Shown: positions 1-64,000 of the stretch, in pieces | Position numbering within the stretch: position 1 is the stretch's first letter | Layout: every line of letters begins with the position of its first letter | NCBI GenBank assembly: GCA_041484665.1 | Contig: JBGPIA010000003.1 | Coordinates: 96,001 to 160,000, forward strand | Source: Candidatus Krumholzibacteriia bacterium | GTDB lineage: Bacteria; Krumholzibacteriota; Krumholzibacteriia; JAJRXK01 | Direction: 5' to 3' | Length of the DNA stretch: 64,000 bases | Position numbers and translations under genes: made by a program | Notes under the pieces: generated by a model | Databases searched by the model: none | Seen by the model: only the letters and a program-made list of their open reading frames with translations | What the model was told of the DNA's origin: nothing

Positions 1-1
1 G

Positions 2-2035
2 CACGTCGTGGATGGCAGTGCTCTTGCCCGAGCCGGAGACGCCGGTGACGGCCACCAGGCAACCCAGCGGGATCTCGAGGTCGATGTCCTTGAGGTTGCG
101 CGCCGTGATCCCGCGCACCACCAGGCGGGGCCCGTGGGGCGTGCGGTGCGCGCCGCGGCCGGCGGACGGCCGCCGCGCGAGCCACTGCCCGGTCGGGCTG
201 GCCGCGCTGGCCACGATCTGCGCCGGGGTTCCCTGCGCCACGAGGTAGCCGCCGTGCTCGCCGGCGCCGGGCCCCAGGTCCAGGACGTGGTCGGCCGCCT
301 CGATGATATCGCGGTCGTGCTCGACCACCACCACGGTGTTCCCACGGTCACGCAGCCGCTGCAGCAGCCCGATCAGGCGGCCGGTGTCGCGCGCGTGCAA
401 CCCGACGCTGGGCTCGTCCAGCACGTACAGGACGCCGGTCAGGCGGCTGCCCAGCTGGGTGGCCAGGCGGACGCGCTGGCCCTCCCCACCGCTGAGCGAA
501 TCCGCCGCACGGTCGAGGCTGAGGTAGCCCAGCCCAGCCTCCACCAGGAACTCCACGCGCGTCAGGATCTCCGCGAGCAGCGGTGCGGCGATTCGCGCGG
601 CCGCTCCGTCGAAGCGCAGCTCGCGTCCGCGCGCGGCCAGCGCGCAGAGGGGCAGCGCGCAGAGCGTCCCCAGGTCGAGCCCGTGCAGCCGTACCGCGAG
701 AGCCTCCGGCCGCAGACGCATCCCGCGGCACGCCGCGCAGGCCTGCTGCTCCATGAACGACTCGCACCAGGCGCGGATGCTCGGGCTGCTGGTGGCCTCG
801 GCGCGGCGCTCGATCATGGCGCGCAGCCCCTCGAAGTCGGTGAGGAACCGCTCGTGGCCGCGGGCGGCCAAGCGCAGCGCGGCGAACTCCGCCCCCTGCG
901 TTCCGTCCAGCAGCGCGCGCGCCAGCGTGGGCGAGAGGTCGGTCACCGGCACGTCGAGCGACCCGCCCAGCGCGGCGACCAGGTGCTCGACCTGCTGCCA
1001 GGTGAAGCTCTGGGCGCGGCCGCGCAGCGGCGCGAGCGCTCCGGCGCGCAGCGAGAGCGACGGGTCGGGGATGAGCAGCGCGTCGCCCACGCGGCGCCGG
1101 CTGCCCAGGCCCCGGCAGTGCGGGCAGGCTCCCGCCGGGGAGTTGAAGCTGAACAGGCGCGGCTCGAGCGCGGGGCTCCCCTCGCCGCACGCAGGGCAAG
1201 CCAACTTCTCGCTGTACAGTCGCTCCTCGCCGCTGTCCGCCTGTACCAGCATGCGCCCCTCGCCCAGGGCCAGCGACAGCTCCACGCTGGCCTGTAGGCG
1301 CTGCATCGACGCGTTACCGCTCACCAGCCGGTCCACCACCACGTCCAGGTCGTGGCGTGCGCCTTTCTCAAGCGCCTCGAGCGCGCCCAGCTCCTGCAGT
1401 TGTCCGTCCACGCGCACGCGGAGCAGCCCGCGGCGGCGCAGGTCCGTCAGCAGTTTGCGCTGCTCGCCGCGCCGCCCCCGCACCACCGGCGCCAGCAGCG
1501 TCAGCTTGGTCCCGGGCGCCAGCGACTGCAGGTCCTCGAGAATGTTGGCCGGATGGCTCGTGCGCATCGCTACGCCGCAACGCGGGCAGGAGGGCTCGCC
1601 CAGCCGCGCGTAGAGCAGCCGCAGGAACGGGAGGATCTCGGTGACCGTGCCCACGGTGCTGCGGGGGTTGCCCTGCAGGCCACGCTGCTCGATGGCCAAG
1701 GCGGGGCTGAGGCCCTCCACGCGGTCGACGTCGGGCTTGGGCACCTGCTCGAGGAATTGGCGAGCGTATGCCGAGAGGCTCTCTAGATAGCGGCGCTGCC
1801 CCTCGGCATACAGCGTGTCGAAGGCCAGGCTGCTCTTGCCCGAACCACTGGGACCGGTGACGACCACCAGACGGTGCCGGGGGATGCGCAGGGTGAGGTT
1901 CTTGAGGTTGTTCTGGCGGGCACCGCGCAGGACGATGGCGTCGGCCGTCGCGGCTCGCCCAGGCGGCACCGCAAAGGCGCCCGGAGCCGTGCCGGAGCCG
2001 GGGTCGTGCGCGTGTGCGGCGAGTGGGAGGGTCAT
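2..2035 (-). CDS. uvrA: Excinuclease ABC subunit A (partial, runs off the left edge of the window)
   Basis: Manual translation from ATG at 2035: RGARQNNLKN, Walker A GPSGSGKSSLAFDTLYAEGQRRY, Zn-finger CxxC pairs, LSGGEGQRVRLATQLG, LDEPSVGLH, second Walker A GVSGSGKS. Absent from the ORF track because it has no stop in the window. Confidence 0.96.
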   Translation of the reverse strand, partial: MTLPLAAHAHDPGSGTAPGAFAVPPGRAATADAIVLRGARQNNLKNLTLRIPRHRLVVVTGPSGSGKSSLAFDTLYAEGQRRYLESLSAYARQFLEQVPKPDVDRVEGLSPALAIEQRGLQGNPRSTVGTVTEILPFLRLLYARLGEPSCPRCGVAMRTSHPANILEDLQSLAPGTKLTLLAPVVRGRRGEQRKLLTDLRRRGLLRVRVDGQLQELGALEALEKGARHDLDVVVDRLVSGNASMQRLQASVELSLALGEGRMLVQADSGEERLYSEKLACPACGEGSPALEPRLFSFNSPAGACPHCRGLGSRRRVGDALLIPDPSLSLRAGALAPLRGRAQSFTWQQVEHLVAALGGSLDVPVTDLSPTLARALLDGTQGAEFAALRLAARGHERFLTDFEGLRAMIERRAEATSSPSIRAWCESFMEQQACAACRGMRLRPEALAVRLHGLDLGTLCALPLCALAARGRELRFDGAAARIAAPLLAEILTRVEFLVEAGLGYLSLDRAADSLSGGEGQRVRLATQLGSRLTGVLYVLDEPSVGLHARDTGRLIGLLQRLRDRGNTVVVVEHDRDIIEAADHVLDLGPGAGEHGGYLVAQGTPAQIVASAASPTGQWLARRPSAGRGAHRTPHGPRLVVRGITARNLKDIDLEIPLGCLVAVTGVSGSGKSTAIHDV

Positions 2036-2039
2036 GGCC

Positions 2040-5000
2040 TCAGGACCGCGCTGCGCGCGACCCGGCCAGATGGTCGAGGCGCTTCTTCGCCTCGGACCCC
2101 CACTGGCTCTGTGCTCCCTGTGCCTGGAGCACTTTCTCGTAGAGCGAGCGCGCGGCGTCGGCGCGCCCCATGCGCTCGTACACGTCTCCGGCGCGCAGCT
2201 GCGCGGTGACCGCCAGCTCGGTCATCGACGCGTACAGGTACGGGATCTTGAGGAATCCGGCTGCCGACTCCTCCAACCGGCCAAGCTGTTGCAACGAGTC
2301 GGCGATCCAGAACTGCGCGAAGGCCTGCCCTTCCTCGTCGAGCAGCGGCAGCACCTTCTGGTACGCGCCAAGCGCGATCTCGTACTGCCCCATCTCGTGG
2401 TGGCAATAGGCGATCTGCACCAGCACGTCCTGCGCTTGCGGGTAGTCGGGATACCGTTCCAGCAGCGCGTGGTACACCGCGAGGGCCTGCTCGAATTGGC
2501 CCAGCTGGCGCAACGCGGTGGCCTCCCCGCGCATGGCCTCGGGCGCCAGCGCGTGGTCGGGGTGCCCCTCCGCCAGTCGCGCGAAGGCGTCTTTGGCCTG
2601 GGCGTGGTCGCCGGCGTCGGCGGAGATGACCCCGACCTTGAAGAGCGCCTGCGCGGCCCACTCGCCGCCGGGATCGCGGCGGACCGCCTCGCGGAACTCG
2701 GGCAGGGCATCCTGCAGCTTGCCACCCTTCGCCAGCAGCAGCCCCTGCGCGTAGGCGGCGCGGGCGCGCAGGTCGGCCGAGCCTGCGGCCAGCCCAGCCG
2801 CCTGGTATTGCTGCTGCGCGTCCTGCCCCTGCCCTTGCCCTGCCAGCGCGTCGGCGTAGTCCAGCCGCGCGCGCGTCAGCAGGTCGCCGGCGTCGGGGTA
2901 CCCGTCGGACAGCCGCTGCAGGTCGGCGCGAGCCCCCGCCACGTCGCCGGCCGCCGCCCGAGCCCGCGCGCGCAGCGCGACCGCCTTGCCGCTCGGGGTG
3001 GCGGCAGCGGGCGCCGCGCGATCCACCCAGACCAGCGCCTCGCGCGGCCGCCCCAGCGTGAGCTCCAGCTCGGCGATGCGCAGCGCCGCGTCCGACTCGG
3101 TCGCCAGCTGCGCGTCGACATCGACCAGCCGCACCAACGCGTCGCGTGCGGCCGCCGGGCGCCCACCCGACTCCTCCAGACCGGCGATCTTCAACAGGCT
3201 GCGGCCGACGTAACGGCTGCCTGCCGGTCCTTCGGCCAGGGAATGGAAGCGCACGAGCGCCGCCTCGTTCGTTCCCAGACGCGCCAGCGTGGTGCCCAGG
3301 CGGTAGCTCGCGTCGTCTGTGTAGACGCCGTCGGGGTAACGCTCCAGGAGCTGTTGGTAATGGTCGGCAGCCTTCTGGGCGTCGCCCGAGAACAGGGCGC
3401 AATCGCCGGCCAGCAGCAGCGCGCGCTGCCCGCGCTGGCTGTCCGGATAGGCGCCCGCGTACGTGAGGTAGAGCTCCTCGGCCTGCGCGTAGCGCTTGGC
3501 GGCGCGGTGGACCTCGGCCAGCGCGTAGCGCGCGGCCACCGCCACCTCCTCCGATCCGGCACGCTCCAAGACCTGGCGGAGTTGCTCGGCCGCGCCGGCG
3601 CCATCCTCCGCCTGCAGCAGCAGCTGGCCGAGGGTGTACCGCAATGCCAGCTCGCGGGTCGGCGACGGAGCGAGCTTGAGGGCCGCCTGCGCCCGGGCGA
3701 TGCGGGCCTGCACGGGCTCGCTCGAAGCCAGCTCGCTCAGTCGCCACAACAGCCAGGCCCGGTCGTCGCGCTCGGTGGTGGACTCGAGCGCGGCGGCCAT
3801 GCGGGTGGCGAGATCGCCCAACGCCCGAGCATTCAGGTCCAGCTCCTCCAGCGGCCCCACACCGCCCAACAGCGGTGAGTCCTGGCTGTCGAACAGCGCC
3901 GGCGTGTCCGGCAACGCGGCGCGCGCGAGGTCCAGGCGCAGCAACGCGAGTTGCGCCCGCGACCTCTGCCTGGGAGCGTCGGTGCGCTGCGCAGCGTCGG
4001 CATAGGCCGCGCGCGCGGCGGCGAGCTGTTGGCGCATGGCCGCCATCTCCTGCCGTAGGGCAGCGTCCACGGCCAGCGCCTCGTAGGCCAAACCGCTCTC
4101 CACCTGCGCCTGCGCGCGCTGCTCCGGGTTCGCTGCCGCCCGAGCGGCGCTGGCGAAGCGCTCCAGAGCAGCCTGGGGATCGCCGAGGCGGTCACGCACG
4201 AGCGCGCCCGCGGTCAGCGCCATCGCGGCCGGGTCGAGATCGGTGCGCGAGGTGAGCGCTGCGAGCTCGCGCGCCGCCGTCTCGGGGTCCTTGGCCAGGC
4301 GTCGCTGCAGCCGGCGCACGAGTGCGCGCGCCTCGGCCGCCTGCGACGAGACGGGATGCTCCTGCAGGAGCCGTCCACCGACGGCCAGCGCGGCGCGGTC
4401 GTCCCCCTTGCGCGCCAGATGGTCCATGCCGCGCAGCAACGCCTCGGCTTGCAACGCCGCCGGCGCGTCCGTCGCCGCAGCGGCCAGGCAGAGGTCCGCC
4501 GCGAGCGCACGACGGCCGAGCAGGTCCCCGGTGATGCGAGCCGCCTCCATCAAGGCGTGCGCCTTGTCCGCGGGTTGCGGCGCGTGCCGCTGCGCCTCCT
4601 GCCAGGCCGTTACCGCTCCCTCCAGGTTGCCCTCCTGTTCGCGCAGCCCCGCCAGAATCGAGCAGGCTTCGTAGGCGACCGGCGGACCGGCCTTGTCGGC
4701 CAGCGTCTGCAGGCTGTCCTGCGCCGCACGCGGAGCGTCGCCGGCGGCCACTTGCGCCAGCACCAGGCGCGCGCGCTCGGCCTGCGCCGCGGGCGGAGCC
4801 TTCTGCAGCAGCGCTCGCGCCGCTGCGCCTGCGTCGTCCCAGCGCCCGGCGCGCATGTCGCACAGCGCGAGGCCCAGCAGCCCTTCCTGTGTCTGCTCGG
4901 GAGTGCCCCCGCCGCTGGCCGCCTCCCGGTAATGCGCCGCCGCGTCGGCGTACTTGCGGGCGTCCTCATCCAGGCGGCCCAGCCCCAGGTGTGCGCGCCC

Positions 5001-5909
5001 GCGCACGAACGGGTCGGTGTACTGCGTCAGCACGCGCTGGTAGCGCTCGCGCGAGGCGGCCGGGCTCTCCCCGGCCGCGGAGAGCTCGGCCGCGCGGAGC
5101 AAACCCAGCGCTCCGGCAGGCTCGGCGGGGTAGCGTGCGCTGATGGCGTCGAACTGCGCGACGGCGAGCGAGTCTTCGCCGGCCTGCTGGTGGAGCATCC
5201 CGAGGCCGAACATCGCGCGCGCAGCGATGGGCGGATCGGCGCGCCCGCCGATCAGGAAGCGGAACAGCCGCGCGGCTTCGGCGCGCTGCTGCAGTGCCAG
5301 CAACGCCTCGGCCAGGCCCAGGCGAGCGCGGTCGGACTGGTCGCTGGCCGTATACGACGACAGCAGCGTCTCGTAGGTCGAGGCGGCCTCCCCCCAGCGC
5401 TGCTGCGCGGTCAGCAAGTCGGCTCTGCGCAGCAGCGCGGCCGGCGCGGCAGCGCTGCTGGGGAAGCGCTCCAGCAGGCGGTCGTAGCTCTCCAGCGCCC
5501 CCGCCGCGTTGCCCAGCGCGTCGAATGCGCCGCCCGCTTGCAGCAGGGCGTCGGCCGCGCGCGGATCGTCGGGATAGCTGGCGGCGAAGGCCTGCAGCTG
5601 GCGCGCGGCGATGTCCTGCATGCCGTCAGCTAGCAGCTTCCCGATGAACTTCCAGTCGCGGTCGGCGCCCGCGGGGTCGGGACGAGGAGCCGGTACGGCG
5701 GGCGCCGGCACGTCTGAAGGCGGAGTGGCTGCACCCGGTGTGGAGGGAGGCGATGCTGGCACCGCGGCCGGCGGAGATGATGTGGCCAAAGCGGCGGGAG
5801 GCGATGCGACGGCGACGCGAGAGGCCCACGCCAGTGCGGTGAGCACGGCGAGCACCGTCCGCGCTCCACCCGCGGCGGCGTGCTTGCGATGAGACGCCCT
5901 GCTGGCCAT
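2040..5909 (-). CDS. Large exported tetratricopeptide-repeat protein (CpoB/YbgF/BamD-like TPR solenoid, ~1290 aa)
   Basis: ORF 2040..5927 (start placed at internal ATG 5909). Signal-peptide-like N-terminus, Pro/Ala linker, many TPR units of the type 'Y..LL..YP.S..A..A'. Confidence 0.85.
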   Translation of the reverse strand: MASRASHRKHAAAGGARTVLAVLTALAWASRVAVASPPAALATSSPPAAVPASPPSTPGAATPPSDVPAPAVPAPRPDPAGADRDWKFIGKLLADGMQDIAARQLQAFAASYPDDPRAADALLQAGGAFDALGNAAGALESYDRLLERFPSSAAAPAALLRRADLLTAQQRWGEAASTYETLLSSYTASDQSDRARLGLAEALLALQQRAEAARLFRFLIGGRADPPIAARAMFGLGMLHQQAGEDSLAVAQFDAISARYPAEPAGALGLLRAAELSAAGESPAASRERYQRVLTQYTDPFVRGRAHLGLGRLDEDARKYADAAAHYREAASGGGTPEQTQEGLLGLALCDMRAGRWDDAGAAARALLQKAPPAAQAERARLVLAQVAAGDAPRAAQDSLQTLADKAGPPVAYEACSILAGLREQEGNLEGAVTAWQEAQRHAPQPADKAHALMEAARITGDLLGRRALAADLCLAAAATDAPAALQAEALLRGMDHLARKGDDRAALAVGGRLLQEHPVSSQAAEARALVRRLQRRLAKDPETAARELAALTSRTDLDPAAMALTAGALVRDRLGDPQAALERFASAARAAANPEQRAQAQVESGLAYEALAVDAALRQEMAAMRQQLAAARAAYADAAQRTDAPRQRSRAQLALLRLDLARAALPDTPALFDSQDSPLLGGVGPLEELDLNARALGDLATRMAAALESTTERDDRAWLLWRLSELASSEPVQARIARAQAALKLAPSPTRELALRYTLGQLLLQAEDGAGAAEQLRQVLERAGSEEVAVAARYALAEVHRAAKRYAQAEELYLTYAGAYPDSQRGQRALLLAGDCALFSGDAQKAADHYQQLLERYPDGVYTDDASYRLGTTLARLGTNEAALVRFHSLAEGPAGSRYVGRSLLKIAGLEESGGRPAAARDALVRLVDVDAQLATESDAALRIAELELTLGRPREALVWVDRAAPAAATPSGKAVALRARARAAAGDVAGARADLQRLSDGYPDAGDLLTRARLDYADALAGQGQGQDAQQQYQAAGLAAGSADLRARAAYAQGLLLAKGGKLQDALPEFREAVRRDPGGEWAAQALFKVGVISADAGDHAQAKDAFARLAEGHPDHALAPEAMRGEATALRQLGQFEQALAVYHALLERYPDYPQAQDVLVQIAYCHHEMGQYEIALGAYQKVLPLLDEEGQAFAQFWIADSLQQLGRLEESAAGFLKIPYLYASMTELAVTAQLRAGDVYERMGRADAARSLYEKVLQAQGAQSQWGSEAKKRLDHLAGSRAARS

Positions 5910-5952
5910 GCCGGCGCTCTCCCTCACCGCCTCGCCGAGCGGTCGCGGCCGC

Positions 5953-7251
5953 TCAGGGATACAAGCGGTGGATCTGGCGCGGGAACGGGATCGTCTCCCG
6001 CAGATGGTGGATCCCCGCGATCCAAGTCACCAGGCGCTCCAGGCCCATCCCGAACCCGGCGTGTTGGAACGTCCCGTAGCGGCGCAGGTCGAGGTACCAC
6101 TCGAACGCCTGCCGCGGCAGCCCTTCCTCGGCGATCTTTCCCTCAAGGTAGGATAGATCGGGGCAGCGCTCCCCGCCGCCGATGATCTCCCCGTAGCCCT
6201 CGGGCGCGAGGCAGTCCACCGACAGGCACACCCGCGGGTTGTCTGGGTCGCGAGCCATGTAGAACGCCTTGATCTGGGTGGGGTAGCGATGCACGAAGAG
6301 CGGCCGGTCGAATTGCTCGGCCAGCTGCGTCTCGTCCGGCGCGCCGAAGTCGCCACCCCACGGGAACGGGTTGCCCCCCGCGTTGAGGCGCGCGACCGCC
6401 TCGTCGTACGACAGGCGCGGGAACGGAGGCTGCACCGCCTCGAGCTTGGCGAGGTCCCGCTCGAGCACGTCCTTGAGCAGTTCGCCGCGCTCACGCAGCG
6501 CCCGGCCCACCACGTGCACGACCATGCGCTCCGCCAGGGCGATGATATCGTCGAGCCCCGCGAACGCGACCTCGGGCTCGACCATCCAGAATTCGGTAAG
6601 GTGCCGGCGGGTCTTGCTCTTCTCCGCGCGGAACACGGGGCCGAAGCAGTAGGCCTTGCCGACGGCGGCGGCCGCAGCCTCCATGTAAAGCTGCCCGCTC
6701 TGGGTGAGGTAGGCCTTGCTGCCGAAGTACTCCGTCTCGAACAGCGTCGTGGTCCCCTCGCAGGCGTTGGGGGTGAAAATCGGCGCGTCGACCTGGGTGA
6801 ACCCCTCGCCGTCGAAGAAATCACACACGGCCCGCTTGACGGTGTGGCGCAGCTGCAGCAGCGCGTGCTGCTTGCTGCTGCGCAACCATAGGTGCCGGTT
6901 GTCCATCAGGAAGTCGGGCCCGTGCTCCTTGGGCGAGATCGGGAAGTCCTGGCTCGCACCCAGCACGTTCAGGCCGCAGGCGAGCAGCTCGTAGCCCCCG
7001 GGCGCGCGTCGCTCGGCGCGCACCGTGCCCTGCACCTCCAGGGAAGTCTCCTGCGTGAGCTCCGTTGCGGCCTCGAACTCGCCCGGCGGCAGGTCCTGCT
7101 GCCCGAACACCACCTGGCAAACGCCCGTGCCGTCACGCAGCACGAGGAACACCAGCTTCTTCATGGACCGGTGGTGGTGCACCCATCCGCGCAGGCGCAC
7201 CTGCTGCCCGTCGTGGCCCGCGATGTCGCGGATCCAGATCGCTTCGCCCAT
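5953..7251 (-). CDS. asnS: Asparagine--tRNA ligase
   Basis: MGEAIWIRD start with GGAG RBS; OB fold (LRGWV..FLVLRDGTG), YLTQSGQLY, FRAEKSKTRRHLTEFWMVEPE, GFGMGLERL. Confidence 0.95.
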   Translation of the reverse strand: MGEAIWIRDIAGHDGQQVRLRGWVHHHRSMKKLVFLVLRDGTGVCQVVFGQQDLPPGEFEAATELTQETSLEVQGTVRAERRAPGGYELLACGLNVLGASQDFPISPKEHGPDFLMDNRHLWLRSSKQHALLQLRHTVKRAVCDFFDGEGFTQVDAPIFTPNACEGTTTLFETEYFGSKAYLTQSGQLYMEAAAAAVGKAYCFGPVFRAEKSKTRRHLTEFWMVEPEVAFAGLDDIIALAERMVVHVVGRALRERGELLKDVLERDLAKLEAVQPPFPRLSYDEAVARLNAGGNPFPWGGDFGAPDETQLAEQFDRPLFVHRYPTQIKAFYMARDPDNPRVCLSVDCLAPEGYGEIIGGGERCPDLSYLEGKIAEEGLPRQAFEWYLDLRRYGTFQHAGFGMGLERLVTWIAGIHHLRETIPFPRQIHRLYP

Positions 7252-7559
7252 GGCGACTCCAGCCTTTCGGCGCGCGCGCCGCCGCACGGCGCCGGCGCGG
7301 CGCACGTGCGGCCCGCTCCCGCCTCCCCTGGTGGCCGGCGGTGCGCGGCCGCGTGGGGAAGTCTTCCAGTGTAGGTGAGCCCCCTGCGGCTGACAATGCT
7401 GCGAGCCGCGCGCCCCGTGGCCCCGCCGCATGCCGCACGGGACGCGGGCGGATCCGGGAGGGGGTCTGCTCTCTCCCGGACGCGAACGCCGGTGAGGAAG
7501 GCAAGGGCGCGGCAACGGCCGCAGCGGTGGGAAAAAGACGCCGGGTAGCGCCGGACCCG

Positions 7560-7576
7560 CGGGCACGATCCTTGCC
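7560..7576 (+). promoter_or_regulatory. Putative sigma54 (-24/-12) promoter
   Basis: CGGGCACGATCCTTGCC: GG(7562-63)-N10-GC(7574-75), matching TGGCACG-N4-TTGC except at the first base; intergenic and oriented toward the gene at 7654. Confidence 0.65.
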
Positions 7577-7653
7577 GTCGCGCAGCGTGGGCGCGCTACG
7601 CGCCGCCGGATGGCCGCTTGCGCCCGCATTTCCATCCACCTGGCCGGGGGCCC

Positions 7654-9852
7654 ATGATCGAGCACGGAGGATCCGCGGCCGACGCCCGCCTGCGATACGG
7701 ACGTGGCATTCCGGCGAAGTCGATTGCAGCCTGCACCACCGCCGGCAGGGTCACCCGCGCAGGTCTTGCCGTGCTGCTGCTGGGGCTCGCGTTGGACGCC
7801 GGCGCTGTGGCGCCGGTGGCGGACACTGCGCTTGGCAGCGACCCGACGGCCGCTCTGGCGGGCGACAACGCGGTGGACACGCAGACTGCCGGCGGACCGG
7901 TCGCCGCGCAGACCCCGATCGCAGCCGCCACCGCGCACACCGCAAGCGTGCAGGCCCCGGCGGTGGCCTCGCCCGACCGCGCGTTGCCGGCGGCCGCGGC
8001 GCCGGAGCCGGGCCTGCAAGGTCCGCCCCGCGCGCGCCTGGCGGACGAAGCTGCGACCCGCGCTGACGCGGCGCAGCAGGCCGTGACCGTGTCGCCGGTG
8101 GACTGGAGCCGCATTCTCGCCGCGCGCGCGGCGCGCTTCGGAGAGAGCCGCCTTGCGTATCACCAGGGCCTCGCATTCCTGGCGCAGGGCAGCCCCGACC
8201 GCGGGCGCGCCGAGCTCGAGCGCTCGGCGCAACTCGACCCGTCGTACCCCGCCCCCCATTTCGCGCTGGCGAGACTGTTCGTGCGCCAACATAGCCCGTT
8301 GGTTCTGGGCAAGCTCTTCGACGGGATGTCCAGCGCCATCCGGGGCTTCCGCAACCAATCGCTGCTGGCGGCCAACACGCTACTGAGTGTCGACCTGACT
8401 CTGCTCGTGCTGCTGGTGTGGACGCTGGGCGTGCTGTTGCTGCGCTACCTGCCGTTCCTGCACCATCAGCTCTGGGCACGGTTGGAGCGGCGCGGGCACC
8501 GGCACTCCCGCGGGCTGGTCCTGTGGGGGGCGATCCTTGCGCCTCTGGGCTTTGGGTTGGGACTGGTGCCCACGCTGGTCGTAGCGTTGCTTCCGGTCTG
8601 GCTCTACGCGGGTTGGCGGCCGCGCGTGCTGCTGACCCTGTTGGTCACGTGGTTCGCGTTGCAGGGCCTGTGGCCTGCGCCCTTCGGTGCTGCACTCGTG
8701 GGCCTGGACCCGCGCAGCTCCAGCTCGCTGGCACTGCGCGCCGCCGAGGAGCCGCCGTCTTTGGCCTTGCACCGCGATCTGGATCAGGCGATTGCGCAGC
8801 AGCCGGGCAGCGCCGACCTGCTCTTCGCGCGCGGCTTGCTGGAGGCGCGTGAGGGGCGCTTCGCGACCAGCACGGCAAGCCTCACCGCGGGCCTGCAGCT
8901 GGACCCTGCCAGCGCGGTCGCCACGACGAACCTTGCCAACAACCACTTCTTCCTGGGCGACGCCGACCGCGCGGTCGCCGGCTACCAGCGGGCGGCCGCC
9001 TTGGACTCCACCCAGGCGCTGGCCTACTACAATCTGAGCCAGGCCTATATCAAGAAACTGTTCTTCAAAGAGGCGGGCGCGGCGATGAAGGCGGCGAGCG
9101 CACACGGCTTCTCTGTGGCCAAGCTGCCCGAAGGGATGCCGCGCGGCGCCGTGCTCTACGTGCGGCCCGACGACGCCGAGCTCTGGCGGCTGGCCTGGGC
9201 CGACCGCGGCTGCGTCGCGCCCTACGACCTGCTGGCGCGCCGTTTGCGCTGGCTGGGCGTGCCGCCGGACCACGTGGGTCTGTGGCTGCTGGTCGGGCTG
9301 GCAGGTTCGGCCATGCTCTCGGTGCTGCGGCGGCGCGAGCGCCTGGTGTTCGAGTGCGCCAACTGCGGATCGCTGGCCTGCGCCGCGTGCAGCGGCGAGC
9401 ACGACGGCAGCGTCCTGTGCGCGGGCTGCGACGCCACCGCGCGGCGCGCCAAGAGCGAGCTGGTGCAGGGAACGTTGCTGCGCAATCGGCGGCGGGAAGC
9501 CGAGAGCGTCTTCCAGCGCCGGGTGCGCCGCCTCAATGCCTGGCTGCTGGGCGCCGGCGGGCTCTACAACGGCGTGAGCGTGCGCGAGACCGCGCAGGGG
9601 CTGGCGCTGTCGGTGCTCACGGCGGGCCTGATCGCCGGCGGACCGCTGGTGGTCGACGCGTGGGATGCGCTGCCTGTGCCCGCGCTCAACTGGCGGCGGA
9701 TCGTGTGCGCCGCCTTGCTACTCTTGCTCGCGCTGCTGGCGCGGTTGGATCGGCCTTCGTGGCGCAGCCGCCAGCTCCATCTGCACCCGTCCAGCCTCGT
9801 GCGGCTGGTGGACCTGATCGAGGGCCGGCCCGTACGCAAACTGAAGACCTGA
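7654..9852 (+). CDS. Multi-pass membrane protein with TPR repeats and a Cys-rich (Zn-finger-like) module
   Basis: ORF 7618..9852; signal/TM segment, two TPR clusters, several hydrophobic helices, CANC-x4-CAAC-x8-CAGC. Start uncertain. Confidence 0.75.
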   Translation: MIEHGGSAADARLRYGRGIPAKSIAACTTAGRVTRAGLAVLLLGLALDAGAVAPVADTALGSDPTAALAGDNAVDTQTAGGPVAAQTPIAAATAHTASVQAPAVASPDRALPAAAAPEPGLQGPPRARLADEAATRADAAQQAVTVSPVDWSRILAARAARFGESRLAYHQGLAFLAQGSPDRGRAELERSAQLDPSYPAPHFALARLFVRQHSPLVLGKLFDGMSSAIRGFRNQSLLAANTLLSVDLTLLVLLVWTLGVLLLRYLPFLHHQLWARLERRGHRHSRGLVLWGAILAPLGFGLGLVPTLVVALLPVWLYAGWRPRVLLTLLVTWFALQGLWPAPFGAALVGLDPRSSSSLALRAAEEPPSLALHRDLDQAIAQQPGSADLLFARGLLEAREGRFATSTASLTAGLQLDPASAVATTNLANNHFFLGDADRAVAGYQRAAALDSTQALAYYNLSQAYIKKLFFKEAGAAMKAASAHGFSVAKLPEGMPRGAVLYVRPDDAELWRLAWADRGCVAPYDLLARRLRWLGVPPDHVGLWLLVGLAGSAMLSVLRRRERLVFECANCGSLACAACSGEHDGSVLCAGCDATARRAKSELVQGTLLRNRRREAESVFQRRVRRLNAWLLGAGGLYNGVSVRETAQGLALSVLTAGLIAGGPLVVDAWDALPVPALNWRRIVCAALLLLLALLARLDRPSWRSRQLHLHPSSLVRLVDLIEGRPVRKLKT

Positions 9853-9895
9853 GCGCCCACCGACCCAAGAGCGCGCCACTGCGCGGGAGGATGCC

Positions 9896-10999
9896 GTGAG
9901 CCTGGAAGGCAGGCTGAGCGATTTCACGCTGGAGGAGATCCTCCAGCTCATCGCGCTGCAGCAGAAGACCGGCGTGCTCAACGTCGAGGCCTCGTACCCG
10001 ATGGTCCTCTATTTCGAGTCGGGTGAGCTGGTCAGCTATCGGGACCGGCGCGGCGCCGGCACGGACCAGCTCCAGGCGTTCCTGCGCAAGTATGGCTTCT
10101 TCAGCAGTGAGAGCTGGGAGCACATCGACTTCGTCCAGCGCAACAGCAGCCTCGACCTGACCGAGATCCTGATCAACGAGGGCCTGCTCTCCCCCGAGGC
10201 GCTGGCGCGCGTGCAGCAAGACACCGCCCAGGAGCACCTGAACCACGGCATGCTCCTGCGCGACGGGCGCTACGCGTTCACCGCCGGCCGCGAGGTCCTG
10301 ATGGGCCTCAAGGGGCGGGTGCGCATGAAGGTGGAGGGGCTGCTCATGGAGGCCGCGCGCCGCATCGATGAGATGCCGGTGCTCCAGGAGCGCTACGGTG
10401 GGGACCGCGTCAAGATCCGGCGCACCGACAAGGAGGCCGACCCCGAGAACCTCTCGTCGGGGATGCGGCACCTGCTCTCGATCGTGGGCAACGAGAGCAC
10501 CGTGAAGGCGGTGGTCGGATCGGCCCGCATGTCCGAGTTCGACACGCTGCAGGTGCTCGAGGAGCTGCGCCAGAAGGGGCTGGTGCTGGTGATGGCCCCG
10601 CCGAAGGCCGTCAAGGCGGAGGGCGAGGTCCAGCCGGAGGAGGAACGCGGCGCGCAGCGGGTCGGACAGCGCGCCGCCGCGCTCTGGACGTTGGTGATGC
10701 TGGGGCTCGCGGCGCTGCTGTGGTTGTTCGATCCGCTCGCGGCCTATCGCGTCCGCCCGACGGCAGGGACGCAGCGGGCCGCGGAGCTGGCCGGCACGCG
10801 CCAGCTGCAGCGCATCGAGAGCGCGCTCTTCCTCTATCAGGCTGCCCGCGGCGGCTACCCGCAGAATCTGCAGGCCCTCGTCGAGGCCCGGCTGCTGGAG
10901 CCCACCGCTCTGAAGGGCACTGGCGCCGTCGAGTACACGGTGGCACCCGACGGGCGCAGCTACAGCGTGCACCCCGCACGGCTGAACGCTCCGCAGTAG
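9896..10999 (+). CDS. DUF4388 (PatA-N-like) domain protein with C-terminal TM helix and pseudopilin-like tail
   Basis: N-terminus 'LEGRLSDFTLEEILQLIALQQKTGVL...LYFESGEL' and 'EGLLMEAARRIDE' are typical of DUF4388; TM helix then 'ALFLYQAARGGYPQNLQALV'. Confidence 0.8.
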   Translation: MSLEGRLSDFTLEEILQLIALQQKTGVLNVEASYPMVLYFESGELVSYRDRRGAGTDQLQAFLRKYGFFSSESWEHIDFVQRNSSLDLTEILINEGLLSPEALARVQQDTAQEHLNHGMLLRDGRYAFTAGREVLMGLKGRVRMKVEGLLMEAARRIDEMPVLQERYGGDRVKIRRTDKEADPENLSSGMRHLLSIVGNESTVKAVVGSARMSEFDTLQVLEELRQKGLVLVMAPPKAVKAEGEVQPEEERGAQRVGQRAAALWTLVMLGLAALLWLFDPLAAYRVRPTAGTQRAAELAGTRQLQRIESALFLYQAARGGYPQNLQALVEARLLEPTALKGTGAVEYTVAPDGRSYSVHPARLNAPQ

Positions 11000-11096
11000 C
11001 CTGCGACCCCGACCCCGCCCCGCGCCGCGCGGCGCAGCTAGCCAGGGCTCAGCCGCAGCGCGGCGGATCCTCCACCCTGGTCAGCGGGCGCGGGAG

Positions 11097-11918
11097 CTAG
11101 CGAGCGGCTGCGGAGGTGCGCCCCGGGATGGGCGCCGATTGCATCCAGCCCATGGGTCGGCGAGGCAGCAGCAGCGCCGCCAGTCCTGGCAAGCGTTCCG
11201 CCGTCCTCCACCGCGCGCCGCGCAGGAACCCCATCTGGAAGCCGGCCTTGACCGCCAGCTCGGCGACCTCCGCGTTGGCGGCCCCCGCGGGATAGCCGAG
11301 GGCGATGGGCTCCACGCCCAGGCGCTTCTCGATCTCGCGCCGGGAGCGCATCAAGTCGCCGAAGGCGATCTCGGCGGGCAGTCGCGTCAGGTCAGCGCCG
11401 CAGTGCCCTTGGCACTGCACCGTCGCGCCGCGCGCGACCAATCCCTCCAGCTCCGCCCACGCGATGCTCTGCACCTGGCGGAATCCGGTGTTTGGGCCCC
11501 GCCGTTGGGTGCGGCCCACCTGCCCGGTGGAGACGAAGATCAATGGTTGGATGGCGCGGGCCTGCAGCAGAGGCCAGGCGAGCTCGAGGAAATCGCCGCC
11601 GGGATGGTCGAAGCTGACCAGCGCCTCCGGGCGTGACGGCGCTGCAGCCGCGAGCAGGCGCTCGACGAACTCCTCGAAGTTGAGCATTCGCACACCCGCG
11701 CGCAGCAGCGCGTCGAGCTGCCGCTCCAACTGCGCCGCGGTGATCCACGCCGCACCCAGCGCCGGGCCGCGAACGACGCTCGGGAATGCCAGCACCAGCG
11801 CGCAGCGCGCCCGCAACGCCGCGACTGCGGGCAGCTCTCCTGCGACGCCACTGTCCACGCGGTCGCCGGCGTCGCGCGCCGGGATCCGGGACGACCCCTG
11901 CTGACTCGGATCGGTCAT
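11097..11918 (-). CDS. Polysaccharide deacetylase (NodB/IcaB-like) family protein with degenerate catalytic motifs
   Basis: Fold motifs 'LVSFDHP', 'IFVSTGQVG', 'WAELEGL..G', 'SRREIEKRLG', 'GYPAG'. Confidence 0.7.
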   Translation of the reverse strand: MTDPSQQGSSRIPARDAGDRVDSGVAGELPAVAALRARCALVLAFPSVVRGPALGAAWITAAQLERQLDALLRAGVRMLNFEEFVERLLAAAAPSRPEALVSFDHPGGDFLELAWPLLQARAIQPLIFVSTGQVGRTQRRGPNTGFRQVQSIAWAELEGLVARGATVQCQGHCGADLTRLPAEIAFGDLMRSRREIEKRLGVEPIALGYPAGAANAEVAELAVKAGFQMGFLRGARWRTAERLPGLAALLLPRRPMGWMQSAPIPGRTSAAAR

Positions 11919-12194
11919 GGCTGGAAACCGGCTGCGACCGACCACTCCGCAGCGCCGGCGTGGTACGAGGCCGACGCGGCGCGCGCGGAGCGCGGGCGGG
12001 TGGAGCCGATGGAGGAGCCGCGAGGGAAATCGCAGGTGTCAGCCTGCGCACCATAGCACGGCGGGCACGGCCGGGCAACGGGCGTTCACAGCGCGCTGGC
12101 CCCACGCCCCTGACGCGCGCGCGTATGCTAGAGTGCCAGCCGGGCGGCGCGCCCCGGCGCCGCGCACGACGCCTGCGCCAGCGAGGAGGTCGCC

Positions 12195-13382
12195 ATGATC
12201 CAGCCCGCGTCCCGCTTGCGCGCTCTCCCCAGGTATGCGTTCGAGGAGCTGCTCGCGCTGCGCGACCAGACCGCCGCCCGCGGAGTGGCGGTGCTCGACA
12301 TGGGCGTGGGCAATCCCGACGCGCGTCCCCCCGCCCAGGCCATCACCGCACTGGTGGAGGCAGCGCAGGCCGAGCGACCCAACTACCACCGCTACGCCAG
12401 CTTCAACGGCCTGCCCGAGCTGCGCAGGGCCGCCGCCGCCTGGTACGGTCGCCGCTTCAACGTGCACTTGGACCCCGACCGCGAGGTGCTCCCGGTGCTG
12501 GGGAGCAAGGAGGGCCTCTATCATCTGATGCAGGCCTACGTCGATCCCGGCGATATCGTCCTGATCCCCTCGCCGTGCTACCCCGCATACCTGGGCGCCG
12601 CGCGGCTGGCCGAGGCGACCATCGTCGAGCTGCCGCTCTCGCCGCGCAACCGCTGGCTGATCGACTTCAGCACGGTCGAAAGCGAGACCGCGCGCGGCGC
12701 CAAACTGCTGCTCATGAACTATCCCAACAATCCAACGGGCGCGATCTGCGACCTCGACCACTATCGCGACGCCATCGCCTTCTGCCGCGATTTCGACATC
12801 CTACTGGCGAGCGACATCGCCTACAGCGAGCTCTCCCTCACCGATGGGCACGTACCGGCGAGTGTGTTCGAGCTGCCCGGAGCGCGGCAGCAGGCGGTGG
12901 AGTTCTCGTCGTTGTCCAAGAGCTACGCCATGGCGGGCTGGCGCGTGGGCTTCTGCGTGGGAAACGCCGAGGCGGTAGGCAATCTGCTGCGCCTGAAGTG
13001 CAACGTCGATTTCGGGATGTTCCTGGCGGTGCAGAAGGGCGCCGAGGCGGCGTTGTCGGGCGACGACCGCGCGCTGTCGCAGACGCGTCGGATGCTGCGC
13101 CGGCGCGCGGCGCTCCTGTGCGGCGGGCTGCGCCGGCTGGGCTGGGAGGTGGACGAGCCTGCGGCCACGCTCTACGCCTGGGCGCGCGTCCCACCCCCTT
13201 TCGGCGAAGACGATGTACGGTTCGTGTTTGAGTTGCTCGAGCGCGCCGGGGTGCTGCTCACACACGGCTCGGCGTTCGGCACCCACGGCCGCGGCTACGT
13301 GCGCATCTCGCTCTCGCTCGACGAGGCTGGCATCGACGCGGCGCTGTCCCGCATCGAGAGCAGCGGCATCCTGCAGGGCTGA
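12195..13382 (+). CDS. Class I/II PLP-dependent aminotransferase (LL-diaminopimelate aminotransferase/AlaC-like)
   Basis: GVGNPD, GSKEG, NYPNNPTG, SDIAYSE, PLP-lysine motif SLSKSYAMAGWRVG; GGAGG RBS. Confidence 0.88.
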   Translation: MIQPASRLRALPRYAFEELLALRDQTAARGVAVLDMGVGNPDARPPAQAITALVEAAQAERPNYHRYASFNGLPELRRAAAAWYGRRFNVHLDPDREVLPVLGSKEGLYHLMQAYVDPGDIVLIPSPCYPAYLGAARLAEATIVELPLSPRNRWLIDFSTVESETARGAKLLLMNYPNNPTGAICDLDHYRDAIAFCRDFDILLASDIAYSELSLTDGHVPASVFELPGARQQAVEFSSLSKSYAMAGWRVGFCVGNAEAVGNLLRLKCNVDFGMFLAVQKGAEAALSGDDRALSQTRRMLRRRAALLCGGLRRLGWEVDEPAATLYAWARVPPPFGEDDVRFVFELLERAGVLLTHGSAFGTHGRGYVRISLSLDEAGIDAALSRIESSGILQG

Positions 13383-13442
13383 GCCCCTTTGCGCCCGGCG
13401 CAGGCCCCGCGGCCAACGCTGCGCAGCAGGATGGCGTGCGCA

Positions 13443-13711
13443 GGCCCAAGCCCCCGCACACTCTCCCCCGCGATGTCCTCGCCCCGCGGCGACTTGCTGG
13501 TAGCAGCACAACGCTGACGGCCCCTGGCTCCGCACGGTCGGCGAGCGACACTCCGCAGCCCGCCGGCCGATTCCTGGGTTCATCGGCCGGCGGGCGAGGA
13601 CCGTCGCGAGCGGACCGTGGGAGTCAGGGGCCTGTGCGCTTCGTGCTGGAACGGGTGGTTGGCCGCGGATCTGCGGAGTGTCGCGGGGGAGAGTGTGCGG
13701 GGGCTTGGGCC
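13443..13711. repeat. Palindromic intergenic element with perfect 31-bp terminal inverted repeats (MITE/REPIN-like)
   Basis: 13443-13473 GGCCCAAGCCCCCGCACACTCTCCCCCGCGA is the exact reverse complement of 13681-13711; nested internal inverted repeats are also present. Confidence 0.85.
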
Positions 13712-13790
13712 ATCGGCGCGCTGCGGCTGCGTGCACGCTGCCGCGGGGAGCGCCGCTCGCGCAGGGAGACTGCGCCGGGCGCGTGAGCGG

Positions 13791-15065
13791 TTAGCCGGCG
13801 AAGGCGAGCTTGCGGGCGGGACCGTGGCCGACGACCGTCTGCTGCGCCGGATCGAGGAACTGCTGCGCCAGGCGCACGAGGTCGTCGCGCGTGGTGCGCT
13901 CGATCCCCTCGAGCAGCTCGGCCGCGGGGATGAAGCGCCCGTGGTACAGCTCGTTGCGCGCCAGGCGCGACATCTGGTTCATGGAACCCTCCATCCCCAG
14001 CACCAGCGAGCCTGTGAGCTGCGCCTTGTTCATCTCCACTTCATCGTCGCCGAGGTCGCCCGCGCGCAGCCGCTCGTATTCGGCGGAGATCACCCGCAGA
14101 GCCCGCACGCAGCTGCGCGGGCTGGCTGAGAAGCTCGTGCAGAACACGCCCGCGTCGCTGTGGAAGTCGGCGTAGGTGCAGATGGAGTAGGCCAGCCCCT
14201 GCTCCTCGCGCACCTTCTGGAAGAGCCGGCTGCTCATGCCGCCGCCCAGGACGCTGCTCAGGAGCAGCACCCCCATGCGGTCGGGATGGACGGTGGACAC
14301 GCCGGGGACGGCGATCTCGACGTATTGCTGGGCCAGCCGGCGCGGGTAGACCCAGCTGCCGGCAGCGAGCGGGGGCGCAACCTGCGCGGCGCCGCGCGCC
14401 GGACCCCCGTCGGGCAGGTCGAAGGCGCAGGCCACCAGCTCCTCCTCGCGGGCGGTGACCGCTCCGGCGACGGAGAGCACGATGTTGCTGCCGCGGTGCA
14501 CGCGGTGCGCCCACTGCTGTAGCGCATCGGACTGCATGGCGGCCACGCTCTGCTCGGTGCCCAGGATCGGCCGGCTGAGCGGATGCCCGTCCAGCAGGTG
14601 CTCCATGAGCTTCTCGTGGATGAAATCGTCCGGTGTGTCTTCGCTGCTCTTGATCTCCTCCAGCACGACCTTCTTCTCCAGCTCGAGCTGATCCGGAGCG
14701 TAGGCCGAGTGCAGGAGCATCTCCGACAGGATCGAGAGCGCGTCGGGCAGCTTCGCCGGCACCACCTTCACCGTGTAGGCGGTGTACTCCTTGGTCGTGT
14801 AGGCGTCGATGCTGGCGCCGATCGCCTCCATGTCGCGGGCGAGCTCGAACGCGCTGCGCCGGTCGGTGCCCTTGAAGACCATGTGCTCGAGCATGTGGCT
14901 GACGCCGCCCAGACCAGGGGGCTCGTCGCGCGTGCCGGTGCGCACCCACACGCCCAGGGCGACGCCGTAGGCGTCGGGCGTGGGGCGGGTGAGTAGCACC
15001 GCGCCCTGGCGAAGCACGGTCCGCCGCGGGGGGTGCTCGTTGCTGAGGTCGACCTGCAATTGCAC
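13791..15065 (-). CDS. M16 (pitrilysin/insulinase family) zinc peptidase
   Basis: Inverted zincin motif HMLEH in 'SHMLEHMVFKGT', 'GGGMSSRLFQKVREEQGLAYS'; usual position downstream of pnp. GTG start at 15065 inferred. Confidence 0.92.
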   Translation of the reverse strand: MQLQVDLSNEHPPRRTVLRQGAVLLTRPTPDAYGVALGVWVRTGTRDEPPGLGGVSHMLEHMVFKGTDRRSAFELARDMEAIGASIDAYTTKEYTAYTVKVVPAKLPDALSILSEMLLHSAYAPDQLELEKKVVLEEIKSSEDTPDDFIHEKLMEHLLDGHPLSRPILGTEQSVAAMQSDALQQWAHRVHRGSNIVLSVAGAVTAREEELVACAFDLPDGGPARGAAQVAPPLAAGSWVYPRRLAQQYVEIAVPGVSTVHPDRMGVLLLSSVLGGGMSSRLFQKVREEQGLAYSICTYADFHSDAGVFCTSFSASPRSCVRALRVISAEYERLRAGDLGDDEVEMNKAQLTGSLVLGMEGSMNQMSRLARNELYHGRFIPAAELLEGIERTTRDDLVRLAQQFLDPAQQTVVGHGPARKLAFAG

Positions 15066-15094
15066 GGGGCGCGACCGGGGGCGTGGGGAACGTC

Positions 15095-15121
15095 GCGGGC
15101 GGGAGGACACCTCCCGCCCGC
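15095..15121 (-). terminator. Strong hairpin downstream of pnp (no U-tract)
   Basis: GCGGGCGGGAGG-aca-CCTCCCGCCCGC, 12-bp perfect inverted repeat about 40 nt after the pnp stop. Confidence 0.5.
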
Positions 15122-15159
15122 AAGATCTCGAAGCAGACGGAGCCGGGCCTGGCCCAGCC

Positions 15160-17265
<2,106 letters not shown>

Positions 17266-17384
17266 AGCACACTACTCCTACTACGACGAACGCAACGTTT
17301 CGCGGTAGCCAACAACCGTATGGACAGAACCGTCCGCGGGCGGCCCAGCGTGTCGTAATCGCCGATGGCCGCCGCAGGCGCGGG

Positions 17385-17654
17385 CTAGCCGCGGATCCCG
17401 AGCTCTTTGATCAGGGCCCGAAAGCTGACGAGGTCCTTGGTCTTCAGATAGTTGAGCAAGCGCTTGCGCTGTCCAACCATCTTCAAGAGACCCCGCCGCG
17501 AATGGTGGTCCTTCTTGTGGACCTTGAAGTGCTCGGTGAGGCTGTTGATCCGCTCGCTGAGCAGCGCGATCTGCACTTCGGGGGAGCCCGAGTCGTGCTC
17601 GTGCTTCCTGTAGCGGCTGATGATCTCGCTCTTTTTCCCCTTGTCCAGCGCCAT
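17385..17654 (-). CDS. rpsO: 30S ribosomal protein S15
   Basis: MALDKGKK...[13 protein letters not shown]...[22 protein letters not shown], 89 aa, GGAGG RBS. Confidence 0.98.
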
Positions 17655-17787
17655 CGTCTCAGAACCTCCTGCCGGCTTTGCCGGTGCGATGGCAGCAGGC
17701 TGAGCCAGCCAGCCGCACCCTCGTCTCCGAGGGCCGCCAGCGGAACGCCCACCATGGGTTTGGCTTTCCTCTCTGAATTGACACGGC

Positions 17788-17816
17788 AGGATAGGCGTAC
17801 CCCGAGGGGGTGTCAA
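17788..17816 (-). promoter_or_regulatory. Sigma70-type promoter for rpsO-pnp
   Basis: TTGACA(17816-11)-N17-TATCCT(17793-88). Confidence 0.75.
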
Positions 17817-17852
17817 GGAGCACCACCCCCCGACCCCACTTGCCAGGTCCCC

Positions 17853-18854
17853 TCACTCCAGGCGATCGAGGCGCTCGGGGCGCTGCGGTCCGGGCGCTTC
17901 ACCCAGGCGCCGGCGAGCCTCCGCGACGTCGTGGCGGATGCGTGCCGCGAGGGCCGAGGCGTCGGGAAACCGGATTTCTTCCCGGATGGGTGCGGCGAGG
18001 GCGACCTCGAGCGTCTGGCCGCGGAGGTCCGGTGCGCCGTCGAGCAGATGCACCTCCAAGCCAAGCACCGAGCCGTCGGTCATGGTGGGAGCGCGCCCCA
18101 GGTTCAGGACGGCGTCCGACCAGGGGGTTCTGGTGTCCCCCAACGGTCGCGCTGTCCGCGCCCAGCAGGCGTAGACCCCGGGCGGCGGGAGCAGCTTCTC
18201 CGGGCGGCCCACGTCCAGGTTAGCGGTGGGGAAGCCCAGCCGCCGGCCATCGCCGCGGCCTTCGACCACCCGCCCGCGAATCAGATAGGGATGGCCCAGC
18301 ATCGCCGTGGCGTCCGCCAGCCGTCCCGCCTGGATCGCGGCGCGGATGCGGCTGCTGCTGATGGGCTCCCCTTCGTGCCGTACGCTGGCCACCTGGCTGA
18401 TGGCGAAACCGGCGCTCTCCGCCAGATCGGCGACCGTGGCGTAGGTGCCGCCGCGGTTGCGCCCGAAGTGGACCTCGTGGCCGAGCACGAAGTGCGCGAG
18501 CCCCAGCCGCTCCAGCAGGACGCGCCGTACGAACGCGTCGTACTCCAGCTGGGCCAGCCGATCGTCGAACTCGAGGATGACGACGGCAGGCACGTCCGCG
18601 GCGTCGAACAGCCGCAGCATCTCCTCCTCGGTGGTGAGCAGGCGCGGGCTCTCGCGCGGGGTGAGTACGGCGCGCGGGTGGCGGCCGAAGGTCACCACCG
18701 CAGCGCCGTCCATGCCCGGCGCCTGGGCGATGCGCAGGAGCTGTCCGAGGATCGCCTGGTGACCACGGTGCACGCCGTCGAAGGTGCCCAGCGTCACGGC
18801 GCGCCGGCCCGTCAGGCAGGGCACTTGATCAAACGGTCCCCGAAACGTCTCCAT
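17853..18854 (-). CDS. ribF: Bifunctional riboflavin kinase/FAD synthetase
   Basis: GTFDGVHRGH, ISSSRIR, GRRLGFPTANL, LEVHLLD. Confidence 0.95.
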   Translation of the reverse strand: METFRGPFDQVPCLTGRRAVTLGTFDGVHRGHQAILGQLLRIAQAPGMDGAAVVTFGRHPRAVLTPRESPRLLTTEEEMLRLFDAADVPAVVILEFDDRLAQLEYDAFVRRVLLERLGLAHFVLGHEVHFGRNRGGTYATVADLAESAGFAISQVASVRHEGEPISSSRIRAAIQAGRLADATAMLGHPYLIRGRVVEGRGDGRRLGFPTANLDVGRPEKLLPPPGVYACWARTARPLGDTRTPWSDAVLNLGRAPTMTDGSVLGLEVHLLDGAPDLRGQTLEVALAAPIREEIRFPDASALAARIRHDVAEARRRLGEAPGPQRPERLDRLE

Positions 18855-19839
18855 CCCCGTCCTTTGGGATCACAACCCAGAGCGCGAGGCCTTCCGGCCG
18901 GCGCTGCGCCAACGCGATCAGCTCGCCACCCCCGTCGACCAGCGCGATGGGCAGCGCGCCCGAGGCAGGCAGCGTGTCCACGGCAGGCAGCGTGTCCGCG
19001 GCCGGCAGCGCGCCCGCCAGGGCCAGCGCATCCGTGGCACGCTGTCCGAGCTCGGCGGGACAGCGCCCGTGGCGCACCGCCACGACCTCCGGCGGCGAGA
19101 GCGGCAAGCGCCGGACACCGCGCAGCGCATCGGCGGGGCTCAGCACACCCGGACCGGCGACGTGGAGCCCGTCCCACCCGCGCTCGAACGCGTCGATGCC
19201 GGTAGCGTCCGCCAGCGTCAGCGTCCCGCTGCGCTCGCGGCGCAGCGCGTACAGGTGCGCCGGGCAGCCCAGCTCCGCACCCAGATCGCGCGCCAGGCTG
19301 CGCACGTATGTCCCGCTGCCACACTCCACGATCAAATCGGCGAACGGCGGCGCGAAGCGCACGAGCTCCAGGCCCCGGATGCGCACCGGCCTTGCGGGCA
19401 GCGGACCGGGCAGCTCACCGGCCCGCTGCAACGCGTACGCGCGCCGCCCGCCGACCTTGATGGCGCTGACGTCGGGAGGCCGTTGCGTGACGATGCCGAC
19501 CATGCCTGCGAGAGTGCTGGCGAGCGCCTCGCGCGTAAAGGCCATCTCCCCCTCGGCGATGACCCGCCCCGTGGCGTCGTCGGTATCCGTCGCCGCGCCG
19601 AAACGCACCGTCGCCGCGTACCGCTTTTCGCCGAGCGAGATGAACTGCAGCAGGCGCGTCGCGCTCCCGGTGGCCACCACCAGCAGCCCGCTGGCAAACG
19701 GATCGAGCGTGCCCGCGTGGCCGACGCGCCGATAGCCCGTGACACTGCGGACGCGGCGCACCAGATCGAAGCTGGTCGGTCCCGGCGCCTTGTCGAGGCA
19801 GACGAAGCAGCCGCGCCCGCCACGACCCTTGCGCGTCAA
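18829..19839 (-). CDS. truB: tRNA pseudouridine(55) synthase
   Basis: LDKAPGPTSF, VGHAGTLDPFASG, TDTDDATG, SAIKVGG, CGSGTYVRSLARDLG; TTG start overlaps the upstream stop (TTGA). Confidence 0.93.
   Translation of the reverse strand: MTRKGRGGRGCFVCLDKAPGPTSFDLVRRVRSVTGYRRVGHAGTLDPFASGLLVVATGSATRLLQFISLGEKRYAATVRFGAATDTDDATGRVIAEGEMAFTREALASTLAGMVGIVTQRPPDVSAIKVGGRRAYALQRAGELPGPLPARPVRIRGLELVRFAPPFADLIVECGSGTYVRSLARDLGAELGCPAHLYALRRERSGTLTLADATGIDAFERGWDGLHVAGPGVLSPADALRGVRRLPLSPPEVVAVRHGRCPAELGQRATDALALAGALPAADTLPAVDTLPASGALPIALVDGGGELIALAQRRPEGLALWVVIPKDGDGDVSGTV
18946..19017. repeat. Imperfect in-frame 18-bp tandem repeat (about 4 copies) near the truB 3' end
   Basis: ggcaggcagcgtgtccac / ggcaggcagcgtgtccgc / ggccggcagcgcgcccgc plus a degenerate fourth copy; encodes GALPAADTLPAVDTLPASGALP. 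Confidence 0.75.
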
Positions 19840-20840
19840 GGCCCCGGACGGTCGCGCGCGAGCTCCGCCTCCAGCTCGCCCAGAACCTGGCCGGCGATCT
19901 GCTCCGGAGCGCCGTCGAGCGTGAAGCCGGCCGCCTTGCTGTGCCCGCCGCCGCCGTGGCGCGCCGCGATCGCGCGCACGTCGCGCGCCCCGTTGGCGCG
20001 CAGGCTCACCCGCCAGCGGGTGGGTGTCTCCTCCTTGAACATCGCCACCAGCTGCACGCCCTGCGCCGAGGTGGCGAAGTTCACGAACCCTTCGGTGTCG
20101 GACGCGCGCGCCCCGGTCGCGCGCAGCATGGCCTGCGTGAGCCACAACAGAGCGATCCGGCCTCCGCTGCGGTACTCGATACCCTCCAGGACACGCGACA
20201 AGAGCGCCAGCGTCGCGGCCGAGCGGCGGTGGAGGATCAGGTCGGCGAGCCGCGCCGGGTCGGCGCCGTGCTCCACCAGCTCCGCTCCGATGCGCAGGGT
20301 GGCCGGCGTCGTGTTGCTGAACCGGAAGCCGCCGGTGTCGGCCAACAGGCCGGCGTAGAGACAGGCGGCCGACTCAGGCGCCAACGAAAGCCACGGAGCG
20401 CAGCGCAGCAGGCAGTAGACCAGACAGGCGCTGGCGGCCGCTTCGGGCACGAACCACTCCAGATGCCCGTCGCCACCGTCGCCGTCGTGCAAGTGATGGT
20501 CGATGACCACCACCGTCTCGCGGCCGGTCAGTCGGCCGGCGATCTCGCCAGTGCGCTGGAGACTGTGGCAGTCGAACAGGATGATGGCGTCGGCCTCGCC
20601 GGAGAGCTGGCCCGGGAGGAGGGTTTGGTCGTATCCGGGCAGCTCGACAAAGGCGGCCGGAGCGTCGGGATGGCGGACCATGGCCACTTCCTTGCCGGCC
20701 GCACGCAGGGCGATCCCCAGCCCCAGCATGCTGCCCACACCGTCGGCGTCGGGATTGACGTGGGTGGCAAGCCACAGGCGGTGGGATCGCTCCAGCAGTG
20801 CCACCAACGCGGGCGGCGGCGGGTAGGGCACCGCGCTCAC
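19836..20840 (-). CDS. nrnA: DHH/DHHA1 family phosphoesterase (nanoRNase/pAp phosphatase)
   Basis: HVNPDADGVGS, IDHH, DTGGFRF, RVSLR, GGGGHSKAAG; located between rbfA and truB. Confidence 0.9.
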   Translation of the reverse strand: MSAVPYPPPPALVALLERSHRLWLATHVNPDADGVGSMLGLGIALRAAGKEVAMVRHPDAPAAFVELPGYDQTLLPGQLSGEADAIILFDCHSLQRTGEIAGRLTGRETVVVIDHHLHDGDGGDGHLEWFVPEAAASACLVYCLLRCAPWLSLAPESAACLYAGLLADTGGFRFSNTTPATLRIGAELVEHGADPARLADLILHRRSAATLALLSRVLEGIEYRSGGRIALLWLTQAMLRATGARASDTEGFVNFATSAQGVQLVAMFKEETPTRWRVSLRANGARDVRAIAARHGGGGHSKAAGFTLDGAPEQIAGQVLGELEAELARDRPGP

Positions 20841-21292
20841 GCGTCGCCGTCCTCGTGCTCGTCGGGGCTGCCCCCGCCCTTGCGGCCGGCCTCGTCCGTG
20901 CCGCCTGCGCCGCCTGCGCCGGGGGGCGGCTCCGCAACCGGGCCGCCCTCGGCCTGTCGCTGCGCCCGCAGCTCATCGAGCAGCTGCTCGAGGCGAAAGC
21001 TGCGGTCCAACGACTCGTCATAGCGGAAACGCAGTTGCGGGATCGTGCGCAACCGCAGCTGCGCCTGGATCTGCTGGCGCAGGAATCCCTCGCTGCGCCG
21101 CATCGCCCACTGCGCTGCGCGGCGCTCCGCGTCTTCGCCCGTTACGGTGAAGAAGACGTCCGCCACCGACTTGTCCTTGTTGAGGCGGACCTCGGTCACG
21201 GTGACGAAGTTCAGGCGCGGGTCCTTGGCGCGCGTGGTCAAGGCCGCGGCCAGGATGCGGCGCAACGTCTCCTCTAGGTGTCCGTCGCGCAT
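20837..21292 (-). CDS. rbfA: Ribosome-binding factor A
   Basis: KDPRLNFVTVTEVRL..D...A.VF, LRTIPQLRFRYDES. Confidence 0.93.
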   Translation of the reverse strand: MRDGHLEETLRRILAAALTTRAKDPRLNFVTVTEVRLNKDKSVADVFFTVTGEDAERRAAQWAMRRSEGFLRQQIQAQLRLRTIPQLRFRYDESLDRSFRLEQLLDELRAQRQAEGGPVAEPPPGAGGAGGTDEAGRKGGGSPDEHEDGDA

Positions 21293-21316
21293 TGTGTCAC
21301 AGTCCAGGTCGAGAGC

Positions 21317-21598
21317 TCAGAAGTACTCCACCAGCCGGTCGACCACCTCGAAGCGGCCGTCATTGTCCAGGAAGCGCGTCACCGCCGTCAGCTCGCGGTC
21401 GACCACCGCGCGCACCCCGCCCACCGTCACCACCCCCAGCTCGGCCTCCCGCCAGCTTTCGTGGCCCCCCGTCTCCGCCACCGCCACGTTGAACCGGTTG
21501 CGCAGTCGCTGCTTCACGCTACTGACGACGAATCGTTTCTCCTTCAGCGATCCGGAGGCGTGCAGGCGGAGCGTCAGATGCATCGATGCGACGAGCAT
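21317..21598 (-). CDS. DUF503 (YlxP-like) protein
   Basis: SLKEKR..V.S...RLRNRFNVAVAE signature; conserved infB-DUF503-rbfA order. Confidence 0.9.
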   Translation of the reverse strand: MLVASMHLTLRLHASGSLKEKRFVVSSVKQRLRNRFNVAVAETGGHESWREAELGVVTVGGVRAVVDRELTAVTRFLDNDGRFEVVDRLVEYF

Positions 21599-21674
21599 GC
21601 CCGGCTGCGCCGCGCGCTCCCGTCGGCGTGCGCGCCGCGCGCGGCGCGCGGCACCGTCCGGCGCGCGGCCGGCC

Positions 21675-24346
<2,672 letters not shown>

Positions 24347-24350
<4 letters not shown>

Positions 24351-24676
24351 GAGTCCTCACCTCGGATCGCCAACTGCTTGCGCAGACCGCTCACGAATCC
24401 GCGGTCGTGCACCGATACCACCGCCAGCCGCTCCCGTCCAAACGCCAGGGCCAGCTCCTGCGACGACAAGAGCGTGCGCTCCAGCGTCGACTCGCCCAGC
24501 CGCCGGGCCACGCGCTGCGCAAGCCCGTCGCCGGCGTCGCGCGCCAGGAACACCACGCCCGGCTTCTCCTCGCGCAACGCGCGCAACACGGCGTTGGCCC
24601 CCACCCGCAGAACCCCCGCGCGCTGGGCCAGTCCCAGCAGGCGCAGGACCGGCTGGTGCGCCGGGCCATCGGTCAC
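24347..24676 (-). CDS. L7Ae/L30e family RNA-binding protein (YlxQ-like)
   Basis: LLGLAQRAG.L..G, FLARDA, ELALAFGR, D.GF; located between nusA and infB. Confidence 0.85.
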
Positions 24677-26136
24677 GGCTGCGGGCCCGAGGACTGCCCG
24701 AACAGCTCTTCCTCGGTCGGCACCTTCTCCTTCGGCTGCTGTGCTTGCTGCGCCAGCTCACCCTCGAACAAGGTGCTCGGGTCGAGCTTCTCGCCCGCGC
24801 CCTGCTCCTGCCCGAACACGCCCTCGTCGAACAGCGGACGCGCCAGCGCCGCCTTCTCGCGCTCGATCATCTCCTCGACCTGCTTGCGCAGCTCCTCCAT
24901 GGTGGCCTGCGCCGTCAGCAGCAGCGTCTCGGCGGTTGCGGCGTCGAGGCCTTGCAGCTGCGCCAGGTGTGCCTCATCGGCCTGCGCCAGCTGCTCCACC
25001 GTATTGATCCCTGCCGCGTGCAGCGTCTGGGCGACCTCCTCGGACACGCCGCTCATCTGGCTGACGTCCATGCGGAGCTCCTCCGCCAGCCTCTGGCGCA
25101 GGTGGTGCTCGGTGGAGCTCACCAGGTCGATCTTCCAGCCGGTGAGCTTGGCCGCCAGCCGGACGTTCTTGCCCTCGCGGCCGATGGCCAGGCTGAGCTG
25201 GTCGTCGTCAACGATGGCGGTCGCCGCACCGTTCTCCTCGTCGAGGATGATGTGGTTGACCCGGGCGGGCGACAGCGCCCGCGTGATCAGGCCGACGGAA
25301 TCGCTGCTGAACGGCACGATGTCGATCTTCTCGCCAGCCAGCTCGCGCGTGACGGCTTGCACGCGGCTCCCCTTCATGCCCACGCAGGAGCCCACCGCGT
25401 CCACGCGGTCGTCGTGGCTGAGCACGGCGATCTTGCTGCGCGTGCCCGGCTCGCGGGCCACCGCCTTGATCTCCACGATCCCCTCCTCGATCTCGGGCAC
25501 CTCGGCCTCGAACAATGCTTTGAGGAATCCGGGGTGAGTGCGGGACAGGATGATCTGGGGCCCCTTGGCGTTGTTCTGCACCTCGATGATGAAGGCCTTG
25601 AGCGATTTGCCCTGGTGGTAGTTCTCGCCGCGGATGCGCTCGCGGAACGGCAGCAGCGACTCGGCGCGATTGACGGTCACCAGGACGTTGCCGCGGTCGA
25701 CCTGCTGCACCGTCCCCAGCACGACCTCGCCCACTTTGTCGCGGAACTCCTCGTAGATGCGCCCGCGCTCGGCGTCGCGCACCTTCTGCATGAGGACCTG
25801 CTTGGCCACGCTGATGGCATTGCGGCCGAATTCGTTGATATCCAGGTAGATCTTCACCACGTCGCCCGGCTCGAGCTCGTCGCCGAACTCCTCGCGGGCG
25901 TCCCGCAGCGCGATCTCGCCCTCCGGGTCCACGACCTTCTCGACCACGCGCTTGCGTTGGATGATCTCGATCTCACCCGCTTCCTCGTCCACCTCCACGC
26001 GCACATCCGCCGAGAGCCCGACCTTCTTCTTGGCGGCGGATTGCAGTCCGATCTGGAGGCTCTCGATGAGGATCTCCCGATCGACGTTTTTCTCGCGGGT
26101 GACCGCGGCCAGCGCATCGAGGATCTTGTAGTCCAT
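24673..26136 (-). CDS. nusA: Transcription termination/antitermination factor NusA
   Basis: FGRNAISVAKQV, QIILSRTHP, AREPGTRSKIAV, GSCVGMKGSRV, SLAIGREGKNVRLAAKLTGW; C-terminal HhH repeats. Confidence 0.98.
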   Translation of the reverse strand: MDYKILDALAAVTREKNVDREILIESLQIGLQSAAKKKVGLSADVRVEVDEEAGEIEIIQRKRVVEKVVDPEGEIALRDAREEFGDELEPGDVVKIYLDINEFGRNAISVAKQVLMQKVRDAERGRIYEEFRDKVGEVVLGTVQQVDRGNVLVTVNRAESLLPFRERIRGENYHQGKSLKAFIIEVQNNAKGPQIILSRTHPGFLKALFEAEVPEIEEGIVEIKAVAREPGTRSKIAVLSHDDRVDAVGSCVGMKGSRVQAVTRELAGEKIDIVPFSSDSVGLITRALSPARVNHIILDEENGAATAIVDDDQLSLAIGREGKNVRLAAKLTGWKIDLVSSTEHHLRQRLAEELRMDVSQMSGVSEEVAQTLHAAGINTVEQLAQADEAHLAQLQGLDAATAETLLLTAQATMEELRKQVEEMIEREKAALARPLFDEGVFGQEQGAGEKLDPSTLFEGELAQQAQQPKEKVPTEEELFGQSSGPQP

Positions 26137-26170
26137 CCCAGTGTCCTTTCCAGCACACCTCGCGGCGAAT

Positions 26171-26767
26171 CTAGTCGCCAGCGGGCTCTTCCGTCGGCCC
26201 GGATCCGGACCCGCGTCCCGGCCGCTCGCGCCTGCGTCTGGCGATCCGGCCGATCTTCAGATCGGGATCCAGCTGCGCCCGCGCGATCGAGGCGAGCGCG
26301 ACCCGCACCGTCCCAAAGCCGTCTACGACGACCACGATGGCCTCCGCGTCGGCGGCGACCAGCGGCCCACGCAGCTGATCGATGCCACCCTCCGGCCGGC
26401 GCGTCACCACCTTCACGATCTGACCCAAGTAGCGCTGGAAGTGCGCCGGCGAGGACAGCCGCCGGAAAATGCCCGGCGACGAGACCTCGACCACGTAGCG
26501 CCCCGTCAGCACGTCGGCCGCCCGGACCTCCAGCAACTGCGTGACCGCGCGGTCCATGGCCGTACAGTCCGCGATCGTGACGCCCCCCGGCTTGTCGATG
26601 GAGAAGCGCAGCGTGAGGCGGCCACCTCCGCGCATCACCTCCACGTCGACCAGCTCGTAGCCGTGCAGGGCCACCTCCGGGGCGACCCAGACAGCCAACG
26701 TCTCCGCCGACAGGTCCGCGGCCGGCCCGTGGGGCCCGTGATGCTCGTGCAACGGCTCCGCAGCCAA
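26171..26767 (-). CDS. rimP: Ribosome maturation factor RimP
   Basis: GYELVDVE, LRFSIDKPGGVTIADC, Y.VEVSSPGI.R.L; TTG start at 26767 inferred. Confidence 0.9.
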   Translation of the reverse strand: MAAEPLHEHHGPHGPAADLSAETLAVWVAPEVALHGYELVDVEVMRGGGRLTLRFSIDKPGGVTIADCTAMDRAVTQLLEVRAADVLTGRYVVEVSSPGIFRRLSSPAHFQRYLGQIVKVVTRRPEGGIDQLRGPLVAADAEAIVVVVDGFGTVRVALASIARAQLDPDLKIGRIARRRRERPGRGSGSGPTEEPAGD

Positions 26768-26833
26768 GGGCTTCCACCCTTTGCAGGCGCGCCGATGGCG
26801 TCCCGCCCGTGGGCGGGCTCCCCATCGAACACG

Positions 26834-26859
26834 AAAAAAGTGGACGCCCCCGTCCACTT
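26834..26859 (-). terminator. Hairpin plus U-tract in the rimP leader (attenuator-like)
   Basis: Minus strand AAGTGGACG-gggg-CGTCCACTT-TTTT, about 70 nt upstream of rimP. Confidence 0.75.
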
Positions 26860-26960
26860 CCCCGCTCGTTGAATACCACAGGTCGCCTGGACCGGCAAGG
26901 AGCAAAAGAAGTTAGCAGATCGGCGCCACGTCCGCCACCCCGGTGATGCGCCGTCTCGCT

Positions 26961-27974
26961 TCAGCGCTGCGCAGCGAAGTCGACGAAGACCAGCGCGACC
27001 AGGAGTCGCCCCACCTGCTCGAGGCTCTCCGGCGAGCACGCGCTGGGCGTGTCGCCCAAGGTGTGCCATTCGGGGTAGTCCAGATCGATCAGATCGATGC
27101 TGGGAATCCCGACCTGAAGGAACGGCAGGTGGTCGTCGATGACGGCTGGGCCGGGGATCGGCTCGAACGCCGGGAGCCCCAGCGCCTGCGCGCGGTCGAA
27201 CACCGTGCGGGTGAGGTCGGAGGCACGCTGCAGCCCGGTGGCCTCCATGGGGATGTGCAGGTCGGCGTCACCCACCATGTCCAGCAGGATCAGCGCGCGC
27301 GGGCGGTAGCCCGGGTAGTCCGCGGCGAAGCGCCGCGAGCCGATGAGATAGTGCTGGACGTCGCTCTCCCGGCCGTAGTCCTCCCCGTCGAACAGCAGGA
27401 GGTCGACGCCCAGAGGCGGCGGCGCCGCGTGGAGCAGCTCCGCCAGAGCCAGCAGCACGGCCACACCGCTCGCACCATCGTTGGCGCCTGGGATGGGCTG
27501 GTCGACCGGACCCCCCGGCTCGCGGTCGGCGCGCGGGCGGCAGTCCCAGTGCGCGGCGAACGTCACGCGGTCCGGCGCCTGGGGCCGCAGCGACGCCTTG
27601 ATGTTGGTGAGCGACAGCTTCCCGCTGCCGTAGGGGTCGTCGATCGTGAACGTGTGCGGGGTCACCTTCTCGCAACTTGCCGCAAGCTGCGCCTTCAGCC
27701 ACGCGGCCGCAGCCTCGTGCGCGGCGCTGCCAGGCACGCGGGGACCGAACTCCACCTGCTTCTTCAGCAGCGCGAACGCGCGGCGCCCGTCGAAGCGCGG
27801 CAGCTCCCGGGCAGGGGCTGGCGAGGCGGGTGCGGGCGCCACCGTTGGGGCGCGCGCGGCCGGGCGCGCCGCGCCAGCTTCCTTCGCCCAAGCCGCGCAG
27901 GAGATCCCAGCCGCGACGGCGCATGCGCAGGCCAGCGTCGCTGCCAATGGCGTATCAGAACGTGAGCGTGGCAT
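26961..27974 (-). CDS. M28 family metalloprotein, glutaminyl-cyclase-like, exported
   Basis: AHWDCRP, GANDGASGVA, FDGEDYG, ILLDMVG, DDHLPF, WHTLGDT; signal-like N-terminus. Start is ATG 27974 or TTG 27947. Confidence 0.85.
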   Translation of the reverse strand: MPRSRSDTPLAATLACACAVAAGISCAAWAKEAGAARPAARAPTVAPAPASPAPARELPRFDGRRAFALLKKQVEFGPRVPGSAAHEAAAAWLKAQLAASCEKVTPHTFTIDDPYGSGKLSLTNIKASLRPQAPDRVTFAAHWDCRPRADREPGGPVDQPIPGANDGASGVAVLLALAELLHAAPPPLGVDLLLFDGEDYGRESDVQHYLIGSRRFAADYPGYRPRALILLDMVGDADLHIPMEATGLQRASDLTRTVFDRAQALGLPAFEPIPGPAVIDDHLPFLQVGIPSIDLIDLDYPEWHTLGDTPSACSPESLEQVGRLLVALVFVDFAAQR

Positions 27975-30900
27975 TGAGCCCCAGGCCGAACGTGTTGGTT
28001 GTGATGCTCTGGCGCAGATCCTTGCTGAAGCCGTAGTTGAGCCGGAAGCCTGCACGCAGATTGCGGCTGAACTGGTAGCTGAAGTTCGGCACGACCGTGA
28101 GGTGCGATTGCCCGGCGTTCTGGTCCTGTCCGATCTCCGATTCGCGGAAGTTCTCGTTGCGATCGTAGGTGATGTCCAGAGTGGAGTCGATCTTCGTGCC
28201 GATCCCCTTCTTGCCGAAGCGCAGGAAGCCCAGCGTCCCCTCCGCATCGAAGCTCTTCTGCAGCTTCAGGTTGGCGGACGTGCGGCGCGACACAGCATCC
28301 TTGGCATTGGTGCGGGTGCGGTCGGTGCTCAAGGTCAACCTGAGGTTGCCGCTCAGCTCGTTCTTGAACCGGAAGTTCCAACCGGGCGAGATGCTCATGC
28401 TGACGCGCGGCTCGTAGCGCTGGGCGGTGACGTTGGGGACCGACTTGTTGCGGCGCACACTGAGGTCGAAGCTGCTAGAGGAGAACATGTCACCGAAGAT
28501 GCCCCACTTCTCCACGCCGGAGAGCTTGAGGCTCGCCACGGGCCAGTCGACGGACAGGTCCCGCGAGTCGCGCCCGCCGCCCGAACGCGATGTATTGCGC
28601 TCCTGATAGGAGAGGTCCGCGCTGAGCGAATTGGAGAACTTGCTCTGCGAGCTTAGGCTCAGCTGCTCGGTCTGCGAGAAGAGCTCGCCGTGGTCCACGA
28701 TCAGCGGGTTGGCGCCCTGCACGGTATCCGGCGCGCTCGACAGGGTCGGACCGAAGTCGGGGTGGTCGACGAATCCCAGCTGATAGGCGAACTGGGGCCG
28801 GTGCTTCATGTATTGGAAGCCGCTGCTGTTGTGCAGCGAGTAGTTCGCGCTCAGTGGCTGCATCTCCTTGGCGAAGGTGACGAACGGTCGCACCAACCCC
28901 TTGAGCACCCCTGCCGCGTCGACCTTCGGCCGGGCTGCCCCCGCAGTCGCGGCACCCGCTTGCGGCGCGCCCGGCGGGGACTGGCCGGCGGGCTGCCCCG
29001 CGGGCTCGCCCGGCGGCGGAGGCTTCTCCTGCTCGCCCGGCGGAGGTGGCGGCTGCTGCTGTGCGGGCTGGGGCTCCCCGGCCGACTCGCCCGTTGGCGG
29101 GCCCGGCGGGACGCCCCCCTCGACCGGGGGAGGCTGCTGTTGGGACGGCGGCGGCTCGATCTGCGTGCCACCGGCCGGACCGGGCGGCGGGCCACCCGAC
29201 GGTTGGATTCTCGATGTGTCCGGCGGAGCCTGTCCCAAGGAGCCGGGCGGCGGGGCGGGCGGCTGCTGCGGGGCGCGCCGGCCACTGGTGTCGAGTCGCC
29301 CCGGCTGGCGGCGCTCCTGTGCTGCCGCCGGCGGCGGGGCGCCGCGCTTTGCGCCGCCGAAGCGCTTCTTGATCCAGCCGCCGATGTCCACCCGGCCGCG
29401 CACTGTGATGTCGCGGTCGTTGTTGAAGTGCAGCAGCGCGAGATTGCTGTCGGCGTACGCGAGGTAATCGGCTGCCCGCGGCGGCACTCGGCGATTCTCC
29501 TGATAGGATCCGGTGTAGCTGACGTCGGGCTGCAGGGCGCGGATCAGGGGCAGCTGGGGCGTGTAGTTGAGCGTCATCCGCTCGCTGTAGTTGTCCAGCT
29601 TTCCCCAGTTCACCCCGAGGAGCTCTTCTTGCTGCAGGCGATCGCGCGCGCTGGTGATGCCGTAGCTCGCGCGCAGGTTGCGCATCGGGCTGTAGCTGAG
29701 CGTCAGCGTGTTGGTCGTTCCCTTGGTCACGCTGGTCTGGGTCGCGCCCGTGCCGGGCGTGCCATCGAGCCCGATGATGATCGGGATGCGGTCGCTTCGG
29801 TCGAACCGCCAGTTGCTCCCCAGCGAGATCTGGTTGGGCAGGTATCGGAACTCGTAGTGCAGCAGCGGAATCTTCACGGTGAAGCCGCTGGTCAGGCTCA
29901 GGTCATAGCTGTAACGATCGTCGTAGCTGCGACGCGTGGTGTTCCCCACCGGTGTGTCGTCCCTGGAGCGACTCGCGCTGCGGCTGTAGCTGAGGCGATC
30001 GTAGGTGTAGGCCAGGAGCTTGTTCCGGCTGGCCTGCGTGCGCCGGATCTGGAAATTGTACGTGGTGCTCGTGGAAGTCGACTTCTCCAGGTCCTGGCTC
30101 TCTGCAGTGATCAGCTCGATGTCCGAGTTGGTCTTGAATTTCGGCAGCTGCAACGAGTTGCGGGTGCTTACCGAGAACGGGATGTCCAGCCCCAGCGTCG
30201 GGATGAAGCTCTGTAGTTTGCTGCCGGCGCGCACCTGCCAGTCGCGCCGCAGCACGTTGCTGCCGATCTTGGCGTTGAGGCCGTGGAACTCCGGGTCGGT
30301 CTGGCTCCACTCGAACCCAAAGTCCCCCACGCCGGGCAGGGTCGTGTTGATCGCCACGCGTTTGGCCAGCCCAACCGTGCGGTCGACCTCCCGCAGGCGG
30401 ATCTCGTTGAACAGGATCTCACCTGTTAGCAGCGGCCCGGCGGCGCAGCCCGCGTTGCCGCCGACCGCCGGGTAGCGCACGCCCGCGTAGTAGCGCTTCA
30501 CGCGGCGCACGTCGGGGTTGCCGCGTACGGTCACGACATACGTGCTGCCGTCCTCGAGATCGGCGATCGTGCCTCGCTGCACGGTGTAGCGCAGGGGCGG
30601 CGCGATCACCGAGTCGGGTTTGGCGAACTTGGCGTTGGTGACATCCGCCAGCCGCACGCGCACCTGCTTCCAGTAGCCAGCGGTGAGCTGCCGTTCGGCC
30701 GAGCGGAAGTCGAACGCGATCTCGTAGTAGTTCGTCGAATCGGTTCCGACCCAGAAGTAGGGCACCAAGTCGAGCTGCGCCGGATCCAGCGTCCCGTTGG
30801 ACAGTGGCGCCCGCCAGAAGAAATTCAACTCGCTGTACTGGCTGAAATCCTGTCCTTGGGGCGCAGGGATGTCCTTGCGCACGCGCAGCTGATGGCCGGG

Positions 30901-33900
30901 GGCCAGATCGTGGTAGGCCAGCAGCAGCGCCTGCTCCTTCTCGGCGATGTTGTTGCGCGTGTCCGGGAATACGGGCGGCACGTAGTCGGGGTTTTCTTTG
31001 TTGTTCACCACGCCCAGCCGGAAGTCCTCGCTGGGCCCCGGCAGCGGGTCGGTGTCGCACAGCGACGTGTCCGGCACGCGCTGGTCGGTAAGATCGCGCA
31101 GCCCATCCGTTCGCCAGCGATTGCCCAGGAAGCGCATCTCGGCGAACTGGATGTCGCGCGTCGGCTCCTTGAGCGTGCCGGTGGGGTCCTCGTACCAGAT
31201 ACGCATCACGCGGATATTGGATAGCTGCGGCTCGACGGAGCCGTAGAGCCCGTCGCGGCTGCGGCGGTCCTGGAGTTTGCGCAGGTCGACGCGGTACTTC
31301 CGCCATGAGTCGCCGCGCTGGGCGGAGGACTGCACGAAGCCGGGAACGTTGGCGTAGTCGCGGTAGACGTCGGCGATGACGTCGGCGTTGTCGGCCAGAT
31401 CGACCTCCAGGCTGAAGTAGCCGTCGGCCAGATCGAGCACGGTGTCGTGGGTGAGATCCTCGGTGTCCAGCCGCTGGTTGCCCTCGGTGCCGTCGATGTA
31501 CGGGAACTCCTCGGTGCCCACCCTCTCGTCGGAGCGGAAGTCATCGGCCGCGCTGTCGTCGCCGGAACCAGGGATCTGCTGCGGGAAGTACGGCGGGCCC
31601 TCCTGCCCGTTGGACTTGCCGTCCAGACCCACGTCCTCCCCGACCGAGATGAGGCCGTCGTTGTCCTTGTCCTCGGTCTGGAACGTGCGGAGCACCAGGG
31701 AGTCGCGCGTGCCGTCCACCGTGCGCAGCCGGGGCCACCAGAAGTCCTCGTTGATGAACCCAAAGTCGAAGTGGAGCTTGCCCTCCCGCGGCGGCGCGGC
31801 GGCGCTGGCGGGGTCGCCGCGCTTGTCGTTGACCCAGAACTCCAGGAACTGGGCCTGGCTCAGGTCGACCGGTGCGGGGAAGCCGCGCATGATCCCGGCA
31901 AACGCGCTGTCCGGCCAGGCCACCCCTCCCGACGCTACGTGCAGCTGCAGCGCCGGTAGGACGTCGTTCTTCTCGGTCTCGCTGAGGGTGGGGTTGATGT
32001 ACTCGCGCTTGACGCCGGGCACCGGCCGGTACCAGCGCGACAGGACACGCTGATGCGGCCACAGCCGGCGTTGGTTGGCGGCGTCGAACTCGGCGGGCAG
32101 GCTCGCCCAATACCAGCCCTCGCGGCTCAGGTTGATCTCCTCGCTGTCGTCGGCCGACTCGAAGTCCTCCAGGTAGGCGTCGCCTTGCGTGTTGGGATTG
32201 GGAACGGAGATCGCCACCTCGGCATCGAGATTGAGCGTGCTCTGCTCGTCGGTCTTGACCAAGGGGAGTAGATTGGCCAGCGCCGTCAGGATGTTGGGAT
32301 TGAAGCGCATCTTCGCGCCCAGGTTGCCGACCCAGGTGCGCGTGGGCTCTTCGCCCAGCCGCGGCTTGCGGCTCGGGCTGGGTCGGCTTTGCAAGAGCCA
32401 GGTCGTGCTGAGGCTCTTGTTGAGCCCCAGGTCGTACTGCAGGTTGACCCCGTGCAAGCTGCTGCGCCCTCCGGCGAACAGCGGGTCGACCTCGTAGCTC
32501 ACCTGGATGTTGCTCTGGGCATTGAGGCGCCGGGCGGCTTCCTTGAGGGTGATCTCGCCGGCGAAGTAGTCGATGTCGTAGTCGACCCCGCGCTGCAGCG
32601 CCACGCCGTCGAGGGTAACCTGCTCGCTGCCTTCCTTGATGTTGAAGGCGTTGAGGCGGAAGCGGCTGCTGGTGGAGGTGTGCTTGGCGACGATGTTGAA
32701 GTGCGTGTCCCCCGACTTGGGGTCTTCCCCGGTGTAGATGTCAGTGTACAGGCGCCGCGGGCGCCAGACGGACGGCAGCGTGTAGCCCGGTACCCCGGAG
32801 AAGAACGCCAACGCGGCATCGCTGGCGTCGAAGGGCTTGAAGACGGGGAACTGCAACGTCCCGCGCGCGAAGTCCACCAGGCCAGCGTTGAGATCGATGC
32901 GATCGTCGTGCCCTGCGGCGCCGCCGGCCTGCTCGTTGACCTGGTCCAGTCCGAAGATCCGCAGCCACGGGATCGCCGGGGTGATGTGGGTGTCGAGGTC
33001 GGGATTATTGGGCTCGTTCACGAGTTGGATGGACACCTGCAGCGACGACTTGTCGATGTCGACCCCGCGCAGGTCATAGAAGTTGCGGAACGGGTACTCC
33101 CAGGTCAGGTCCAGGCTGCCCCAGCGCCGTAGGGTCGTATCCGAGGTCGGCTTGGACTCCGAGGCGGGCTTGATGAGCTTGAACAGGTAAGCGCTGAGAG
33201 GCTGCCCGGTGGCGGGGTCCTTGAGGGTGACGGTCGGGGCGACCGGGTCGTTGGGTGAGCGGCCGACGCGGAAGACCGGGATCTTTCCCTGGGGCGTGAT
33301 CTGGTTGATGGTGTAGACGGTGGCCAGCGCTTCGGTGACATCCAGGCTGCGCTGCAGCACCACGCCGATCACCTGGTTGGTGCGCCCGTCGTGGAGAGGC
33401 TCCCACTCGTTCTCGGCCAGCTGCTTCCACTTCTCGCGCCGCACCAGCCCCGGGGCAAAGTTGTCCAGGACGGCCGGATCGAAGGGCACGCCGACCCTCT
33501 CCCAGCCCAGGCCCGTGGGGTCGGCGTACGCGAAGCCCGGAAACGTATCCAGGATGTCCGCGCCCGATCCAGCGGTGACGCTCACGAACAGCTGGATGCT
33601 GTTGGGGTCGATCTCGAAGCGCGTGGAGTCCCACGGCGCCAGATCGGGCGGAATCGACGCCTCGGGCGCCTCGCGCAGAGCCGGCTGGCTGGTGCCGGGA
33701 TCGGCCTGCAGGAACATCGGCCCGAACTGCCACGTGGTCAGACGGAAGTAGCGGTTCTTGATGTAGTCCGTCTCGGGGATGACCACCTCTTCCTCGGTCC
33801 CCCCCTGCTGGTTGAAGCTGGCGCGGCTCTGCTGGCTCTGCTCCTTGCTCGTCAGCGCCGTGAAGTGCAAGCCGCCGATCGCCCCCTCGATCTTGATGCC

Positions 33901-35133
33901 GAACAGGCCCCCGCGGCTGGTGCCTACGCCCAGCAGCGCCGAGCCGGGCAGCGTCACGTCGATGTCCCCGGCGCGGATGGTGCGGATGATGTCGTCCTCG
34001 TCCCCCTCGAAGGCGAGCTTGACCTGGGTCGACTGCGCGCCAATCGCCTCGCTGTCGTGGCTGACGCGCACCTTGATCTTCTCGCCGACGGTGCCGTCCA
34101 GCTCGACGCGCAGCTGCTGCTGCATCTCGAGGGTGGGGAAAAGGCTCTGGTGGCGTTGGACCTCGTTGCCCAGGAAGTCGCTGCGCACGTTCGACTCGCC
34201 CGCAATCGAGATGGTCTCGCTGCCGCTGATGCGGATGTTGGTGGACTCGCCGCGCCCGATCACGCGCTCGATGGTGCGGGGCAGCTTGATGGGGATCGTG
34301 AAGTTGATCTGGCCTCCCTCCTTCTCGGAGGCGGCTTTACGCTGGCGGAGCTGGTCGTCCCACTTGTCGTAGAAGGCGACCGTGCGCCACGTGCGCAGCC
34401 AGCCAGCGAACGAGTGCAAGCCCAGCTTGACCTGCGGATCGCCCAGCGGCCGCGGTGTGGGGAACGCCACCCCGACCACGTTCGTGTCGGGCGCGGTGTC
34501 GAACGCGAAGGCCTCGGGGAACCGGTAGATCGCGACCAGCCCGTGGTGGAGGTCGACCTCCAGGACCTCGACGGTGCGGGGCTCCACGAACAGCGGCAAG
34601 TGCGCGGCGTCGGCGATGGTGCGCCCGAACAGGGTGGCCAAGGTCGGCCGCTGCCGCTCACCGCTGGGATCGACCCCCATGTCCAGGAGCTTCTGGCGCA
34701 TCAGCGCTTCGCGCGCCGTGAGGGCGTCAGGATCGTCGGTCACCCGCGGGAGCAGGTCGAACATCCAGCGGTCCCGCGGATCGGACGCGCCGGCGAGGCT
34801 GGGCTCTGACGCGGGGATTTCGGCGATCCGCTGGACCGGTGCGGCCGCGGCAGTCGCAGCGATACTCTGGCTCAGCGCGGGCGGCGGAACCACGGCGAGG
34901 CTGTCCGTCGACGCGGGCGCGAGGGAGATGCTGTCAACCGGCGCGGGCGCAAGGGCGAGGCTGTCAATCGGCGCCGGCGCCGGAGCCACGGCGAGGCTGT
35001 CAACCGGCGCGGGCGCAAGGGCGGGGCTTTGCCCCAGCGCGGACACGGGAGCGCCGGCTCCGCCGATCAGGCAGGCCAGAAGGAGGGCGCTGCGGGCCAG
35101 CTGCCCGAAACCTCGTCGTCCCCGGTTGGGCAC
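27955..35133 (-). CDS. sprA: SprA/Sov-like giant outer-membrane beta-barrel (type IX secretion translocon homologue, ~2390 aa)
   Basis: 'VELDGTVGEKIKV.V.HDSE', 'EGDEDDIIRTIRAGD', 'GLFGIK', 'GSEQVTLDG..LQRGVDYDIDYFAGEIT', 'AYLEDFE', 'LDTEDL', amphipathic beta-strand C-terminus ending in F. GTG start inferred just before a signal peptide. Confidence 0.85.
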   Translation of the reverse strand: MPNRGRRGFGQLARSALLLACLIGGAGAPVSALGQSPALAPAPVDSLAVAPAPAPIDSLALAPAPVDSISLAPASTDSLAVVPPPALSQSIAATAAAAPVQRIAEIPASEPSLAGASDPRDRWMFDLLPRVTDDPDALTAREALMRQKLLDMGVDPSGERQRPTLATLFGRTIADAAHLPLFVEPRTVEVLEVDLHHGLVAIYRFPEAFAFDTAPDTNVVGVAFPTPRPLGDPQVKLGLHSFAGWLRTWRTVAFYDKWDDQLRQRKAASEKEGGQINFTIPIKLPRTIERVIGRGESTNIRISGSETISIAGESNVRSDFLGNEVQRHQSLFPTLEMQQQLRVELDGTVGEKIKVRVSHDSEAIGAQSTQVKLAFEGDEDDIIRTIRAGDIDVTLPGSALLGVGTSRGGLFGIKIEGAIGGLHFTALTSKEQSQQSRASFNQQGGTEEEVVIPETDYIKNRYFRLTTWQFGPMFLQADPGTSQPALREAPEASIPPDLAPWDSTRFEIDPNSIQLFVSVTAGSGADILDTFPGFAYADPTGLGWERVGVPFDPAVLDNFAPGLVRREKWKQLAENEWEPLHDGRTNQVIGVVLQRSLDVTEALATVYTINQITPQGKIPVFRVGRSPNDPVAPTVTLKDPATGQPLSAYLFKLIKPASESKPTSDTTLRRWGSLDLTWEYPFRNFYDLRGVDIDKSSLQVSIQLVNEPNNPDLDTHITPAIPWLRIFGLDQVNEQAGGAAGHDDRIDLNAGLVDFARGTLQFPVFKPFDASDAALAFFSGVPGYTLPSVWRPRRLYTDIYTGEDPKSGDTHFNIVAKHTSTSSRFRLNAFNIKEGSEQVTLDGVALQRGVDYDIDYFAGEITLKEAARRLNAQSNIQVSYEVDPLFAGGRSSLHGVNLQYDLGLNKSLSTTWLLQSRPSPSRKPRLGEEPTRTWVGNLGAKMRFNPNILTALANLLPLVKTDEQSTLNLDAEVAISVPNPNTQGDAYLEDFESADDSEEINLSREGWYWASLPAEFDAANQRRLWPHQRVLSRWYRPVPGVKREYINPTLSETEKNDVLPALQLHVASGGVAWPDSAFAGIMRGFPAPVDLSQAQFLEFWVNDKRGDPASAAAPPREGKLHFDFGFINEDFWWPRLRTVDGTRDSLVLRTFQTEDKDNDGLISVGEDVGLDGKSNGQEGPPYFPQQIPGSGDDSAADDFRSDERVGTEEFPYIDGTEGNQRLDTEDLTHDTVLDLADGYFSLEVDLADNADVIADVYRDYANVPGFVQSSAQRGDSWRKYRVDLRKLQDRRSRDGLYGSVEPQLSNIRVMRIWYEDPTGTLKEPTRDIQFAEMRFLGNRWRTDGLRDLTDQRVPDTSLCDTDPLPGPSEDFRLGVVNNKENPDYVPPVFPDTRNNIAEKEQALLLAYHDLAPGHQLRVRKDIPAPQGQDFSQYSELNFFWRAPLSNGTLDPAQLDLVPYFWVGTDSTNYYEIAFDFRSAERQLTAGYWKQVRVRLADVTNAKFAKPDSVIAPPLRYTVQRGTIADLEDGSTYVVTVRGNPDVRRVKRYYAGVRYPAVGGNAGCAAGPLLTGEILFNEIRLREVDRTVGLAKRVAINTTLPGVGDFGFEWSQTDPEFHGLNAKIGSNVLRRDWQVRAGSKLQSFIPTLGLDIPFSVSTRNSLQLPKFKTNSDIELITAESQDLEKSTSTSTTYNFQIRRTQASRNKLLAYTYDRLSYSRSASRSRDDTPVGNTTRRSYDDRYSYDLSLTSGFTVKIPLLHYEFRYLPNQISLGSNWRFDRSDRIPIIIGLDGTPGTGATQTSVTKGTTNTLTLSYSPMRNLRASYGITSARDRLQQEELLGVNWGKLDNYSERMTLNYTPQLPLIRALQPDVSYTGSYQENRRVPPRAADYLAYADSNLALLHFNNDRDITVRGRVDIGGWIKKRFGGAKRGAPPPAAAQERRQPGRLDTSGRRAPQQPPAPPPGSLGQAPPDTSRIQPSGGPPPGPAGGTQIEPPPSQQQPPPVEGGVPPGPPTGESAGEPQPAQQQPPPPPGEQEKPPPPGEPAGQPAGQSPPGAPQAGAATAGAARPKVDAAGVLKGLVRPFVTFAKEMQPLSANYSLHNSSGFQYMKHRPQFAYQLGFVDHPDFGPTLSSAPDTVQGANPLIVDHGELFSQTEQLSLSSQSKFSNSLSADLSYQERNTSRSGGGRDSRDLSVDWPVASLKLSGVEKWGIFGDMFSSSSFDLSVRRNKSVPNVTAQRYEPRVSMSISPGWNFRFKNELSGNLRLTLSTDRTRTNAKDAVSRRTSANLKLQKSFDAEGTLGFLRFGKKGIGTKIDSTLDITYDRNENFRESEIGQDQNAGQSHLTVVPNFSYQFSRNLRAGFRLNYGFSKDLRQSITTNTFGLGLNATLTF
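34891..35022. repeat. Four imperfect 30-bp in-frame repeats in the sprA N-terminus
   Basis: Units at 34891, 34921, 34951 and 34987 encode APAPVDSLAV / APAPIDSLAL / APAPVDSISL / APASTDSLAV. Confidence 0.85.
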
Positions 35134-35281
35134 CGCACCCCCCGCGCGCGGCCTGGGCCGGAGCGGGCCGGCCTGGCGCAAAGCGTCCCCTCCGGGAGAC
35201 ACCCCCTGCCCTCGTAAGGGGTCAGTGAAGCTACCGCAGGCGCCTGCGGCGATCCAGCGAATCGGCGGGCTACGTCCTGGC

Positions 35282-35310
35282 TCGACCGCGCGACGCGCGG
35301 AACCTATGCT
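35282..35310 (+). promoter_or_regulatory. Possible sigma70-type promoter for lptFG
   Basis: TCGACC-N17-TATGCT, about 100 nt upstream of lptF. Confidence 0.4.
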
Positions 35311-35322
35311 GTACCGGTGTTC

Positions 35323-35339
35323 CGCAACGAGCCTGCCCG
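35323..35339 (-). promoter_or_regulatory. Putative sigma54 promoter upstream of sprA
   Basis: Minus strand CGGGCAGGCTCGTTGCG: GG(35337-36)-N10-GC(35325-24). Confidence 0.5.
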
Positions 35340-35411
35340 GTCCCGCTGCTGGTGGCCGGCGGGGAGTCTCCGTCGGAGAGCCTTGGCCGCCGCGACCGTC
35401 CAATCCGCCGC

Positions 35412-36800
35412 ATGATCCTGATTTACAGGCATCTCCTCGGGACCTTCGTGCCGCCATTCTTCTTCGGCCTGTCGGTCACCACGTTCGTGCTGATGATCGA
35501 CGTGCTGTCGAAGTACATCGACCTGTTCCTCGAGAAGGGGATCCACGTGGGGCTGGCGACGGAGGTGCTCTTCCTGAGCCTTGGGCACACGTTTGCATTA
35601 TCCATTCCAATGGCCGTGCTGGTTGGCACGCTCATGTCCATCGGCTCGCTGGCCGCCGATCACGAGATCACCGCGCTGCGCGCCAACGGCGTGAGCCTCT
35701 ACCAGACGACGATGCCGCTCTTGGGCATGGGCACGCTGTTGTGCGCGCTGATGATCTTCTACAACCACTACGTGCTGCCCGAGAGCAACCACCGCCTCAC
35801 CAATCTGCTGATCGAGATCCACCAGCTACGCCCCACGCTGCGCGTGGAGCCCAACATGTTCGTCCGCATCGACGACCGCTACACCATCTTCGTGCGCGAG
35901 AAGAACGACCGGACGGGCGAGCTGCGCGGCGTGAAGCTCTACCAGGCGCGCGGCCGCGGCGACCGCTTCCCCGACGTGATCGTGGCACGCACTGGTGTGC
36001 TGCGCACGGTGGCGCCTGGCCGCATCGAGCTCGAGCTGCGCTCGGGTGAGATGCACAGCATGCCCGACACGCGCAACACTGCCACCTACCAGCGCACGGC
36101 ATTCTCGCGGCAGACCTTCAACATCGACCTGGGCCCCGAGGGGAGCGCCCGCTCGCGCGAGCAGCGCGGCCAGCGCGAGATGAACCTCTCGCATCTGGCG
36201 CACGGGCGCCGTGAGGAGCTGGGGCAGATGGAGGACGCGCAGCGCGAAGCGCGGACCGTGCTGCAGCGCGCTCTGCTGGCGCTGGGCTCCCTGCGCTCGC
36301 CGGCGCCGGTCGATCCTGCTGCTGGCGCTGGCCCCGGCGCCAGCGCTCCATTCGCAGCCTACCGCGATCTGGTGGCGGCGACCACCCGCGACGCGTCGGC
36401 CCTGGCGCTCAAGGCCCAGCTGGTTGATGCCCACCGCCTCAAGGCGAGCCAGTACGCCGTGGAGTACCACAAGAAGTTCGCCATACCGGTCGCGTGCATC
36501 GTGTTCGTTCTGCTGGGGGTGCCTTTGGGGGTGTCGACCGGGCGGGGCGGCCGGGGCGTCTCCACCGGGATCTCGCTCGCGGCGTTCCTCGTGTACTACC
36601 TCTTCCTGACCGGCGGAGAGAAACTCGCCGACCGCGGCCGCCTGTCGCCGTGGCTTTCCATGTGGATGGCCAACTTCGTGCTGGGGGGGCTGGGGGTCGC
36701 GCTGCTCATCCGCTCGGTGCGGGAGGTGCACGTGCTCCGCCTTTCGCGTCCCGCCTGGGTGCGCAGGATGTGGACGCACTGGCTGCGGCAGGGCGCATGA
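35412..36800 (+). CDS. lptF: LPS export ABC transporter permease (LptF/LptG family)
   Basis: MILIYRHLL, SIPMAVL, LAADHEITALRANGVS, EYHKKFAIPVAC, MWMANFV. Confidence 0.88.
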   Translation: MILIYRHLLGTFVPPFFFGLSVTTFVLMIDVLSKYIDLFLEKGIHVGLATEVLFLSLGHTFALSIPMAVLVGTLMSIGSLAADHEITALRANGVSLYQTTMPLLGMGTLLCALMIFYNHYVLPESNHRLTNLLIEIHQLRPTLRVEPNMFVRIDDRYTIFVREKNDRTGELRGVKLYQARGRGDRFPDVIVARTGVLRTVAPGRIELELRSGEMHSMPDTRNTATYQRTAFSRQTFNIDLGPEGSARSREQRGQREMNLSHLAHGRREELGQMEDAQREARTVLQRALLALGSLRSPAPVDPAAGAGPGASAPFAAYRDLVAATTRDASALALKAQLVDAHRLKASQYAVEYHKKFAIPVACIVFVLLGVPLGVSTGRGGRGVSTGISLAAFLVYYLFLTGGEKLADRGRLSPWLSMWMANFVLGGLGVALLIRSVREVHVLRLSRPAWVRRMWTHWLRQGA

Positions 36801-37873
36801 CGCTGCTCGACCGCTACGTGCTGCGGCTGTTCCTGCGCGTGCTGGGTTGGTCCCTGCTCGCCTTCACCTCCCTATTCGTGCTGGTCGACCTCTTCGACCA
36901 CCTCGACGACTTCCTCGACGACCACGCCACCACGCTCTCCATCGCCAAGTACTACGCGTTCCAGCTGCCGTGGGTCGTGGACCTCTGCCTGCCGGTCGGA
37001 ATGCTGTTGGCCAGCCTTTTCACCACCGGCTTGCTCTCGAAAAACCGCGAGTACATGGCGTCCTTGGCGGCGGGCGTGAGCCTGGCGCGACTGTCGCGCT
37101 GGGTGATCGTGCTGGGCGTGGCCATGACCGCGGGCACGTTCGTGTTCCGCGAGGAAATCGTCCCCGAGGCGAACCGCCTGCGCACCGAGGTCAAGCAATA
37201 CGAGATCGAGCACAAGCCGCGCGGCGACCTCAAGAGCAAGAGCGACTTCGCTCTGGTGGGCGAGAAGGGGCGCGTCTACGTCGTCTCGCGGTTCCGCCCC
37301 GCGCCGCCGACCCTCGACGGCCTGTCGATCCAGACCTTCGGCGACACGACCATGGTCGAGCGCATCGACGCCGCGCGAGCGACCTGGACCGGCGCCCACT
37401 GGACGCTCCACACCGGGACCATCCGGCGCTTCGGCCAGGCCGGCGAGACCGTGGAGCGGTTCGACAGCTACGATCTGAACGACGCGGCGGAGACCCCCGC
37501 GGATTTCTCGCGCCGGGAGGTCGAGCCCGAGGACATGGACTATCGGGAGCTGGCGTCCTTCGCCGGGTGGGTCGAGCACACCGGCGGCGACGCCACGCCG
37601 TACCGGGCGGCGCTGGCGAACAAGCTGAGCTTCCCCTGGGTGAACGTCATTCTGGTCGTGCTCGGCCTTTCGTTGGGGGCCGAGCGCCGCAAGACCACAG
37701 TCTGGGCGGGCTTCGGTCTGACCGTCGGCCTGGCGTTCGCCTATTACCTGTTGATGGACTTCGGGCTGGCACTGGGCAAGGGGGGGGCCCTTCCCGCTTG
37801 GCTCTCCGCCTGGGGGGGCAATCTGGTCTACGGCGCAGGCGCCTTGCTGCTCTTCCACCGGGCGAACCGCTGA
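36797..37873 (+). CDS. lptG: LPS export ABC transporter permease (LptF/LptG family)
   Basis: MTLLDRYVLR, LSKNREY.A..AAGVS, PEDMDYREL, KLSFP, LPAWLSAW; ATGA overlap with lptF. Confidence 0.88.
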   Translation: MTLLDRYVLRLFLRVLGWSLLAFTSLFVLVDLFDHLDDFLDDHATTLSIAKYYAFQLPWVVDLCLPVGMLLASLFTTGLLSKNREYMASLAAGVSLARLSRWVIVLGVAMTAGTFVFREEIVPEANRLRTEVKQYEIEHKPRGDLKSKSDFALVGEKGRVYVVSRFRPAPPTLDGLSIQTFGDTTMVERIDAARATWTGAHWTLHTGTIRRFGQAGETVERFDSYDLNDAAETPADFSRREVEPEDMDYRELASFAGWVEHTGGDATPYRAALANKLSFPWVNVILVVLGLSLGAERRKTTVWAGFGLTVGLAFAYYLLMDFGLALGKGGALPAWLSAWGGNLVYGAGALLLFHRANR

Positions 37874-38061
37874 CGCTCTCCGCGTCGCCCGCCCGGGCTG
37901 GCCACGCGCGGTCGACCGTGACGGGTCGATTGCCCCTTGCCCGTCGATGGCGTGTGTTGATACTTTGATCCGCTGGCTGCCGCCGGTCGCTGCGAACTCC
38001 CTGTCGTCGCCGCGCCCGATCCGGTGGCCCGCCCCGACCCCACGGCGAGAGCTGATCCACC

Positions 38062-38775
38062 ATGAAGCGTCTGATCGAACTGCCGCGCCTGCGGCCCGCC
38101 TCCGTGGCCACCCTGCCCGCCGCCGCCTTGTGCGCGCTCTTGGGCGCTGGTTGCGGCAAGAACCTGGCCCCCCAGATCACCAGCCTGACCGCAAACCCCA
38201 CGTGCAGTCCGCTGTCCCCCTCGGGCCCGGGCGGCTACGTCGACGTCACCTTGTCCGCCCGCGCCACCGGCGGCAACCCCAAGAGCCAGCCCACCGGGGT
38301 CAACGCACCGTTGGACATGACGTGGGACTTCGGCGACGGCGGCACCGACCAGAACAAGTCGCTCGTCTTCCACCGCTACACGGCGAGCGGCACATACCAC
38401 GTGACGGTCACCGTCAAGGACAAGGACGGCGACGCCGACGAGCGCGGCGTTGACGTCCGCGTGCTCACCGCCGAGGAGGCGATCATCGCCCAGGCCACCA
38501 AGGACGAGGTGGTGACGGTTTCCAGCGGGGGCAGCGTGATCGGCTACGACGCCCATTTCTCGGCGACGGCCTCGTCCGCGTGCAATCTCTCCCCTCTGGA
38601 GACGCAGTTCCTCTACGAGTGGAACTTCGGGGACAATACGCCGCTGCAGCGCGGCGAGCAGGTGGTGCACCGCTACGCGGCCACCGGCGGTCCCTACAAC
38701 GTCACGATCAGCGTCACGATGCTGAACTCGGACTCCACCAAGCAGGTGGATCTGCCGGGCGTGGCGATCCCCTAG
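38062..38775 (+). CDS. Lipoprotein with two PKD domains
   Basis: Lipobox LGAG-C; PKD motifs WDFGDG...HRYTASGTYHVTVTV and WNFGD...HRY...YNVTISV. Confidence 0.85.
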   Translation: MKRLIELPRLRPASVATLPAAALCALLGAGCGKNLAPQITSLTANPTCSPLSPSGPGGYVDVTLSARATGGNPKSQPTGVNAPLDMTWDFGDGGTDQNKSLVFHRYTASGTYHVTVTVKDKDGDADERGVDVRVLTAEEAIIAQATKDEVVTVSSGGSVIGYDAHFSATASSACNLSPLETQFLYEWNFGDNTPLQRGEQVVHRYAATGGPYNVTISVTMLNSDSTKQVDLPGVAIP

Positions 38776-38919
38776 GGGTTTGCATCGCCAGAGCGGGGGC
38801 GCTCGCCGCAGAGTCGGGACTTGCGCCACGCAATGGGCGGGCGCCGCGCCGCGCGCCGCCGCTCACCTCTGCCCACTGCGCCAGCGTGACCTGATCCCGC
38901 GCGGCAGTGGTGGGCTGCG

Positions 38920-40083
38920 CTACATGCCCAGGAAGCGGCGCACCTCGTCGACGCGGCTCTTGCGCTCCCAGGTGAACTCGGGCTCCTCGCGCCCGAAATG
39001 GCCGTAGGCGGCGGTCTTGCGGTAGATCGGCCGTTTGAGGTCGAGCACCTTGATGATTCCCGCCGGGGTTAGATCCCACAGCTCGCGCGCGGCCTGGGTC
39101 AGCTTGGAATCGGAGACCTTCCCGGTGCCAAAGCTGTCCACCATGATCGACACGGGCTCTGCGACGCCGATCGCATAGGCGAGCTGCACCTCGAGCTGCT
39201 CGGCGGCGCCGGCAGCCACGAGATTCTTCGCCACGTGGCGCGCCGCGTAGCTCGCACTGCGGTCCACCTTGCTGGGGTCCTTGCCGGAGAAGGCACCGCC
39301 GCCGTGGCTGCCGACCCCGCCGTAGGTGTCCACGATGATCTTGCGGCCGGTGAGCCCGCAGTCGGCCTTGGGCCCCCCCTGCACGAAGCGTCCCGTGGGA
39401 TTGATCAGATAGCGGCAGTCCTTGTAGTCCAGCCCGGTCGCGTCCAGCACCGGCCGCACGACGTGCTCGATCATCTCGGCGCGGATCTGGTCGTGCTTGA
39501 CGTCAGGGTGGTGCTGCGTGGAGACCACCACCGTGTTCGCGCGCACTGGACGCTTGCCTTCGTATTCGATGGTGACCTGGGTCTTGCCGTCGGGACGCAG
39601 CCAGGTGACCTGCTTCTCCTTGCGCAGCCGCGACAGTCGCTGGGCCATCTTGTGGGCCAGCGCGATGGGCATGGGCATGAACTCGGGCGTCTCGGTGCAC
39701 GCGTAGCCGAACATGAGGCCCTGGTCGCCGGCGCCCTGCTGCTCGGGGGTCCCGCGATCCACGCCGATGGCGATGTCGGGGGATTGGGCGTCGATGGAGG
39801 TCAGCACCGCGCAGGTCTCGTAGTCGAAGCCGAACGTGGCGTCCGTGTAGCCGATCTCACGGATGATCGCGCGCGCGATCTCCGGGATCTCGACGTAGGT
39901 CTGCGTGGAGATCTCACCAGCGATCAGGGCCAGCCCGGTGGTGACCAGCGTCTCGCAGGCCACGTGGGATTGGGGATCGCCGCCGATGATGGCGTCCAGG
40001 ACGCCGTCGGAGATCTGATCGGCCACCTTGTCGGGGTGCCCCTCGGTCACCGACTCGGACGTGAACAGGTGCTTCTCGGCCAT
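38920..40083 (-). CDS. metK: S-adenosylmethionine synthetase
   Basis: [49 protein letters not shown]. Confidence 0.98.
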
Positions 40084-40121
40084 CGTCTGTGGGCTCCTTG
40101 TTGGGTATGAGCGAGCGTTTC

Positions 40122-40150
40122 ACGCTACCAGAAGGGTCGCGTCAATGCAA
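40122..40150 (-). promoter_or_regulatory. Possible sigma70-type promoter for metK
   Basis: TTGCAT(40150-45)-N17-TAGCGT(40127-22) with an extended TG. Confidence 0.45.
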
Positions 40151-41119
40151 TTCGGTGCGCGAGTAGTCGCCGACGTTGAGGCTGGCGCCGCGCCCCTGCA
40201 CCTCGGCGTAGGGGCCGATCAGGCTAGCCCGCAGCACCACGCCGTCGACCTGCGCCCCCTCGTTGACGATGCTGTCGGCGATCACGGCGTCCTTGATGAC
40301 GGCCCCCGGTCCGATCGTGACGTGGGGCCCGATCACGCACGAGCGCAGGCGCGCCGACGGATGGATCTCCACGGGTGCCTTGATCACCACCGACCCGTCC
40401 GCATGGATCCGCCCCTCCGGCCCCAGCAGGACCCGATTGGTCTCCAGCAGCGTCTCCGCCTCGCCGCAGTCGTGCCAGCCGTCGATCTCCTGCACCAGGA
40501 AGCGCTCGCCCCCCTCCAGCATGAGCTGGAGCGCGTCCGTCAGCTGGTACTCGCCCTTGGTGCGGATGCCCTCGCGGACGAGGCGGTCGAGGCAGGCGAA
40601 CAGCCGCGCGGACTCCTGGAAGGTGTACAGCCCGACGATGGCCAGGTTGCTGCGGGGCTGCTCGGGCTTTTCGACGAACCGGGTGACCACGCTCCCTTGG
40701 GTCTCCACCACGCCGAAGCGCCGCGGATCGTCCACCGGGCACACTGCGATCAAGTTATCCGGGCGGCGCACCATCGCCGCCAGGTCGGCCCGCACGATCG
40801 TATCGCCGAGGATCACCAAAGCCGGCCCTCCGCCCACCGCGTCGCGGCACAGGTGCACCGCATGCCCCAGTCCCAGGCGCTGGTCCTGCTCGACGAAGGT
40901 CACGCGCTTGTCGCCGTGGTCGCGGGCAACGAACTCGCGGATGCGGTCGCCGTGGTAACCGACCACGATCACGAACTCCTCGATGCCCGCGCCGTGGAGG
41001 CCATCGAGGATGTGCCCCAGGATGGGACGGCCTGCCACGAGCAGCATCGCCTTGGGGATGGTGAGGGTGTGGGGCCGCAGTCGCGTCCCAATTCCGGCGG
41101 CCGGTATGATTGCCTTCAT
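40142..41119 (-). CDS. Sugar-phosphate nucleotidyltransferase (long glucose-1-P thymidylyltransferase-like, C-terminal hexapeptide repeats)
   Basis: MKAIIPAAGIGTRLRPHT...PK, EKP, GEYQLTDAL, WHDCG, left-handed beta-helix tail. Confidence 0.9.
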   Translation of the reverse strand: MKAIIPAAGIGTRLRPHTLTIPKAMLLVAGRPILGHILDGLHGAGIEEFVIVVGYHGDRIREFVARDHGDKRVTFVEQDQRLGLGHAVHLCRDAVGGGPALVILGDTIVRADLAAMVRRPDNLIAVCPVDDPRRFGVVETQGSVVTRFVEKPEQPRSNLAIVGLYTFQESARLFACLDRLVREGIRTKGEYQLTDALQLMLEGGERFLVQEIDGWHDCGEAETLLETNRVLLGPEGRIHADGSVVIKAPVEIHPSARLRSCVIGPHVTIGPGAVIKDAVIADSIVNEGAQVDGVVLRASLIGPYAEVQGRGASLNVGDYSRTELH

Positions 41120-41237
41120 GGTACCTGCACTCCTGGATCCAGAGTCCGCGCTCCCGCGCGCGCCCGCGTGAGCGCCGGGCTCACGCTGGGTCGCCGCGCC
41201 CGCGCCCGTCCGGTGCGCTCGCGCCCGACCGCAGAGA

Positions 41238-42287
41238 TCACAGCTGATCCGCGAGCCTCTGCTTGAGGCGCTCGATGGGCTCGACGGGCATGGGGTCGAC
41301 GCCATACTCGGCGGCCAGATACACCGACAGATAGTCTCCCAGCTGCACCAGGCTCAGGGCCCGCGCCGTGGGTCCCTGCCCCCTGCTCTCGAAGCTCTCC
41401 CAACCCCGTACGCGCTCACCGAGAACCTCGCGGGTGAGCGTGAATCGGCGCTGGATGCGCGGGTGATCCTGGCGATCGCGCAGGGCCACCACGAACAGGT
41501 CCTCGCGCAGTCGCACCGCCGAGTCCCATCCGACGATCTCGTTGTGATCGAGCTCGGGGAGCACGCCGACGTAGGCCATGGCCTTCGCATTCTCGTTGAT
41601 CTGCGTCTTCCACCGCCACGCCACGGCCTCGGTCAGTCCGGCCGCGGCGTAGAGCAGGGGTAGCTTGCCGTAGAGCCGCCGCGCGAGCTGGCGCGCCGGG
41701 TTCTCCGAGACGGGTGCCTGCGGCCCGTACTCGTCGTTGCCTGTGCGCAGCACCGCCGCGGCCTCTTCGATCTGGGCGTCCACGTCTCGGGCGATGCCGC
41801 AGCATTCCAGCAGCCGGAACAGCGCACCCACGCCCAGGCCCAGGCTGGCGCGCGGTGGCAGTCCCTCGGGCAGCAGCACCACCGGGATGCCGTCGCGGCG
41901 GGCGCGCTGCGCCAGCTCCCCTCCCGAGCAGATCGCCACCCGGCGGGCGGTCAGCGGCCCCGCGCCGTCCTGGTCGTACGCCGCGAGGGTCTCCTCGGTG
42001 TTGCCGGAATAGCTGCTGAACACCAGCAGGGTCGAGGCGCCGATCGCTCCCGGCAACCGGTAGGTGCGGCACACGTCGATCGCGGCCGGCGCCTCACGGA
42101 AGACGCCACGCGCCAGCTCGGCCGCCGCCGCGCTGCCCCCCATGCCGCACACCACGACGCGCTCGACCCCCACGAGCTGTGGCAGCTCCGCGGCCAGCCG
42201 CAGCCCATGGGCCAACTGGTCTGGAAGCTGCGCCACCAGCTCCAGCATCGGGCTTGCTTGGCCCCCCGGCTTGCTCGTGGCGGACAT
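41238..42287 (-). CDS. Bifunctional phosphoglucose/phosphomannose isomerase (SIS family)
   Basis: CGMGGS, SSYSGNTEET, PRAS, RWKTQINENAK, PELDHNEIVG. Confidence 0.93.
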   Translation of the reverse strand: MSATSKPGGQASPMLELVAQLPDQLAHGLRLAAELPQLVGVERVVVCGMGGSAAAAELARGVFREAPAAIDVCRTYRLPGAIGASTLLVFSSYSGNTEETLAAYDQDGAGPLTARRVAICSGGELAQRARRDGIPVVLLPEGLPPRASLGLGVGALFRLLECCGIARDVDAQIEEAAAVLRTGNDEYGPQAPVSENPARQLARRLYGKLPLLYAAAGLTEAVAWRWKTQINENAKAMAYVGVLPELDHNEIVGWDSAVRLREDLFVVALRDRQDHPRIQRRFTLTREVLGERVRGWESFESRGQGPTARALSLVQLGDYLSVYLAAEYGVDPMPVEPIERLKQRLADQL

Positions 42288-42380
42288 CGCCCGTCCTCCT
42301 CTGCTGCCTCTGCCACCTCGGCGGCTGGTTCCGCCGTCTCGCCCGGCGGCTGCGCTGGCTCGGCTCGCGCCCCTGCCGCT

Positions 42381-44129
42381 CTACGCGCGCCGATCGAGCA
42401 CGCCGCGCAGGCTCTGCTGCGTCTTGCTGCGCAGGAACTCGCGTACGTCGTCGGCCGTGGAGAGCGACAGCGCCTCCTGCGCCCAGGCCTTCGCCTGCGC
42501 GTAGGTGATGGTTCGGATCACCTTCTTGAGCGCCGGGATCGCCGCCGCGTGCGTCGAGATCCCGTCGATGCCCAGCCCCATGAGCAGGATCGCGTTGGCC
42601 GGGTTGGCGCCCATCTCGCCGCACAGCCGCACCGGAATCCCGCGGGAGTGTCCCGCGGAGATCGTCTCGGCGATAGCGCGCAGCACGGCCGGATGATGGG
42701 GACGGTGCAGGTGCGCCACCCGCCAGTTGGTCCGGTCCACCGCCAGGATGTACTGCGTGAGGTCGTTGGTGCCGATGCTGAAGAACGCACACTCGGCAGC
42801 CAGCTCGCGCGCCATGGCGACCGCCGACGGTGTCTCGACCATGATCCCCACGTCCAGGTCGGGTTCGAAGCGCTTTCCTTCCCGCTGCAGATCGTCGCGG
42901 CAGCGCCGCGTCAAGTCGTTGGCGGCCCGCAGCTCCTCCAGCCCCGTGATCATCGGGAACATGATCCGCACGGGCCCGAACGCGCTCGCCCGGTACAGGG
43001 AGCGCAGCTGCGTGTAGAGCACCTCGGCGTTGGACAGCAGGAACCGGATGCCGCGCATGCCGAGCTGCGGGTTTGCCTCGCGCAACCCACCCTTGCCCGT
43101 GATGAATTTGTCGCCCCCCACGTCCAGCACCCGGAAGATCACGGTCTCGCCGCGCGCGCGAGAGAGCACGTCGCGGTAGGCCGCGAACTGCTCCTCCTCG
43201 CTGGGGATGCGTCCCTGCTTGAAGTAGAAGTACTCGGTGCGCAAGAGACCGATCCCCTGCGCTCCCGTCTCCATCGCCAGCTCGATCTCGAAGGGGACCT
43301 CTGCGTTGGCGGCCAGCTCGACCACGTGGCCGTCGGGCGTGATCGCCGGCTGGTCGCGCATCTCCTGGAGGCGCTCGCCCATCCGCCGCCAGCGCTCACT
43401 TCGCGCCTGCGAGCGCTTGATCACGGCCGCCGTGGGATCGGCGATCACCAACCCAGTGGTGCCGTCGACCACCAGCTCGCAGCCGTCCTGGATCGCATTG
43501 CTGAGCTCACGCAGCCCGACCACGGCCGGGACGCCCAGGCTGCGGGCCAGGATCGCGGTGTGGCTGGTCGGGCCACCCTCGTCCACGCAGAATCCCAGCA
43601 CGCGGTGGCGGTCGAGAGCAGCCGTCTCGCTGGGTGTCAGTACGGGGGCCACCAGCACGCAGGGCTCCGAGAGCTCCAGCGCGCTGTCCGCTCCGCCCTG
43701 CAGCGCGCGCAGCACGCGCTGCTCCAGATCGCGGAAGTCGATCAGGCGCTCGCGGAAGACGGTGTCCCCCTGCAGGTCGAGCGGCATGAGCGCGTGGGCC
43801 ATCGACCGGGCGAAGGCCGCTTCAGCGGAGCAGCGCTCGTGGCGGATCGACTCCCGCGTCGCGCTCAGGACGGTCTCGTCCTCCAGGATGAGCAGCTGAG
43901 CGTCGAGGATCGCGGCGTGATCCTCGCCGAGGCGACTGGCCAGCTGGCCGCGCACGTCCAGCAGCTCGGCGCGTGTCATGGCCAGCGCGGCGTCGAGACG
44001 CTGCAGCTCGCCCGCAACCTCTTCGGGCGCGCACTGGCGGCGGGTAACGACCAGATTCTGCTTGTGCCAGACCCGCGCGGGGCCGAAGACCACGCCTTCC
44101 GAGGCGCCGATGCCCTGGAATTCGCGCAC
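42381..44129 (-). CDS. ptsI: PTS enzyme I (PEP-protein phosphotransferase)
   Basis: GGPTSHTAILARS (phospho-His), GIGLLRTE, NPQLGMRGIR, MVETPSA, SIGTNDLTQY, CGEM. Confidence 0.96.
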   Translation of the reverse strand: MREFQGIGASEGVVFGPARVWHKQNLVVTRRQCAPEEVAGELQRLDAALAMTRAELLDVRGQLASRLGEDHAAILDAQLLILEDETVLSATRESIRHERCSAEAAFARSMAHALMPLDLQGDTVFRERLIDFRDLEQRVLRALQGGADSALELSEPCVLVAPVLTPSETAALDRHRVLGFCVDEGGPTSHTAILARSLGVPAVVGLRELSNAIQDGCELVVDGTTGLVIADPTAAVIKRSQARSERWRRMGERLQEMRDQPAITPDGHVVELAANAEVPFEIELAMETGAQGIGLLRTEYFYFKQGRIPSEEEQFAAYRDVLSRARGETVIFRVLDVGGDKFITGKGGLREANPQLGMRGIRFLLSNAEVLYTQLRSLYRASAFGPVRIMFPMITGLEELRAANDLTRRCRDDLQREGKRFEPDLDVGIMVETPSAVAMARELAAECAFFSIGTNDLTQYILAVDRTNWRVAHLHRPHHPAVLRAIAETISAGHSRGIPVRLCGEMGANPANAILLMGLGIDGISTHAAAIPALKKVIRTITYAQAKAWAQEALSLSTADDVREFLRSKTQQSLRGVLDRRA

Positions 44130-44131
44130 CG

Positions 44132-44401
44132 CTACGGCTCCTCCGCGAGTCCGCGCTCGATGAGCTCCACAAGCACAGAGAGGGCCGCACCCGCGTCGGG
44201 CCCCTCCGCCGTGATCTCCACGGGGTCCTGGTACCGTGCCACCAGCGAGGCCAACCCCAGGATGCTCTTGGCGTTGGCCTGGACCCCGTTGTAGGCGATG
44301 GTGATCTCGCTGGCGAACCCCTTGGCCGCCCGCACGATGCGGCTCGCGGCGCGCAGGTGCAGCCCAACGGGGTCCCCGATCCTCGCCTGGCGCGTCTGCA
44401 C
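44132..44401 (-). CDS. ptsH: Phosphocarrier protein HPr
   Basis: GLHLRAA (His15 site) and NAKSILG (Ser46 site); GTG start after GGAGG. Confidence 0.92.
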   Translation of the reverse strand: MQTRQARIGDPVGLHLRAASRIVRAAKGFASEITIAYNGVQANAKSILGLASLVARYQDPVEITAEGPDAGAALSVLVELIERGLAEEP

Positions 44402-44433
44402 CTCTGGTCCCCTCCCCTGCGCCACCTTGCCCC

Positions 44434-45195
44434 CTAGCGTAGCAACGCGGCGCCCCGCGCTCCGGCCCACAGCGCCAGCGCGCCCACCAGCGCAAGCCGG
44501 TCGGCTTGCGCCCCGCGCCACGCCGCGATGATTCCGGCGGCAGCCGCGCCGACCAACAGCAACGCTCCGGTCAGCGGAGAGGTCCAGCCCGGCGTGCCCG
44601 GCGCGGCGGTGACCACGGCGTGCGCCACCACCGCCGCGATGGTCCCCGCACCCACCAGGCCGGTCCGTCGGGCCCAGGTCACCGCGCGGTGGACGCGCCC
44701 ATCACCGAGAAGAGCGGCCGTCTCCGCCGCGCGATCGTACCCCAGAGCCAGGCACCGCGAGCGCAGCCAAGCCTGGGCCGCGGCGAAGGCTCCCCAGGCC
44801 AGCAGCGCGATCCAGGGTGAGATCGCCACCGCAGCCGCGGCAGTCAAGAGCCCGATGGCCGGGATGATCCCGCTCCAGAAGAAGGCGTCGCCGACGGCGG
44901 CCACCGCCCGATCCAGCGCCGGCTCCAGTCGCCATGCCACCTCGGGCGGTCCCAGCTCGTGCAGCCGCAGCGACGCTCCCAGCGCGAGCCCGGCAGCGTA
45001 GGGATTGGTGTTACGGAACTCCAGCTCCCGGGCGGCCCAGCCGGCGCGCCGCTGCGCGTCCCACGGCTGGCGGCGCAGCCAGGGAAGCGCCGCCACTAGC
45101 ATCCCCAGGCTCTGCATCGTCTTGGGATTCCAACTCGCCTGCAGCAGCCATAGCCGCCACCACGAGCTGACCCGCCCGCGGGTTGCGCCGCTCAT
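44434..45195 (-). CDS. PTS mannose/fructose/sorbose family IID component
   Basis: QASWN...MQSLG, NTNPY, AVGDAFFW; hydrophobic. Confidence 0.85.
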   Translation of the reverse strand: MSGATRGRVSSWWRLWLLQASWNPKTMQSLGMLVAALPWLRRQPWDAQRRAGWAARELEFRNTNPYAAGLALGASLRLHELGPPEVAWRLEPALDRAVAAVGDAFFWSGIIPAIGLLTAAAAVAISPWIALLAWGAFAAAQAWLRSRCLALGYDRAAETAALLGDGRVHRAVTWARRTGLVGAGTIAAVVAHAVVTAAPGTPGWTSPLTGALLLVGAAAAGIIAAWRGAQADRLALVGALALWAGARGAALLR

Positions 45196-45941
45196 CGTGC
45201 CCCTCCCCCACCCAACCGGCACAGCGCGAGCCCCAGGGCCAGCCCCAGCGCCAGCCAGCCCGGCCGGGCAAGGCGCAGATGAAGGCGCAAAGCTAAGGGC
45301 AGACCCAGCACTGGCGCCAGCGTCCAGAAGCCGGCGAGCGCCGCGCGCTCGGGCTCGGGCATCCGCGGGCCGAGCCGGCCGAGCGCCCACGCGATCCCCC
45401 AGGCGCCCAGGCCCGCCGTGACGGCGCCGCGCAGCAGGTGCAACGCAGCGCAGGCAACGTGCGCCCGCTCGGCGACCCCGAGGTCGCCACCGGCCCCTGC
45501 GGGGCCCAGCCCGCCGCCCGATCCGGCGCTCGGGGCACCGCCTTGGCCGCGGTTCGCTCCACCTTCCAGTCGCGTGCGCACGCCCTCCACCACGGATGCG
45601 CTCGCCGCGCGAGTGGCGGCGATCAACATCCCCCCCGCGTTGGCCAGCAACAGCGACAGCAAGAGCGCCGCGCCCCACGCCCAGCTTTCGCGCTGCCCCG
45701 CCGCGCCAAAGCAAGCGGCCACGGCTGCGCTGGTCCAATCCCGCAGCCGCTCGGCGCCGACCGGCACGTGGGACGCCGAGAGCAGCGTGAGCGAGAGGGC
45801 GACCCAGGCGCCCTGGGCGGGCGCCCCTACGATCCAGCCGGCGAGTGACGCCGCCACCGCGGGGTGGGACAAGAGGGTCTGGCCGAACGCGGTGCGGTCC
45901 AACCCTGCCGCGCCGCCGAGTGCCATGGGAAGGAACGTCAC
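45192..45941 (-). CDS. PTS mannose/fructose/sorbose family IIC component (divergent)
   Basis: LDRTAFGQTLLSHP.V, PVGA; lies between IIB and IID with 4-nt overlaps. Confidence 0.78.
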   Translation of the reverse strand: MTFLPMALGGAAGLDRTAFGQTLLSHPAVAASLAGWIVGAPAQGAWVALSLTLLSASHVPVGAERLRDWTSAAVAACFGAAGQRESWAWGAALLLSLLLANAGGMLIAATRAASASVVEGVRTRLEGGANRGQGGAPSAGSGGGLGPAGAGGDLGVAERAHVACAALHLLRGAVTAGLGAWGIAWALGRLGPRMPEPERAALAGFWTLAPVLGLPLALRLHLRLARPGWLALGLALGLALCRLGGGGAR

Positions 45942-46441
45942 GGTCGCTCTCCGGGCCCGGCCAGCTCGGCCACGGTCGCCTCGTGCGCCGCCGCCGTCGG
46001 AAGCGTCTGGAGGGTGACCCGCACTCCCCGGCGCAGCAGGTCGAGCAGGTCGGCTCGCTCCTGGGCCGTGAGGAAAACGCCCGGCCAGACCTCCTGCGCG
46101 CCGGCGCGGAAGTGCAGCCCTCCGAGGTTGACGGCACGCAGGTCGACGCCGGCGCGGAGCAGCCACAGCAGGTCGCCGGGGCTCTGCACCAGCAGGATGG
46201 TCGCCGCGTCGCCGCCGCTCCGGAGCAGCTCCCGCAGGCGCTGCAGAGCCGTGGTCCGGTCGAGGATCTCCAGATCCACCTCGGGCGGCACCGCCGCTGC
46301 GTAGATGCGACGCTGCAGCGCATCGCCCGCCACATCATCATTGCACAGCAGCAGCCGGCGCGCGCGCAGCTGCGCGCAGCAACCCAGGATGACCTGGCCG
46401 TGGATCAGGCGGTCGTCGATGCGCGCCAGGAGGAGACTCAC
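45938..46441 (-). CDS. PTS mannose family IIB component
   Basis: ARIDDRLIHGQV, VNLGG. Confidence 0.92.
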   Translation of the reverse strand: MSLLLARIDDRLIHGQVILGCCAQLRARRLLLCNDDVAGDALQRRIYAAAVPPEVDLEILDRTTALQRLRELLRSGGDAATILLVQSPGDLLWLLRAGVDLRAVNLGGLHFRAGAQEVWPGVFLTAQERADLLDLLRRGVRVTLQTLPTAAAHEATVAELAGPGERP

Positions 46442-46821
46442 GGCGCGATCCCCAGGAGCTTGACGGCGGCTCGCGCCCGGTCGAGCACCTTGTCCACCAG
46501 AGCCTCCGCCGGAAGTTGGGAGCAAGCGGAGAGGTAGGCGACCAGCATGGGGATGTTGGCGCCGGCCAGGACCCAGGTGCGCGGGCGCCCGGCGCTGGCC
46601 AACAGCGCCGCGCTGCCGCAGCTGCCGCCCCCCTCGTCCACCAGGATCAGCGCCGGCCCCGGCGAGGCGTCCAGCCACGCGCGGATGCGTTCCTGCAGGC
46701 CGGCCGCGCTGAGGTCCTGATTGCTCAGCGCGGACAGCGATCCGTGCGCGCCGACCACCGCCTCGGCGGTGGTCACCAGGGCCTGGCCGAGCCCGCCGTG
46801 GGTGACCACCAGCGCCCGCAC
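46438..46821 (-). CDS. PTS mannose family IIA component
   Basis: LVVTHG, LVDEGGGS, GANIPML. Confidence 0.88.
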   Translation of the reverse strand: MRALVVTHGGLGQALVTTAEAVVGAHGSLSALSNQDLSAAGLQERIRAWLDASPGPALILVDEGGGSCGSAALLASAGRPRTWVLAGANIPMLVAYLSACSQLPAEALVDKVLDRARAAVKLLGIAP

Positions 46822-46858
46822 CCCGGCGCCGGCCCCGCGCCGGTCGGGGGCGCCTTCC

Positions 46859-47827
46859 TCACTCGGGGTCGTGCTTGAGGTACTTCGCGACATGACCGGA
46901 CTCCGCCATGGTCTCCACCAGCTTGCGGCTGAGCTCGCGCGCGGCGTCGATGCCGTAGATCTTCAGCATGAGATCCAGGGCGATGACCTCGGCGATCACC
47001 GTGATGTTCTTGCCAGGGAAGATCGGCACCACCACGCGCGGGACCTGCACGCCGAGGATTTCGACGTGGTCCCGCTCCAGGCCGGTGCGGTCGTAGTCGC
47101 GCCCCTCGACCCACTCCTCCAGGCGCACCTCCACCTCGATGCGCTTCTGCATGCGGATGGCGCGCACGCCGAAGATGGGGAAGACATCCACCACGCCGAT
47201 GCCGCGGATCTCCATGTTGTGCTGCAGCAGTTCGCGGCCCCGGCCGATCAGAACATCCCCGGGCCGTTTGACCACCTCGACCAGGTCATCGGCCACCAGA
47301 CGGTGGCCCCGCTCGACCAGGTCCAGCGCCGTCTCGCTCTTGCCGATGCCGCTGCGGCCGGTGATGAGCATTCCCACGCCGTAGACGTCCATGAGCGTGC
47401 CGTGGAAGGTCACGCGGGGGGCGAACAGGTCGTCGAGGATGTCCGCCAGCAGCGTGGTGAGCTCGGAGGTGGGGAGAGCTGCCCGCGCGATGGGGACACC
47501 CCGTCCGCGCGCCTCCTCCAGCAGGGCCGGCGGCAGGTGCAGTGCGCGCGCCACGAAGGCGCCGGGGATGCCCTGGGCGAAGATGCTCGCCAGCGCCGTG
47601 CGCTGGCGGTCGGGTGCGATCGAGTCGAGGTAGCCGAGCTCGGTCTCGGCGAATACCTGCACGCACTGGGGCAGGAACCCGTCTGTATAGCCCATCAGCC
47701 CCATGCCGGGACGATGGACATCGCGGGCGGAGATCTCCGCGCCCAAGGCGTCGCCCGCCACGAGCATCTCCACCTCGGCGTGGGATCTCAGGCGCTCGAC
47801 GATCTCATCGAAGCGGAAGGTCGGCAA
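46859..47827 (-). CDS. hprK: HPr kinase/phosphorylase
   Basis: HGTLMDVYGVG, GRSGIGKSETAL, GHRLVADD, MEIRGIG. Confidence 0.97.
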   Translation of the reverse strand: MPTFRFDEIVERLRSHAEVEMLVAGDALGAEISARDVHRPGMGLMGYTDGFLPQCVQVFAETELGYLDSIAPDRQRTALASIFAQGIPGAFVARALHLPPALLEEARGRGVPIARAALPTSELTTLLADILDDLFAPRVTFHGTLMDVYGVGMLITGRSGIGKSETALDLVERGHRLVADDLVEVVKRPGDVLIGRGRELLQHNMEIRGIGVVDVFPIFGVRAIRMQKRIEVEVRLEEWVEGRDYDRTGLERDHVEILGVQVPRVVVPIFPGKNITVIAEVIALDLMLKIYGIDAARELSRKLVETMAESGHVAKYLKHDPE

Positions 47828-47829
47828 GC

Positions 47830-48243
47830 TTACGGCTCACCCTCCTGCGGCGGCGCGTCGTCATCGCCGGCGGGCGCGTCCGCCCCGGGAGCGCCGAGGC
47901 TCTTCTCCAGCGCTGCGGCGGAGGTCAGCCCGGGTTGGGCGAAGCGCGCCTTGTGATCGGTGACCTTGGCTTTGTGGCGGCTGAGCTGCTCGTCCATGCT
48001 CGCACACGCCTGCTCCACCGAGGTGAGCATGTCCTGCGAGCGGGCTGTGGCGTGGAAGTCGCGACCGCGCAGGTGGATGTGGATTTCGCAGCCCATGTCC
48101 AGCTTCTCGGCGATGAGGGTGAAGCGAGCTTGTTTGAGATCGTGGGCATAGCGCGTGAACTTGGAGGCGCGCTCCTCGATGTGGTCGCGGACGCGCTGGG
48201 TGAGCTGGTAGTTCCGAGGCGTGATCTCGACATGCACCGGCAT
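47830..48243 (-). CDS. hpf: Ribosome hibernation promoting factor (short HPF/RaiA family)
   Basis: VEITPRNYQLT..VRDHIEER, DMLTSVEQA, QLSRHKAK; immediately downstream of rpoN; GGAGGAGG RBS. Confidence 0.88.
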   Translation of the reverse strand: MPVHVEITPRNYQLTQRVRDHIEERASKFTRYAHDLKQARFTLIAEKLDMGCEIHIHLRGRDFHATARSQDMLTSVEQACASMDEQLSRHKAKVTDHKARFAQPGLTSAAALEKSLGAPGADAPAGDDDAPPQEGEP

Positions 48244-48422
48244 CCTCCTCCCACGATGGACCCCGCCCCCCCGCTGCGCCGTCGGGCGTCCGCCCGGCGC
48301 AGCGGCCAGGGGCATTCACTTGCCGAGCTTCAATCTAACCCGAGCCCTGGTCCCGGCCAACCGGCAATGCGCCGCGAGCGGCGCCTGCGCGCAGCACCCG
48401 CCGGATTCCCGCCCCGCAGGGA

Positions 48423-49901
48423 TCAGTACGTCTTGCGCATGCGTGCCGGCAGGATGGAGAGCTGCTCGCGGTACTTGGCCACCGTGCGGCGCGCGATGTT
48501 GAGGCCCTCCAGCTTGAGCAGGTCCACGATCTTCTGGTCGCTGAGCGGACGCCGCTTCTCCTCTCCGTCGATGATCTCGCGGATGCGGGTTTTCGCCGCC
48601 TTCGACGACATGTTCTCGCCGTCGTCGGTGTCGAGGCTGGAGCTGAAGAAGTACTTCAGCTCGAACACGCCGCGCGGCGTCTGCACGTACTTGTTGGTCG
48701 TAACGCGGCTGACGGTGGACTCGTGCATGCCGATACGATTGGCCACCTGCTGCAGCGTGAGCGGCTTGAGCGCCACCGGCCCCTTGTCGAAGAATTCCCG
48801 TTGCTCGTCCACGATGCACTGCATCACCTTCACGATGGTGCGGCGACGCTGCTCGATGGTCTGGATGAGCCACTTGGCGGAATTGAGGCGCCCCATGATG
48901 AACTCGGCCGTGGCCTTGTCGCCCTCCACGCGACTGCGGTTCAGCTCGTCGCGGTAGGCGCGGCTCACGCGCAGGCGCGGGATGTTGCTGTCGTTGAGAT
49001 AGACGATGTACTCGCCGTCGACCTTCTCCACGACCAGGTCGGGCACCACGTACTTGGCGTTCTCGGAGAAGGTGGCCAGGCCAGGTCTCGGGTCGAGGTG
49101 GCCGATCTGCTGGGCGATCTCCTGCACCTCCTGGGTGCTGATCTTGAGCTCCTTGGCGATCTCGTTGAACTTGCGGCTCTTCAGCGAGTCGAAGTGGTCC
49201 CGCACTACCTCCGCCGCCAGGGAGTCGGTCTCCCCGCGCGCGTCCAGTTGCAGCAGCAGCGCCTCCTGGAGGTTGCGCGCGGCGATGCCGGGCGGGTCGA
49301 AACTCTGGATCACCTTCAGGACGGCTTCCACGCGGGCGACGTCCACCTCGAAGGTGCGGGCGACCTCCTCCACGTCGCAGGTGAGGAAGCCATCGGTGTT
49401 CAGCGAGCCGATGACGTACTCGCCGATCTGCAGATCGAGCTCGTCGTCGAGGGTGAGGCGCAGCTGCTTGAGCAGCTGCTGGTAGCCGCTCTCCTGCGCC
49501 ACGGCCACGCGCTCGAACCGCTCGTCGAGCTCCTCGTGCTCCTGCTCGTAGGCCTGGCCGCTGAAGCCATCGTTGAAATAGTCGTCCCAGTCGACGGGGT
49601 CCTCGGGCTCCTGCGGCTCGGGGGCCTCGGCGGCCGCCTCGGGAGTCTGCTCCTCCTCGGCGCCAGCGCCGTTCTCAGACGGCTCGGCCTCCCGCTCCCG
49701 CTCCTGATCCTGATCCGGCTCATCCTCTTCTGACGGATCGATCTCCTCGAGCAGGGGGTTCTGTAGGACCTCCTCCTTGAGGATCTGCTCCAACTCGAGG
49801 GTGGGGACCTGCAGCAGCTTGAGCGCCTGCTGCAACTTGGGCGTCATGACCAGACGCTGCTGCTGGCGCATCTGCGTGGATATGGTCTGCTTCATCTCCA
49901 T
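48423..49901 (-). CDS. rpoN: RNA polymerase sigma-54 factor
   Basis: MTPKLQQALKLLQ, NPLLE, MHESTVSRVT, RpoN box ARRTVAKYRE. Confidence 0.98.
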   Translation of the reverse strand: MEMKQTISTQMRQQQRLVMTPKLQQALKLLQVPTLELEQILKEEVLQNPLLEEIDPSEEDEPDQDQEREREAEPSENGAGAEEEQTPEAAAEAPEPQEPEDPVDWDDYFNDGFSGQAYEQEHEELDERFERVAVAQESGYQQLLKQLRLTLDDELDLQIGEYVIGSLNTDGFLTCDVEEVARTFEVDVARVEAVLKVIQSFDPPGIAARNLQEALLLQLDARGETDSLAAEVVRDHFDSLKSRKFNEIAKELKISTQEVQEIAQQIGHLDPRPGLATFSENAKYVVPDLVVEKVDGEYIVYLNDSNIPRLRVSRAYRDELNRSRVEGDKATAEFIMGRLNSAKWLIQTIEQRRRTIVKVMQCIVDEQREFFDKGPVALKPLTLQQVANRIGMHESTVSRVTTNKYVQTPRGVFELKYFFSSSLDTDDGENMSSKAAKTRIREIIDGEEKRRPLSDQKIVDLLKLEGLNIARRTVAKYREQLSILPARMRKTY

Positions 49902-49922
49902 GTTGCCCCGTTCTCTCCGTTG

Positions 49923-50672
49923 TCAGGCCCGGCCCAGGCGGAAGCCCTCACCCAGGTAGATCTGCCGCGCGCCAGCGTTCTCCACGATCTCGGCGGGCGT
50001 CCCCTCCACCAGGATGCGGCCTTCGTGGAGGATGTAGGCCCGGTCGGTGATGCTGAGCGTCTCGTGCACGTTGTGGTCGGTGATGAGCACGCCCAGACCG
50101 CGCTCGCGCAGCTCAGCCACGATGGTCTGGATGTCGTTGACGGCGATGGGGTCGATGCCCGCGAAGGGCTCGTCGAGCAGCATGAAGGACGGGCGCGTGG
50201 CCAGCGCGCGGGCGATCTCCACGCGCCGCCGCTCCCCGCCCGAGAGCTGGTAACCGCGGCTCTTCGCCAGGTGGGCCACGCCCAGCTCCGCGAGCAGCTC
50301 GCCGCAGCGCCGCGTCTGCTCGGGCTTGGGGATGGGCAGCGTCTGGAGGATCGCGCGGACGTTCTCCTCAACGGTCATGCGCCTGAAGATCGAGGCCTCC
50401 TGGGGGAGGTATCCGATGCCGCGCCGTGCCCGCTTGTACATCGGCAGCGATCCGATCTCCTCGCCATCCAGGAAGACCTGCCCCGACGTGGGCTTGATGA
50501 AGCCGACCACCAGGTAGAACGTGGTCGTCTTCCCCGCGCCGTTGGGTCCCAGCAGGCCAACGATCTCGCCGGTGCGGACGCTGACGGTCACGCCGTCCAC
50601 AACCCGGCGCGAGCGGTACTCCTTGACCAGCTCCTGGCAGGACAGCGACATCCGTGCCAGGGTGGCACTCAT
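49923..50672 (-). CDS. lptB: LPS export ABC transporter ATP-binding protein
   Basis: GPNGAGKTTTFY, GIGYLPQEASIFR, LSGGERRRVEIAR, LDEPFAGIDP, TDHNV. Confidence 0.97.
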   Translation of the reverse strand: MSATLARMSLSCQELVKEYRSRRVVDGVTVSVRTGEIVGLLGPNGAGKTTTFYLVVGFIKPTSGQVFLDGEEIGSLPMYKRARRGIGYLPQEASIFRRMTVEENVRAILQTLPIPKPEQTRRCGELLAELGVAHLAKSRGYQLSGGERRRVEIARALATRPSFMLLDEPFAGIDPIAVNDIQTIVAELRERGLGVLITDHNVHETLSITDRAYILHEGRILVEGTPAEIVENAGARQIYLGEGFRLGRA

Positions 50673-51265
50673 GGCCGCTGCTCCTGCGAAACTTGCCGCC
50701 TGGCGCTGTCCGGCACGTTACCCTCGACTCGCTCCCGCAGCGTCAAGTCGGTCAGGTCCGGATCGGTTTCCAGCCCATAGCCGGTCAGAACCTGGTCGCC
50801 GTCCGTGAACTTCACGAACTCGTCGGTGTGGATACGCTGGCGCGCATCGTCCCAGTGGAGCACCTCGCTCTCGAGCAGTTGCTCGCGCGTGTTGATCACA
50901 CGCACATTCCCTCGCGCAGTCATGTTCTTGGTCTGCTCGTCGACCTCCGCCGAGCTCGAAGTGAGCGTCGCGTCGGCGATACCGGCGCGGTAGAAGACCA
51001 TCCGTACGGCGTTGAGGTGCAGCGCCTGCTGGCCGGGAAAACGCTCGGCCGTGTTCCCCCACAGCTCCCACTGCATGACACCATCGCGCGTCTGGGTGGT
51101 GTGGTAGCCCTCGGTGACCTGCGTGGGCTGCCCCGCCGGCGGGGGCGTCGATTGTGGCTCCTGCTGGTTGCACCCAGCGACCAGCGCCAGCGCAGAGGCC
51201 AAAGCCGGCGCGATCCACAGCCTGCGCCGCCACGCCGCCAGATCGAGACGTCCGCAGCCGGTCAT
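50669..51265 (-). CDS. lptC: LPS export periplasmic protein LptC-like, predicted lipoprotein
   Basis: Lipobox LVAG-C; jellyroll-type sequence 'MTARGNVRV', 'LESEVLHWD', 'IHTDEFVKF', 'G.GLETD'; ATGA overlap with lptB. Confidence 0.82.
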   Translation of the reverse strand: MTGCGRLDLAAWRRRLWIAPALASALALVAGCNQQEPQSTPPPAGQPTQVTEGYHTTQTRDGVMQWELWGNTAERFPGQQALHLNAVRMVFYRAGIADATLTSSSAEVDEQTKNMTARGNVRVINTREQLLESEVLHWDDARQRIHTDEFVKFTDGDQVLTGYGLETDPDLTDLTLRERVEGNVPDSARRQVSQEQRP

Positions 51266-52080
51266 CGTCGGTCTCCATAGCGATCGTGGAACCAGGTCCA
51301 CTCGGAGGGCGCCCGACAGATCAGCTCCTCGAGCGCCGCATTGCAGCGGGCCACCAGGGCGGCCTCTCCGGCGTGATCCTCGGGCACGATCTCGCCTCCC
51401 AGCATCACTCGATGTCCTTCGCCCTCGCGGCGGATGCCCGCGGGGACGATCCGGGCCGAGGTCGCCAGCGCGATCCAGGCCGGTCCGCGCGGCGTCGGCG
51501 CCGCGCGCCCGAACCAGGGCGCCGACAGGCTCGCCACCGCGCCGCGGTGGTCCCCCAGCACGGCCAGCGGGTGCCCCGACCGCAGCCACCGTACCGCCGC
51601 CAGCACGTCGTGCCGCCGGTCGAAGGGCGTCAGACCCAGCCGCAGCCTCTCCCGTCGCAGCCACGCATCGACGCGTGGGTTGTGCGGATCGGCCGTGACC
51701 ACCCCCAGCTCACCCAGCACGCCCGCCAAGAATCGTCCCAGCAGCTCCCAGCAGCCAAGGTGCGCGGTCAGGATCAGCAACGGCCGCCCGCCCTCGCGCG
51801 CCTGCTGCAGCCGCCGCAGATCCGCCCGGTCGGCCACGACCGCAACGTCCCCGCGTGCAGCGTCGACCAGATTGCGCCCCAGCTGGACGAAGCAGGTCCG
51901 AGCCAGCCCCTGCCGCTCCCCGCGCGGCATGGCCGGGTACGCCGCCGCCAACTGCTCCAGGGCCCGCCGGCGGTCGTTGGACCGGGTCGCCCACGCGACC
52001 TCTCCGAGGCCTTTGAGGGTCGCGCCGGCGACGGGTCGCGGAGCCCACCGCACGAACCCCGCTAGAGCGCGCACGCACAA
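51262..52080 (-). CDS. Lipid A late acyltransferase (LpxL/HtrB family)
   Basis: TAHLGCWE (Hx4E), LGDH, PWFGRAAPTP.GPA, PSEWTWFHDRY. Start uncertain: the frame is open further upstream; TTG 52080 is the first canonical start downstream of the promoter motifs. Confidence 0.82.
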   Translation of the reverse strand: MCVRALAGFVRWAPRPVAGATLKGLGEVAWATRSNDRRRALEQLAAAYPAMPRGERQGLARTCFVQLGRNLVDAARGDVAVVADRADLRRLQQAREGGRPLLILTAHLGCWELLGRFLAGVLGELGVVTADPHNPRVDAWLRRERLRLGLTPFDRRHDVLAAVRWLRSGHPLAVLGDHRGAVASLSAPWFGRAAPTPRGPAWIALATSARIVPAGIRREGEGHRVMLGGEIVPEDHAGEAALVARCNAALEELICRAPSEWTWFHDRYGDRR

Positions 52081-52171
52081 GTAGAAGCACCACCGGCGGA
52101 TACGGCGTACCCCGCGAGGCGGGGCGGGCAGCCGGGGCCTGCTGCCGGTATCGGCTCGGCCCCGCTTTCCC

Positions 52172-52215
52172 TTGATAATCGGAAGGAATGGAGTTGTCAA
52201 GCAAGGATGATGCCA
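52172..52215 (-). promoter_or_regulatory. Sigma54 motif abutting a sigma70-like -35 element
   Basis: Minus strand TGGCATCATCCTTGC (52215-52201; GG-N10-GC) followed directly by TTGACA (52200-52195)-N17-TATCAA, in an AT-rich patch. Confidence 0.65.
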
Positions 52216-52217
52216 GG

Positions 52218-53264
52218 TCAAGCGGATAGACCCGCGCGGAGGATATCGTGCATGTGGATCACGCCGGCCGGGCGGCCCAGCTCCACAATCACCAGTTGGG
52301 TGATGGGGCCAGGCTTGTTGTTCTCCATCTTGGTCAGGGCCACCCGCGCCAGGCAGCCAGCGTCCACGAGCTTGGGCTCGTGGCTCATGTACTCGCGGAC
52401 CGGACGCGCCATCGGATCGACGTCGCGCAGCAAGGCCCGTTTGTAGTCGCCGTCGGTGAGAAACCCCACGAGCAGCCCCTGACCGTCGACCACGCAGGCG
52501 CAGCCCAAGCGCTTCTGCGCGATCAGCAGGAGCGCCTCCCGCATCGGCATGTCCAGCTGGACGACTGGCAGCGCGTCGTCTCGGTGCATCAGGTCGGCGA
52601 CGGTGGTCCGAAGCGCCCGACCCAGCGCGCCGCTGGGATGGAACAGGGCGAAGTCTTCGCGCCGGAAGTCGCGCAGGCGCAAGAGCGTCACCGTCAACGC
52701 GTCGCCCATCACGGCCGCCGCGGTGGTGCTGGTGGTGGGAGTGAGATCCAGCGGGCAAACCTCGCGCGCAACGGCGATGTCCAGCGTCAGGTCGCAGGCG
52801 CGCGCCAGGGCGGACTGCACGTTGCCCGTGGCCACGATCGTCCGCAGCCCCAGCGCCTTCAGCGAGCTCGCCAGAACGAGCAGCTCCTCGTTGCCTCCGC
52901 TGCGGCTGAACGCCAACAGGATGTCCGCCGCCGTCGCGATTCCGATGTCGCCGTGGAGCGCCTCGACGGGGTGGATGAACAGCGCGGGCGTCCCCGTGCT
53001 GGTGAGCGTGGAGGCGACCTTGCGGGCGACGATGCCGCTCTTGCCCAGCCCCGTCACCAGCACGCGCCCTTCGCACGCGTAGAGCCAGCGGACCGCGGTG
53101 GCGAAGCGGGCATCGAGCCGCTCGCCCACGGCCCTCAAGGCGGCAGCCTCCTCCACGAACACGTCCCTGCCCAGGGCGACCAGCTGGTCGTCGGGCCAGC
53201 GTTGCGCACGTCCGGGCTCGCCGCGGCGCGGGGTAAGGCGGTTCAAGGAGGGCTCGGTGTGCAT
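52218..53264 (-). CDS. kdsD: Arabinose-5-phosphate isomerase (KpsF/GutQ family, SIS + 2 CBS)
   Basis: TGLGKSG, STGTPA, HPVEALHGDIG, PTTSTT, FHPSGALG, CBS pair. Start is ATG 53264 or 53366. Confidence 0.93.
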   Translation of the reverse strand: MHTEPSLNRLTPRRGEPGRAQRWPDDQLVALGRDVFVEEAAALRAVGERLDARFATAVRWLYACEGRVLVTGLGKSGIVARKVASTLTSTGTPALFIHPVEALHGDIGIATAADILLAFSRSGGNEELLVLASSLKALGLRTIVATGNVQSALARACDLTLDIAVAREVCPLDLTPTTSTTAAAVMGDALTVTLLRLRDFRREDFALFHPSGALGRALRTTVADLMHRDDALPVVQLDMPMREALLLIAQKRLGCACVVDGQGLLVGFLTDGDYKRALLRDVDPMARPVREYMSHEPKLVDAGCLARVALTKMENNKPGPITQLVIVELGRPAGVIHMHDILRAGLSA

Positions 53265-53317
53265 GGGATCCGCCGGGTTCGTGAGGCTCGTGGCGCTCGC
53301 CGGATCCGGCGGACCCT

Positions 53318-53878
53318 TCAGCGCGGCGCCGCGGTCGGCGTCAGGTGATAACGGCGTTGCACCCATTCCCAGTCTCCCCGGGATTGCAGGATCGTCTCGC
53401 AGGCCTCGCGCACCGCTCCCCGCCCGCCGCGGGAGCGCAGCACGCGCTGGACGCGCGCACGCACGCGAGGATCGGAGTCGCAGGGCGCCAGGCTCAACCC
53501 CGCCAACAACAGCATCGGCAGGTCGACGATGTCGTCGCCGATGGCTGCGATGGCCCCGGGCGGCAGCCCCCAGGCCGCGGCGACCTCGTGCAGCGCCTGC
53601 GCCTTGTCCAGGCGGCCGGTCAGGCACGGATCGACGTGCAGGTCGCGCGCGCGTGCGCCGATGACGGGGCTGGTGCGGCCGCTGACGATGGCCAGCTTCA
53701 CTCCAGCGTCGTGCAGCAAGGCCAGGCCCAGGCCGTCGCGGGAGTGGAAGGCCTTGAGCGCCTCACCGTCGGGCCCGTAGTACAGCCGCCCATCGGTGAG
53801 TACGCCGTCGACGTCCATCACCAACCCCTCGATCCGCGCGGAAGGCGACGTGCCACTCGCTGTGCCGGGAGCGCTCAT
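53318..53878 (-). CDS. kdsC: KDO 8-phosphate phosphatase (HAD family)
   Basis: DVDGVLTDG, RDGLG, IGDDIVDLP, GGRGAVRE. Confidence 0.94.
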   Translation of the reverse strand: MSAPGTASGTSPSARIEGLVMDVDGVLTDGRLYYGPDGEALKAFHSRDGLGLALLHDAGVKLAIVSGRTSPVIGARARDLHVDPCLTGRLDKAQALHEVAAAWGLPPGAIAAIGDDIVDLPMLLLAGLSLAPCDSDPRVRARVQRVLRSRGGRGAVREACETILQSRGDWEWVQRRYHLTPTAAPR

Positions 53879-54729
53879 GGCGCGGCGCCAAGGCGGTGCT
53901 CCGCCACGCGCCGGTGCAGGTCGACCACGAACGGCAACCAGCTCTCCAGCGAGTCCAGCGGCAGCTGCGTCGACGCGTCGGACAGGGCGCGTGCGGGGTC
54001 GGGGTGGGCCTCCAGGAAGAGCCCGTCGACACCGGCCGCCACCGCAGCGCGCGCCATCATCGGCGCGAGCTGCGGCGTCCCGCCTGAGGTGTTCCCACCG
54101 CCGCTGGGGCGCTGCAGTGAGTGCGTGACGTCGAACACCCACGGCCAGCCCAGCGCGTGCGCGACGGCGAAGCCGCGGAAATCCACCACCAGATCGTGGT
54201 AGCCGAAGCTCGTGCCGCGCTCCGTGAGCAGCAGGTCGTGGCAGCCCGCCGCCTGCAGCTTGTCCACCACGTGGCGCAGGTCGTCGGGCGCCAGGAACTG
54301 GCCTTTCTTGACGTTGACGGCGCAGCCGCTGGCGCCGGCGGCCTCCAGCAACCGCGTCTGGCGACTGAGGAAGGCCGGGATCTGCAGGACATCGACGCCG
54401 GCCTGCGCCGCCATCTGCGCCTCGTCGGTTTGGTGCACGTCGGTGAGCACCGGGCAGCCCACCTCACGTTTGACTCGTTGCAGCACCGCCAACCCCTCCG
54501 GCGCACCAGGGCCGCGGGGGCTGTCGCCGCGGGTGCGATTGTCCTTGAGGAAGCTGGACTTGAACACCAGCGCGATGGAGAGCCGCCGTGCCAGGCGCGC
54601 CAGCGTGTCGGCCACGCGCAGCGTCTCGTCGCTGTCCTCGATCACGCAGGGCCCGGCAATGAGCAGCAGTGGCGCGCCGCCGCCAACGCGCAGCTCGCCG
54701 ATGCGGATCTGACGCGCGCTCGTGGCCAC
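53875..54729 (-). CDS. kdsA: KDO 8-phosphate synthase
   Basis: IAGPCVIE, LTDVH, QIPAFLSRQT, NVKKGQF, ERGTSFGY, FDVTHSLQ, EAHPDP..A.SD. Confidence 0.95.
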   Translation of the reverse strand: MATSARQIRIGELRVGGGAPLLLIAGPCVIEDSDETLRVADTLARLARRLSIALVFKSSFLKDNRTRGDSPRGPGAPEGLAVLQRVKREVGCPVLTDVHQTDEAQMAAQAGVDVLQIPAFLSRQTRLLEAAGASGCAVNVKKGQFLAPDDLRHVVDKLQAAGCHDLLLTERGTSFGYHDLVVDFRGFAVAHALGWPWVFDVTHSLQRPSGGGNTSGGTPQLAPMMARAAVAAGVDGLFLEAHPDPARALSDASTQLPLDSLESWLPFVVDLHRRVAEHRLGAAP

Positions 54730-54741
54730 CGTGTCGCCTCG

Positions 54742-56415
54742 CTAGCTCTCCTCGCGGCCCGCCGCGAGCGTCCGCCGCGCGTCGCGGCAGTGCACCGCCG
54801 CGCCCACTAGCCCCGTGAACAGCGGATGCTGCCGCTCCGGGCGGCTCTTGAGCTCGGGGTGGAACTGGACGGCGATGAAGAAGGGGTGGGAGGGCAGCTC
54901 GATGATCTCCACCAGGCGCTCGTCGGGGGAGATCCCGCTGATCACCAGCCCCGCGCGCTGCAGCGGCTCACGATAGAGGTTGTTGACCTCCCAACGGTGG
55001 CGGTGCCGCTCGTGGATCAGCTCGTCCTTGTAGAGGCGCGACGCGAGGCTGCCGGCACGCAGCTGAGCCGGGTAGCTGCCCAGGCGCATGGTGCCGCCCA
55101 GGTCCTCCACGCCGTGCTGCTCGCTCAGCAGCGCGATCACGGGATCGGGCGTGTACTGGTCCCACTCGGTGGAGCTGGCCTTGCGCAGACCGAGGATGGA
55201 GCGCGCGTACTCGATGACCGCCAGTTGCATGCCGAAGCAGATCCCCAGGAAGGGAATGCGTTGCTCGCGGGCGTACTTGATGGCGGCGATCTTGCCCTCC
55301 ACCCCGCGCTCGCCGAACCCGCCGGGAATGAGCAGGCCGTCCACGCGGGAAAGGTGCACCGCAGGTCCGTCGTCCTGCACGGCCTCCGCCGAGATCCACT
55401 CCGGCTCTACGCGCACGTTGTGGCTGACCCCGGCGTGGACGAACGCCTCCACGATGCTCTTGTAGGCGTCCTTGAGGCCGGTGTACTTGCCCACCACCCC
55501 GATGCGGACCGTGGTCGGAGCGTTGTAGATGCTGTCCACCAGTTCCCGCCAACGGGTCAGTTCGGCCCGGCCCTGCGGCAGCTCGAGGTGCTCGCAGACC
55601 AGGTCGTCGAGGTCCTGCGCCTCGAAGCGCAGGGGCACCTCGTAGATCGAGTCCACGTTGCGCGCGTCGATCACGTGACCCTCGTCGACGTTGCAGAAGA
55701 GCGCGATCTTCTTGCTCACATCCGAGGGCAGGCCCGTGTCGCAGCGGCACAACAGGATGTCGGGCTGGATCCCGATGGCGCGCAGCTCCTTGACAGAGTG
55801 CTGCGTGGGCTTGGTCTTGAGCTCACCGGCCGAGTCGATCCAGGGCACCAGCGTCAGGTGGATGAACAACGTCTTGTGCGGCCCCAGCTCCAGCCGCAGC
55901 TGGCGCAACGCCTCGAGGTACGGCAGCGATTCGATGTCGCCCACCGTGCCGCCCACCTCGGTGATCACCACGTCGCAGGGCCCTCCGTCGGCCATGCGCG
56001 TGGCAGGCAGCTTGATGCGGTGCTTGATCTCGTCGGTGACGTGGGGAATGACCTGTACGGTGCGGCCCAGGTACTCACCACGGCGCTCGCGGGCGATGAT
56101 CGCGTCGTAGATCTGGCCGCTGGTGACATTGTGGATGCGCTGGAGGCTCTCATCGATGAAGCGCTCGTAGTGGCCGAGGTCCAGATCGGTCTCGGCGCCG
56201 TCGTCGGTGACGAACACCTCCCCGTGCTGGAAGGGGTTCATCGTGCCCGGGTCCACGTTGAGGTACGGATCGAACTTCTGCAGCACCACGCGCAGTCCGC
56301 GCGCTTTGAGCAGCTTGCCCAGTGACGCGGTGGCGATCCCCTTGCCGAGGCTGGAGACGACCCCTCCGGTGACGAAGATGTACCGGGTCGACGGGGCGCT
56401 CGCGGCACTGGTCAT
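54742..56415 (-). CDS. pyrG: CTP synthase
   Basis: FVTGGVVSSLGKG, DPYLNVDPGTM, KTKPTQHSV, GICFGMQ, ERHRHR, QFHPE. Confidence 0.98.
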   Translation of the reverse strand: MTSAASAPSTRYIFVTGGVVSSLGKGIATASLGKLLKARGLRVVLQKFDPYLNVDPGTMNPFQHGEVFVTDDGAETDLDLGHYERFIDESLQRIHNVTSGQIYDAIIARERRGEYLGRTVQVIPHVTDEIKHRIKLPATRMADGGPCDVVITEVGGTVGDIESLPYLEALRQLRLELGPHKTLFIHLTLVPWIDSAGELKTKPTQHSVKELRAIGIQPDILLCRCDTGLPSDVSKKIALFCNVDEGHVIDARNVDSIYEVPLRFEAQDLDDLVCEHLELPQGRAELTRWRELVDSIYNAPTTVRIGVVGKYTGLKDAYKSIVEAFVHAGVSHNVRVEPEWISAEAVQDDGPAVHLSRVDGLLIPGGFGERGVEGKIAAIKYAREQRIPFLGICFGMQLAVIEYARSILGLRKASSTEWDQYTPDPVIALLSEQHGVEDLGGTMRLGSYPAQLRAGSLASRLYKDELIHERHRHRWEVNNLYREPLQRAGLVISGISPDERLVEIIELPSHPFFIAVQFHPELKSRPERQHPLFTGLVGAAVHCRDARRTLAAGREES

Positions 56416-56469
56416 GTTCGCCTCCTGAGGGCCAGCAGACGTGCATGGGCGAAGGGCGGGCTCGCGGCG

Positions 56470-57264
56470 TCAGCCTACATCACGCCCTGCCCCCGCGCCA
56501 CCCCAGGCGCCGCCGGCCAGAAGGGCCGCGCAGCGCGCCAGATCCTCGGGCGTGTCCACGCCCAGCGGGATGCTCTCGACGATGCCGACCACGATCACCT
56601 CGCCCAACTCGAGCAGCCGCAGCTGCTCGAGCCCCTCGGCCAGCTCCAGGGGCGTGGGCGGCCGGCTCAGGAAGCGCTCGAGCGCCGCGCGCCGGAACCC
56701 GTAGACACCCACATGGCGTAACGCGGGGGCAGCGGGACGCCCGGCCGTGGGATGCCGCCCCGGGATCGGCGCGCGCGAGAAGTACAACGCCCGCCCGGCG
56801 GCGTCGATCACGACCTTGACCACGTTGGGATCCAGGTGGTGCGCGCTCCCAGCCGCGAGCGGGCAGGCCAGCGTGCTGGCCGCGGCGTGTGGCGCGGCCT
56901 CCAGCAGCTCCACCAGCCGATCGATGGCATCGGGCGGCACGAGCGGCTCGTCGCCTTGGACATTGAGCACGATCGACTCGGCGCGCCGGGCGATCGCCTC
57001 GCCGATGCGGTCCGTTCCTGTGGGATGGTCGGGGCGGGTCATGGCCACCTGCGCCCCGGCAGCGCGGGCGGCCGCCGCGATGCCGGCGTGGTCGGTCGCC
57101 ACCAGCACGACGCCGACGCGCTGCGCGCGTAGCGCCTGCGCCACAACGTGGGCGATGAGGGGGCGGCCAGCCAGGGGCGCGAGGGCCTTCCCCGGGAAGC
57201 GCGAACTCCCATGGCGAGCGGGGATCACCGCCACGACATCGTCCGCAGCAATGCGTTGCGCCAT
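56470..57264 (-). CDS. kdsB: CMP-KDO synthetase
   Basis: IPARHGSSRFPGK.L, TGTDR, NVQGDEP, ALYFSR, LEQLR, VDTPEDL. Confidence 0.95.
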   Translation of the reverse strand: MAQRIAADDVVAVIPARHGSSRFPGKALAPLAGRPLIAHVVAQALRAQRVGVVLVATDHAGIAAAARAAGAQVAMTRPDHPTGTDRIGEAIARRAESIVLNVQGDEPLVPPDAIDRLVELLEAAPHAAASTLACPLAAGSAHHLDPNVVKVVIDAAGRALYFSRAPIPGRHPTAGRPAAPALRHVGVYGFRRAALERFLSRPPTPLELAEGLEQLRLLELGEVIVVGIVESIPLGVDTPEDLARCAALLAGGAWGGAGAGRDVG

Positions 57265-57400
57265 CGCCGGCGCGGTCACCGGTGCGGCGTCCGGGGACCC
57301 CGCCGCGCCGCGCGGCCGGCGCGATGTGCTCACCGCGGCTCCTTCCGCAAGCGTGGCGGCCGCCTGGGGGAGAGGCGGTGCCGGACCCGTCTCAAACCGA

Positions 57401-57427
57401 GCCGCCCACCCGGAGGGGGTGGGCGGC
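57401..57427 (-). terminator. Hairpin downstream of rpmA
   Basis: GCCGCCCACCC-N5-GGGTGGGCGGC 11-bp stem, followed on the minus strand by TCGGTTT. Confidence 0.6.
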
Positions 57428-57451
57428 GTCGTGGATGCTCGCTGTGTCGGC

Positions 57452-57709
57452 TCATCCCTGCGGGACAATGTGGACCCTGCGCCGGTCCTTCCCCCACCGC
57501 TCGTACAGCACCGTCCCGGTGATGCGCGCGAAGAGGGTGTCGTCCTTCCCCTTGCCGACATTGCGGCCGGGGTGGATGCGGGTGCCGCGCTGGCGCACGA
57601 GGATGCTGCCCGCGGAGACCATCTCCCCGCCGTAGCTCTTGACCCCCAGGCGTTGCGCGTTGCTCTCGCGCCCGTTGCGACTGCTGCCGGCGCCTTTCTT
57701 GTGGGCCAT
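57452..57709 (-). CDS. rpmA: 50S ribosomal protein L27
   Basis: [16 protein letters not shown]...[10 protein letters not shown]...DDTLFA. Confidence 0.98.
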
Positions 57710-57727
57710 GACGTCGACCTCCTGTCG

Positions 57728-58051
57728 CTAGGCCGTAATCGAGGTGATACGGATGGCCGTATAGGACTGCCGGTGCCCGTTGCGCTTCTGATAGCGCTTC
57801 CGCCGCCGCTTGTGGAAGACGATGATCTTCTCGTCGCGGCCGTGGGCCAGCACCGTGGCGGCCACCTTGGCGCCCGGCACCGTCGGCGAGCCGATCTTGA
57901 CGGAGTCCCCCGCGCCCACCATCAGCACCTCGTCGAACTCCACGCTGTCCCCGGGCGTTGCGGTGAGCAGCGGAACGTGGAGCACCTCGTTCTCCGCCAC
58001 CCGGAACTGCATCGCCTTGATGCGGACCACTGCATTCGTGTGCGGCGCCAT
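57728..58051 (-). CDS. rplU: 50S ribosomal protein L21
   Basis: QFRV, IGSPTVPGAKV, KIIVFHKRRRKRY..GHRQSYT. Confidence 0.97.
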   Translation of the reverse strand: MAPHTNAVVRIKAMQFRVAENEVLHVPLLTATPGDSVEFDEVLMVGAGDSVKIGSPTVPGAKVAATVLAHGRDEKIIVFHKRRRKRYQKRNGHRQSYTAIRITSITA

Positions 58052-58080
58052 GACTTCGGTCCTCTCTTAGGAAACGCTGA

Positions 58081-58109
58081 AAGCTACCATCGACCCCGCC
58101 GGGCGTCAA
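58081..58109 (-). promoter_or_regulatory. Sigma70-type promoter for rplU-rpmA
   Basis: TTGACG(58109-04)-N17-TAGCTT(58086-81) with an extended TG. Confidence 0.7.
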
Positions 58110-58298
58110 GTCGGCGGGCCGGGCGTTGGATCGGCGAGCCTGGCGTTCCGTCGCCGGGCCGGTCGGAGCAGCGGGCCGCGAGCCCGGGCTTGCCTCGACC
58201 GCCTCCGTGCGTTAGCTAGGGAGGTCGTGCGACCAGCGGCCCGACGGGGGGCCGTGGCCGACCTGGACATCCGGTTTTGGGAAGGCAGGGAGCTGGTC

Positions 58299-59243
58299 AT
58301 GAGCAAGGCGGTAGCGGGCGTGGAGAAGTGCGCGGTGATCGGCTCGGGTCCGGCGGGGCTCACGGCAGCGCTCTACCTGGCGCGCGCCAACCTGACACCG
58401 GTGGTGTTCGAGGGTCAGCAGCCCGGTGGCCAGCTCACCATCACGACCGACGTGGAGAACTATCCGGGCTTCCCCGAGGGGATCCAGGGGCCCGAGCTCA
58501 TGGAGAAGTTCCGCGCGCAGGCCCGCCGCTTTGGCGCCCGCTGTGAGTGGCACACGGTCACTGCCGCGGATTTCGCTGGGCGCCCGTTCACCCTCACGCT
58601 GGACGACGGCACCTCCGTCCGCGCCCAGACGGTGGTCTGCGCCACCGGCAGCAGCGCCAAGTGGTTGGGGATCGACAGCGAACGCCGCCTGCAGGGCAAG
58701 GGCGTGTCGGCGTGCGCCACCTGCGATGCCTTCTTCTTCAAGAACGAGATCGTCGCCGTGGTGGGTGGCGGCGACACCGCCATGGAGGAGTCGATGTTCC
58801 TCACCAAGTTCGCCAGCAAGGTGATCGTGGTGCACCGGCGCGATCACCTGCGAGCGAGCAAGGTCATGCAGGATCGGGCGCGCCGCAACGAGAAGATCGA
58901 GTTGCGGTGGAACCAGGAGGTCGTCGAGGTCCTCGGCTCCGAGAAGGTCCAGGGAATCCGCGTGCGCGACATCCAGAGCGGTAAGGAATCCACCGTGGCC
59001 TGCGGGGGGCTGTTCCTGGCGATCGGGCACACTCCCAACACGGCGATCTTCAAGGGTCAGCTCGACATGGACGCCGTGGGCTACCTCAAGACCCACGACG
59101 AGGTCCTCACCAACATCGAGGGCGTGTTCGCCGCCGGTGATGTGGCCGACCACGTGTACCGGCAGGCCGTGACAGCCGCCGGCTCGGGCTGCGCCGCTGC
59201 GATGCGGGCGGAGCGCTGGCTGGCCGAGCAGGGGATCGAGTAG
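58299..59243 (+). CDS. trxB: Thioredoxin reductase
   Basis: [47 protein letters not shown]. Confidence 0.97.
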
Positions 59244-59320
59244 GCGAATGACTGTCCGCGCCGCGCGGAGCCCCCGCCGCGGTCCGCGCGCGCCACGGCG
59301 CGGGCGCCGCCGCTCGTGCC

Positions 59321-59863
59321 TTACAGCTTGATCAGGCTGAGGAACTCGTGGCGCGTGGCCTGGTTGGCCCGGAAGTCGCCGAGCATCTCACTGGTCAGCG
59401 CCTGGCTGTTCTGCTTTTCCACCCCGCGCATCATCATGCACAGGTGCTGGGCGCGCATCACCACGGCCACGCCCTTGGGGTTGAGGTGCTGCTCCAGGCA
59501 CTGGGCGACCTCGCTGGTCAGGCGCTCCTGCACCTGTAGCCGCCGCGCGAAGACCTCCACGATGCGGGCCAGCTTGCTCAGGCCGATGATCTTGCCATCG
59601 GGGAGGTAGGCTACGTGCGCGCGGCCGAAGAACGGCAGCAGGTGATGCTCGCACAGGCTGAAGAAGTCGATGTCGCGCACGACCACCATCTCGCGATTGT
59701 CCGACTCGAACACCGCGCCGTTGATCTCGTCCTCCAGGTCGGCCCGGTAGCCGGCCGTCAGGAATGCCATCGACTTGGCGACGCGCTCGGGCGTTTTGAG
59801 CAGCCCCTCGCGCTGCGGGTCCTCGCCGAGCTCGCGCAGCATCTGCCGGATGAGCTCCTCCAT
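59321..59863 (-). CDS. folE: GTP cyclohydrolase I
   Basis: [51 protein letters not shown]. Confidence 0.97.
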
Positions 59864-59866
59864 GGA

Positions 59867-60346
59867 TCACCTGCCTGTCGTCTCGAAGCGGTTGTTGCGC
59901 GTCTCCAGCACGTGGAGGCGGACCAGCCGCGCGCCGTCCGGCAGGCGCGGCGCGATCCAGCTCCAGAAGACACGCGCAAGGTTCTCACCGGTGGTCACGA
60001 CGTCGATCACGTCGTTGAGGTTGTAGTGATCGACGCGCATCAGCAGATGCTCGTGGACCAGTGCGTCGAGCTCGGCGCGGCCGATCAGCAGGCCCGTGCG
60101 CGGGTCCGCAGCGCCCTCGAGGGTCACCGCGATCTCGTAGTTGTGGCCGTGCCCGCCCGGCCGGCTGCACTTGCCGAAGACACGGGTATTCTCCGCGTCG
60201 CTAAGCCGCGCGCTCACCAGGCGGTGCGCCGCCTCGAAGCGGTAGACGCGCGTCAGGCGTACCGTCGGCGCGAAGGCAGCCACCGCAGGAGTTGTCATGG
60301 ACGGGCGCGCCGCGGGGACGCCCAACGGCCGCGCTTGCCCGCTCAT
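59867..60346 (-). CDS. 6-pyruvoyltetrahydropterin synthase family protein (copy 2)
   Basis: FEAAHRL, GKCSRPGGHGHNY, DPRTG, VDHYNLN, TGEN, ET. Start is ATG 60346 (ATGA overlap) or 60298. Confidence 0.9.
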   Translation of the reverse strand: MSGQARPLGVPAARPSMTTPAVAAFAPTVRLTRVYRFEAAHRLVSARLSDAENTRVFGKCSRPGGHGHNYEIAVTLEGAADPRTGLLIGRAELDALVHEHLLMRVDHYNLNDVIDVVTTGENLARVFWSWIAPRLPDGARLVRLHVLETRNNRFETTGR

Positions 60347-60780
60347 CCCTCGCCTCCGCCGGCTTCGGCGTAGAGATCCTCGCTCTCCCACACGCGCACG
60401 CGCAGCAGCCGCGCGCCTTGCAGCTGCGCCGCCAACGGACGTAGCTCGGCCATCACATGGAGCGCCAGATTCTCACAGGTGGGAACCACGGTCCTGAAGT
60501 GGGGGACATCGAGGTTGAGGAATGTGTGGTCCAGCGGCTGGACGACGCGCTCCTTGAGCAGGCGATCGAGGTCGGCCAGGTTCATGACCATCCCAGTGAC
60601 CGGATCGACCGCGCCCTCCAGGGTGACGTCTACGCGGTAATTGTGGCCGTGGCCGTGCGGAGAATTGCAGGCGCCGAAGACGCGGCGGTTCTCCTCGTCC
60701 GACAGTGCGGGGGTGTGGTAGCGGTGCGCGGCGGAGAAGCGCACCGTGCGCGTGATGCGGGCGGTCGTGGGGAGGGTCAC
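60343..60780 (-). CDS. 6-pyruvoyltetrahydropterin synthase family protein (copy 1)
   Basis: FSAAHRY, GACNSPHGHGHNY, DPVTGMVMN, LDHTFLN, PTCENLA, WES; GTG start with GAGGAG RBS. Confidence 0.92.
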   Translation of the reverse strand: MTLPTTARITRTVRFSAAHRYHTPALSDEENRRVFGACNSPHGHGHNYRVDVTLEGAVDPVTGMVMNLADLDRLLKERVVQPLDHTFLNLDVPHFRTVVPTCENLALHVMAELRPLAAQLQGARLLRVRVWESEDLYAEAGGGEG

Positions 60781-61009
60781 GCCAACTCCTCGACGGCAGC
60801 AGATCCGTGCGCGCCGGCGCCAGGCAGGAGGCACGGTGATCGGCAGCCGGCGTCCATCCGGTGCGGCGACCACGCGCGGATCCGGTGCCCGGCCTGGGCG
60901 CCGGTGCTTGGGCCGCGCGCGGGACCGCGAAACGATACCGAGGGCGCAGCCGGTCCGCCACGGGGCGCGCGGGGCGCGCGCCGGCGCTGCGCGCGCGGCG
61001 GCCTTGCTC

Positions 61010-61741
61010 TCAAGCCAGACCGATGCCGCCGTCCACGTTGAGCACGGCGCCGGTGGTCCAGCCCGAGCGGTCGCTGGCGAGGAAGAGGATCGCGTCCGCG
61101 ACCTCCTCGGCGCGGCCAACACGGCCCAGCGGGTGCATGGGCGCCATGGCGTCCAGCCGTCCGCGGTCGGAATGGATCGGGGTGTCGACCACGCCCGGCG
61201 CGACCGCGACGACACGGATGCCATCCTTGGCCCACTCCAGCGCCAGGCATTGCGTCAGCGACAAGAGCGCGGCCTTGCTGGCGCTGTAGGCAGCGGTCCC
61301 GGCCACCGGGCGCTGCGCCAGGTTGGTGAGGACGTTCACGATGACGCCGTGGCCCGAACGCTTCAGGTCGATGTAGGCCTCGCGACAGAGCAGGAACGGG
61401 CCGGTCGAGTTGACCGCGAGATGCTCCTGCCATGACTCGAGAGTGCACGCAGCGGCGGGCGCCGGCTGGAACAACCCCGCGTTGTTGACCAGGACGTCGA
61501 GGCCGCCCAGCTGGTCGCGGCAGGCGGCAACGAGTCGCGCGACGTCTTCTTGCTGCGTGATGTCCGCGCCGACGGCGAGTGCGCGCCCACCCGCCTGCTC
61601 GATGTCGGCGGCCATCGCCGCGAGCGGCTCGCGCCGGCGTCCCGCGAGCGCCACGCGGGCGCCTTCGCGCGCAAACGCGCGCGCCGCGGCTGCGCCAACG
61701 CCGCTGCCGGCGCCCGTGATCAATGCAACACGGCCGTGCAA
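61010..61741 (-). CDS. Short-chain dehydrogenase/reductase (classical SDR)
   Basis: TGAGSGVG, NNAG, YSASK, PG.VDT; TTG start with GGAGG RBS. Confidence 0.92.
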   Translation of the reverse strand: MHGRVALITGAGSGVGAAAARAFAREGARVALAGRRREPLAAMAADIEQAGGRALAVGADITQQEDVARLVAACRDQLGGLDVLVNNAGLFQPAPAAACTLESWQEHLAVNSTGPFLLCREAYIDLKRSGHGVIVNVLTNLAQRPVAGTAAYSASKAALLSLTQCLALEWAKDGIRVVAVAPGVVDTPIHSDRGRLDAMAPMHPLGRVGRAEEVADAILFLASDRSGWTTGAVLNVDGGIGLA

Positions 61742-61910
61742 TGTAGGCCTCCATTCCGCCGGAATATGGGGCTCTTGGCGCAGCGGGCTACGCGCCCTCC
61801 ATCAGGCCGGCCCGCGGGACGTCAGCGCCATCGTTCCCCGTCTTGCCCCCGCCTGCCTCGCCATCCCCGGAAAAGACCCCCGCTTGGGGCGGGAGGGGGC
61901 CATTCGGTCG

Positions 61911-61927
61911 CGGGCACGGCCATTGCT
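61911..61927 (+). promoter_or_regulatory. Putative sigma54 promoter
   Basis: CGGGCACGGCCATTGCT: GG(61913-14)-N10-GC(61925-26). Confidence 0.65.
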
Positions 61928-61937
61928 GAATTCGCCC

Positions 61938-62085
61938 TTGCCTACGCCTTGCTTCGCCGGAGGGCGGAGTGAAGCGGTTCTGAGATCGAGCCGTGTCTGC
62001 CACGAAAGTCGTCCCCCCCAGAGATCGGGTGGCAGATGTCGATCGAAGAGCCGTCTGAGCTTCGTCCCTCCGGCAATTTCTTTTC
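61938..62085 (+). ncRNA. Candidate structured small RNA (long rod-like hairpin with C-rich loop and U-rich 3' end)
   Basis: Four nested helices: 61956-69/62060-74, 61974-81/62047-54, 61984-89/62039-44, 61994-62003/62029-38. Several G-U pairs favour the + strand. Followed by AATTTCTTTT and preceded by a sigma54 motif. Confidence 0.55.
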
Positions 62086-62445
62086 GGGCTGAGCGACCGC
62101 CGCGGTCGAAGACCGCTCGAGTCGCAACGGCGCGCCACCGCGGGACGACCGGCCGCTGCTCCGCCCTGGTCCCGTGCGCACCGCACCCAGATCCCTGCTC
62201 TCCCACTATCGAGCCGCGATCGCCGGCTGTCGATCCCCGGGCGGCCATCCGCTGGATCGCCCGCGATTGCCGGCAGCTGGAGACGCGCTGAGGGGGCCGC
62301 GGCGTTTGCCGTCCAACGGACGCTTGCCTTTCTCATCCCGTCAAGCCACCCTGACTGGGTGCGCGGCCCCACGCTGCAATGCAGTCCGCGCCCCCTGCAG
62401 CGCGCGCACCGTCGGCAGGCTCGATGAGACTGCCGCGTTTCTCCC

Positions 62446-63238
62446 ATGACGACCTCGATGCAGCCGCTCAAGAGCTTGGAGCCACGCTCCCCCGGCCGGC
62501 GGGCAAGCGGCGCGGGCCCCGACCTCTCGGTCGTCGTCCCCTGTCTCAATGAAGCCGAATCGCTGCGCGAGCTCGTGCGGCGTCTGGGCCAGACGTTTCC
62601 CGTGGGCGGACCGATCGCGGCGGAGTTCCTGGTGGTCGATGACGGCTCCGCCGACGCGACGCCGCGGCTGTTCCGCGAACTGCAAGCGCGGGAGCCGCGT
62701 CTGATTCCGGTGATCCGCCCACAGCGCGGGGGGCCAGACCGCTGCGCTTTGGTCAGGATTGACCCGGGCGCCTGGCCGCTACATCGCCCAGCTCGACGGT
62801 GACCTGCAGAACGATCCGTCCGATCTCCCGCGCATGCTGGAGTTGGCTCGGCAGGGTCACGACGCCGTCCTGGGCTACCGCGAGCAGCGGTACGACCGGC
62901 CCGCGCGCCGCACCGCCAGCTGGATGGCGAACGCGATCCGCCGCGCCGTACTCCACGATCACATCCGCGACATCGGCTGCTCTACGCGCGTCGTGCGACG
63001 CGAGGCGATGCTCGCGCTGTCTCCCGTCCCCAATCTCAACCGCTATCTGCCGGCCCTGTTGGAGAGATCGGGCTGGCGGATCGTGCAGGTCCGAGCGATC
63101 CACCACCCGCGCCTGTGTGGACGGAGCAAGTACGACAACCTGCGACGCGGGCTGCAGGGGATCGTCGACCTGATCCGCATGGCGCGGCTGGCGGCGCAGC
63201 ATGCCCGGCAGGCGGAATCGAGGACCCATGGTGTTTGA
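62446..63238 (+). pseudogene. GT2 polyprenol-phosphate glycosyltransferase (ArnC/DPM1-like), interrupted by a +1 frameshift
   Basis: First frame: LSVVVPCLNEAES, VVDDGSAD. Second frame: GQTAALWSG, QLDGDLQNDP, DIGCS, R..G.SKY. Removing one G from G6 at 62728-62733 joins them. Confidence 0.8.
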
Positions 63239-63503
63239 CGCTTGGAAGTGGCTGGGCCTGGCGGCCCAGGTGGTGTTCGCCTCCCGCTTCGCCGTGCAGT
63301 GGCTGGTCTCCGAGGCGCGCGGCCAGAGCGTGATCCCAACCTATTTCTGGTGGGCGAGCATCCTGGGTGCGGCGGCGTTGTTGGCCTACGCCATCCACAT
63401 CCACGATCCGGTCTTCATCCTGGGACAGTCGTTCGGGATGCTGGTTTACGTGCGAAACCTCACGCTGCGCCGCCAGCGGACCGACCCCCAGACCACCACA
63501 TGA
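63228..63503 (+). CDS. Lipid A biosynthesis N-terminal (LAB_N) domain small membrane protein
   Basis: LGLAAQVVFASRFAVQW..SE....SVIP.YFW..S, YAI...DPVFILGQ, YVRNL. Confidence 0.9.
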   Translation: MVFDAWKWLGLAAQVVFASRFAVQWLVSEARGQSVIPTYFWWASILGAAALLAYAIHIHDPVFILGQSFGMLVYVRNLTLRRQRTDPQTTT

Positions 63504-64000
63504 GCGACCGCAGACTGCGCGGCCCGCTGGCGCTGGCCGCCGCCGGCCTCGCGCTCTGGGTAGCGGGGCTGGGCGCCTATCCCCTGCTCGAGAGCACCGA
63601 GGGGCGCTATGCATCGATCGTGGCGGACATGCTTCGCCGCGGTGACTGGCTCGTGCCGCGCTTCGATGGGCTGCTGCACTTCGACAAAGCCGCCGCTGGC
63701 GTACTGGGGCGGCGCTCTGGCGCTGCGACTGCTGGGCCACAGCGAGCTCGCGCTGCGCGTGCCTGCCACGCTCGCGTGGCTGCTGTCCGCGTGGCTGGTG
63801 TTCCGCCTGGGGCTCGCCGCGACGCTTGACCGCCGCCGCGCGACGTGGGCGGCCGTGTTCGCCAGCTTCGCTCCGCTGGCGGTGGTGCAGGCGCGCATGC
63901 TGAGCAGCGATGTCTTCCTCTGGCCGGCGACCCTGTGCGTCTACCTCGGCGTGGTCGACGTGAGTCGAAGCGCGTGGGGGCGCGCTGCGCTCACGGGCGT
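63500..64000 (+). pseudogene. ArnT/PMT-family glycosyltransferase (partial), with a +1 frameshift
   Basis: TEGRYASIVADM..RGDWLVP..DG..HFDK. Removing one A at 63686-63688 restores KPPLAYW...ELALRVP; runs off the right edge. Confidence 0.8.

Follow-up and report, generated by a model that had tools for sequence, protein, structure and literature searches.

CrcZ is a stand-alone sRNA driven by sigma54, Qrr and CrcZ both need Hfq, and the promoters of GlmY and GlmZ reportedly include sigma54 types. Pxr reportedly has three stem-loops. In RepG (HPnc5490) of Helicobacter pylori, a C-rich apical loop on the stem ending the RNA pairs with a homopolymeric run of G within a 5′ UTR (PMC8295292). The reports on sX13 of Xanthomonas (PMC3771888) and on 6C RNA of Actinobacteria (PMC6486639) describe C-rich loops, G-rich motifs near start codons, Hfq-free activity and high-GC hosts; in these RNAs every one of the two or three short hairpins bears a C-rich loop, and the targets of sX13 include pilH.

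We analyzed a 64,000-nt stretch of DNA (the window) from a member of Candidatus Krumholzibacteriota (the host genome) and found that, on comparative sequence evidence, it carries a genuine small RNA gene of sigma54 type that is uncatalogued and occurs throughout the host's family. The RNA resembles RepG in its C-rich apical loop and differs from it in forming a single 108–119-nt rod behind a sigma54 box, with a fixed C6-8 run, no Rfam or sequence match and no phase-variable target seen. Compared with sX13 and 6C, which gave no Rfam match to it, the RNA has one loop, a long rod and a sigma54 promoter. The −24/−12 promoter and the stand-alone gene are shared with GlmY, Qrr, CrcZ and Pxr, whereas Rfam shows no match to them in sequence or structure; moreover Hfq, which Qrr and CrcZ require, gave no match in the host genome (93.65% complete; the control search matched in 5 of 14 genomes). 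Like bacterial small SRP (4.5S) and 6S RNA, the molecule is a long, imperfectly paired rod in which the 5′ end pairs with the 3′ end, but it lacks the GNRA-capped domain IV motif and the large central bubble. No description of it was found in the literature searched, although supplements of ncRNA motif catalogues may hold it unnamed, and the same searches yielded no regulatory RNA for the phylum.

Structure, promoter and distribution of the rod RNA

The predicted RNA (61938..62084, plus strand) is about 147 nt long, its ends being placed from the promoter and the U-tail, and the predicted lengths of 13 orthologues are 123–147 nt. The plus strand of the locus folds in prediction into a 119-nt rod. 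The basal stem joins a 5′ arm at 61956..61969, with a sequence-conserved CGCCGG core, to a 3′ arm at 62060..62074, and 85.2% of its alignment cells are paired. The arms at 61974-81 and 62047-54 and those at 61984-89 and 62039-44 are paired in the predicted fold, and the inner stem pairs 61994..62003 with 62029–62038. The apical loop of 25 nt (62004-28) contains TCCCCCCC at 62012-19 and the near-invariant motif AGUCGU-C7-AGAGA (62007..62024), whose exposed C-run is the proposed seed. The U-rich tail AATTTCTTTT (62075-84) directly follows the basal stem and is the probable 3′ end; it was not listed by a simple terminator scan, and 10 of the 13 orthologues have 5–9 T among the first 12 nt past the stem (the other three have 3–4). 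All motifs, stem arms and the loop described in an initial annotation of this DNA were recovered at these positions. The position and length of its 25-nt loop stood, but the loop is not wholly open, as a short inner stem (GUC/GAU plus UC/GA) is predicted in the host genome; the C-run nevertheless stays open, with a probability of being unpaired of 0.93–0.96 at C62014–62019.

The fold of 61938–62085 had a free energy of −70.9 kcal/mol (z −4.91), and none of 200 shuffled sequences was equally stable, whereas the minus strand gave −57 kcal/mol (z −2.03; 6 of 200 shuffles). The MFE of the plus strand was the lower in 13/13 orthologues and its z-score in 12/13. These values agree with the assignment to the plus strand in the initial annotation. 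Its ORF-free gap was also borne out: no gene was placed at 61742–62758 (by a caller that also missed the first piece of a split glycosyltransferase), and the orthologues have no start codon or frame in common, two of them (G004 and G009) lacking any start codon 5′ of the loop. The RNA is single-copy in the 5.45-Mb genome by BLAST and by the covariance model R3 (next best 15 bits), which disposes of dispersed copies and of a REP/MITE-type repeat.

In the 13-sequence alignment, 85.9% of the cells pair, compared with 72.2 ± 1.3 for shuffled sequences (0/500 as high) and 39–46% for slid-alignment controls. Double changes were found in 18 of the 34 stem pairs (1/500 shuffles); the consensus structure was derived from the same sequences on which it was tested, and related sequences are not independent. 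The inner stem is free to vary in sequence, with double changes in 8 of 11 pairs and 92.5% of cells paired. Alignment of the middle stem is poorer, with 73% of cells paired, and the basal stem keeps its sequence as well as its pairing, with three invariant pairs. The loop AGUCGU-C6-8-A(G)AGA is near-invariant, with columns invariant in 14 sequences, and its C-run is 6–8 nt long across the orthologues. The mean probability that the C-run is unpaired is 0.89–0.97 in 10/13 sequences and 0.20–0.45 in three; G005, G007 and L134 carry a variant RNA with a weak U-tail and a C-run predicted to be mostly paired.

The sigma54 −24/−12 promoter, GGCA-N6-TTGC, lies at 61912..61927 on the plus strand (GG at 61913-14, GC at 61925-26), with a predicted +1 near 61938. 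The same box stands 16–29 nt before the rod in 10/10 family genomes, all of which were found without using it, against a background of 0.016 per kb. The window also encodes rpoN (48423..49901, minus strand; TIGR02395 above cut-off, and PF04552), and of 35 matches to PF00158 (sigma54 activators) in the host genome, 26 have an E-value below 1e-59. Of 18 strict sigma54 motifs in this genome, 13 lie clear of any predicted gene, though genes cover 84% of it. These intergenic boxes comprise one in the window region of 52200 (C3:148200, minus strand) and 12 others; some precede a lipid A acyltransferase-like gene or a pilT-like gene, and one, at C17:104917 (minus strand), lacks a gene on its own strand within 675 nt and might be the promoter of a further small RNA.

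A candidate activator (bEBP) site, TGCA-N9-TGCA, occurs at 61724..61740 (no strand assigned; −214 to −198) and extends over the opening codons of the SDR gene, which is divergent. The full motif is present in 5/13 loci, and at least one TGCA occurs at −135 to −225 in 13/13. The half-site is also kept in three loci without the SDR gene and in L121, where tblastn detected no SDR. The E. coli NtrC box TGCACCAnnnTGGTGCA has the same spacing (PMC8743547). We infer that TGCA-N9-TGCA may be the sigma54 activator site, coding constraint being a rival explanation in the SDR-bearing loci. A PilR site common to the pilA and RNA promoters was rejected, as only the general TGCA core is common to both, and this core cannot name the activator.

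No Rfam 15 family matched the rod at E up to 10 in window positions 60500–63500, the sole match being an IRES (9.6 bits, E 3.2) outside it, and none matched the RNA in 11 orthologue loci (7 + 4). The SRP RNA (RF00169) of the host genome lies at C2:672293-672391 (79.4 bits). For 6S RNA, which is about 180 nt long with a central bubble, RF00013 gave no match in the host genome and matched above cut-off at other loci in 8/9 relatives; a profile of the relatives' 6S RNAs located the host 6S RNA at C2:212061-212231 (minus strand, E 2.7e-22). Both identities are thus rejected, and the initial annotation had rightly noted that the rod has neither the SRP domain IV motif nor a 6S-type bubble. The tmRNA lies on C23, so the rod is not tmRNA. 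Bacterial Y RNAs have a Ro-binding stem and Ro60/Rsr in the genome, usually adjacent; they were rejected on the ground that the host genome gave no TROVE (Ro60/Rsr) match and that the neighbors are SDR/PTPS genes and purN. CsrB/RsmZ-type decoys carry many GGA motifs in loops, whereas 10/13 of the RNAs have no unpaired GGA and the others at most two, though CsrA is present.

Orthologues were found in all 10 genomes of the host's family. BLAST gave clear matches (E 1.4e-5 or better) in 6/9 relatives, an exact search with the loop 13-mer raised the total to 8/9, and model R1, built from nine sequences, added the ninth, G007, at 42.8 bits from outside its training set. The 10 family genomes scored 91–165 bits with model R3 (all in training), whose top score in the phylum's 133 other genomes was 20 bits. 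Model R1 gave one weak match, of 26.8 bits and without a sigma54 box, in 141 genomes of other families; thus no homologue above 27 bits was found outside the family in 141 (R1) or 133 (R3) genomes under strict filters, which lose weak matches. The RNA was thus detected, at the sensitivity of these models, in a single family. The loop 13-mer also occurs in 16/198 genomes of other families, with the rod in none of those loci, and 0/20 purN-adjacent loci from other families have the sigma54 box or the rod. A box-plus-loop pattern gave 20 matches in a species-level genome collection, of which seven score 42.8–139.8 bits; these repeat sequences already found, five titled Candidatus Krumholzibacteriota or Krumholzibacteriia and two titled uncultured bacterium. 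In metagenomes, 7 of 28 such matches score 52–134 bits and add L117, L118/L126, L121 and L134, and viral contigs gave 0 matches. Orthologues, covariation, the conserved −24/−12 box, the lack of an Rfam match and the single copy strongly support the proposal of the initial annotation that this is an undescribed sigma54-dependent plus-strand RNA, as predicted from the genomes.

Candidate targets of the apical loop

We give a probability of about 55% to the reading that the RNA is a stand-alone, trans-acting, Hfq-independent sRNA, similar to RepG, sX13 and 6C, that pairs with G-run ribosome-binding sites. A sigma54 activator, bound about 140–220 bp upstream, would stimulate transcription from the −24/−12 box, and the transcript of ~125–147 nt would fold into one long stable rod with a C6-8 run open at the tip. 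The tip would need no Hfq to pair with G5-7 runs at ribosome-binding sites, and this pairing would block translation initiation. The best conserved candidate target is a sensor kinase, pilS-like, in the type IV pilus operon, and its targeting would create a feedback loop on a sigma54 two-component system. This reading is supported by the concentration of sequence conservation in the exposed loop while the stems covary, by the conserved C-run, exposed in 10/13 sequences, by the convergent purN that leaves the gene stand-alone in related loci, and by the lack of an Hfq match in the host genome, given that sX13 and 6C work in this manner without Hfq. Against it, conservation of the basal stem and of the sequences flanking the C-run (AGUCGU, AGA) goes beyond the needs of pairing with pilS.

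The host genome was searched for targets using our own gene calls (3972 genes). The pilS-like kinase, which lies between a pilC-like gene and a sigma54 activator, is called pilS-like by its gene order; NCBIfam gave only sub-cut-off kinase matches. A G6-7 run stands 5–9 nt before its GTG in 8/10 RNA carriers, compared with a G6 at the SD in 0/19 evaluable pilC-linked orthologues of non-carriers; among these 19 loci, one has a G5 at the SD and two have a G6 elsewhere in the search window. Seven of the 26 non-carrier loci were dropped, six because they were not pilC-linked or their N-terminus was unmapped and one because of a mis-placed start. The background of G6 in start regions of the host genome is 83/3965. 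The two carriers without the G-run, G005 and G007, both have the variant RNA with a mostly paired C-run, and they count as one event, not two. In most of the phylum a sigma54 box precedes the downstream pilA-like gene, so a feedback loop is conceivable. The SD of the pilR-like gene is also kept within the family (GAAAGGA in nine relatives, AAAGGA in the host genome). A conserved G6 SD thus needs no sRNA, because family-specific SDs are normal here and the conserved G6 SD of a large secreted protein also stands in homologues of a non-carrier.

The second candidate is the start region of a gene for a 463-aa secreted Cys/Thr-repeat protein (C8:139001-140392, minus strand), which was missed by the caller and added by hand. 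Its predicted pairing with the loop comprises 18 pairs with one bulge, the best complement among 11,923 G5+ sites in the host genome, and covers the SD 13 nt before the ATG. Flank-shuffled loops reached 18 pairs anywhere in 5/184 cases and in a start region in 0/184, by a pair-count measure picked after the site was seen; by duplex energy the site is ordinary, 63/148 shuffled loops being as good. The gene was found in 1/10 family genomes. The protein ends in an SWGxVK-type tail and has no Pfam or NCBIfam match itself; some of its homologues, of which only 18 were found, carry the insect antifreeze repeat PF02420, and a loose sigma54-like box lies about 60 nt upstream of the gene.

Other candidates were rejected. 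A secreted protein with a T9SS tail and an AACGATGGGGG(G)A SD (G000, the host genome; G002, G003 and G005) was screened at 107 loci from 239 pattern matches, 150 of them listed; the non-carrier G030 has G6 in 3/3 homologues, and the carriers G001 and G008 have GGAGGG. The host locus C15:57150-60687 (plus strand) belongs to a family of secreted proteins of ~1,080–1,130 aa in which a FlgD/T9SS-type tail is the sole Pfam domain; the family has about seven copies in this genome, where about 150 proteins have the same tail, and one orthologue group keeps a ~270-nt leader in G000, G002, G003 and G005 with no Rfam match at gathering score. The G7 run of the hpf leader is kept in 0/5 relatives, and the G5-6 of pilN sits in the last pilM codons and also occurs in non-carriers. 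TCT+G5 is not enriched in start regions (4/182, 2.2% vs 1.6%). No strong duplex was formed with the partial 16S rRNA, whose GGGGAYGAC site reads GTGAGGATGAC in the host genome, and tmRNA, SRP and 47 tRNAs gave at best −21.6 kcal/mol with broken helices.

Protein- and RNA-binding alternatives

A protein-binding RNA, serving as a decoy, mimic or scaffold for which GlmY, CrcZ, 6S and Y RNAs are models, is the main rival, though less likely than the pairing model; in it the rod of nearly fixed length would offer its basal CGCCGG stem and its apical motif to one or two proteins. It has to be considered because the rod length and the basal-stem sequence are conserved: the rod is held at 108–119 nt while its middle changes freely, and three basal pairs are invariant. 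The variation of the C-run from 6 to 8 nt, which a long register-specific duplex would tolerate poorly, and the want of a target kept in all 10 genomes point the same way, as do GlmY and GlmZ, whose promoters are said to include sigma54 types. However, the locus suggests no partner, neither Ro60/TROVE nor Hfq was matched in the host genome, CsrA would meet no unpaired GGA in 10/13 RNAs, and the 6S and SRP genes lie elsewhere. We regard as unlikely the further proposal that the RNA, instead of being an antisense regulator, belongs to an undescribed ribonucleoprotein. In this proposal sigma54 induces a rod of fixed length, and specific proteins bind its two conserved ends; the rod might titrate a poly(C)-binding factor, for example, or act as a ruler that keeps two partners apart. 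If true, it would add a functional class to those of 6S, SRP and Y RNAs.

It is improbable that the RNA is a sponge or partner of another RNA, pairing loop to loop with a G-rich sRNA or with the leader of the divergent folate/pterin operon. In G001 and G008, 14 nt of a second structured RNA-like element are perfectly complementary to the loop, and several loci have G-rich patches upstream, on the divergent strand. The complement is, however, broken in the other three of the five copies, the element was not found in the host genome, pairing with the divergent leader fails to surpass local controls in 11/13 loci (fraction of controls as good above 0.05) and differs in position, and 16S, tmRNA, SRP and tRNAs give no strong duplex.

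The second element is itself uncatalogued, with no Rfam match, and occurs in 5/5 genomes of genus g2 (L068–L072: G008:C49:18452-18632, minus; G001:C3:49717-49872, plus; G009:C8:191782, minus; G004:C4:63861, minus; G006:C9:812912, plus). It has a TATACT −10 box, a 5′ hairpin, a closing stem GCCGATGCGG/CCGCATCGGC and the conserved complementary motifs GCGACT and AGTCGC, a possible pseudoknot.

Genomic setting and significance

The divergent upstream genes are SDR (absent in some loci), two PTPS/QueD-like genes and folE; SDR and the two PTPS/QueD-like genes upstream of folE (window 59321–61741, minus strand) make up a pterin cluster specific to this family. In two genomes from a different family folE adjoins purN, with neither the RNA nor the SDR/PTPS genes between them. 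In the 15/15 related loci tested, some of which are near-duplicates, purN converges on the 3′ end of the rod; the rod therefore appears to be stand-alone. The rod ends within about 30–100 nt of the purN stop in several relatives, as it would if there were no independent RNA and the element were a DNA-level repeat or just the terminator of the convergent purN transcript. We consider this very improbable, given that the element is single-copy, that the plus strand folds better in 13/13 (MFE) and 12/13 (z) orthologues, that a conserved sigma54 box points into the rod, that the rod persists where other genes part it from purN (the host genome, L121 and L118), and that a terminator has no need of an invariant 18-nt loop.

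The suggestion of the initial annotation that the rod is a cis-acting leader or attenuator of the downstream lipid A modification genes (glycosyltransferase/LAB_N/ArnT-like), which in the host genome follow on the same strand 360 nt past the rod, is largely refuted by the comparison of loci, as the glycosyltransferase follows in 0/15 related loci, where purN converges instead, and as purN stands 3.3 kb further on in the host genome, which marks the 3.3-kb cassette between them as a local insertion. The glycosyltransferase (window 62446–63238) is split over two frames near 62760–62800, and the ArnT-like gene (window 63501–64000) also begins in broken frames; these may be either assembly errors or decay of an insertion that the relatives lack here.

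The rod RNA thus represents a well-supported RNA family, absent from Rfam, in an uncultured phylum. As a trans-acting sRNA, it would join a sigma54 promoter to a design with a C-rich loop and no Hfq, of which the examples described to date come from Helicobacter, Xanthomonas and Actinobacteria. The gene, the promoter, the seed and the two candidate targets are short enough for work in a laboratory host. Should the pilS-like kinase indeed be a target, the RNA would exert feedback on the PilS/PilR pilus switch.
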